The translations under genes were made by a program, and so were the position numbers. A stretch of 42,812 bases of DNA from Bacillota bacterium (GTDB lineage Bacteria > Bacillota > Clostridia > Oscillospirales > Oscillospiraceae), in the NCBI GenBank assembly GCA_023395775.1, contig JAEWYA010000244.1:1-42812 (forward strand). Reading direction: 5' to 3'. The notes beneath the pieces are model-generated. The model ran no database searches. It worked only from the letters and a program-made list of their open reading frames with translations, and was not told where the DNA came from. Below, in pieces: positions 1 through 42,812 of this stretch (its first letter is position 1; each line of letters opens with the position of its first letter).

Positions 1-119
1 TTCCGCGGCTGCCGGCTTTTTCACTCTATGCCCCTCTGCCACACAGAGGATGCCATGGAAACATTTACAGATTGCAAAAAGTTACAAATCAGTTACAATG
101 ATTGTACGGAGGTGGCAAA

Positions 120-1463
120 ATGAAAAACGTAAAAAACAAACTCATCTTTGTCCTTACATCAGCGATTCTTGCGGCCGGCCTGACGGTAAGCGCCTCAGCG
201 CAGAGCTTTACCTACGGAACATCCTGCCCTGGAAACGGCACGGACTGGAACACCATTCTCTCAAAGGCGGGCAATTCGAACTGTCTGTCCGATTCCGGCA
301 GCTTCACCAGCCCGTACGGTTCAGATTCTTCCAATGTTCTGTCCAGTTCGGATCTGAAATCTCTGTTGGGAGATCTGTATTCCTATTGCCCGTCCGGGCA
401 AGTCTCCGACAGTACCGGGGCATTGGCCGAAACCCAAACGAACACGGCCGGAACAAGTCAGACCTGCCCGAATACCGCAAAGCAGGATACCGCCGACAAG
501 CAGAGTGCACCGAACGTTCAGGCTGCTGCCGACAAGAATTCCTGCCCGACCACAGCCTCTAAGCAGACAGATAGCAGCACAGGCACTGCCGCAGAGGCGT
601 CCGCTCCTTCTGAAAAAGCAGTCACAGAACCAAAAACTGTCGCGCAGACAGCGGAGACAAAAGCTGCGGCAAAAACCGAAGCCGCCGCTCAGGACAGCTC
701 TGCCCCCGCTGCGGCATGTGCCCCGGCTTCCAGCAGCTGCAATACGGTTGCCAACCAGACCGCATCCGGTTCCAATGCCTCGCAGTCCGGAAACACCCTG
801 ATGCAGTGCATCGACAGTTTCCTGAAAAAATGCGGCATTAATCTGAATTCCATGGGCATTACCCTACCGGGCTGCGGGAATACGGCGGCTTCCGTCCCCG
901 CTTCCAACGGGACGGATAAAACCGCACAGCAGCCGAGCACGACCGGCAATACCGGCACGTCCGCGCCCGCCGGAGGCAATGCGAACACAGCCAATCAGAC
1001 CAAACCTTCCGGCAGCGGACAGTCTGCTCCGGCCACAACCCCTTCCAATCAGAGCGGTTCCACCTCCTCAAACACGCAAAAAGCGGACAATCAGAGCTTT
1101 GAGGAGCAAGTTGCAGCGCTTGTCAACGAGCAGCGTGCCGCCAATGGCCTACAGCCTCTGACACTCAGCTCGAAGCTGTCCAACGCGGCACGGGTCAAGT
1201 CCCAGGATATGCACGACAAGCACTACTTCGCTCACGAAAGCCCCACTTACGGTTCCCCCTTTGATATGCTCAAATCCTTCGGGATCAGCTACCGTGCGGC
1301 AGGTGAAAATATTGCCATGGGCTATGCCACGCCTGAGGCGGTTATGAACGCCTGGATGAATTCTTCCGGTCACCGGGCCAACATTCTCAACGCCTCCTAT
1401 ACGCAGATCGGCGTTGGATATGTGGCGGACGGAAACTACTGGACGCAGGAATTCACCGGCTGA
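120..1463 (+). CDS. Secreted CAP/SCP (YkwD-like) domain protein with long low-complexity Ser/Thr/Ala/Gln/Asn region
   Basis: GGAGGT RBS before ATG 120; signal peptide (MKNVKNKLIFVLTSAILAAGLTVSASA); C-terminal CAP motifs LVNEQRAANGL, YFAHESPTYGSPFDM, GENIAMG, WMNSSGHRANIL, YWTQEF. Confidence 0.9.
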   Translation: MKNVKNKLIFVLTSAILAAGLTVSASAQSFTYGTSCPGNGTDWNTILSKAGNSNCLSDSGSFTSPYGSDSSNVLSSSDLKSLLGDLYSYCPSGQVSDSTGALAETQTNTAGTSQTCPNTAKQDTADKQSAPNVQAAADKNSCPTTASKQTDSSTGTAAEASAPSEKAVTEPKTVAQTAETKAAAKTEAAAQDSSAPAAACAPASSSCNTVANQTASGSNASQSGNTLMQCIDSFLKKCGINLNSMGITLPGCGNTAASVPASNGTDKTAQQPSTTGNTGTSAPAGGNANTANQTKPSGSGQSAPATTPSNQSGSTSSNTQKADNQSFEEQVAALVNEQRAANGLQPLTLSSKLSNAARVKSQDMHDKHYFAHESPTYGSPFDMLKSFGISYRAAGENIAMGYATPEAVMNAWMNSSGHRANILNASYTQIGVGYVADGNYWTQEFTG

Positions 1464-1501
1464 TACTCCAACGGTCCATAGAAAGATACAGAAATACCTT
1501 G

Positions 1502-1536
1502 ATGCGCCGCGGGAGAGATCCCGCGGCGCATTTTTT
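1502..1536 (+). terminator. Rho-independent terminator of the CAP gene
   Basis: 13-bp stem ATGCGCCGCGGGA/TCCCGCGGCGCAT, GAGA loop, followed by a T run. Confidence 0.85.
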
Positions 1537-1548
1537 GAAGGATTTTAG

Positions 1549-1587
1549 AAAGAACAGGCTAAAGAGACAATCTTTAGCCTGTTCTTT
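1549..1587 (-). terminator. Terminator hairpin for the LacI gene (possibly bidirectional)
   Basis: 17-bp inverted repeat AAAGAACAGGCTAAAGA/TCTTTAGCCTGTTCTTT with a 5-nt loop, about 10 nt past the LacI stop. Confidence 0.7.
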
Positions 1588-1597
1588 GCTACTGATT

Positions 1598-2656
1598 TCA
1601 TAGTTCGGAGTGATAGCCGATGGCGCTCTCCCTCTCTACAAGGTGCGTCGAAATCGTTGTGCGCAGCACGCCGATTCTCTCGTCGGACAATGCGTGCGTA
1701 CCATCCTGAATTCGCTGGTACAACAGGTCCATTGAGGTCATTCCCATCAGACTTTTCATAACCCGGATGGTCGTGAGCGGCGGGTCAACCATCGTGCACA
1801 CCGGCATATCGTCGAATCCGACAATGGACACGTCCTCCGGTATTCGGTACCCTCTTGACTTGAACGCGCGAATACAGGCGGCCGCGATGATGTCGTTGTC
1901 CGCGAAAAAGGCGGAGAGCGGCTTGCCGCCGTCGTCGAGCCATTTAGCCATATCATAAAACGCATCTTCGGAAGAAATACCGACATGAATGCGCTGCAGC
2001 GGTGTGTGCTCGCTGATGCCAAATTTCCGACGCGCTTTCATAACGCCGGATTCGCGCTCGTCGAAAGAGTCGATACGGCTTTTAGAACGAAGGTATCCCA
2101 CATCGGGATGATTTTTATTCAGCAAATACATAACCGCGTGATACGCGCCGCCAAGATTGTCGGTTACAACGCAGTCCACATCCACCATACTGGTGGCATT
2201 GTCTACCAACACCACAGGAATCGGCTGCCTTCCGAGACCGTGCTCAATGGCTTTTTGGATATGCCGATCCTCGATTTCTGTGGCCAGAACAATGAACCCC
2301 GCGACATCCTTGCAGATGCTTGCAATTTGTTCATCCCAGTCTCCGTTTGCATCGAAGTAGCTGATCAGCACGTTATACCCGTATGCCTTCGCCTTGGATT
2401 CGATGCCCTGCAAGACAATGGAGTAAAAGGACGTTTCCTTCACAGTGGATCCGCCGTCCAGAAAAATTACATAGCGAATATTTTGAGCGCAAGTCGGCGA
2501 CGATTCGGTTTGCTTCGCATATCCCACGCGAACAGCCTCGGCCAAAATTTTTTCGCGGGTCGCAACGCTTACCCCGGGCTTTCCGTTCATCGCCAGAGAG
2601 ACGGCGGCGGGGGAGACTCCGAGCTTTTCGGCAATCTCTTTTGCAGTAACAGTCAT
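1598..2656 (-). CDS. LacI-family transcriptional regulator, probable regulator of the arabinose operon
   Basis: N-terminal HTH TAKEIAEKLGVSPAAVSLAMNGKPGVS; C-terminal IPEDVSIVGFDD and PPLTTI; divergent from the sugar operon. ATG 2656 chosen from the AAGGA/GAGG RBS (alternative start 2689). Confidence 0.9.
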   Translation of the reverse strand: MTVTAKEIAEKLGVSPAAVSLAMNGKPGVSVATREKILAEAVRVGYAKQTESSPTCAQNIRYVIFLDGGSTVKETSFYSIVLQGIESKAKAYGYNVLISYFDANGDWDEQIASICKDVAGFIVLATEIEDRHIQKAIEHGLGRQPIPVVLVDNATSMVDVDCVVTDNLGGAYHAVMYLLNKNHPDVGYLRSKSRIDSFDERESGVMKARRKFGISEHTPLQRIHVGISSEDAFYDMAKWLDDGGKPLSAFFADNDIIAAACIRAFKSRGYRIPEDVSIVGFDDMPVCTMVDPPLTTIRVMKSLMGMTSMDLLYQRIQDGTHALSDERIGVLRTTISTHLVERESAIGYHSEL

Positions 2657-2705
2657 AGCCTCAATTCCTTTATCTATGTTATATGACATAAGCTATCTTA
2701 TTTGC

Positions 2706-2734
2706 ATTATATCTAAATTTATATAAAAAAGCAA
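2706..2734 (-). promoter_or_regulatory. Sigma-A-like promoter of the LacI gene
   Basis: Minus strand TTGCTT-N17-TATAAT. Confidence 0.6.
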
Positions 2735-2871
2735 TGCTCTCAACTAAATTTAACAAATTATTAAGAAAATAATTTAGCGCATTCATAAGCTGCCACACTG
2801 CTTTTTATCTAAAAATTTACAGCAGTTATTGGACAATATGCGGAAAATCGTTTACGTACCCGTAGTTATAA

Positions 2872-2900
2872 TTGACATATTTGTGCAATAGTGCTAAACT
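2872..2900 (+). promoter_or_regulatory. Sigma-A-like promoter of the ABC/ara operon
   Basis: TTGACA-N17-TAAACT with extended TG. Confidence 0.65.
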
Positions 2901-3028
2901 CAAACTAAAGGTGCAAGGGAAAATAGAACTAATTATTTACATAAAAATTAAGCGCCTCCAACTTACGGATCCGCGTGTCCGAAACACGCATGCATACTAA
3001 AATATCAAGATGAAAGGGAGCATTCACA

Positions 3029-4117
3029 ATGAAGAAGTTTTTGGCACTTGCACTCTCTCTGGTCATGGCAGTCTCTCTTGCAGCCTGCGGCTCCACCCCA
3101 AGCACTCCTGCCGCCAGCGCCAGTGGCAGCGGCAGCGCAAGCAGCGTAGCCGCTTCCGGTTCCGGGGATCAGCTGATTACCGTCGGCTTTGCGCAGGTCG
3201 GCCACGAGTCCGACTGGCGTACCGCTTCCACCAAGTCTGTGCAGGAGGCGTTTTCCAAAGAGAACGGCTTTGACCTGCAGTTTGTGGATTGCGACAACGA
3301 CTCCGCCGCGCAGCTGGAGGCAGTCCGGAACTTCATCGAGCAGGATGTTGACTACATTGTCATCGACCCCATTGTCTCCACCGGCTGGGACACGGTTCTG
3401 ACCGAAGCTGACGACGCCGGCATCCCTGTGATCGTCATTGACCGTACGATTGACGACTCCGACAAGTACATCTCCTGGGTCGGTTCCGAGTTCACAAACG
3501 AGGGCCTGGCCGCTGGCGCGTGGTTAAGGGACTATGCCAAGCTGAAGGGCATCTCCGAGCTGAATGTTCTGGTTATTGAGGGTACCACCGGTTCCTCCGC
3601 CCAGATCGGCCGTACCAACGGCTTCAAGAAGCTTGCTGATGAAAACGGCTGGAATATCATCGACTCTCAGAGCGGCGACTTCACGCAGGAGGGCGGCCAG
3701 AAGGTCATGGAGTCCTACTGCAAGTCCTATGCCGGCAAGTTCAACGTGGTTGTCTGCCAGAATGATAACGAGGCCTTCGGCGCCGAGGATGCTATGAGCG
3801 CGGCTGGCATCAGCTACGGCGTGGGCGGCGACGTGATCCTGATCTCCTTCGACGCCTGCACCGCCGGTTTGACGGATGTGCTGGCCGGTAAGATCAACGC
3901 CGACTTCCAGTGCAACCCCCTGCAGGGTCCCTTCTGCGCCGACATTGTTTCCAAACTGGCAGCCGGTCAGACAGTTGAGAAGAAAACCTACATGGAAGAG
4001 CCTTGGTATGTCTCCGAGGATGCTCTGACTGAGATTACTTACACCAACAACGCGGGTAAGGAAGTTACCGAACCTCTGGTGCATGTGACCCAGGATGTTG
4101 TCGACGCCGCCTACTAA
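3029..4117 (+). CDS. Sugar ABC transporter substrate-binding lipoprotein (YtfQ-like)
   Basis: Lipobox SLAAC; VGFAQVGHESDWR motif typical of YtfQ-type periplasmic binding proteins; first gene of the ABC cluster. Confidence 0.9.
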   Translation: MKKFLALALSLVMAVSLAACGSTPSTPAASASGSGSASSVAASGSGDQLITVGFAQVGHESDWRTASTKSVQEAFSKENGFDLQFVDCDNDSAAQLEAVRNFIEQDVDYIVIDPIVSTGWDTVLTEADDAGIPVIVIDRTIDDSDKYISWVGSEFTNEGLAAGAWLRDYAKLKGISELNVLVIEGTTGSSAQIGRTNGFKKLADENGWNIIDSQSGDFTQEGGQKVMESYCKSYAGKFNVVVCQNDNEAFGAEDAMSAAGISYGVGGDVILISFDACTAGLTDVLAGKINADFQCNPLQGPFCADIVSKLAAGQTVEKKTYMEEPWYVSEDALTEITYTNNAGKEVTEPLVHVTQDVVDAAY

Positions 4118-4129
4118 TACGTGACAGGG

Positions 4130-4165
4130 AAAGGGTGGCTCCTAATTTTGGAGCCACCCTTTTTT
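4130..4165 (+). terminator. Internal terminator or stabilising hairpin after the binding-protein gene
   Basis: AAAGGGTGGCTCC/GGAGCCACCCTTT stem with a T tail, between the SBP and ATPase genes. Confidence 0.7.
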
Positions 4166-4190
4166 AGATTATAAAAAGGGAGCAACAGCC

Positions 4191-5705
4191 ATGGAGGAAC
4201 AAGTTCTGTTAACAATGCGTGATATCACCAAGACCTTTCCCGGCGTGATAGCTCTGGATCACGCGCAGCTGACACTGCGAAAGGGCGAGGTTCACGCACT
4301 GATGGGTGAAAACGGCGCAGGGAAATCGACGATTATCAAGTGTCTGACCGGCGTCTATGAGCGGGATGCCGGTGAGGTGTGCATGGAAGGCGTGGAGGGC
4401 AACATATGGAACCACTCCACGCAGGATGCGCAGAACATCGGCATTGCCACCGTCTATCAGGAAATTAACCTCTGTCCCAACCTGAGCGTAGCGGAAAATC
4501 TGTTTGTCGGACGACAACCCCAGACCAGGATTCGCACGGTGGATTGGAAGACGATGGACCAGCGTGCGCAGAAGATCATGGATAATCTGGAGATCCATGT
4601 GGATGTGGCCACAACGCTGGAAAACTGCTCCATCGCCATCCAGCAGATGGTCGCGATTGCACGGGCTGTGGACATGGACTGTAAGCTCTTGATTCTGGAT
4701 GAACCTACGTCTTCGCTGGATGACAAAGAGGTCGCCAAGCTGTTCAAGCTGATGCGCACTCTGCGTGACAGCGGCGTCAGTATTGTGTTTGTCACGCACT
4801 TTCTGGAACAGGTATATGAAATCTGCGACCGCATCACCGTCATGCGCAACGGACGTTTTGTGGGAGAGTATTCCGTTTCGGAACTTCCCAGAGTGAAGCT
4901 GGTGGCGGCCATGCTGGGCAAGGACTTCGATGATCTGGCCTCCATTAAGCCGGAGGGATGTGTTTCCGTCAGCGATGAGATCGTGGTGGACGCCGAGCAT
5001 CTCAGCCATAAGGGAACCATCAAGCCCTTTGACTTTAAAATACATAAAGGCGAGGTGGTTGGCGTCACCGGGCTGCTGGGCAGCGGACGCAGCGAGATGG
5101 TTCGGTGTATTTACGGCGCCGACAAGGCCCAGAGCGGTACGGAGCATATGAGGGGAAAAACGCTGAAAATCAATTCTCCTATTGATTCCATCAAGGTCGG
5201 CATGGGTTTCCTTCCGGACGACCGGAAGGCGGACGGCTGTATCGGCGATTTGTCCGTCAGGGAAAATATTATTTTAGCTCTTCAGGCCAGAAGCGGGATG
5301 TTCAAACGGATTCCCCGAGCCAAGCAGGCAGAGATGGCGGATCATCTCATCGATCTGCTACAAATTAAGACCGCATCCCGGGAGACGCCCCTTAACCAGC
5401 TCTCCGGCGGCAACCAGCAGAAGGTCATTCTGGCCCGATGGCTTTGTACCCATCCGGATTTTTTGATTCTGGATGAACCCACCCGGGGCATCGACATCGG
5501 AACCAAAACCGAATTTCAAAGGCTGGTGCTCCAGTTTGCCGCCGAGGGCATGAGCGTCGTGTTTATCTCCTCTGAAATTGAAGAAATGCTTCGTACCTGT
5601 ACACGGATGTGCGTTATGCGCGACGGTGAAAAGGTTGGGGAAATCGAGGGCGATATGACTCAGGAAAGCGTCATGTCCGCGATTGCAGGAGGCGAGAAGA
5701 AATGA
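4191..5705 (+). CDS. Sugar ABC transporter ATP-binding protein (CUT2, YtfR/RbsA-like)
   Basis: Walker A GENGAGKST, two ILDEPT Walker B motifs, LSGGNQQK signature. Confidence 0.95.
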   Translation: MEEQVLLTMRDITKTFPGVIALDHAQLTLRKGEVHALMGENGAGKSTIIKCLTGVYERDAGEVCMEGVEGNIWNHSTQDAQNIGIATVYQEINLCPNLSVAENLFVGRQPQTRIRTVDWKTMDQRAQKIMDNLEIHVDVATTLENCSIAIQQMVAIARAVDMDCKLLILDEPTSSLDDKEVAKLFKLMRTLRDSGVSIVFVTHFLEQVYEICDRITVMRNGRFVGEYSVSELPRVKLVAAMLGKDFDDLASIKPEGCVSVSDEIVVDAEHLSHKGTIKPFDFKIHKGEVVGVTGLLGSGRSEMVRCIYGADKAQSGTEHMRGKTLKINSPIDSIKVGMGFLPDDRKADGCIGDLSVRENIILALQARSGMFKRIPRAKQAEMADHLIDLLQIKTASRETPLNQLSGGNQQKVILARWLCTHPDFLILDEPTRGIDIGTKTEFQRLVLQFAAEGMSVVFISSEIEEMLRTCTRMCVMRDGEKVGEIEGDMTQESVMSAIAGGEKK

Positions 5706-6778
5706 ACAGCCTGAAAAAACTGACCAATAAGACGCTGTTTCTGCCGCTGTTTTGCATGATCCTGGTGCTGCTGATCAACGTCATCAAAAGCCCGGACTTC
5801 TTCTCCATCGCCATCAAAAACGGCGTACTGTACGGCCGACTCGTAGATATTCTGAACCGCGGCAGTGAAATAGCCATTCTGGCCGTGGGACAGACGCTGG
5901 TGGTGGCCGTTTCCGCGGGCACGGATATTTCCGTGGGCTCGGTCATGAGCCTGTCCGCCTGCGGCTGCTGCATGATGCTGGCCGGTTACGGCGTCAACAG
6001 TACAACGGAGCTGGCCGTTCCCATGATCGTCGGCATGCTGTTCGGCGTGCTGCTGGGGGGCGTCTGCGGCGCTTTCAACGGTCTTCTGGTATCCAAGCTG
6101 AAAATCCAGCCCATGGTGGCCACGCTGATCTTGTTCACCGCAGCCCGCGCCGTCGGTTTGCTGCTGTGCGACAATCAGATTACCTATATCCGCTATGAAC
6201 CGTACAAATACCTGGGAAACTTTGTTCCCGGCATTCCTATTCCAACCGCTATTTTCGTAACAATCGCTGTGATTGCGGTAATTTCCCTGCTGCTGAAAAA
6301 GACCGCGCTGGGGCTTTACATCCAGTCCGTAGGCATCAACAGCCGCGCGGCGCGCATTTCCGGAATCAGCTCCAGCAAAATCTGTTTTCTGTGCTACCTG
6401 ATCTCTGGCCTGTGCGCCGGAATCGCCGGCATTGTGGCTTCCTCTCGTATCTATTCCGCCGATTCCAACAACATAGGACTCAACTATGAGCTGGACTCCA
6501 TCCTGGCGGTGGCCCTCGGCGGAAACTCCCTCGGCGGCGGCAAGTTCAATCTGGCCGGTTCCATCATTGGCGCCTATACCATTCAGGCCATCACCACTAC
6601 GCTGCTGGCCATGGGCGTTTCCACGGATCAGGCGCCGGTCATCAAGGCCATCATCGTCGTGATCATCGTTGTGGTGCAGGCTCCCGTCTTCAAGGCGTGG
6701 CTGCAGACCCGCTCAGCCCGCAAGCTGGCTGCAAGAGCCGCTGAATCCGCAGATAAAAAGGAGATGGCCGCAAAATGA
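5702..6778 (+). CDS. Sugar ABC transporter permease (YtfT-like)
   Basis: Polytopic; GTDISVGS and YELDSILAVALGG motifs; ATGA overlap with the ATPase. Confidence 0.9.
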   Translation: MNSLKKLTNKTLFLPLFCMILVLLINVIKSPDFFSIAIKNGVLYGRLVDILNRGSEIAILAVGQTLVVAVSAGTDISVGSVMSLSACGCCMMLAGYGVNSTTELAVPMIVGMLFGVLLGGVCGAFNGLLVSKLKIQPMVATLILFTAARAVGLLLCDNQITYIRYEPYKYLGNFVPGIPIPTAIFVTIAVIAVISLLLKKTALGLYIQSVGINSRAARISGISSSKICFLCYLISGLCAGIAGIVASSRIYSADSNNIGLNYELDSILAVALGGNSLGGGKFNLAGSIIGAYTIQAITTTLLAMGVSTDQAPVIKAIIVVIIVVVQAPVFKAWLQTRSARKLAARAAESADKKEMAAK

Positions 6779-7824
6779 AAACCGAAGTTCGTCTCCCCCA
6801 AACCAGACGTACGATGAACAGCAATTCTCTGCTGCTGCTGATCACCATCGTCCTGTTTGTGGTCATGTATGCCATCGGCTGCATGATCTATGCAGACAAG
6901 GGCTTCTCTCATGTGCAGACCTTTTTGAATCTGCTGATTACCAACGCAGGCCTCATTTGTGTTGCCTGCGGGATGACCTGCGTCATGCTTACCGGCGGGA
7001 TCGACATCTCCGTCGGTTCCCTGATCGCTATGGATTGTATGATTCTGGCCTACGGCATGGGTGTAAAGGGCTGGCCCTGTATTCCGCTTTTGATCGTCGT
7101 GCTTTTGATCGGAGTGGTGTTTGGCGCGGTGCAGGGATATTTGGTCGGCTATATGAAAATCCAGCCTTTCATCGTCACGATGGCAGGCATGTTCTTTGCC
7201 CGCGGTATGACGGCTGTGATCTGCACCGATCAGATTTCCATTACGCAGGATGCCAATGCAACCTTCTATGCCTGGGCTAACCAGAAAATTTATCTGCCTG
7301 CATTTCTGGGATATACCAACAGCAAGGGAAAACTTCAGGTTCCCTATATCCGCCCCACCGTTATCGTCGCGCTGCTGGTAGTCGTCGTCATTTTCCTGGT
7401 GCTGAAGTACACCAAATTTGGCCGCTCTTTGTACGCTGTCGGCGGAAGTGAAAGCTCCGCCGTCATGATGGGCCTGAATGTCAAGCGCACGAAAATGAAA
7501 GCCTACGTCCTCTCGTCATTTTTGTGCTCCATCGGCGGTATCTGCTACTGCCTGAACACCATGTCCGGCTCTGTGCAGCAGGCCCGCGGCTTTGAAATGG
7601 ACGCCATCGCCTCCTCCGTCATCGGCGGCACCCTGCTGACCGGCGGCGTGGGCAATGTGATCGGCTCGCTGTTCGGCGTGCTGATTACAGGTACCATCAA
7701 CACCCTGGTGACCACCAACGGCAAGCTGCTGTCCAGTTGGGCCAACATTGCCACCGCCGCACTGCTGTGCTTCTTCATCATCTTGCAGAGTGTGTTCGCG
7801 TTCCTCAAAAACCGCAGCAAATGA
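6775..7824 (+). CDS. Sugar ABC transporter permease (YjfF-like)
   Basis: [25 protein letters not shown] and [20 protein letters not shown] motifs; ATGA overlap. Confidence 0.9.
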
Positions 7825-7840
7825 GAGAAGGGGCCGCATT

Positions 7841-9436
7841 ATGAAAGAATCAGAGATCCGGGAGGCCATTGTTTCCGGCAAAACGCAGCTTGGAATCGAG
7901 CTTGGCTCCACAAAAATCAAAGCGGTTCTAATTGACGCCACTTTTTCACCCGTCGCCTCCGGCAGCCACGACTGGAAAAGCACCTATGAAAACGGCAGCT
8001 GGACCTATTCGCTGGAGGAAGTATGGAGCGGCCTGCGGGACTGCTACCGGAATCTGGCGGAGAATGTGCGGCGGCAGTACGGCGTACCTCTGGCCACCGT
8101 TGGCTGTATGGGCTTTTCCGCCATGATGCACGGCTACCTCCCGTTCGACCAGGCGGGGGAATTGCTCACGCCCTTCCGCACCTGGCAGAATACCTCCACC
8201 GCTCAGGCCGCGGCGGAGCTGTCGGAGCTGTTTCAGTTCAACATTCCCCAGCGCTGGAGCATTGCCCATGTGGAACAGGCAATTCTCAACGGAGAGGAGC
8301 ATGTTGCCCGCCTTTCCTATTTGACAACGCTGGCGGGCTATGTCCACTGGCAGCTGACGGGACAAAAGGTGTTGGGAATCGGCGATGCCTCCGGTATGTT
8401 CCCCATCGACAGCGGGACCAATGACTATGACGCACGGATGTTGGCGCAGTATACGCGGCGGAACGCGAATCGCGGGTACGGCTGGACGCTGGGGGATATT
8501 CTGCCGAAGGTGCTGCTGGCCGGCGACAGCGCTGGCCGCCTGACCGAAGCGGGCGCCAGAGCGCTGGACCCCACGGGGCTTCTGCGTCCCGGCATTCCCG
8601 TCTGCCCGCCGGAGGGCGATGCCGGCACTGGCATGGCCGCGACCAATTCCGTTGCGAAACGAACCGGAAATGTCTCCGCCGGAACGTCGGTTTTCTCCAT
8701 GGTGGTACTGGAAAAGGTGCTGAGCGCCTATTATCCGGAGATCGACATGGTGACCACCCCCGCCGGAGCTCCGGTCGCCATGGTACACTGCAACAACTGC
8801 ACAAACGACATGAACGCATGGGTCGGGATGCTGGGCGAGCTTGCAGCGGCAATGGGTGCGCCCGGGGGAGCGGACGCACTCTATCCCCTTCTTTACAGGA
8901 AGGCACTGGAGGGAGAACCGAACTGCGGCGGCTTGCTGCTCTACAACTATCTGGCTGGCGAGCCGATTACCGGCGTGGAGATTGGCCACCCGCTGCTGCT
9001 CCGCGCTGCGGACAGCCGCTTTACCCTTGCCAATTTCTGCCGCGCCAGCCTGTACGCCACGCTGGCTACACTGAAAGTGGGCATGGACCTCCTGACGCAG
9101 GAGCACGTCGCGCTGGATCGGCTCATGGGCCACGGCGGTCTTTTCCGTCAGGAGGGCGTCGGCACAAAGTTCCTGGCTGCCGCAACCAACACGCCGGTGC
9201 AGACCATGGAAACCGCCGCCGTGGGCGGGCCTTACGGTATGGCGCTGCTGGCGTCCTATTCCGCCGACCGCTCCACGGGTGAGACGCTGGAAGACTTTCT
9301 CCAAAATCGCGTGTTTCGCGACGCCCAGGTGCATACCACGCAGCCGAAAGCTGAGGACGTGGCGGCTTTCAGCGCATACCTGAGCCGCTTCAAGGCGGGC
9401 TTGGCCGTTGAAAAGGCCGCTGCCGTTTTAAAATAA
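7841..9436 (+). CDS. araB: FGGY-family carbohydrate kinase, probable L-ribulokinase
   Basis: [31 protein letters not shown] and AMVHCNNC motifs; directly upstream of araA-araD; ATG 7841 follows a purine-rich RBS. Confidence 0.85.
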
Positions 9437-9455
9437 GAGAATCGAGGAAATTGTC

Positions 9456-10928
9456 ATGCTGAAGGATTATGAATTCTGGTTTGTTGTGGGTTCTCAGTTT
9501 CTGTATGGCCCGGAGGTGCTGGAAACCGTGAGGGCCCGCGCAAAGGAAATGGCGGAGAAGCTCAGCGCCGCTGAACAAATTCCCTGCAAAGTCGTCTATA
9601 AGGTTACGGTCAAAACCGAATCCGAGTGCACAAGGGTCATGAAGGAAGCCAACGCGGATGACCGCTGCGCCGGCGTTATTACCTGGTGCCACACCTTTTC
9701 TCCGTCCAAAATGTGGATTCATGGGCTGGGTCTGCTGCAAAAGCCCTGGTGTCACTTTGCAACCCAATATAACCGTCATATCCCCAACGAGGAGATCGAC
9801 ATGGACTTCATGAACCTGAACCAGGCCGCCCACGGCGACCGGGAACACGGTTTCATCGGCGCCCGGATGCGGCTGGCCCGGAAAATCGTGGTCGGGTACT
9901 GGGAGGACGCGCCGGTCCAAAAGGAGCTGGGCGATTGGATGCGCGCCGCCGTGGGCGCGGCCTTTTCCAAAGAGCTGCGGTTGATCCGCTTCGGCGACAA
10001 TATGCGGGACGTGGCCGTCACCGAGGGCGACAAGGTGGAATCCGAGATCAAGCTGGGCTGGCAGGTGGACTACTGGCCCGTGGGCCATCTGGTGGAAGTG
10101 ATGGACGCCGTCACCGAGGCCGAGATTGACGAAAAGCTGGCGGAGTACAGGGCTCGCTACGACTTTGCCACCGATGATCTGGACTCCGTTCGCTATCAGG
10201 CGAGAGAGGAGCTGGCCATCCGCAAAATCATGGAGAGGGAAGGAGCCCAGGGCTTTATCAACTCCTTCCAGGACCTGTACGGGATGCGGCAGCTGCCCGG
10301 GCTTGCCAGCCAGAACATTCTAGCCGACGGAATGGGCTACGGCGCCGAGGGCGACTGGAAGGTCTCCGGTATGACCGCCATCGTCAAGGCCATGGCCGAG
10401 GGACTCAAGGGCGGCAGCGCCTTTATGGAGGACTACACCTATGATCTTGAGCCGGGGAAAGAGGTTTCCCTGGGCGCTCATATGCTGGAGGTCTGCCCCT
10501 CCGTGGCAGCGGAAAAGCCCCGCATCGAGGTCCATCCTCTGGGCATCGGCGGCAAGGAGCCGCCCGCCCGTCTGGTGTTCGAGGGGGCGGCGGGAAGGGG
10601 CTGCGTCATCTCCCTCGTCGATATGGGCGGCCGAATGCGCATGATTGTGCAGGACATCGAGTGCATCAAGCCGACACTGCCCATGCCCAATCTGCCGGTG
10701 GCCCGGGTCATGTGGAAACCCACCCCAGATCTTCTCACCGGTGTAAAGTGCTGGATTCTGGCAGGCGGCGCTCACCACAGCGTCCTGACCACGCAGGTCA
10801 CCGCGCAGATGATGGAGGACTGGTGCGAAATTATGGACATTGAGTTTGTCCATATCGCCGCCGACACCACCTTCGAGAATTTCAAGCAGAAACTTTTCTG
10901 GAATGATCTGGCCTGGAAACTGAAATAA
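9456..10928 (+). CDS. araA: L-arabinose isomerase
   Basis: FWFVVGSQFLYG, HTFSPSKMWI, MNLNQAAHGDRE, GYGAEGDWK, FMEDYTY, GAHMLEVCP and AGGAHH motifs. Confidence 0.97.
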   Translation: MLKDYEFWFVVGSQFLYGPEVLETVRARAKEMAEKLSAAEQIPCKVVYKVTVKTESECTRVMKEANADDRCAGVITWCHTFSPSKMWIHGLGLLQKPWCHFATQYNRHIPNEEIDMDFMNLNQAAHGDREHGFIGARMRLARKIVVGYWEDAPVQKELGDWMRAAVGAAFSKELRLIRFGDNMRDVAVTEGDKVESEIKLGWQVDYWPVGHLVEVMDAVTEAEIDEKLAEYRARYDFATDDLDSVRYQAREELAIRKIMEREGAQGFINSFQDLYGMRQLPGLASQNILADGMGYGAEGDWKVSGMTAIVKAMAEGLKGGSAFMEDYTYDLEPGKEVSLGAHMLEVCPSVAAEKPRIEVHPLGIGGKEPPARLVFEGAAGRGCVISLVDMGGRMRMIVQDIECIKPTLPMPNLPVARVMWKPTPDLLTGVKCWILAGGAHHSVLTTQVTAQMMEDWCEIMDIEFVHIAADTTFENFKQKLFWNDLAWKLK

Positions 10929-10940
10929 GGAGGCCTGTTT

Positions 10941-11654
10941 ATGCTGGAAGAACTGAAGCGGCGGGTTTGCGAGGCAAATCGGCTGCTGCCGAAGCACAAT
11001 TTGGTGACTTTTACCTGGGGCAATGTATCCGGGATCGACCGGGCCTCCGGCCTTGTGGTCATCAAGCCCTCAGGTGTTGAATACGGCGACATGAAACCCG
11101 CGGACATGGTGGTGGTGGATCTGGACGGCAATGTGGTGGAGGGCTCTTATAAGCCCTCCAGCGACACGGCAACCCATCTGGTGCTGTACCGGGCGTGGGA
11201 AAAGCTGGGAGGCATCGTGCATACCCACTCCCGCTGGGCCACCAGCTTTGCGCAGGCCGGACGGGGGATTCCCGCCATGGGCACCACGCAGGGTGACTAT
11301 TTCTATGGGGAGATTCCCTGCACCCGGCCCATGACCCCGGCGGAGATCGGTTCGTCCGACGACAAGAACAGCCCCTACGAGCGGGATACGGGCAATGTCA
11401 TTGTGGAGACGTTCGTCGAGAACTGCATTGACCCGACGGCGGTTCCCGGCGTACTGGTCAACAGCCATGGCCCGTTCAGCTGGGGAACTGATCCCCTTAA
11501 CGCCGTTCACAACGCCGTCGTTATGGAGGAGGTCGCCTTCATGGATTTCCACGCGCTGATGCTGGAGCCGCGGCGGGGTGCGATGCAGCGGGAGTTGCTG
11601 GATAAACATTATCTCCGCAAGCACGGAGCCAACGCCTATTACGGGCAAGGCTGA
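10941..11654 (+). CDS. araD: L-ribulose-5-phosphate 4-epimerase
   Basis: [28 protein letters not shown] and HGANAYYGQ motifs. Confidence 0.97.
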
Positions 11655-11701
11655 GTTTTTCCGCGCGGCGAACGAAGATCTCTGTTACGATCAATTTTGT
11701 C

Positions 11702-11865
11702 TGTCGGCAACGCAGAAGCCCGCCTTTTGTACCATACAATAGGCGGGCTTCTTGACAGTTTGAAAGCGCGGCGATTTTGTCGCTGCGCTCAGTTGATAAC
11801 TGCCGACACTTGTGCCGGCCTTGCTTTTTTGCTTTTGTCTCCAGGCGTATGGCCTTGGAGACAAA
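11702..11865. repeat. Cluster of nested inverted repeats (REP/MITE-like or compound terminator) between convergent araD and abrB
   Basis: Stems 11714-11725/11741-11752, 11765-11774/11780-11789 and 11834-11843/11856-11865; an outer pair TGTCGGCA (11702-11709)/TGCCGACA (11801-11808). Confidence 0.55.
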
Positions 11866-11909
11866 CCGCATCGGCAGGGAGGGCGGGCGGAGAGAGCTCA
11901 CAGAAAAGA

Positions 11910-12155
11910 TTAATGTAAATCGGTCAATTCCCGCAGACACTTGGGGCAGATGTTCTTGCCTTTGAACTGGACAATATCCTTGTTGCTGTCGCAGAAAATG
12001 CAGCTGGGTTTGTACTTTTTGAGAATGACGGAGGCACCTTCCACATAGATTTCCAATGCGTCCTTCTCAGCGATATCAAGCGTACGCCGCATCTCGATTG
12101 GAAGTACAATACGCCCCAATTCGTCTACCTTCCGCACGATTCCGGTTGATTTCAT
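11910..12155 (-). CDS. abrB: AbrB-family transition-state regulator (clostridial type with C-terminal Cys motifs)
   Basis: MKSTGIVRKVDELGRIVLPIEMRRTL; C-terminal CIFC...CPKC. Confidence 0.92.
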   Translation of the reverse strand: MKSTGIVRKVDELGRIVLPIEMRRTLDIAEKDALEIYVEGASVILKKYKPSCIFCDSNKDIVQFKGKNICPKCLRELTDLH

Positions 12156-12368
12156 AATTTATCTCCTTTTTCACGGTTATTATTGCAATTCTTTTGCTAA
12201 CTGACAATAACACAGAATGTAATATTTTGTCAATTCATTTTCGCCTTTTTTACAAATATTCACATTTTTTTAATTCTTTGTTTTTTATGTGAGGACAAAA
12301 ATGCACAGTTTAGTAGATCGCTTGTGTTCTTCTATATCGCAGCAATATAAAGCAGGGGGAGGTAAAAA

Positions 12369-12953
12369 ATGGCTATGGCGGTTCTATGGACTGGAATGGT
12401 CGTACTATCCGTAGTATTTGGAATACTCAATGGACGCATGGAAGCGGTTTCCGCAGCCGCATTGGCGGGAGCGGGGAGTGCAATTCAATTATGCCTTTCC
12501 ATGGCGGGCGTACTTTGCCTTTGGAGCGGCGTCATGGAGATCATGAATCGGTGCGGAATGTCCGCGAAGTTGGCGCGTGCGTTTCGCCCATTGCTGAGAA
12601 TGCTGCTGCCCAACGCCAGCCGGGACAATGAGACGCTTTCGGCTGTCTCTGCAAATGTTTCAGCCAATCTGCTGGGGTTGGGAAACGCCGCCACCCCCCT
12701 GGGTATCCAGGCCGCCCGGCGAATGGCCAGGGGGCAGGAGGGCGTTGCCAGTGACGAACTGTGCCTGTTGGTGGTGCTGAATACGGCATCCATTCAAATA
12801 ATTCCGGCGACAATCGCGTCCGTCCGCGCCGCCGCCGGAGCCGCAGCGCCGTTTGATATTTTGCCGGCCGTGTGGCTGTCGTCGGTACTGAGCGTAACGG
12901 CTGGGCTGACGGCGGCAAAGACGCTGGCCTTTTTTGGCAGGAGGAGAATATGA
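12369..12953 (+). CDS. spmA: Spore maturation protein A
   Basis: ANLLGLGNAATPLG and LVVLNTASIQIIP motifs; GGAGG RBS; paired with spmB. Confidence 0.92.
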   Translation: MAMAVLWTGMVVLSVVFGILNGRMEAVSAAALAGAGSAIQLCLSMAGVLCLWSGVMEIMNRCGMSAKLARAFRPLLRMLLPNASRDNETLSAVSANVSANLLGLGNAATPLGIQAARRMARGQEGVASDELCLLVVLNTASIQIIPATIASVRAAAGAAAPFDILPAVWLSSVLSVTAGLTAAKTLAFFGRRRI

Positions 12954-13471
12954 GTCCTACTGCGATGGTGGTACCCGGTCTGCTGGCGGGGACTGCAATC
13001 ATTGCCCTGTGGCGGCGGGTGGATGTTTACAGTGCGCTGACCGCCGGGGCGGGGGAGGGCTTGACAGTGCTTTTGCGCATCGTCCCGGCGCTGGTTGGGC
13101 TGCTGACCGCCGTGGCCATGTTTCGGGCCTCCGGGGCTATGGATTGGCTGTCCGGGCTGTGCGCACCGCTGTTGGAAAGAGTGGGAATTCCCGCGGAATT
13201 GACGCCCTTGATGCTGATCAGGCCCATTTCCGGCAGCGGTGCGTTGGCCGTGGGCAGCGAGGTGATGAAAACTTGCGGCCCGGACAGTTACACAGGCCGG
13301 GTGGCGGCGGTTATGCTGGGCAGCACGGAGACCACGTTTTATACCATTGCCGTTTATTTTGGGGCTGCCGGAATCACCCGCACCAGACATACCATCCCGG
13401 CTGCGCTGACTGCCGATCTGGTGGGATTTATCGGCTCTGCGCTAGCGGTGCGAATTTTTTTCGGCAGGTAA
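12950..13471 (+). CDS. spmB: Spore maturation protein B
   Basis: RPISGSGA and GSTETTFYTIAVYFG motifs; ATGA overlap with spmA. Confidence 0.92.
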   Translation: MSPTAMVVPGLLAGTAIIALWRRVDVYSALTAGAGEGLTVLLRIVPALVGLLTAVAMFRASGAMDWLSGLCAPLLERVGIPAELTPLMLIRPISGSGALAVGSEVMKTCGPDSYTGRVAAVMLGSTETTFYTIAVYFGAAGITRTRHTIPAALTADLVGFIGSALAVRIFFGR

Positions 13472-13524
13472 GGCTTTTGCGGCGGGCCGACGGTATGGAT
13501 ACAGACTGAGGAATGAATATTACA

Positions 13525-13566
13525 ATAACGGGAACGGCATCACATCTGTGATGCCGTTCCCGTTAT
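13525..13566. terminator. Perfect 20-bp inverted repeat, probable bidirectional terminator between convergent spmB and cdd
   Basis: ATAACGGGAACGGCATCACA-TC-TGTGATGCCGTTCCCGTTAT. Confidence 0.7.
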
Positions 13567-13635
13567 GATTTAGAGAAAAAAGCAGACCACCGAAAAAGAC
13601 AAAAGCACTTCCGTAAAAACGGAACGCACCCGTTT

Positions 13636-14025
13636 TTACAAAAACGAGTGATCGAAACTGTGGGGCAGCAGCTCTTTCAGAGGGAGGGACATCTCCTCGC
13701 CCTTGCCGTTGAGACAGATGACCTCCATCTGGGGCGCGAACTCCTGCATGAACTGCCTGCACATGCCACAGGGCACACAGTAGTCCTCGCTTCTTCCGGC
13801 TACCACGATGCGGACAAAGTCCCGGCGCCCCTCGCTGATGGCCTTGCTCATGGCGGTGCGCTCTGCACAGGTGCCCACGGGGTAGGCCGCGTTTTCAATG
13901 TTGCAGCCGGTAAATACCGTGCCGTCTGCGCATTCCAGAGCCGCACCCACTGGAAAGTGGGAGTAAGGGCAGTAAGCTCTGTCCAGCATCCGGATTGCCG
14001 CCGCTTTCAGTTCCTCGCGCGTCAT
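13636..14025 (-). CDS. cdd: Cytidine deaminase (homotetrameric type)
   Basis: AYCPYSHFPVGAAL, GCNIENAAY, CAERTA and PCGMCRQ zinc motifs. Confidence 0.96.
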   Translation of the reverse strand: MTREELKAAAIRMLDRAYCPYSHFPVGAALECADGTVFTGCNIENAAYPVGTCAERTAMSKAISEGRRDFVRIVVAGRSEDYCVPCGMCRQFMQEFAPQMEVICLNGKGEEMSLPLKELLPHSFDHSFL

Positions 14026-14045
14026 AAAAACAGCTCCTTCAAAAT

Positions 14046-15296
14046 TTATTTCCAGTCAATCTGCCGCTGAGGCCGGACGTTTACGTCCATGATATCCTTT
14101 GCGTCGTAAAATTGCAGATAGCGATCCCGGGAGTGGCGAAGGGTGGTGCCGTCCGGGTGGAGCCGGTCGCAGATCACCGCGCAGATGTCCTTTTTTATAT
14201 AGCTGAAGCTCTCGACGCCCACGGAGGCAAAGACCCGGAACCCCTGACTTTGCAGGTATCGGAATACCGGGCCGGTCTTCTTCCAGTCGTCGCCGTCCGG
14301 CCGCTCCCCATGGGGATAAAACAGAATCGTAGTGGGCCCCACAAGGCTGCCCACCTCGTCGAACCACCGCTTTGTGTCGGCCTGAATGGTCTCCATGGAC
14401 TTGGCGCCCAGGCGGATGTGGCCCCAAGTGTGGCTGCCGAAGGTCCAGCCGGTGCGCTTCAATTCCGCAATGACGGGCTTTACCGCCTCAATTTCCTTCT
14501 GCCGTTGGGACTCCTGCGCCGCTGTCCAGCTCTTGGTGTCCGTCTGGGTATGATAGCCCAAAATGCCGCAGTACCCCGTCAGAGACAAACAGCCCTTGGC
14601 GCCGAAGGGGGAAAAGTCGGGGTGTTCCCTGACGAACTTGTCCAGAATGGGGATGGCGTCCAGATCCTGAGAGACGACCTCGCTGCCCTGGGGGTCCTTG
14701 CCCTCGCTCCAGATCAGGCCGTCGTCCCCCACAATCAATTTATATGTGAAGCCGTTCTCCAGCATGTAGGGATAATAGTTTACGTCATCATAGGAGAGGA
14801 TCAGGGGCTTTTTCCCTTCGGGCAGGTACAGGGTGTTGCGGACCATGGTGGGCTGGCCGTCCTCGCCGGTGGTTTCACTCCACACGTCGTTGATGTCCAC
14901 CAGTATATAGCCCCTGTCGTAAATACTCTGCAAAATTTTGTCGTACTCATCCACGGTGACCATATAGTCGTCCAGACCGTCAGACTCAGCGTCTGCGTCG
15001 AAGGCCAGCTCGGGATAAGCGATCAACGGATGGAAAAACAGGTGCTCCACCACGCCGTCCCATGCGGCGTAAGGAACACCGTCAACCATGTCGCCGGCGG
15101 GCTCCACGGTGGGGTCTGAAATGGTATAGGGCTCCACCTGCGGGGTCTCCGGTTCACTGGAAGCGGCGGAGGAGGCGGCAGAACCGCCGGAAGCGTTTTC
15201 GCTGCCGGAACCGCCGGAAGCGGGGGAGGCCGCGCCGCAGGCGGCCAGAGATGCCAGCATGGCAAACGCAAGCAAAAGCGGCAGAAATCGACGCAT
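14046..15296 (-). CDS. Polysaccharide deacetylase (CE4/NodB-like) family lipoprotein
   Basis: Lipobox SLAAC and Ser/Gly linker; EHLFFH, LILSYDD, FGSHTWGH and YPHG motifs. ATG 15296 chosen from RBS spacing (alternative 15308). Confidence 0.8.
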   Translation of the reverse strand: MRRFLPLLLAFAMLASLAACGAASPASGGSGSENASGGSAASSAASSEPETPQVEPYTISDPTVEPAGDMVDGVPYAAWDGVVEHLFFHPLIAYPELAFDADAESDGLDDYMVTVDEYDKILQSIYDRGYILVDINDVWSETTGEDGQPTMVRNTLYLPEGKKPLILSYDDVNYYPYMLENGFTYKLIVGDDGLIWSEGKDPQGSEVVSQDLDAIPILDKFVREHPDFSPFGAKGCLSLTGYCGILGYHTQTDTKSWTAAQESQRQKEIEAVKPVIAELKRTGWTFGSHTWGHIRLGAKSMETIQADTKRWFDEVGSLVGPTTILFYPHGERPDGDDWKKTGPVFRYLQSQGFRVFASVGVESFSYIKKDICAVICDRLHPDGTTLRHSRDRYLQFYDAKDIMDVNVRPQRQIDWK

Positions 15297-15487
15297 AGAA
15301 AAAGACATCCTTTCTGAAATTCAACTCGGTACGAAGCAGTATATCAGTTTGCTCGACAAAATAAAACACAAAAAGGTGACAAATTTAGTTTTTCGCCGTT
15401 TTACAACGGCGGCTCCCATTTCTAACGGCGCGCAAAATGCGACCGCTTGCCGTACGTCAAAAACGCACAAAAAACTCAATATCATAC

Positions 15488-15515
15488 TTGACAAATAGGA
15501 AAACTGTGATATATT
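15488..15515 (+). promoter_or_regulatory. Sigma-A-like promoter of nifS-nifU
   Basis: TTGACA-N16-TATATT with extended TG. Confidence 0.6.
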
Positions 15516-15558
15516 CAAATCATAGTAAACCAATATGAATTAGAAGGAGGAACCGTAT

Positions 15559-16749
15559 ATGCGTGTTTACGCCGATAATGCGGCAACGACTGCCGTCAGC
15601 GATACGGCAGTGGCCGCCATGCTGCCCTGCTTTCAGGAGTTTTACGGGAATCCGTCCAGCTTGCACACCATCGGCCAGCGGGCGGCGGAAAAGCTGTCCA
15701 TGGCCCGACAGATTTTTGCACAGAGGCTGAACTGTGATCCCAGCGAAATCACATTTACCTCCGGCGGCAGTGAGGCGGACAATCAGGCCCTGCGCTCCGC
15801 CGCCGCGGCGGGGGCGAAGAAGGGCAAAAAGCATATCATCTCCACAGAGTTTGAACACCACGCCATTTTGCATACGCTGGAGCAGCTGGAAAAAGAGGGG
15901 TTCGAAATTACGCTGCTGAAGATCCCAAAATCCGGTGTGATCTCCCCGGAGCAGGTGCGTCAGGCCCTCCGCCCGGACACCTGCCTTGTGAGCATTATGT
16001 TTGCCAACAATGAAATCGGCACCATTCAACCCATTCCCGAGATCGGCAGGCTCTGCCGCGAGGCGGGCGTGCCCTTCCACACCGACGCGGTGCAGGCGGC
16101 CGGGCATCTGCCCATTGATGTGAGGAACATGGATATCGACCTGCTGAGCCTGTCCGCCCACAAGTTCCACGGACCAAAGGGCGTCGGCGTTCTATACGCC
16201 AGAAAGGGCTGCGTCCCTCTGGTGAACGTGATCTACGGCGGCGCGCAGGAGCGGGGAAAACGGGCCGGAACCGAGAATATCGCCGGAATCGTGGGCTCCG
16301 CGGCAGCGTTTGACGAGGCCTGCGCCAACATGGAGAAAAACGCGGCGAAGGTGACCGCCCTGCGGGATAAGCTGATCGACGGACTGACAAAGATTCCCCA
16401 CAGCATTCTCAACGGCGAACGGGAGCAAAGGCTGCCCGGCAATGTGAATTTGTGCTTCGAGGGGATCGAGGGGGAGTCGCTTTTGCTGCTGCTGGACCAG
16501 GCGGGTGTGTGTGCGTCCTCGGGAAGTGCCTGTACCTCCGGGTCCCTGGACCCCAGCCATGTGCTGTTGGCACTGGGCCTCCCCCACGAGGTGGCCCACG
16601 GGTCGCTGCGCCTGAGCCTGTGCGAATATAATACAGAAGAGGAAATTGACCACATTCTGGCGGTGACGCCGGGGATTGTGGAGTACCTCCGAAACATCTC
16701 TCCGGTGTGGGACGAGCTGGAGCGTGGACAGCGGAAACATATCATCTGA
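15559..16749 (+). CDS. nifS: Cysteine desulfurase (NifS/IscS)
   Basis: YADNAATT, GNPSSLH, HTDAVQ, SAHKFHGPKG (PLP Lys) and SSGSACTS (catalytic Cys). Confidence 0.96.
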   Translation: MRVYADNAATTAVSDTAVAAMLPCFQEFYGNPSSLHTIGQRAAEKLSMARQIFAQRLNCDPSEITFTSGGSEADNQALRSAAAAGAKKGKKHIISTEFEHHAILHTLEQLEKEGFEITLLKIPKSGVISPEQVRQALRPDTCLVSIMFANNEIGTIQPIPEIGRLCREAGVPFHTDAVQAAGHLPIDVRNMDIDLLSLSAHKFHGPKGVGVLYARKGCVPLVNVIYGGAQERGKRAGTENIAGIVGSAAAFDEACANMEKNAAKVTALRDKLIDGLTKIPHSILNGEREQRLPGNVNLCFEGIEGESLLLLLDQAGVCASSGSACTSGSLDPSHVLLALGLPHEVAHGSLRLSLCEYNTEEEIDHILAVTPGIVEYLRNISPVWDELERGQRKHII

Positions 16750-16770
16750 ATTAGAAAGGGGCGTTTGAAA

Positions 16771-17208
16771 ATGCTGTACAGTGAAAAAGTGATGGACCAC
16801 TTCCAGAATCCCCGGAATGTGGGCAAAATGGACGATGCGGACGGCGTCGGCGAAGTGGGCAACGCCAAGTGCGGCGATATCATGCGGATGTATATCAAAG
16901 TGGACAAGGATACCCAGACCATCAGCGATGTGAAGTTTAATACCTTTGGCTGCGGCAGCGCCATTGCTACCAGCTCCATGGCTACGGAGATGATCAAGGG
17001 AAAGCCCGTCAAGGATGCTCTGGCTCTTTCCAACAAGGCCGTGGTAGAGGCCCTGGACGGCCTTCCGGCCTATAAGCTTCATTGTTCCGTTCTGGCGGAG
17101 CAGGCGGTAAAGGCCGCGGTGAAGGACTACTATGACAAAAACGGGATTACCTATGGCAAAGAGCTGAATATCTGCGACCAAGACTGCGAACACTGCGCGG
17201 GAGAGTGA
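16771..17208 (+). CDS. nifU: Fe-S cluster scaffold NifU/IscU (clostridial type)
   Basis: YSEKVMDHFQNPRNVG, GNAKCGD, TFGCGSAIA and KLHCS motifs (alternative TTG start 16765). Confidence 0.95.
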   Translation: MLYSEKVMDHFQNPRNVGKMDDADGVGEVGNAKCGDIMRMYIKVDKDTQTISDVKFNTFGCGSAIATSSMATEMIKGKPVKDALALSNKAVVEALDGLPAYKLHCSVLAEQAVKAAVKDYYDKNGITYGKELNICDQDCEHCAGE

Positions 17209-17211
17209 GAC

Positions 17212-17258
17212 CGCGAAAAGACGGGAGACCGGCGCTGCCGGTCTCCCGGCTTTTCGCG
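17212..17258 (+). terminator. Terminator of nifS-nifU
   Basis: CGCGAAAAG-A-CGGGAGACCGGC / GCCGGTCTCCCG-G-CTTTTCGCG hairpin immediately after the stop. Confidence 0.75.
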
Positions 17259-17450
17259 TTGATTTGAAAGTGATCCGCTTTAAATAGACAGCCGTCCAAA
17301 AGACGGCTGCCCTTTCTACATAGATTCAATTTTCGTACGAGGGAGGGGCTCGCCCGGAAATTAACACAACGCGAGCGAGACTTCATATACTGGAATGGAC
17401 ATTGAATTGTCCAATAACCCAGCATAATAATTTCATGATGAAGGTGTATT

Positions 17451-17834
17451 ATGGCCACTTCACTTTTGAAGCTGACAATGACTGCCACCGCGCCGACAAC
17501 CAAGGCCAAGCCGACCATGCTCCACTTCTTCAATACGGCTCCGGCGGGCGGATATACCGGCGCCGCCACCTATACGATTAACGCGAATCAATGGGTCGAC
17601 GACTCCGGAACAGCCGTCGCGGCAGGCGGCCTTACCCCGGCAACCACAGATAACGGCTATTACAACCTGTTTATCAACGGCCAATTGCAGGAAGGCAATG
17701 TGGTGACTACTGTTACCGCTACCGCGGTTACCATCACCTTTAGCGCGGAAACGGCCATTGAAGAGGGAAAGATCATCACTCTGGCTGTCACCAACTTTGC
17801 CCCGGAGACAACCGCTCCTGACATCACCGGCTGA
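17451..17834 (+). CDS. Single-domain DUF4183 protein (putative endospore-appendage subunit)
   Basis: AAGGTG RBS; INANQWVDDSG and GYYNLFINGQLQ motifs recognised as DUF4183; Thr/Ala-rich, no signal peptide. Confidence 0.75.
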   Translation: MATSLLKLTMTATAPTTKAKPTMLHFFNTAPAGGYTGAATYTINANQWVDDSGTAVAAGGLTPATTDNGYYNLFINGQLQEGNVVTTVTATAVTITFSAETAIEEGKIITLAVTNFAPETTAPDITG

Positions 17835-17956
17835 TTGCATCAAGTGAAATGAGACCAAAAACCGTTAGGTAATTGGTCGGCAACAACTTCGGGAGTTCTC
17901 GGAGTTGTTGCTACATAGCATCGGCAGGTATTTAAAAGTGGGAATACCTACGGTAA

Positions 17957-19294
<1,338 letters not shown>

Positions 19295-19460
19295 AAACCT
19301 TTCAATCCTCTCCCGCAGCAGGCCAGGCTTGCCGCGCCGATTGGAAATGTCCAAGCTCATCGTGCCGTTTTGGTCGATTTGGCTGAATCTGAGGCAGGCA
19401 GTAACGGTGTGTTTCACAGTCCGGGCGCAGGATACGAACGTCAAAAAGCGGAGAAAAAGC

Positions 19461-19489
19461 TTGTGCATCTCAAAAAAACGGTGTATGAT
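19461..19489 (+). promoter_or_regulatory. Sigma-A-like promoter of the orphan membrane-protein gene
   Basis: TTGTGC-N17-TATGAT. Confidence 0.5.
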
Positions 19490-19603
19490 ACATCACATGT
19501 TATATTTGCCGTTGCTGTGGCAAGGCACGACTCTCGGCGCAGATATCACCCTGCCGCAGGGCGCAGACCTGAGCGCCCCTTTTCAATTCAGGAGGTTCCC
19601 AAT

Positions 19604-20065
19604 ATGAGCTTTAACGATGTTCCCTTTTTCTTCGGTTCCGCAGCGGGTGGGTTTATTTTGATGGCGGCCATCGGCATTCAGGCCGCCGTGGCTCTTTTTT
19701 CCTCCATTCCGCTGACCCGCCGGCGCAAAGAGACCTGTCCCGGCTTTAATATCCGCGCGGCTTACCGCCGGATAGCTCAGGTTTCCAGCCTGTCGATGAT
19801 TCTCTGCGCCGTCATTACCGCCCTGGTCATGCATTTCGGCTCCACCGGCGTCATCGCGGGATACGGGCTGGGCTTCATTCTGGCATTTGTCTTGAATCTG
19901 AAGCGGATGTCCCCCAACAATGAGCAGAATCGGAAAAGCTATGAGGAATCCTACGCGGACTGTTATCCTCCCTCTGACGCCAACCCGGACGACACTGCGG
20001 CTCATAAGCGTGCAGGTGGGGGATTTGAAAGCGCCGAAGGAGAAAACGACTCAGGCGGAAAATAA
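19604..20065 (+). CDS. Hypothetical membrane protein (about 3 TM segments, acidic C-terminal tail)
   Basis: AGGAGG RBS before ATG 19604; three hydrophobic stretches; followed by a terminator. Confidence 0.7.
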   Translation: MSFNDVPFFFGSAAGGFILMAAIGIQAAVALFSSIPLTRRRKETCPGFNIRAAYRRIAQVSSLSMILCAVITALVMHFGSTGVIAGYGLGFILAFVLNLKRMSPNNEQNRKSYEESYADCYPPSDANPDDTAAHKRAGGGFESAEGENDSGGK

Positions 20066-20085
20066 TCAGATATTGCTCTGGCGAT

Positions 20086-20122
20086 GCCCCATGGGAGTTT
20101 CCTCTCCCGTGGGGCTTCTTTT
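20086..20122 (+). terminator. Rho-independent terminator
   Basis: GCCCCATGGGAG/CTCCCGTGGGGC stem followed by TTCTTTT. Confidence 0.75.
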
Positions 20123-20293
20123 GATGTTGAAATTTGAAATATATTAGTATATGCTATTAAGCGAATATCGGGTAATGAGTGAACGCAGCAAATAACCTCT
20201 TATTATGCGATTAAAATATTCCGTTTTCCAGTCCCGGGTTCATCACCGTTGATTTCTTATAGATTCTGCGATGTGCTACAAAAGAGGTAAAAT

Positions 20294-21751
20294 GTGAAAA
20301 AACATATATTGCTGCTCAGTAATCTGGTCATTATTTTTTCAATTGTAGTTGGATTCGCTGGCATCGTCTATAAAGATACGACGGCGTATCAGGATCTGGC
20401 GGAAAAGCACATGGAAAATGTTTTGAGTCTTGCAGATAAAAACATTTCAAGCCATATTGAGGATGCCATGACAAAGCCGGTGATGGTCTCCAAAACAATG
20501 GCAAATGATGAGTTTCTGAAAAGATGGCTGATGCAGGAGCCGGAAAATGTCAAAAATGACACATACCTGAAACAGTTATACAGCTACCTGAAAACATATC
20601 AGGAAAAATACGATTATACAACTGTATTCTGTGTTTCTTCGAAGACCGGAAATTATTATTATCAGGACGGTTTGAACAAGACGATTTCCAGGGAAGATAC
20701 TCACGATATCTGGTATTATAATTTTGTCGGGTCCGGGCATGAATATGATTTGGAAGTCGATACAAATCAGACGAAAAACGATTATATTACCGTATTTGTA
20801 AACTTCCGCGTTGAGAGCGAAAGCGGAGAGCTCCTGGGCGTGATTGGCGTGGGCCTTCAGGTTGACGCACTGGAAGATACCGTTTGCTCTTATGAGAAGG
20901 ACTACGGTCTTTCGGTCTACATTATAAATGAGTTGGGTTCAAGAACATCCTTTACAGGTGATACGAGTATTTTTATCAAGAAAGACGATTTGTCAAAGCT
21001 TACTGGAATTACAGACAATATACGGTTAAACGAGTCCGAAAACCCCCTATTGCAATGGTATACTGCAAACGGCGAGAGAAAATGCCTTATAACAAAGTAC
21101 AACGAGACCCTGGGCTGGCACTTTATTCTGGAGATGAATACCAGTTCAATCAGCAGCGTGTTTCAGGATAGAGTCAAGAGTAATATCCTTTTTATGCTCG
21201 CTGCACTGATTGCTTGCACGATGGTTTCAACAACTGTTTTCGTCAATTATAATCAGCGCGTCATTGCGATCGAGAATACAGATGAGCTTACCGGACTTCC
21301 GAATAGAAAGCAATTCTCCAAACTGTACTTGCGGTTCATCCGAAAATACAGGAATCGAAAAAAGACGTTGGTCATGTTCGATATTGACCGTTTTAAAGCG
21401 ATTAACGACACATACGGTCATATATTTGGGAATGAAATTCTCACAATCGTGGGAGAAGAGTTACGGAAAGCAATCAACGGATACGGCATAGCGGCGCGAT
21501 GGGGCGGAGACGAATTCCTGAGCATCTTGACGGTTGAACCGGATAAAGCAAAACAAATCATGGAGCGTTTAATGACCTCGCTGAAAAACCAGGAAAAGGG
21601 CGAGGCTTACAGCGTGACGGTCAGTGTGGGAATTTTAGAGGTAGACAAAAAGCTTGGCATGGAGCAACTGATCAAGAAAGTTGATGAGGCACTGTATCGG
21701 TCAAAAGAGAATGGCCGAAATCAAATATCAATTGTGAATCAGCAGGGATAG
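20294..21751 (+). CDS. Membrane sensor (Cache-like) diguanylate cyclase
   Basis: Two TM segments flanking an extracellular domain (DIWYY); DELTGLPNR, DIDRFKAINDTYGH, RWGGDEF and ALYRSKENGRN motifs; GAGG RBS, GTG start. Confidence 0.9.
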   Translation: MKKHILLLSNLVIIFSIVVGFAGIVYKDTTAYQDLAEKHMENVLSLADKNISSHIEDAMTKPVMVSKTMANDEFLKRWLMQEPENVKNDTYLKQLYSYLKTYQEKYDYTTVFCVSSKTGNYYYQDGLNKTISREDTHDIWYYNFVGSGHEYDLEVDTNQTKNDYITVFVNFRVESESGELLGVIGVGLQVDALEDTVCSYEKDYGLSVYIINELGSRTSFTGDTSIFIKKDDLSKLTGITDNIRLNESENPLLQWYTANGERKCLITKYNETLGWHFILEMNTSSISSVFQDRVKSNILFMLAALIACTMVSTTVFVNYNQRVIAIENTDELTGLPNRKQFSKLYLRFIRKYRNRKKTLVMFDIDRFKAINDTYGHIFGNEILTIVGEELRKAINGYGIAARWGGDEFLSILTVEPDKAKQIMERLMTSLKNQEKGEAYSVTVSVGILEVDKKLGMEQLIKKVDEALYRSKENGRNQISIVNQQG

Positions 21752-21803
21752 TTAGTCAGGATACATCTGCAATTTTACGATACACAATTGCTTGCTAAAG
21801 GCG

Positions 21804-22877
21804 TTACGCCAGCTTCAAGTCGCCGTCCTTCACCCATCCGGCCCTGCGGCACAGGGTGTTGATGGCGGGGGCGAGAAGGGCGGGCAGGACAAAGCAGATC
21901 AGAATCAGCCCCAGCCATTCTGCGGCGCCAGGGACGATGGGGGCTGCGCCTGCATTTACGGCGGCCTCGCTGGGGGCGACCCAGCCGGTATACAGGCCGA
22001 TTTGACCCACCAGGCCGCAAGTGCCCATTCCGGAGGCCACGGGCGGGCCGTTCATCTCCAGTTTGAACAGGCATGTGGCGATAGGGCCGGTGATGGCCGA
22101 GGCGGTGGTGGGAGCAATCCAGATGCGGGGGTTGCGGACGATGTTGGGCATCTGGAGCATGGACGTGCCCAGCCCCTGGGATACAAGGCCGCCCCAGCCG
22201 TTTTCCTTAAAACTCATGACGGCGAAGCCCACCATTTGGGCGCAGCAGCCCGCCACGGCGGCCCCGCCCGCCAGCCCCACCAAGCCAAAGGAGGCGCAGA
22301 TGGCGGCGGAGGAGATGGGCAGTGTCAGCGCCACGCCCACGGTGACCGAGACGAGGATACCCATCAGGAAGGGCTGGAGGTCGGTGGCCCACATGATGAA
22401 GCTGCCCACGGCCATGGCCGACGCGCCGATGGCGGGGGCGATCAGCTTGGCCAGGGATACGCCCACAAAGACTGTGACCGCGGGGGTGACAAGGATATCT
22501 ACCTTCGTCTCCTTGGATACGGCCTTGCCGAATTCGGCGGCGATGATGGCGATGAACAGCACGGCCAGCGGGCCGCCCGCGCCGCCCTCTTTGTTGGCGG
22601 CCCAGCCCACTGCTGCCAGGGAATAGAGCACCAACGGGTCGGCCTTAAGTGCGTAGCCAATGGCCACGGCCATGGCCGGGCCAGCCATTTCAAAAGCGTA
22701 CTGCCCAACGTCGACGAGAAACTGCCAGCCAATCTGCTGGCCCAGCGTTTTGAGGATCGTGCCGATGAGCAGCGAGCAGAACAGGCCGTGGGCCATATAG
22801 CCCAGAGCGTCGATGCCGTAGCGGTGGGCGGAGATGACGATGTTTTTGCGGGTCAGGAACGCGCGAAAGTCTCTCAT
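21804..22877 (-). CDS. PTS EIIC-2/PfoR-family integral membrane protein (candidate NiaR-controlled transporter, NiaY-like)
   Basis: DALGYMAHGLFCSLLIGTIL, ETKVDILVTP, LTLPISSAAI, GLGTSMLQMPNI and SGMGTCGLVG motifs; about 9-10 TM segments; no EIIA/EIIB nearby. Confidence 0.85.
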   Translation of the reverse strand: MRDFRAFLTRKNIVISAHRYGIDALGYMAHGLFCSLLIGTILKTLGQQIGWQFLVDVGQYAFEMAGPAMAVAIGYALKADPLVLYSLAAVGWAANKEGGAGGPLAVLFIAIIAAEFGKAVSKETKVDILVTPAVTVFVGVSLAKLIAPAIGASAMAVGSFIMWATDLQPFLMGILVSVTVGVALTLPISSAAICASFGLVGLAGGAAVAGCCAQMVGFAVMSFKENGWGGLVSQGLGTSMLQMPNIVRNPRIWIAPTTASAITGPIATCLFKLEMNGPPVASGMGTCGLVGQIGLYTGWVAPSEAAVNAGAAPIVPGAAEWLGLILICFVLPALLAPAINTLCRRAGWVKDGDLKLA

Positions 22878-22897
22878 AGGGAGCACCTGCTTTCAAA

Positions 22898-22949
22898 AAA
22901 ATCCAATGTACATATACGTGTCATGACACATATATGTACATTGGATTTT
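22898..22949. promoter_or_regulatory. 52-bp near-perfect palindrome containing a NiaR-type operator core (TGTCATGACA)
   Basis: AAAATCCAATGTACATATACGTGTCA|TGACACATATATGTACATTGGATTTT; one mismatched pair (22917/22930). Confidence 0.75.
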
Positions 22950-22973
22950 ATCTCAGACATGGTGTCTTGTCAA
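22945..22973 (-). promoter_or_regulatory. Sigma-A promoter of the PTS-EIIC-2 gene
   Basis: Minus strand TTGACA-N17-TAAAAT. Confidence 0.75.
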
Positions 22974-22976
22974 CTG

Positions 22977-23489
22977 TCAATCTGACAAAAGAATCCCCAG
23001 TTTTTGCAGGACGGCCAGTACCCTTTGGAATGCCGCCTCGTTGGGGCAGGCGAGGGTATGGAGGTGGATACCCTCGGTTAGGTCGGACAGAGGCTTGGCG
23101 TCGGAGCGGTCGCACCGGCACAGGAATTCCTCCACGTCATAGCGGCTGGACATCCGCAATGGGCCGGTCAGCTGGCCATAAATGGGGTGCTCCACGATCA
23201 CATCCAGCACGGTGCAGCCCTGATCCACCATGGCGTTGAGCTCTGAGCGCATTCCGGCGGCGTCGTGGCGGCACGCCACCTGACGCACAAGGCCCGGCGC
23301 TACCTGTCCGGTCACGTATCCCCGGGGCGTGGCGGACACATCCAGTCCCCCGGCACGCAGCAGAGCCACATCTCCCACAATTACCTGGCGGCTGACGCCC
23401 AGCCGCGCTGCCAGAGCCGATGCAGAGACCGGCTGGTCCGCCTGTTCCAGAATGCATCTGATTGCCGCTCTGCGTTCGTCTGCCCGCAT
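22977..23489 (-). CDS. niaR: NiaR/YrxA-family transcription repressor (HTH plus 3H domain)
   Basis: VSASALAARLGVSRQVIVGDVALLR HTH; ATPRGY; 3H-domain His residues in CRH, EHPIYG and GIHLHT. Confidence 0.88.
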   Translation of the reverse strand: MRADERRAAIRCILEQADQPVSASALAARLGVSRQVIVGDVALLRAGGLDVSATPRGYVTGQVAPGLVRQVACRHDAAGMRSELNAMVDQGCTVLDVIVEHPIYGQLTGPLRMSSRYDVEEFLCRCDRSDAKPLSDLTEGIHLHTLACPNEAAFQRVLAVLQKLGILLSD

Positions 23490-23536
23490 GTCCCGTTCCT
23501 CCTGTCCTGACAGCTGTCAGGTGCTGTTTGCAAACA

Positions 23537-23565
23537 AGTGTATCACACCTGCGCTGTCCTGACAA
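23537..23565 (-). promoter_or_regulatory. Sigma-A-like promoter of niaR with an operator overlapping the -35
   Basis: Minus strand TTGTCA-N17-TACACT with extended TG; TGTCCTGACA at 23555-23564. Confidence 0.6.
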
Positions 23566-23638
23566 CCATCCCCGGCGTACTTTTTGCAGGGAGATCCCAA
23601 GCAAAAATACTGTGCCCCAACCGCCGTGGCTAATGCGT

Positions 23639-23674
23639 AAAAAGCCCTGTATTCACTAAGAATACAGGGCTTTT
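23639..23674 (-). terminator. Terminator of rplM-rpsI
   Basis: AAAAGCCCTGTATTC/GAATACAGGGCTTTT hairpin about 11 nt past the rpsI stop. Confidence 0.85.
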
Positions 23675-23685
23675 CGCTGATTTGA

Positions 23686-24090
23686 TTATCTCTTGGAGAA
23701 CTGGGGCGCGCGACGGGCGGCCTTCAGGCCGTACTTCTTGCGCTCCTTCATACGGGGGTCGCGGGTCAGGAACCCGGCCTTCTTCAGGATGGGACGGTTG
23801 TCCTCGCTGGCCAGCAGCAGGGCGCGGGCAATACCGTGCCGCAGAGCGCCGGCCTGACCGGACACGCCGCCGCCGGTGACGGTGGCGACAACGTCCATCT
23901 TACCGGTGTTGTCGGTGGCCTCCAGAGGCTGACGCACCACCATCTTCAGGGTGTCCAGGCCGAAATACTCGTCGATGTCGCGGCCGTTGATGGTAACGGC
24001 GCCGGTGCCGTTGGGGAACAGATGGACGCGGGCAACAGAGGACTTTCTCCGGCCGGTGCCGTACAGATAGGGCTTCTTAGACTGATACAT
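23686..24090 (-). CDS. rpsI: 30S ribosomal protein S9
   Basis: [31 protein letters not shown] and [19 protein letters not shown]. Confidence 0.99.
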
Positions 24091-24104
24091 TCTGTTCTTC
24101 CTCC

Positions 24105-24536
24105 TTATTCCGCGTCGAGCGCCACGGGCTTCTGTGCCTGCTGCTCGTAGTTTTCATCGGCATAGATGTGCAGGCGGGTCAGGGAAGTGCGGCCCACGCT
24201 GTTCTTGGGCAGCATGCCGCGCACGGCTTCGCGCATGGCGAGCTCCGGCTTTTCCTGCATCAGGATGCGATAGGGAGTCTCTTTCAGACCGCCGATCCAG
24301 CCGGAGTGGGTCCGGTAGATCTTCTGGGTACCTTTGTTACCAGTCAGCACCGCCTTGCCGGCGTTGATGATGACAACAAAATCGCCGCAGTCGGCGTGGG
24401 GAGTAAAGGTGGGCTTGGTCTTGCCGCGCAGGATGTCGGCAGCCCGAACGGCCGTCTTGCCCAGGGGCTTGCCGGCGGCGTCCAGGATGTACCACTTGCG
24501 CTCAATATTGGACGCATTCGCCATAAAAGTGGACAT
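24105..24536 (-). CDS. rplM: 50S ribosomal protein L13
   Basis: [28 protein letters not shown] and AVRGMLPKN. Confidence 0.99.
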
Positions 24537-24612
24537 ATTTTTTCCTCCGTATATGAAATTCTTGATTTTCTTTACAAACCTGACGGTTCAGGGTAAAATC
24601 AAAGCAAGATTA

Positions 24613-24641
24613 TTTATACCACCGGCTCCTCTCAAAGTCAA
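24613..24641 (-). promoter_or_regulatory. Sigma-A promoter of rplM-rpsI
   Basis: Minus strand TTGACT-N17-TATAAA. Confidence 0.65.
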
Positions 24642-24735
24642 TACGAAATTAATTTAGTGGCGATGTACCTCATTATATCTTTTATTTTCTATCGATATCT
24701 CTCAAAATCTAGCTTTCAATTTTAATCTTGCGTAG

Positions 24736-24762
24736 AAAAACGGAGACGGTGCGCCGCCTCCG
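24736..24762 (-). terminator. Terminator after bofA
   Basis: Minus strand GCGGAGGCGG-CGCA-CCGTCTCCGT followed by TTTT. Confidence 0.6.
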
Positions 24763-24782
24763 CTCTGAATCGTATGTAGCCG

Positions 24783-25046
24783 CTACAAGATCCACTGTAC
24801 CAACAGCAGCAGCACAAACCCGGGCAGACCCAAGATCCCCACGATCAGGGCATTCCAGAGATTCAGCCCCAATGTAATGCCGGTCAGCGGGGCCGTCAGG
24901 CCCGCGAGGTACAGGGCAAGAAAGCCAAGAAGCGTATTGACCAGCAGCTTCAGGGCCAGCCGCAGCGGCGTTTTGAAAATACGCAGCAGAGCTGCCAGCA
25001 GGAATACCGCCAGCAGTCCTACCACTACTTTTTGACTCAGGTCCAT
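24783..25046 (-). CDS. bofA: Pro-sigmaK processing inhibitor BofA family protein
   Basis: 87 aa, hydrophobic; KLLVNTLLG and LGLNLWNALIVGILGLPG motifs; GGAGG RBS; downstream of yaaL. Confidence 0.88.
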   Translation of the reverse strand: MDLSQKVVVGLLAVFLLAALLRIFKTPLRLALKLLVNTLLGFLALYLAGLTAPLTGITLGLNLWNALIVGILGLPGFVLLLLVQWIL

Positions 25047-25300
25047 GTGGCGGCCTCCTCCGTCTTTGCCATCGCCGCCGTGTCGGGGCAGCGGGCCTTG
25101 ATCATGCGGATCAGATAATTGCACCGGGCCTTGGCTGCACTGATCTGAAAGACACAGGATTCCACCAGCTCCGGGTCCGTGGCCAGATCAAACTGGCGGT
25201 ACGCCAGAGACAGCTCGCCCTGGGCCGCCTGCAGCTCGTTTTGCAGGACCGTCAGCATGGGGTCCTGCGCGGGACGTTTGGAAAAGAACGCGTTTTTCAT
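25037..25300 (-). CDS. YaaL/DUF2508 family protein
   Basis: AYRQFDLATDPELVESCVFQISAAKARCNYLIRMIK pattern; yaaL-bofA synteny. Confidence 0.8.
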   Translation of the reverse strand: MKNAFFSKRPAQDPMLTVLQNELQAAQGELSLAYRQFDLATDPELVESCVFQISAAKARCNYLIRMIKARCPDTAAMAKTEEAATWT

Positions 25301-25381
25301 ACGACTCCCCCATTTCCTTACGCTCTATATCTTACGGGAAGTTTGGACAATTATTCCAATTTTTAAACAGGAGAGAACTGC

Positions 25382-25846
25382 ATGGAGCACGAGAGTTATA
25401 TGCGCCGGGCGCTGATCCTGGCCCGGCAAGCGGCGGAGGCCGGAGAGGTTCCGGTGGGATGCGTCGTCGTCCGTGACGGCGAGATCATTGGCGAGGGCCG
25501 CAACCGACGTGAGGAGCTGGCTTCCGCCGCTTCTCACGCGGAGATGGAGGCCATTGCGGCCGCCAACGCGCGCATTGGCAGCTGGCGTCTGGACGGCTGT
25601 ACGCTGTATGTGACGCTGGAGCCCTGCCCCATGTGTGCCGGAGCGATCCTGAACGCCCGAATTTCCAAGGTTTTTTACGGCGCGCGGGACCCGGCCTTCG
25701 GAGCCTGCGGCGGTGTGACGAATTTGTTTATGGAGGACTTCCCTAACCCACCCGCGCTGGTGGGCGGCGTGCTGGCGGAGGAATGCAGGGCAGTACTGGG
25801 AGCGTTTTTTCAAAGCCTCCGAAGCGACAGGGAAACCGGCGAGTAG
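25382..25846 (+). CDS. tadA: tRNA adenosine(34) deaminase
   Basis: GEVPVGCVVV, HAEMEAI, LYVTLEPCPMCAGAI and GARDPAFGACG. Confidence 0.9.
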   Translation: MEHESYMRRALILARQAAEAGEVPVGCVVVRDGEIIGEGRNRREELASAASHAEMEAIAAANARIGSWRLDGCTLYVTLEPCPMCAGAILNARISKVFYGARDPAFGACGGVTNLFMEDFPNPPALVGGVLAEECRAVLGAFFQSLRSDRETGE

Positions 25847-26212
25847 AAATTCATCGAATAAGCTCCGAGATTTATAGACTTTTGTAATTTTTTTCTTTGA
25901 TACCAACTGAGCTAAAGCGGACTGTGCCGCAATTGTGAACGATAAACACCCGGAGAGCTAAATGCTCCCCGGGTGTCTTCTATTTCTCTCATTTCCCTTA
26001 AGTAGAAAACCCCACCGCTGCGGTAAAACACTGGAGACAATGCTAGGTGACTATCCATCGGGCGGCCTATTTACGCGCAAAACCGCCCAACTATGCCACG
26101 CAAAAGTGTCGCGACGCCAACGAGCTTGGAATATACTGACTTAGGCGGAGTGGCTTCAAGGGCTTATCAGATATCTTTTTATTTAACTGAATGGTAATGA
26201 GGTGTGATCATT

Positions 26213-27133
26213 TTGACAGCAGATGAATTTGTGAAACAATCGCTTGCCCTGCATTTGTTTTTCGGCAGGGTCATGAAAGAACACTCATTTTTTTTAGAAA
26301 TAGGCTTTACACCTAGAGACGGAAATTACGTAAACCAGGCGGATTCATACCGCAATGCCTTTGACGCATTGCTGGCAGATGCAATTGCTCTGTCAAACGG
26401 AATTGTAAGTCAAGAAGTACTGCAATCCGGCGAGATCGTGACGCCATATACGTTACAAGCTGAGATGCTGTCTGTATACTATACGGGAGTCCGCATTCAA
26501 ACGGATCTTACTCAATCCGAGCACGGCTTGTCTGGAGACGGGATGACGAGCAATGCAATACTCGAGCAAAGGGTTTATTATTTAAATGATAATGCAATAG
26601 AATTAACAAATTCACTTATTCAGTTTAAGGCAAATATTCTCTCAAATGTTTTATCCTGCCGAATGTTTACCGTAAATTACCCGCTATTAATCGATCATAT
26701 TATGAGAGAAGCAAAGCTCTATGTATCGATGCTGCAAAAATTACAGAGCAGACAGGACGTAAACATCGAGAGCGAAGCGTTTGAACAGGAATCTTTTTGG
26801 AACCGAATTATGGCTGAACATTCCAAATTCATCCGTGGCCTCCTTGATCCGACAGAAAATGACCTGTTCATGGCTGCAAACAACTTCGGAAATGAGTTTG
26901 ACCAGTTAACAAGCGCAGCTTTACAAGCTATGGACAGAACGATCCCATTAAAGAAGGTTACCGCTGACAGTTTGGAAGCAACAGCAAAAATTCGAGATTT
27001 TAACACAGCTGGGACGCAGGGACTGCTTGATTGCAAAATTAAGTCTATGATTATACCGCTATTGGGAGATCATGTTTTGCGGGAGTCAAATCATTATCTG
27101 CGCTTACTAAATATGTTTGGAAAAGCTCTGTGA
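26213..27133 (+). CDS. DUF2935 domain-containing protein (internally duplicated)
   Basis: Repeated FFGRVMKEHSFF/FWNRIMAEHSKFIRGLLDP and PLLIDHIMRE/PLLGDHVLRE. TTG 26213 fits the GAGGTG RBS spacing better than GTG 26204. AT-richer than the flanks. Confidence 0.85.
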   Translation: MTADEFVKQSLALHLFFGRVMKEHSFFLEIGFTPRDGNYVNQADSYRNAFDALLADAIALSNGIVSQEVLQSGEIVTPYTLQAEMLSVYYTGVRIQTDLTQSEHGLSGDGMTSNAILEQRVYYLNDNAIELTNSLIQFKANILSNVLSCRMFTVNYPLLIDHIMREAKLYVSMLQKLQSRQDVNIESEAFEQESFWNRIMAEHSKFIRGLLDPTENDLFMAANNFGNEFDQLTSAALQAMDRTIPLKKVTADSLEATAKIRDFNTAGTQGLLDCKIKSMIIPLLGDHVLRESNHYLRLLNMFGKAL

Positions 27134-27326
27134 GATTTAAACCTGATTGCATATGCATTTACTAATTAAATAAGTCAAACTGCGTTGCAGTTGTAAACGA
27201 TAAAATCTTGGGTTCCAAACGCTTGGATTTAAGACTTTTGTAACAATTCGGGCTGGTTTTGTTAACAGAACTCCTGTATCTTAATATTTGCAAGAGACAA
27301 AACTTCTTTTCATCCAATCTTCCAAA

Positions 27327-27362
27327 GCAAAACAGACCAGCCTGCCGGCTGGCCTGTTTTGT
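27327..27362. terminator. Terminator-like hairpin downstream of DUF2935
   Basis: GCAAAACAGACCAGCC/GGCTGGCCTGTTTTGT with one mismatch and one terminal G-U. Confidence 0.5.
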
Positions 27363-27423
27363 TATTTGGCAGTTCATTTGGCATTTCAGAAGTTCGCCGG
27401 ACTTCTTCGGCAGATATACGCGC

Positions 27424-27451
27424 AAAAGCAGGGGAAAGTTCCCCTGCTTTT
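27424..27451 (-). terminator. Terminator for the small gene downstream of spoIIID
   Basis: AAAAGCAGGGGA/TCCCCTGCTTTT hairpin 6 nt past the stop. Confidence 0.75.
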
Positions 27452-27457
27452 CACGAT

Positions 27458-27697
27458 TCAGCTCTGCGCATCCTTGCCGGGCCAATTCACGGCGGTCTGC
27501 TCCAGCAGCGTCTTGATCTCGCTGAGCAGCTCATTTTGATAGCTGAGCGCGCAGCATATGTAATGCAGGGTGGTTTCCGTGGATGCCGAGGCATAGGGCT
27601 GTGGAATGGGGTGAGGCCACCGGTGAACCTCAGGTTCGCAAGCGGCCGCCGCCACGACAGCAGACGCAGTCCGGCAGCGGTTGGAACGGTTTGCCAT
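27458..27697 (-). CDS. Small hypothetical protein (79 aa), possibly sporulation-associated
   Basis: GGAGGG RBS, ATG 27697 and its own terminator; immediately downstream of spoIIID. Confidence 0.65.
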   Translation of the reverse strand: MANRSNRCRTASAVVAAAACEPEVHRWPHPIPQPYASASTETTLHYICCALSYQNELLSEIKTLLEQTAVNWPGKDAQS

Positions 27698-27753
27698 AGG
27701 AAATCCCTCCAATTTCTTGACTATGCCATTTTATGCGCATTGTCCGCCCTGCG

Positions 27754-28008
27754 TCACCGGTGCTCATGAAGATATTTTTCTTTGGTGGCAATGCCGCCGC
27801 GGATGTGGCGCTCCTGCTTATTCACGTCCAGCACCTGCCGCGCCAGCGCCGCCAGCGCCGGATTTATCCTGGGAAGCCGTTCTGTAATGTCTTTATGTAC
27901 GGTTGATTTTGAAATCCCAAACTTTCCCGCGGCGGCGCGGACCGTCGCGCGGTTTTCTATGATGTACTGGGCCAGCTGCTCGGCCCGCTCCTCCATGTTT
28001 CCCTTCAA
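27754..28008 (-). CDS. spoIIID: Sporulation transcription regulator SpoIIID
   Basis: EERAEQLAQYIIENRATVRAAAGKFGISKSTVHKDITERL and NKQERHIRGGIATKEKY; TTG start. Confidence 0.96.
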   Translation of the reverse strand: MKGNMEERAEQLAQYIIENRATVRAAAGKFGISKSTVHKDITERLPRINPALAALARQVLDVNKQERHIRGGIATKEKYLHEHR

Positions 28009-28038
28009 AAAGCAACACTCCCCGCCTTGCGTTGCTCC

Positions 28039-28066
28039 ATCTTATGCGGAAAATTGGGCGGTTATG
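28039..28066 (-). promoter_or_regulatory. Sigma-E-like promoter of spoIIID
   Basis: Minus strand CATA-N16-CATAAGAT; spoIIID is sigma-E dependent in B. subtilis. Confidence 0.65.
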
Positions 28067-28185
28067 TGCGTTTCGGAGCACGGGACCGCCGGTACGGTAA
28101 TTTGCTGCTTGGCGCGGCCGTGGCGCGGTACCGACTGCCCGCGGGTTTCAATTCAAGTTTTAGAATCAATCATGGAAACAAATAC

Positions 28186-28214
28186 TTGACTATGCTCAAA
28201 AATCATGGTACAAT
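28186..28214 (+). promoter_or_regulatory. Sigma-A promoter of the str operon
   Basis: TTGACT-N17-TACAAT with extended TG. Confidence 0.75.
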
Positions 28215-28271
28215 TTCAATCTGCGCGGATATTCCGCGAATTTTGCCATGCGAATGTGAGGGAAGTACCGC

Positions 28272-28514
28272 GTGCTGGAGGAATTGACAGGAAAATCCAA
28301 GGTCGTCGGCGTTAAGCAGTCCCGAAGGGCCATCGCCCAGGGTCAGGCCGCTAAGGTTTTCCTGGCTTGTGACGCGGACCCGGCGCTGCTGGAATCCCTT
28401 ACAAAAAGCTGCGAGGAAAACGGTGTCCCCGTGGAGGGGGGCTGTACGATGGCGCAGCTGGGCGCCGCCTGCCGCATCAGCGTGGGCGCCGCCGTGGCCG
28501 TCCTTTTGAAATAA
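28272..28514 (+). CDS. L7Ae/YbxF-family RNA-binding protein
   Basis: KVVGVKQSRRAI, VFLACDAD and MAQLGAACRISVGAA; canonical position upstream of rpsL. Confidence 0.9.
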   Translation: MLEELTGKSKVVGVKQSRRAIAQGQAAKVFLACDADPALLESLTKSCEENGVPVEGGCTMAQLGAACRISVGAAVAVLLK

Positions 28515-28616
28515 GGATGGAAAACTTCGGTTTTTTCGGAATAGCCTGCCGGCTTTCCGCAAAAAATAAAGGCTGTGTGTTTTACAGTCGGAATATTTAG
28601 TAGAAAGGAGAACAAT

Positions 28617-29033
28617 ATGCCTACTTTTAACCAGCTGGTCCGTAAAGGACGGGAGCAGGCCACCTACAAGTCCACTTCCCCCGCGCTTCAGTTCGGCCTG
28701 AATACCCTGAAGAACAAGAACACCGATCTGCCCTCCCCTCAGAAGAGAGGCGTCTGCACCGCTGTGAGAACGGCTACCCCCAAGAAGCCCAACTCCGCTC
28801 TGCGTAAGATCGCCCGTGTTCGCCTGACCAACGGCTACGAGGTCACCGCCTATATCCCCGGCGTGGGTCACTCCCTGCAGGAGCACTCCGTCGTCATGAT
28901 CCGCGGCGGCCGTGTGAAGGATCTCCCCGGCGTCCGTTACCACATTATCCGCGGTACTCTGGATACCCAGGGCGTGTCCGGCCGTATGCAGGCCCGTTCC
29001 AAGTACGGCGCCAAGCGTCCCAAGTCCAAGTAA
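28617..29033 (+). CDS. rpsL: 30S ribosomal protein S12
   Basis: [22 protein letters not shown] and [13 protein letters not shown]. Confidence 0.99.
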
Positions 29034-29161
29034 GGACTGAAAACTGAAAGCTTTGCCGAATAGGTTTATATATATTTTACCTCTTTGGCAGGCATTCACG
29101 GAAGGCAAAATTGCCTTTTGAGTACCTATGACATCATATTATTATGAAGGAGGGAAGTATC

Positions 29162-29632
29162 GTGCCGAGAAGAGGTAACGTTCCCAAAAGAGAGGTTCTG
29201 CCCGATCCCGTCTACGGTTCCATTCTGGTGACTAAACTGGTCAACAGCGTGATGCTGGACGGTAAGAAGGGCGTGGCCCAGAAGGTGGTCTATGCGGCCT
29301 TCGATCAGATCAAGGAGAAGACCGAGAAGGACCCCGTTGAAGTATTCGCTCAGGCTATGGAAAACATTATGCCCAGCCTTGAAGTCAAAGCCCGCCGTGT
29401 CGGCGGTGCAACCTACCAGGTCCCCCTGGAGGTCCGTCCCGCCCGCCGTCAGACCCTGGGTCTGCGGTGGCTGACCGCATATGCCCGCTCCCGTGGTGAG
29501 CGGACCATGGCGGAGCGCTTGGCCAGCGAGATCATGGATGCGTCCAACAATACCGGCGCCGCTGTAAAGAAGCGCGAGGAAGTCCACAAGGCTGCCGAGG
29601 CCAACAAGGCGTTCGCGCACTTCCGCTATTAA
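29162..29632 (+). CDS. rpsG: 30S ribosomal protein S7
   Basis: GTG start, (M)[26 protein letters not shown] and [11 protein letters not shown]. Confidence 0.99.
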
Positions 29633-29643
29633 GGAGAAAGACT

Positions 29644-31752
29644 ATGCCGAGAAAAAACTCGCTTGAAAACACCCGCAATATCGGCATTATGGCCCACATT
29701 GACGCGGGCAAGACGACTACTACCGAGCGCATTCTGTTCTACACCGGCGTGAACTACAAGATCGGTGAGACCCATGACGGCACTGCCACCATGGACTGGA
29801 TGGCGCAGGAGCAGGAGCGCGGCATCACCATCACGTCCGCCGCCACGACTTGCCACTGGAAGGGGTCTAAGGACCAGTTTCCGGATACCCGCATCAATAT
29901 CATCGATACCCCGGGCCATGTGGACTTCACCGTGGAAGTGGAGCGTTCGCTGCGCGTGCTGGACGGCTCCGTAACGGTGCTGTGCGCCAAGGGCGGCGTG
30001 GAGCCCCAGTCCGAGACCGTGTGGCGTCAGGCGGATACCTACAAGGTCCCCCGCATGATCTACGTCAATAAGATGGATATCATGGGCGCGGACTACTACA
30101 ACGTTCTGCGGATGGTTGAAGAGCGTCTGAAGTGCAATGCCGTTCCCATCCAGCTCCCCATCGGAAGTGAAGACACCTTCAAGGGCATCATCGATCTGGT
30201 GGAGATGAACGCCGATGTGTACTACGACGATCTGGGCAAGGACATGCGCGTGGAGGAGATTCCCGCCGACATGCTGGACCGTGCCAAGGAGTATCGTGAA
30301 AAGCTGATGGATGCCGTTTCTATGGTGGACGAGTCCATTATGGAGGCGTATCTGGCCGGAGAGGACGTCCCCGCGGAGAAGATCCGCGCGGCCATCCGCA
30401 AGGCCACCGTGCATAACGAAATGGTCCCCGTCACCTGCGGCACGTCCTATAAAAACAAGGGCGTGCAGAAGCTGCTGGATGCCATTGTGGACTATATGCC
30501 CTCTCCCTTGGACATTCCCGCCATCAAGGGCGTGAACCCCAAGACCGACGAGGAAGAAGACCGCAAGCCCAGCGACGAAGAGCCCTTCTCCGCGCTGGCG
30601 TTCAAGATCATGACCGACCCCTATGTGGGCCGTCTGAGCTTCTTCAGGGTGTATTCCGGTCACCTGACCACCGGTTCCTCCGTGCTGAACAGCACCAAGG
30701 GCCAGAAGGAGCGCATTGGCCGCATTTTGCAGATGCACGCCAATCACCGGGAGGATATTGAAGAGGTCTATGCCGGCGATATCGAAGCCGCCGTGGGCCT
30801 GAAGAACACGACCACCGGCGATACTCTGTGCGATGAAAAGGCCCCGATCATTCTGGAGTCCATGGAGTTCCCCGACCCCGTCATCCGCGTGGCCATCGAA
30901 CCCAAGACCAAGGCCGGCCAAGAGAAAATGACCATGGCCCTGATCAAGCTGGCGGAGGAGGACCCCACCTTCAAGACCTGGACCGACGAAGAGACCGGCC
31001 AGACCATTATCGCCGGCATGGGCGAGCTGCATCTGGACATCATCGTGGACCGTATGCTCCGCGAGTTCAAAGTGGAAGCCAACGTGGGCGCGCCTCAGGT
31101 CGCCTACAAGGAGACCATCAAGAAGAAGGTCGAGCAGGACACCAAGTATGCCCGCCAGTCCGGCGGTAAGGGCCAGTACGGTCACGTCAAGATTCGTGTG
31201 GAGCCCAATGAGTCCGGCAAGGGCTATGAGTTCGTAAACGCCGTCGTGGGCGGCGCCATCCCCAAGGAGTATATCCCCGCGGTCGACGCCGGTATTCAGG
31301 GCGCCATGAACGGCGGCGTTGTCGCCGGATTCCCCGTGGTGGACGTGAAGGTCACGCTGTACGACGGCTCCTTCCACGAGGTCGACTCCTCTGAAATGGC
31401 GTTCAAGATCGCCGGCTCCATGGCGTTCAAGGAGGCTTGCCGCAAGGCTGACCCCACGCTGCTGGAACCCATTATGAAAGTCTGCGTCATCGTCCCCGAC
31501 GAGTATATGGGCGACGTCATCGGCGACTTGAACAGCCGCCGCGGTCAGATCATTCAGCTGGAGGCCCGTCCGGGCGCACAGCAGATTGACGCGCATGTGC
31601 CTCTGGCAGAGATGTTCGGCTATGCCACCGATCTTCGCTCCCGCACCCAGGGCCGCGGCCAGTATACCATGGAGCCCAGCCACTATATCGAGATCCCGAA
31701 GAACATCCGGGACAAGATCGTGGCCACCCGCAACGGGAACAAAGCGGAATAA
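29644..31752 (+). CDS. fusA: Elongation factor G
   Basis: [27 protein letters not shown] and NKMD; str operon position. Confidence 0.99.
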
Positions 31753-31759
31753 TTGGGGA

Positions 31760-31788
31760 TTGATTTTCCCCGCGTTTTACTGTAAAAT
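31760..31788 (+). promoter_or_regulatory. Internal promoter for tuf
   Basis: TTGATT-N17-TAAAAT in the fusA-tuf spacer. Confidence 0.6.
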
Positions 31789-31852
31789 GAGCAGTGCTGA
31801 ATAAAACTGCGCTGCCCGCAAGGATTTTTGAAATTGACAGGAGGATCATCAA

Positions 31853-33058
31853 ATGGCTAAGCAGAAATTTGAGAGAACCAAACCCCATGTAAACATTGGT
31901 ACCATCGGTCACGTTGACCATGGCAAGACCACCCTGACTGCTGCTATCACCAAGTGGCTGTCCCTGCAGGGCAAGGCCAAGTTCGAGGCTTATGATTCCA
32001 TCGATAAGGCTCCCGAGGAGAAGGAGCGCGGAATCACGATCAACACCGCCCACGTCGAGTACGAGACCGAAAAGCGCCACTATGCCCATGTGGACTGCCC
32101 GGGCCACGCCGACTATATTAAGAACATGATCACCGGCGCTGCTCAGATGGACGGCGCTATCCTGGTCATCGCTGCTTCCGACGGCCCCATGGCCCAGACC
32201 CGCGAGCACATTCTGCTTGCCCATCAGGTCGGCGTGCCTGCAATGATCGTCTTTCTGAACAAGTGCGATCAGGTCGACGATCCCGAGCTCATTGAGCTGG
32301 TTGAGATGGAAGTGCGCGAGCTGCTGAGCAAGTACGACTATCCCGGCGATGATATCCCCATCATCAAGGGTTCTGCGCTGAACGCTCTGGTTTGCGAATC
32401 CACTGATCCCAACGCTCCCGAGTTTGCCTGCATCAAGGAGCTGATGGACGCGGTTGACGACTATATCCCCACTCCCGACCGCAAGGAGGATATGCCCTTC
32501 CTGATGCCCGTCGAGGACGTGTTCACCATCTCCGGCCGCGGCACCGTCGCTACCGGCCGTGTGGAGCGCGGTATTCTGAAGATGAGTGAGGAAATCGAGA
32601 TCGTCGGTCTGGCCGAGGAGAAGAAGAAGACCGTCGTTACCGGCATTGAGATGTTCCACAAGCTGCTGGACTACGCTGAGGCGGGCGACAACATCGGTGT
32701 TCTGCTGCGTGGTGTTGACCGCAGCGGCGTGGAGCGCGGCCAGGTTCTGGCGAAGCCCGGTTCCATTCATCCCCACACCAAGTTCAAGGGCCAGGTTTAC
32801 GTTCTGAGCAAGGACGAGGGTGGCCGTCATACTCCGTTCTTCAACAACTATCGTCCTCAGTTCTATTTCCGTACCACCGATGTCACCGGCGTCATCACTC
32901 TGCCCGAGGGCGTTGAGATGTGCATGCCCGGCGATAACGTCGAGATGAACGTTGAGCTGATCACCCCGATCGCCATTGAGAAGGGTCTGCGTTTCGCTAT
33001 CCGCGAGGGTGGACGCACCGTCGGTTCCGGCGCTGTCATTGAGATCGAGGAGAAGTAA
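31853..33058 (+). CDS. tuf: Elongation factor Tu
   Basis: [21 protein letters not shown] and GGRHTPFF. Confidence 0.99.
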
Positions 33059-33114
33059 GAATCTCTGAAAAGCCGCCGCTTGGGCGCGTTTTCAGAATGA
33101 TTTGAACGCTTTGG

Positions 33115-33153
33115 AAAGCAGCGTGATGTGTTTACACATCACGCTGCTTTTTT
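33115..33153 (+). terminator. Terminator of the str operon
   Basis: AAAGCAGCGTGATGTGT/ACACATCACGCTGCTTT followed by Ts. Confidence 0.85.
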
Positions 33154-33283
33154 GCATGTAGCCCGAACTGGGACCGCTGGACGGTGAGGGCTGCCCGCAG
33201 CTGACGGCGAGAACCGGACGTTGCCTTTGCGCCTGGAATGCAGTTTACGCCTGGGGAACATTTTTTTTCGACAAAAACGACAT

Positions 33284-33325
33284 AAAAAGCTCGCCAAATG
33301 CTCAAGAGCATTTGGCGAGCTTTTT
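33284..33325 (-). terminator. Terminator of ssnA-ygfK (symmetric)
   Basis: AAAAAGCTCGCCAAATGCTC-AA-GAGCATTTGGCGAGCTTTTT. Confidence 0.85.
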
Positions 33326-33367
33326 CAAATGATCGGAAACTACCTCCGGAGAGCAGTCGAGAGTCGT

Positions 33368-36316
33368 TTATCCCATCAGGTATCCGTATTTGCTGTATAC
33401 GGTCAGAATCATGCACTCAATGCCCGCGGGCAGACGGTTCTCTCTGTCCAAGTCGGCTTCGAACACGCTCCCATCCAGCCGGACAAGCACCTTGCGCCCG
33501 CCCAGCGGGAGGAAACCGGAATTGGGAGTCCCGTCAAAGTCCTCCCGGCTGTGGAACAGGGTGAACTTATCCCGGTAAGGCGCGGAGTCATAGGGACAGA
33601 ACACCGCGCAGTTGCCGCACTCGTTGCACATGCGGTCCACGTGCAGAATTTCGCGCCGTCCGTCCGGCAGCTCAATGGACACGTTGGCGCGGTTGGGACA
33701 TACGTCCGCGCAGCTTTCGCATACCACGTTGCAGCTCAAGCACCGTTCGCCCTCGCATTTTGCGGATTCGCACAGGATGCCGCGTTTTGCCACCGCATCC
33801 GTCCGTGAGGCGGAAGAGCCGACGGGGAAGTTCGTCGAATGGACGGCTTTGAGTACCTCGTTTGCAAAGCCCTGGGCGTCGGCAATGCCCTCTACTACGG
33901 TGGCGGGGCCGCGCATGGCGTCGCCGCCGCAGTACACGCCGTCCAGATTTGTCTTGAAGTCGGGGGTGCCGCTGGCGTCCACCGCGATGCCATTATCTGC
34001 GAACAGCTGCGCGTCCACCTTCTCACCCACAGCAGAGATCACCGTGTCGCAGTTAATTTCCACAGTTTCGCCGGTTTCCACCGGGGTGCGCCGTCCGGAG
34101 GCATCCGGCTCTCCCAGCTTCATCCTCTTGCACAGCAGGGTTCCGTCCTTTTGTTCCACCGGGGCCACCAGCTCCAGGAACCCCACGCCGTCGGCAATGG
34201 CCAGTTCCAGCTCCTCCGCGTCTGCGGGCATGTATTTCTTTGTCCGGCGATAGATCAGGGTGGAGGATTTTGCTCCCGCCCGCAGGGCGGCGCGGGCCGC
34301 GTCCATGGCGGTGTTGCCGCCGCCCCCCACGGCCACATGGCCCAAAGACACATCTTTTCCGGCCTTCAGGTCCCTCAGCCAGCCGATGACCGGGACCACG
34401 TTGCCACTGATTGAAAGTGTACCGGCTTTCCAGGCGCCCACGGCGAAGTAAATGTGCGTGTAGCCCTGGGCCTTCAGTTCCGCCACGGAGGGCGCGGGCG
34501 CGCCGCACCGGACCTCGGCTCCCATATTCAGAACCAGCGCAATGTCTTTGTCGATGGCCTCGTCGCTGATGCGGAAGCCGGGGATCACCTGCCGGACCAC
34601 GCCGCCCAGCCGGTCTGCCTTTTCAAAAATGGTGCAGGGGACTCCTGCCCGCCCCAGAAAATACGTCGCCGCCAGGCCGGAGGGGCCGCCGCCCACGATG
34701 GCGGCTTTCACGCCGTTTTCGGCGGGAACAGGAGCTTTGAGGCCGCGCAGCACCGCGTCGTAGCCTTTTTCCGCCGCAACCAGCTTCGTGGCCCGGATCT
34801 GTACCGGGTCGTCGTAGAAATTCCGGGTGCACTTGTTCATGCAGCGATGGGCGCAGATGGTGCCGGTGATAAAGGGCAGGGGGTTCTTCTCGGTGATGAG
34901 CCGCAGGGCGTCCTCAAAACGCTCCTGACGGCACAGCTCAATGTATTCCGGAATATCCTGCCGAATGGGACAACCGCCTTCACAGGGCGCGGTGAAGCAG
35001 TCCAGCAGGGGAACCTTTTCATAGAGCTTCCGCCGGGGCAGAGGCTTAATGGCCTTCACATGGTATTGATCGCTCCGCGCCGCCAGAGACAAGGCCTCGA
35101 TCCCGTCCACATCCACGGAGGTAAACGGCTTGTAGCAGAGCTTCTCCAGCTTTTCACCGATCTGCTTGAAGCGCTGATAGCCGCCGGGCTTCAGCTCCGT
35201 GGTGGCCATGGTGATGGGCCAGATATTGCAGGCAAAAAGCTTGTCAATGTTGAAATAGTCCGCGCCGCCCGCGTAAGAGAGGCGCAGCCTCCCGCCAAAT
35301 TCTTTGGAAATGCGACTCGCCATGATGGTGGTCAGGGGGAAGAGAGATTTGCCCGCCATATACATTTCTTCGGAGGGCAGCTCCTGCCGCTTCACGTCCA
35401 CCGGGAAGGTGTTGGAGAGCTTCAGCCCGAATTCCAGACCGCTTTTGGCAGACAGCTCCATCAGCCGACGGAACATGGGCACCGCGTCGGCGTACTGCAG
35501 GTCCTCATTGAAGTGATGCTCGTCGAAAGCGATGTAGTCATAGCCCATGGAGTCCAGCACCGACCGGGCCGTCTGATAGCCCAGAATGGTGGGGTTGCAC
35601 TTCACAAAGGTGTGCAGGTGTTTTTCCGCAAGGAGATAGCTGGCGATGCGCTCAATCTCGTCCGGAGGGCAGCCGTGCAGAGTGGAGACAGTGACGCTGC
35701 GGGAGACGTGGGGCGTGATGGTGGAAATAAAGGCCTCCTCGCCGGGGAACATCTGGCGCAGAACGGAGATGCACTCCTTGAAAATGGAGGTGCGGGACGC
35801 GTCGATCATGCCGTTGAGGAAGGTGTCGATCTTCTCGCCCTTGATTCCCTCCAGATCATAGCCCACCGACATATTGAACACAAACCCGTCCGGGTCGCCC
35901 AAGCCGTATAGATGGGCCAGCATTTTGCAGGCGCACCACGCCTTCACGTATTCCTCGAATGCCTGAGGAACATACAGCTCCGTGGACCACTCGCAGTTGT
36001 AGCACTCGTCGTCTGCCAGAATGCAGGGCTTGTGAACGCAGGCGGCCAGTTCCGCGCCGTCCATCTTCTGAACGGTCTTTAGCTCGAAAAACCGCGCGCC
36101 GCCGTAATACCCGGCGATGATGTTCTGAGCCAGCTGGGTGGCGGGTCCTGCGGCGGGGCCGAAGGGAGTCTCAATTTTCTCCCCGAAAATGGGGAGGGTC
36201 TTCGTCCCAGCCTGATAGGGATGGTGGACGCCGAATACGGAGCCTTCCTTTTGATGCTCCGCGGTGATCCAGGTCATCAGTTCCCGAAAGGGAATTGGGG
36301 TCATTAATTCGCTCAT
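33368..36316 (-). CDS. ygfK: YgfK Fe-S/FAD oxidoreductase (annotated putative selenate reductase subunit; anaerobic purine/urate catabolism)
   Basis: ETPFGPAAGPATQLAQNI, FFELKTVQ, HTFVKCNPTILG and GLKLSNTFPV; GltD-like GGGPSG and GGGNTAMD; C-terminal ferredoxin Cys motifs; adjacent to ssnA. Confidence 0.95.
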   Translation of the reverse strand: MSELMTPIPFRELMTWITAEHQKEGSVFGVHHPYQAGTKTLPIFGEKIETPFGPAAGPATQLAQNIIAGYYGGARFFELKTVQKMDGAELAACVHKPCILADDECYNCEWSTELYVPQAFEEYVKAWCACKMLAHLYGLGDPDGFVFNMSVGYDLEGIKGEKIDTFLNGMIDASRTSIFKECISVLRQMFPGEEAFISTITPHVSRSVTVSTLHGCPPDEIERIASYLLAEKHLHTFVKCNPTILGYQTARSVLDSMGYDYIAFDEHHFNEDLQYADAVPMFRRLMELSAKSGLEFGLKLSNTFPVDVKRQELPSEEMYMAGKSLFPLTTIMASRISKEFGGRLRLSYAGGADYFNIDKLFACNIWPITMATTELKPGGYQRFKQIGEKLEKLCYKPFTSVDVDGIEALSLAARSDQYHVKAIKPLPRRKLYEKVPLLDCFTAPCEGGCPIRQDIPEYIELCRQERFEDALRLITEKNPLPFITGTICAHRCMNKCTRNFYDDPVQIRATKLVAAEKGYDAVLRGLKAPVPAENGVKAAIVGGGPSGLAATYFLGRAGVPCTIFEKADRLGGVVRQVIPGFRISDEAIDKDIALVLNMGAEVRCGAPAPSVAELKAQGYTHIYFAVGAWKAGTLSISGNVVPVIGWLRDLKAGKDVSLGHVAVGGGGNTAMDAARAALRAGAKSSTLIYRRTKKYMPADAEELELAIADGVGFLELVAPVEQKDGTLLCKRMKLGEPDASGRRTPVETGETVEINCDTVISAVGEKVDAQLFADNGIAVDASGTPDFKTNLDGVYCGGDAMRGPATVVEGIADAQGFANEVLKAVHSTNFPVGSSASRTDAVAKRGILCESAKCEGERCLSCNVVCESCADVCPNRANVSIELPDGRREILHVDRMCNECGNCAVFCPYDSAPYRDKFTLFHSREDFDGTPNSGFLPLGGRKVLVRLDGSVFEADLDRENRLPAGIECMILTVYSKYGYLMG

Positions 36317-36409
36317 TTTACTTACCTCCGTTTTAGATTCCCTCGTAATTTGTATGAGGACTGGGTTTTTCCGCCGCAGGCGCGGCGGGCGGCCCCGAGC
36401 CCTGGCTTC

Positions 36410-37753
36410 TTAATAGGTTTTGTGGTTTAGCTGACCCCACAGGCGCTTCGAGCTCTCCAGCACATGGGCGTTGACCGCTTCCTCGTCCACCTCCGTCAGC
36501 ACACGGTCACGCATCAGGATTTTGCCGTCGATCATGGTGGTCTGGCACTGACGGCCCGTCATGCCGAAGAGCATGTGGCCGTCGATGTTCTCGTCGGAAA
36601 ACGGCGTATACGGCTTGTAGTCCATGACAATGACGTCCGCCGCCGCGCCGGGACGCAGAACGCCCAGCGGCGTCTCAAAGGAGCGGTTGACGATTTTTGC
36701 GTTGTTACGGAACAGCATGTCGGTGACCTCGCACCAGCCCACGTTGGGAAGGCACGCGTTGTTCCGCTGGGAGCAGAGAGCCACCTTGATAGATTCCAAC
36801 ATGTCGTTGGTATAGGCGTCTGTGCCCATCCCCACCAGAATCCCCTTCTTGTACAGCTGCAAAACGGGGGAGATGCCCACGGCATTGCCCATATTGCTCT
36901 CGGGGTTGTTGACACACATGGTGTCGGTGGCCTTGATGATGTCCATCTCGGCGGTGTTGACGTGGATGCAGTGGCCGAGAAGCGTCTTCGGTCCCAGAAT
37001 ATCGTGATCCTGCAAGCGCTGGACGGGGCGGCGGCCGTAGTTTTGCAGACTGTCGTACACGTCGTTCATACCCTCGGACACATGGATGTGGAAGCCCACC
37101 CGGCCGTTGTTGGCGGATACCATCCGGTCAAAGGTTTTGTCGGAGATGGTGAACAGGGCGTGTCCGCCGAACAGGGCCTTGAGCATATCGCTGGGGTTTT
37201 TCTCACAGTAGTCGATGAAGTCCTTGTTTTCCTGCACGGACTGGAGAGACTTCTCCTCGCCGTCCCGGTCGGAGACCTCATAGCAGAGGCAGGCCCGCAT
37301 CCCGAATTCCTTTGTGACCTCCGCAATTTTCATCAAAGAGCCGGGAATCTCGCAGAAGGAGGCGTGATGGTCAAAAATGGTGGTGACGCCCTGCTTGATG
37401 GAGTCGATCACCAAAGCCTGGGCAGAGGCCTTCGTGGCCTCCAGATCAAGATGCCGGTCAATGGCCCACCAGGTGCCGTCCAGGACCTCGTAAAAATTGG
37501 CGGGGTCATTGCCCGCGATGCTCAGGCCGCGGGCCAGAGCGGAATAGATGTGAGTATGGGCGTTGATGAGACCGGGCATGATGACACCGCCTTTGGCGTC
37601 CACAAATTCCGCCTTCGGATATTGAGCCTTCAGCTCCGCAGTGCCGCCCACGGCCACAATTTTCCCTCCGTCGGTGACCACGCCGCCGTCGGGGTAGTAG
37701 CCGGCGCCCTCCGCGTCCCGGGTAATGACCTTTCCGTTTGCCAGTAAAATCAT
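36410..37753 (-). CDS. ssnA: SsnA amidohydrolase (putative aminohydrolase)
   Basis: PGLINAHTHIYSALARG, FDHHAS, CYEVSDRDG, FHIHVSEG, NPESNMGNAVG and GTD; AGGAGG RBS before ATG 37753. Confidence 0.95.
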   Translation of the reverse strand: MILLANGKVITRDAEGAGYYPDGGVVTDGGKIVAVGGTAELKAQYPKAEFVDAKGGVIMPGLINAHTHIYSALARGLSIAGNDPANFYEVLDGTWWAIDRHLDLEATKASAQALVIDSIKQGVTTIFDHHASFCEIPGSLMKIAEVTKEFGMRACLCYEVSDRDGEEKSLQSVQENKDFIDYCEKNPSDMLKALFGGHALFTISDKTFDRMVSANNGRVGFHIHVSEGMNDVYDSLQNYGRRPVQRLQDHDILGPKTLLGHCIHVNTAEMDIIKATDTMCVNNPESNMGNAVGISPVLQLYKKGILVGMGTDAYTNDMLESIKVALCSQRNNACLPNVGWCEVTDMLFRNNAKIVNRSFETPLGVLRPGAAADVIVMDYKPYTPFSDENIDGHMLFGMTGRQCQTTMIDGKILMRDRVLTEVDEEAVNAHVLESSKRLWGQLNHKTY

Positions 37754-37804
37754 TTTAAAAACCTCCTGTCTTCCTGTCCTATTTCCATATTTTTCATGCC
37801 AAAT

Positions 37805-37914
37805 AAAAAGAAAAGGCGCTTCAAACCCTCTCCGGTTTGAAACACCCACCAAAAAATGATAGGTGTCAGCCCGTGCGCAGCAGCACTTCGTTCCAGCTAT
37901 CATTCTTTTATTGT
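37805..37914 (-). ncRNA. Riboswitch-like cis-regulatory leader with terminator/antiterminator (possibly the ssnA RNA motif)
   Basis: P1 37897-37908/37851-37862; inner stem GTGC/GCAC; terminator stem 37834-37846/37815-37827 plus TTTTCTTTTT; competing 11-bp hairpin 37857-37867/37841-37851. Confidence 0.75.
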
Positions 37915-37920
37915 GATCTT

Positions 37921-37949
37921 ATTGTATCGGACCTGTGTATAAATTGCAA
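37921..37949 (-). promoter_or_regulatory. Sigma-A promoter of ssnA-ygfK
   Basis: Minus strand TTGCAA-N17-TACAAT directly upstream of the structured leader. Confidence 0.75.
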
Positions 37950-38092
37950 GCAGGTGGGCAAAAAAATTTTTAGGTGCGGTTTTGTGAAAAACGACGAAAC
38001 AAAATTCTAAAAATTACTTGAAATATTTTTTAAACCATGTAATATAATATTAGAAATTACATTTGACGGATAACGGAAAGGAGTCAAATTTT

Positions 38093-38752
38093 ATGCGTGA
38101 TTTGGTGGCGAAAGCACAGGACCGCGTCAGCTTTGAGACACATGCTCTGGGCGCGGTGGCTGCGCTGGTTGGCTGTATCATCATGGCGGTGCGGGGCGTG
38201 GGGCTGGATGTCCCGGCCGCGACGCTGTGGGCCGCGCTGGTATTCTGCCTGTCGGCGCTGGCGCTGTACACCGCCAGCGCAGTTTACCATTACTATCCCG
38301 GCAATGAGCTTACCGCCGGAGCAAAGCGGTTTCTTCGCAAGATGGACCACAGCATGATCTATGTCCTGATCGCCGGAAGCTATACGCCGTTCGCCATGGT
38401 GATGCTGCCCCAGCCCACGGGCACCCGGTTCTGCGTAACTCTGTGGGCGGTGGCGCTGGCGGGAATTTTGATGAAGCTCATCTGGATCAACGCGCCCCGT
38501 ATTTTGTCCACGGTGATCTACCTCATCATGGGTTGGGCGGTGCTGTTTGTGGCGAAGGATTTTGCGGCCGTGGGCCAGCCCTGCATGACACTGGTGGCGC
38601 TGGGCGGTGTATGCTATTCCGTGGGCGCCGTGTTTTACGCCGTCAAAAAGCCCAGCATTTCTGCGGAGTGGACCTTCCACGAGCTGTTCCATCTGCTGAT
38701 TTTGGCGGGCTCTCTGTTCCACTATGCGGCGATCTATTTCTACGTGCTGTAA
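38093..38752 (+). CDS. Hemolysin III / PAQR (TrhA-like) membrane protein
   Basis: SFETH, LYTASAVYH, RKMDHSMIYVLIAGSYTPF and HELFHLLILAGS motifs; AAGGAG RBS. Confidence 0.93.
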   Translation: MRDLVAKAQDRVSFETHALGAVAALVGCIIMAVRGVGLDVPAATLWAALVFCLSALALYTASAVYHYYPGNELTAGAKRFLRKMDHSMIYVLIAGSYTPFAMVMLPQPTGTRFCVTLWAVALAGILMKLIWINAPRILSTVIYLIMGWAVLFVAKDFAAVGQPCMTLVALGGVCYSVGAVFYAVKKPSISAEWTFHELFHLLILAGSLFHYAAIYFYVL

Positions 38753-38866
38753 ACCTACAATCTTTGGTAATTTTAGACAAATTACCTTGCCAAATACCCC
38801 AAAATAGAATATACTATTTTCTGGCTGACCGGGTATGGATATGTATTCGGGGAAAGGCGGAAGGGT

Positions 38867-41800
38867 ATGGGCGGCAGGCGTAGAAAATCCAATACAGCAA
38901 GGCAAAGAGCGATGGGTCTATCGCTCTTTGCCCTGTTGCTATTTTTATGCGCTACTTCGGCCCGCGCCGTGGATGGCGGCCATCAGGTCCTGTACATCAG
39001 CGCCTACTCCTATGAGCTTGAAAGCGTTCCCGTTCAGCTGGATGCCGTTGCCAAAGCCCTGAGTAGCGAAGCCAGCGTAAAATATCTCTTTATGGATACC
39101 CGCAACCAGAGCGAGCGGGCGGCGTCGCAGGAGCTGTGCCGCCGGCTGGATACATGGAAGCTGCTGCCCACCATCGATGCGGTAATCGTCAGCGGCGACG
39201 CGGCGCTGCAATTTGCCATGGACTATCAGGACGAGTATTTTGCCGGGCTGCCCATCCTCTTTTTGGATGTCCGCCAGCCCCTGTTGGCTGCCACTGCCGC
39301 GCAGAACGAACTGATCTCCGGCGCTGAGAGCGCCGTGCCCTTTCGGGAGACGATCTCTCTGGCGGCGCAGCTTTATCCGAATGCCAGACAGGTGGTCTGC
39401 ATTGGAGACGGTACCGATGCGGCACGTGGAATGATGGGGACATTTTACTGTCTGGAAAGTACCTTTCCGCAGCTTGATTTTAAGAGCCTGGATCTGGGGG
39501 AGACGCCCCGAAGCGGGATTCAAAAGCTGCTGGCGGAATACGGGAGTGAGACGATCCTCATCTATGCCCAGGTGAGCCATGACGGCAGCGGAAATATATA
39601 CAGCGATCTGCAGGCGGCAGAAATGCTGACGGCAATGACTTCGCTTCCTATTTTTTCTGCCAACGCCGCAAGCCTTGGCACCGGCTTTTTGGGCGGGTGT
39701 GTGATTTCGCCGGAAGACATGGCCTATCAGGTAGGGCAGTATGCTGGCCGGATTCTGGACGGCGAGGCGTCCTCCGCGGATGTGGGTCTTTTGAAAATGC
39801 CGGTGATCACCCGGTTCGATAAGCGCGTGATGGACCGGTGCGGGATCATGCGGAGCAGTCTGCCCGGGGATACGGAATATCTCAACGACCCCGTTCGTGA
39901 CGCCGTCCTCCAATATAAGCGAGTGCTTCTTGGCGGCGTGGGCGCCTTTGCGCTGCTTATCGCGCTTCTTGCCATGCTGCTGCGGGACAACCACAGACGC
40001 AGGGCGCTGATTTGCAAGGTACAGGAGCGGGAGCGTCAGCTCCAGAATGTCATGGATCTGGTGCCGGGCGGTATTTGCTCATTTCGGGTGGACGAAGGCG
40101 ATCATTTTGAAATGATCCATTTTAACACGGCCTTTTATCAGTTGCTGGGATACCCCGCACCACCGGAGGACGAAAACGCCAATCTGCTGCAAAACATTCA
40201 CCCCGACGATCGGGAGTCCTTTGAGGAGCAGATTTGCCTTTGCCGGCAGGGCGTGGAAAATATTCAGCAGACCTTTCGGATCCTGCGGCACGACGGAGCC
40301 TATATCTGGATGTCCTTGCAGGCGTCTTTGGCACAGGAGGAAAACGGCAGCCGGACTTATTACGGCGTATTCAGCGATGTGGATGCGCTGAAGCGCCTGC
40401 AGGAGCATCTGGAGCAGGACGAGCGCACGCTGCAGACAGCCATGGACCATGCCAATGTGGACTATTGGATCTACGATCCCCAGCGGCATACCTTGCACCA
40501 GAGCAAACGTGCCTGCGAGCTGTTCGGCCTGCCGGAGGAGATGACGGATTATCCGCAGTCCTGGTTTATCCATCAGATTACCTTTGAAGAGGATGTGCCG
40601 AAGCTGCGAAAGGCGCTTGCGACAATCGACCAGGGCGGAGAACACGCCGTCTGCGAGGTGCGGGAGCATCTTCCGAACGGCAAGGAGCAATGGGTCGAGA
40701 TCAGGATGACCTCCCTGTACGACACGGAGGGAAATCGGACAAAGGTGTTCTGTACCAGTTTGGTATGCACGCAGCGCCATCGGGAGATGGAGCGGTATGA
40801 GCGGCAGAATCAGCGCATCCGGGCGCTGTTGCCCAACGCGGTGGCATCCGTTCAGATGAATCTGACGAAAAACACCTGTATACCCGGACCTTCCCTGTAT
40901 CCGGAGCTGCTGGCGGGAATTGACAGAACCGCGGACGCCGCGTTTCAGAGGATGAGGAGCCGCGCGATTACGGCAGAGCAGGCCGACGCATTCGGCGCCC
41001 GTATCAGCCGGCAGGCGATGTTGGACGCCTATGAGCGGGGTACCTCGCTGCTGACCTATGAACGGAACTGCTGGGTCAATGGAGTCCGCCGCTGGCTAAC
41101 GGTGCGGGCGGACATCACCAGAAATCCTGTTACCGGCGATGTGGAGGCAAACATTTATTCGTTTGACATCGACGACCAAAAATTCATGGAGCAGATTATG
41201 AATACTGTAATCCGCCGGGAATATCTGATGATTTTGCGGATTGACCTGACGGCGGATACCGCCCGTGTTTTTTCCTCTCAGGACGGGCAGAATTCGATTC
41301 ATGAGATCGGGCGGGCAGAGGCGTCCATTCTGGACGCCGTCCAGGACTCCTATGCGGGCGACGAACTGGGGGACACGCTGGATCGCCTGCGCTTCAAGGA
41401 AATACGCATCCAGTTGGAGAAAAACGCGGAGTATGTGGTGTATGCCGACTGCCGCAACAGCTCCGGAAACGTCCGGCGGTTGCGCTACTCCTTCGTCTGG
41501 CTGGACAGGCGCGGCAGCTTAGTCTGCTGCACCGTGACCGATGCCACAGACGTCTTTGCCAGGGAACGCCGCCGGAGTGAGGCGCTGCGTTCCGCGTTGG
41601 AGGAGGCTCGGCGGGCCAATCAGGCAAAGAGCGAGTTTCTCTCCCGCATGAGCCACGAGATACGCACGCCTATGAACGCCATACTGGGACTGACCCAGCT
41701 GGCGCGGGAGGATGCCGAAACTCCGGACGTGGTGGAAATGATGGAAAAGATTCAGGTTTCCGGCGAGTATCTGCTGGGACTCATCAACGATGTGCTTGAC

Positions 41801-42754
41801 ATGAGCCGGATTGAATCGGGTCGCATTGAGCTGCACCCTGAAAATGTGAATGTGCAGACGATGTATAAGACAATCCGGGATCTGATGCTCCCCCGCATGG
41901 AGGAAAAGCACATCCGGTTCCGGATGGATACCAGTGGGGTGACCACGCCGTATGTGGTGATCGACCGACTGCGCATCCAACAGGTGTACGTCAATATCCT
42001 GAGCAATGCCATCAAGTTTTCCGAACCGGGCTCGGAGATTTCCTGCACGGTGAGTCATGTTCCCTGCGGAGAGGACAAGATCACCAGCACCATTGTTTTC
42101 CGAGACCAAGGCTGCGGCATGAGTCAGGAATTTTTGAACCGGGTGTTCGATCCCTTTGAGCAGGAGGCCAACGGCTACCAGAACCCCCAGCTGGGTACGG
42201 GACTGGGCCTGGCCATTGTGAAAAATCTGGTGGAGCATATGGACGGCACGGTAAGCGTCAAAAGCGAGCTGGGAAAGGGCAGTGAATTTACCGTGCGGAT
42301 CACGGTGCCCAGAGGCCATCCGTTCGATGAACCCGAGAAAAAGACTCCCGAAACCGAAGCCCAGACTAGTCTGAAAGGAAAGCGGATTCTTTTGGCGGAG
42401 GATCACCCGGTCAATACGGAGATTGCAAAAAAGATGCTTTGCCGTCACGGGTTGTTGGTGGACCACGCTGAGGACGGACGGGCGGCGCTGGACTGCTATC
42501 TGAACGCGGACGCATGGCATTACGACGCAATTTTAATGGATATTCGAATGCCGGTGATGAACGGCTTTGACGCGACAAAGGCCATTCGCACCTCCGGGCG
42601 GCCCGACGCCGGGAGTATCCCTATCATCGCCATGACGGCCAACGCCTTTGAAAGCGACCGTCAGGAGACCCGCGCGGCGGGGATGAACGCGCATCTTTCC
42701 AAGCCGGTGCGGCAGGAGGAGCTGTTGAACATGCTGCGAAAATTCCTAAAATAA
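38867..42754 (+). CDS. Hybrid sensor histidine kinase/response regulator (extracellular binding-protein-like domain, PAS domains, HisKA, HATPase, REC)
   Basis: Two TM segments; PAS motifs IHPDDR and DGAYIW; H-box FLSRMSHEIRTPMNAI; NILSNAIKFS; DQGCGM; GTGLGLAI; REC motifs AEDH, ILMDIRMP and LSKP. Confidence 0.95.
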   Translation: MGGRRRKSNTARQRAMGLSLFALLLFLCATSARAVDGGHQVLYISAYSYELESVPVQLDAVAKALSSEASVKYLFMDTRNQSERAASQELCRRLDTWKLLPTIDAVIVSGDAALQFAMDYQDEYFAGLPILFLDVRQPLLAATAAQNELISGAESAVPFRETISLAAQLYPNARQVVCIGDGTDAARGMMGTFYCLESTFPQLDFKSLDLGETPRSGIQKLLAEYGSETILIYAQVSHDGSGNIYSDLQAAEMLTAMTSLPIFSANAASLGTGFLGGCVISPEDMAYQVGQYAGRILDGEASSADVGLLKMPVITRFDKRVMDRCGIMRSSLPGDTEYLNDPVRDAVLQYKRVLLGGVGAFALLIALLAMLLRDNHRRRALICKVQERERQLQNVMDLVPGGICSFRVDEGDHFEMIHFNTAFYQLLGYPAPPEDENANLLQNIHPDDRESFEEQICLCRQGVENIQQTFRILRHDGAYIWMSLQASLAQEENGSRTYYGVFSDVDALKRLQEHLEQDERTLQTAMDHANVDYWIYDPQRHTLHQSKRACELFGLPEEMTDYPQSWFIHQITFEEDVPKLRKALATIDQGGEHAVCEVREHLPNGKEQWVEIRMTSLYDTEGNRTKVFCTSLVCTQRHREMERYERQNQRIRALLPNAVASVQMNLTKNTCIPGPSLYPELLAGIDRTADAAFQRMRSRAITAEQADAFGARISRQAMLDAYERGTSLLTYERNCWVNGVRRWLTVRADITRNPVTGDVEANIYSFDIDDQKFMEQIMNTVIRREYLMILRIDLTADTARVFSSQDGQNSIHEIGRAEASILDAVQDSYAGDELGDTLDRLRFKEIRIQLEKNAEYVVYADCRNSSGNVRRLRYSFVWLDRRGSLVCCTVTDATDVFARERRRSEALRSALEEARRANQAKSEFLSRMSHEIRTPMNAILGLTQLAREDAETPDVVEMMEKIQVSGEYLLGLINDVLDMSRIESGRIELHPENVNVQTMYKTIRDLMLPRMEEKHIRFRMDTSGVTTPYVVIDRLRIQQVYVNILSNAIKFSEPGSEISCTVSHVPCGEDKITSTIVFRDQGCGMSQEFLNRVFDPFEQEANGYQNPQLGTGLGLAIVKNLVEHMDGTVSVKSELGKGSEFTVRITVPRGHPFDEPEKKTPETEAQTSLKGKRILLAEDHPVNTEIAKKMLCRHGLLVDHAEDGRAALDCYLNADAWHYDAILMDIRMPVMNGFDATKAIRTSGRPDAGSIPIIAMTANAFESDRQETRAAGMNAHLSKPVRQEELLNMLRKFLK

Positions 42755-42812
42755 TGGCAGCTGCTTGAAAAGTTGATTTCAACGTGCGCAGGGGAACCTT
42801 TCAGGGAAAGGT

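Follow-up and report, generated by a model that had tools for sequence, protein, structure and literature searches.

A conserved leader hairpin of the ssnA RNA family in Oscillospiraceae and its putative role as a transcriptional ON switch for oxidised-purine degradation

The closest described relative of the leader considered here is the ssnA RNA motif (Rfam RF03031), which we take to stem from a comparative screen published by Weinberg et al. in 2017. The word “ssnA” is absent from the main text of that paper (PMC5737381). Among searchable papers, none was found on the ligand or mechanism of the motif. A 2026 preprint on “SsnA-associated non-template-strand repeats” was set aside, as it appears to concern a different system.

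The context has changed since the motif was catalogued: ssnA and ygfK, once of unknown function, are now assigned to 2,8-dioxopurine reduction and ring opening. In the available portions of two preprints, YgfK reduces 2,8-dioxopurine and SsnA then opens the six-membered ring, the two forming a coupled pair in reductive urate degradation (10.1101/2025.04.24.650524; 10.1101/2025.05.19.654654); the selectivity of YgfK for 2,8-dioxopurine is described in the first of these (10.1101/2025.04.24.650524). With this pathway step assigned, the candidate ligands of the orphan RNA are narrowed to a handful of purines. Anaerobic urate degradation by gut microbes is linked to urate levels in the host and to gout. 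In terms of expression, the accessible part of a further study places ssnA and ygfK among the strongest urate-induced genes in three distant gut bacteria, with ygfK also urate-induced in E. coli (10.1101/2022.07.24.501321). The species behind these induction data do not carry the ssnA motif.

As for RNAs linked to the same metabolites, the xanthine/urate (NMT1, or xanthine-I) riboswitch is the nearest in subject. Its authors, in the portion of their paper available to us, saw no oxidised-purine degradation genes under NMT1 control (PMC7373994).

The window, that is, the whole stretch of 42,812 nucleotides that was analysed (contig JAEWYA010000244.1 of an Oscillospiraceae genome), carries an RF03031 match in the 5' leader of ssnA, with 105 nt from the end of the motif to the ssnA ATG. 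It is the sole family above threshold across the whole window, with E = 9.1e-12 for the window and E = 4.7e-14 for the leader alone. The match covers model positions 1-48 of 48, is not truncated and has zero non-canonical pairs flagged. Both consensus helices are formed (P1 at model positions 8-12/35-39, P2 at 21-24/30-33), and the conserved internal-loop bases are all present, namely G13, A15, A16, G18 and A20 on the 5' side and G34 on the 3' side. A permissive scan of positions 37740-37960 (E<=10) gave 7 matches, all of them with E > 2 except the ssnA RNA, and no purine, xanthine-I/NMT1, ZTP or ykkC-type covariance model matched the leader even at E up to 10. The window's leader is a full member of the catalogued orphan ssnA RNA family, and the motif itself is not new. 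An earlier note, made from the sequence alone, had suggested the ssnA motif by name and had found the leader unlike purine, xanthine-I, ZTP and ykkC aptamers; it was right on both counts.

The features of the leader and its genes are collected in Table 1.

Table 1. Features of the ssnA leader and the genes behind it, in window coordinates.
Feature	Position	Strand	Basis or remark
Sigma-70-type promoter TTGCAA-N17-TACAAT	37921..37949	-	9/12 consensus matches; boxes TTGCAA 37949-37944 and TACAAT 37926-37921, 17-nt spacer
Predicted transcription start	near 37914	-	
ssnA RNA (RF03031)	37858..37906	-	52.5 bits (gathering score 37.3), full-length
Conserved sensor hairpin P1 + P2	37868..37898	-	RF03031 alignment; RNAalifold consensus of 45 leaders
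Sensor P1	AGCU 37898-37895 / GGCU 37871-37868	-	plus U37899-G37867
Sensor internal loop	37894-37887; 37872	-	8-nt GGAACGAA; single bulged G
Sensor P2	GUGC 37886-37883 / GCAC 37876-37873	-	loop 37882-37877
Outer helix P0, 5' strand AAAGAAUGAUAG	37897..37908	-	“P1” of the earlier note
Outer helix P0, 3' strand CUAUCAUUUUUU	37851..37862	-	covariation; overlaps antiterminator 5' strand
Antiterminator H2	37841..37867	-	GACACCUAUCA 37867-37857 / UGGUGGGUGUU 37851-37841; covariation, duplex energy
Intrinsic terminator	37804..37847	-	stem-loop 37847-37814; U-tract UUUCUUUUUA 37813-37804
ssnA ribosome-binding site AGGAGG	37766-37761	-	
ssnA, 447-aa amidohydrolase	36410..37753	-	NF005540 “putative aminohydrolase SsnA”, 618 bits (cut-off 444); Amidohydro_1
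ygfK, 982-aa Fe-S flavoprotein	33368..36316	-	TIGR03315 Se_ygfK, 1278.7 bits (cut-off 835.3)

Promoter-like sites are more frequent in the region than in its shuffles (4 found, 0.8 expected). By eye, a -10-like box stands at a similar distance upstream of the motif in many relatives.

The outer helix P0 has 12 bp with one G-U pair, and the antiterminator H2 has 11 bp with three. The second strand of H2 doubles as the start of the terminator 5' arm, and the duplex of H2 tail and arm reaches -8.9 kcal/mol, compared with -4.0 kcal/mol for shuffled tails (p = 0.015). The terminator stem has 14 pairs, 6 of them G-C, and runs straight into its U-tract. Both lie behind the promoter and ahead of the ssnA start codon (37753), which comes 50 nt past the U-tract. 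The minimum free energy (MFE) fold of the minus strand of 37795-37915 consists of P0 and the terminator, at -41.1 kcal/mol (z = -4.0), and none of 200 shuffles was equally stable. The layout described by the earlier note is confirmed: promoter, helices, inner hairpin, terminator and U-tract are all present where it had placed them. Its 13-bp terminator about 50 nt before ssnA was found with 14 pairs, and its 11-bp alternative hairpin, said to exclude both the terminator and the helix that it named P1, exists and shares strands with both.

In terms of genes, ygfK is the second gene of the regulated ssnA-ygfK operon, and its product contains Fer4_20 and Pyr_redox_2 domains. The divergent neighbour of the leader in the window encodes an HlyIII-family membrane protein. 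Among the assemblies of four metatranscriptome runs, one contig from a relative (X10, with 93 differences in 1,447 bases) starts at 37856, passes through the terminator and extends past 36410, and short contigs of X6-X8 lie inside ssnA. These contigs show no ends, strand or level, and the libraries may contain DNA, so they weigh neither for nor against the switch.

The ssnA RNA occurs once in the window's own genome, which is 68% complete. Of 151 genomes sampled across the order, 4 carried a match to the family model, as did 35 of 151 sampled within the family, and a scan of species genomes with a core pattern matched at least 120 stretches. After removal of 9 contig-edge matches and 7 duplicates, the leader set contained 135 sequences, two proteobacterial chance matches (L129 and L147) included. 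Among the matches listed, the leaders are nearly all from Oscillospiraceae, including Oscillibacter, Dysosmobacter, Flavonifractor, Intestinimonas, Lawsonibacter and Faecousia. Cultured carriers include Flavonifractor plautii ATCC 29863, Bengtsoniella intestinalis, Lawsonibacter faecis, Hominicoprocola fusiformis and Intestinimonas aquisgranensis.

The association of the motif with one pathway is strict. In 127 of 135 leaders the next gene is ssnA, and it is followed by ygfK in 71 of the 74 leaders with at least 1.7 kb of downstream sequence. In the other eight, ssnA is not the next gene. Two of these stand before a gene for a D-hydantoinase (HyuA-like), which acts next in the pathway. Another, L078, precedes a two-subunit reductase resembling the C-terminal half of YgfK, and L120 appears alike by its N-terminus and a tblastn match. 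The others are the two chance pattern matches and two leaders with too little downstream sequence. A hairpin with a U-tract stands before the gene in 133 of 135 leaders, the terminator finding being anchored on the SsnA N-terminus.

At least three types of expression platform are built on one and the same sensor hairpin. Type A, with about 80 leaders including the window, combines P0, the terminator and an H2 made of the tail and the start of the terminator arm. Type B (about 22 leaders) has no outer helix; there the tail copies the terminator 3' arm and pairs with the 5' arm, at -11.8 kcal/mol compared with -5.9 kcal/mol for shuffled tails (17 of 22 at p<=0.05). In type C, found in 16 leaders of at least five named genera, the terminator 5' arm is made of the 3' strands of sensor P2 and P1, and in six leaders the P2 5' strand is also part of the terminator arm. 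These terminator stems range from -16 to -44 kcal/mol and have good U-tracts; the count of 16 leaves out L079, L129, L134, L147, L078, L120 and L075, which are artefacts, chance matches or weak terminators. Lastly, the terminator abuts P1 directly in four leaders of type C0, which are uninformative on direction.

A further helix proposed for type B, termed “H-alt”, would pair the P1 3' strand and tail with a downstream AUUCGGC. It was found 24 times against 18.4 expected in a loose test, which does not exceed shuffled sequences, and in a strict test (junction-spanning, at least 7 bp) in 14 of 34 leaders, 7 of them at p<=0.05. This relay is only suggestive and is not a main argument.

Within type A, covariation was followed in two subtypes. 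In the window's subtype (17 leaders), 81% of the P0 cells are paired and three pairs have changed on both sides; for H2 the figures are 95.2% and four pairs, and for the terminator 98.7% and 7 of its 14 pairs. The sister subtype (57 leaders) gives 87.5% for P0 and 95.8% for H2, each with one pair changed on both sides, 100% for P2, also with one (C-G to U-A, in 10 leaders), and 88.7% for the seven basal pairs of the terminator, five of which changed on both sides. Outer helix, antiterminator and terminator all covary, so they are real and evolutionarily maintained. A conserved candidate aptamer was found coupled to an expression platform of mutually exclusive structures, which supports a cis-acting, riboswitch-like leader whose three helices exclude one another, ahead of anaerobic purine/urate genes. 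This much of what the earlier note had proposed is borne out by the RF03031 match, the covarying helices and the SsnA and YgfK matches.

The helix that closes the sensor was a different matter. The 12-bp helix given this role in the earlier note is our P0. Of 133 leaders, about 80 have it, and about 50, those of types B, C and C0, do not. In the RF03031 consensus, on the contrary, P1 is UAGCU/GGCUG and P2 is GUGC/GCAC, and the flanks that would form the 12-bp helix are unpaired. RNAalifold on a balanced set of 45 leaders (14 of type A, 14 of B, 14 of C and 3 of C0) returned only P1 and P2, with P1 as the 4-bp A9-U12/G35-U38 and P2 as GUGC/GCAC. The 12-bp helix is therefore not what closes the sensor across the types.

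Sensor P1 is 100% paired, and its four pairs never vary except for A or G at position 9, opposite U38 in 44 of 45 leaders. Since these pairs are invariant, covariation is unable to test P1. The internal-loop bases G13, A15, A16, G18, A20 and G34 are likewise invariant in the 45 leaders of all types; for leaders L033-L152 the invariance of the core bases and of P1 was imposed by the search pattern, and the 30 covariance-model matches carry the same core bases. In type A, G7-C40 extends P1 to 6 bp in 35 of 80 leaders, and these positions are paired in 44 of 80 compared with 27.8 expected, an association that may reflect shared ancestry. As leaders that serve one gene must all share one sensor, we take it to be the small hairpin of P1 and P2, and P0 to be part of the type-A platform. 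P0 and P1 compete, because they have U8, A9 and G10 in common.

Comparison of the window's leader with its 134 relatives suggests that it turns the genes on, not off. In type C the terminator consumes the 3' half of the sensor, so a stabilised sensor must prevent termination, which leaves ON as the sole logic there. The architectures of all three types agree on ON only if the effector stabilises P1.

For the window, the ssnA-ygfK leader would act as a transcription-attenuation switch. Its sensor would be the conserved hairpin, with a P1 of 4-5 bp, an internal loop of 8 nt and 1 nt, and a P2 of 4 bp. In the relay proposed for the window's subtype, P1 would compete with P0, P0 would sequester the H2 tail and act as an anti-antiterminator, and H2 would sequester the first bases of the terminator 5' arm. 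In the absence of the effector, P0 would form, H2 would be blocked and transcription would end around 37805-37810. An effector that stabilised the sensor would undermine P0 and free the tail for H2, with read-through into ssnA-ygfK. We infer that the effector is a small molecule that stabilises P1 and not P0, an oxidised purine of the pathway such as 2,8-dioxopurine or its precursor urate.

Modelling of type A goes partly in the same direction. In ensembles of 71 leaders cut at the terminator loop, a P1 lock of -8 kcal/mol lowered the mean probability of P0 from 0.24 to 0.03 and raised that of H2 from 0.54 to 0.77. With a lock of -12 kcal/mol, the rise of H2 exceeded 0.15 in 31 of 71 leaders, and H2 fell in 2. 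In the window's leader, H2 remained high (0.81 to 0.91) with P1 locked, and P0 went to 0. A coarser measure, mean terminator-arm capture with P1 locked, was mixed, with 7 leaders up, 15 down and 57 unchanged of 79, and was replaced by the helix-specific probabilities. Full-length equilibrium folding with a P1 or P0 bonus was also set aside, as the terminator dominates in every condition and the calculation is silent on direction. The same holds for a penalty for an unpaired terminator arm, which is positive by construction and not discriminating.

We consider it somewhat probable that the leader switches transcription on, the candidate ligands being 2,8-dioxopurine and urate. ON is preferred because it is consistent across platform types and fits the reported urate induction.

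The opposite design, a ligand-dependent OFF switch, was the reading of the earlier note. Here the 12-bp P0 would close a large-loop aptamer, and a ligand would favour P0, withhold the H2 tail and let the terminator form. Within type A such a design would be equally coherent, and the modelling cannot decide between the two. The window's subtype has the classical layout for it, as the P0 3' strand is also the H2 5' strand and both covary, and the MFE fold is the terminated form. Stabilising P0 lowered terminator-arm capture in 51 of 79 leaders (mean 0.49 to 0.23). Moreover, without any bonus H2 already beats P0 at the decision point in 52 of 71 type-A leaders; read-through would then be the modelled default, which counts against ON and suits OFF better.

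Several observations speak against this design. The leaders of types B, C and C0 lack P0 although the same gene lies downstream, and in them A9, G10, C11 and U12 remain complementary to G35-U38. In the 16 type-C leaders, where the terminator is built from the sensor 3' half, stabilising the sensor can only prevent termination. The supposed binding loop also has, on its 3' side between U38 and the P0 3' strand, a linker of variable length and sequence. As for precedent, the available portion of the NMT1 paper describes a genetic OFF switch, but one that represses genes before xanthine/urate and was not found there on oxidised-purine degradation genes (PMC7373994). In the part of the induction study at hand, urate induces ssnA and ygfK elsewhere (10.1101/2022.07.24.501321). 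With type C allowing only ON, and with this induction, we find an OFF switch unlikely, and likewise its corollary, a ligand that is a pathway product or a signal of sufficient purine, nitrogen or energy.

A protein might take the place of the ligand. The hairpin would then be the site of a trans-encoded, purine-responsive antiterminator or attenuator protein, in the manner of RAT/BglG-SacY, PyrR or TRAP. RAT hairpins overlap a terminator, and so does the type-C sensor. The sensor is also very small (8 pairs and a 9-nt loop) and near-invariant in sequence, as protein sites often are. A divergent gene for a YheO-like PAS and HTH protein adjoins 20 of 22 type-B, 3 of 3 type-C0 and 7 of 20 type-C leaders. 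The HTH domain of such proteins is, however, of DNA type, and in type A the gene lies beside just 1 of 65 leaders; the window lacks it. A search across the leaders for a conserved neighbouring protein partner gave no universal one, the commonest upstream family being present in 32 of 111 leaders, and no known RNA-binding domain was seen in the genes scanned. A protein effector is, in our judgement, quite improbable.

Least of all do we credit a leader with no specific effector, namely a constitutive or kinetically tuned attenuator that follows NTP pools or polymerase speed, or a hairpin for RNA stability or processing: the thermodynamic models do give no clear switch, but three different platforms are coupled to one invariant internal-loop hairpin, the alternative helices share strands and covary, and the motif is strictly tied to one pathway.

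Returning to the ON switch, a more specific proposal is that the ssnA motif represents a new class of riboswitch, one that senses an oxidised purine of reductive urate degradation, most plausibly 2,8-dioxopurine (isoxanthine) or urate, and switches on transcription for ring opening in gut Oscillospiraceae. We put this forward tentatively and with some doubt. If true, it would be a natural RNA sensor for a metabolite recognised only in 2025. It would also provide the activator of oxidised-purine degradation missing from what the xanthine riboswitch authors saw, as far as the available portion of their paper goes (PMC7373994). Confirmation would bring a further riboswitch class and, with it, an RNA sensor ready for use on intermediates of the urate pathway. 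The comparison of platforms predicts the ON direction, and also that the small hairpin alone, with no outer helix, would bind the ligand.

When compared with the catalogued RF03031, the window's leader has the same P1/internal-loop/P2 hairpin, the same flanks (AGAAUGAUAG ... CCUAUC), the same position upstream of ssnA and the same kind of host (Clostridia/Oscillospiraceae). The difference is that the Rfam model ends at 48 nt and leaves the flanks unpaired, whereas here flanks, antiterminator and terminator form a conserved platform.

The pbuE/ydhL adenine riboswitch is the textbook transcriptional ON switch for purines. Type-C ssnA leaders resemble it, as the terminator 5' arm is the 3' half of the aptamer and a ligand-locked aptamer would prevent termination. 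The two differ in that pbuE/ydhL is a three-way junction and the ssnA sensor a single hairpin with an internal loop. In the window's subtype, unlike pbuE/ydhL, an anti-antiterminator and an antiterminator are inserted between sensor and terminator. Variants of the guanine-I family reported for xanthine and 8-oxoguanine (PMC9295807, PMC10556655) have in common with the proposed switch the sensing of purine derivatives in Firmicutes, although the purine riboswitch family gave no match to the leader even at E<=10.

Finally, NMT1 is, like the ssnA leader, a small RNA with a conserved core and a link to purine oxidation and degradation, as far as the accessible part of its description goes (PMC7373994). 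Oxidised purines are plausible ligands here too. The permissive scan gave no match between the two in sequence or structure. NMT1 is, within the same part of that source, a translational OFF switch that almost never uses terminators and sits on genes acting before xanthine and urate (PMC7373994). The ssnA leader, on the contrary, has an intrinsic terminator, stands before degradation genes and is probably an ON switch.

In some genomes the ssnA RNA motif (Rfam RF03031) occurs twice, with one copy preceding ssnA. Such pairs of motif-bearing loci are L074 with L128 (both from one Intestinimonas MAG), L120 with L144 (likewise both from one Intestinimonas MAG) and L002 with L005 (both from genome G126). 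The second copy in L074 and L005 lies upstream of a D-hydantoinase (HyuA-like; TIGR02033, 552 and 539 bits), and the L120 motif probably precedes genes for an NfnA/GltD-like reductase with two subunits, as found by scanning L078. The regulon therefore extends past ssnA-ygfK, inside the same pathway. Downstream of the motif-controlled hydantoinase of L074 are the genes for a MobA-like NTP transferase and a deaminase; both would fit a cluster for purine catabolism that is larger still.

In the window, no other purine genes adjoin the ssnA-ygfK pair. Elongation factor Tu and a candidate EF-G are nearby, and thus the pair has housekeeping genes next to it. On the other side, the ssnA leader has a divergent membrane protein gene as its neighbour. 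An overlapping minus-strand ORF is without Pfam match and is probably not a gene. As for the hybrid histidine kinase, the neighbour comparison found no tie to the ssnA operon in other motif loci.

Features in the window and in two related motif-bearing loci
Feature	Location	Strand	Remarks
702-aa ORF	window 29644-31752	+	just upstream of Elongation factor Tu; candidate EF-G by size and position
Elongation factor Tu	window 31853-33058	+	convergent with ygfK
Promoter-like site, HlyIII gene side	window 38018-38045	+	promoter scan
Haemolysin-III-family (HlyIII) membrane protein	window 38063-38752	+	PF03006, 142.8 bits
ORF overlapping HlyIII gene	window 38084-38905	-	
Hybrid histidine kinase	window 38867-42754	+	1295 aa; several PAS, HisKA, HATPase_c, C-terminal receiver domain
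YheO-like regulator (example)	L126:455-1243	+	PAS plus HTH_22
Deaminase	L074:2413-3171	-	cytidine/dCMP-deaminase fold
MobA-like NTP transferase	L074:3219-3896	-	molybdenum-cofactor nucleotidyl-transferase type

Part of the loci L002 to L152 have a divergent gene for a YheO-like PAS plus HTH_22 regulator upstream of the motif. By neighbour counts, it adjoins 20 of the 22 type-B leaders (without outer helix), 3/3 of type C0 (terminator abutting P1), 7/20 of type C (terminator 5' arm made from the sensor hairpin) and only 1/65 of type A, the window's type. Its presence follows the type of expression platform. This association may be a lineage effect, or leaders without the outer helix may be under an additional layer of control that acts through a protein.

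A further variation is the leader of L116 (Subdoligranulum MAG), in which no terminator was found. Here a GGAGG ribosome-binding site starts approximately 14 nt past the motif and ssnA itself begins 27 nt past the core; this leader may be a translation-controlling version of the switch.

Lastly, model positions 7 and 40 co-vary in type-A leaders (G-C in 35, A-U in 7), being paired in 44 of 80 against 27.8 expected. In that type-A subgroup, this pair lengthens Rfam's P1 by one pair past the published consensus.
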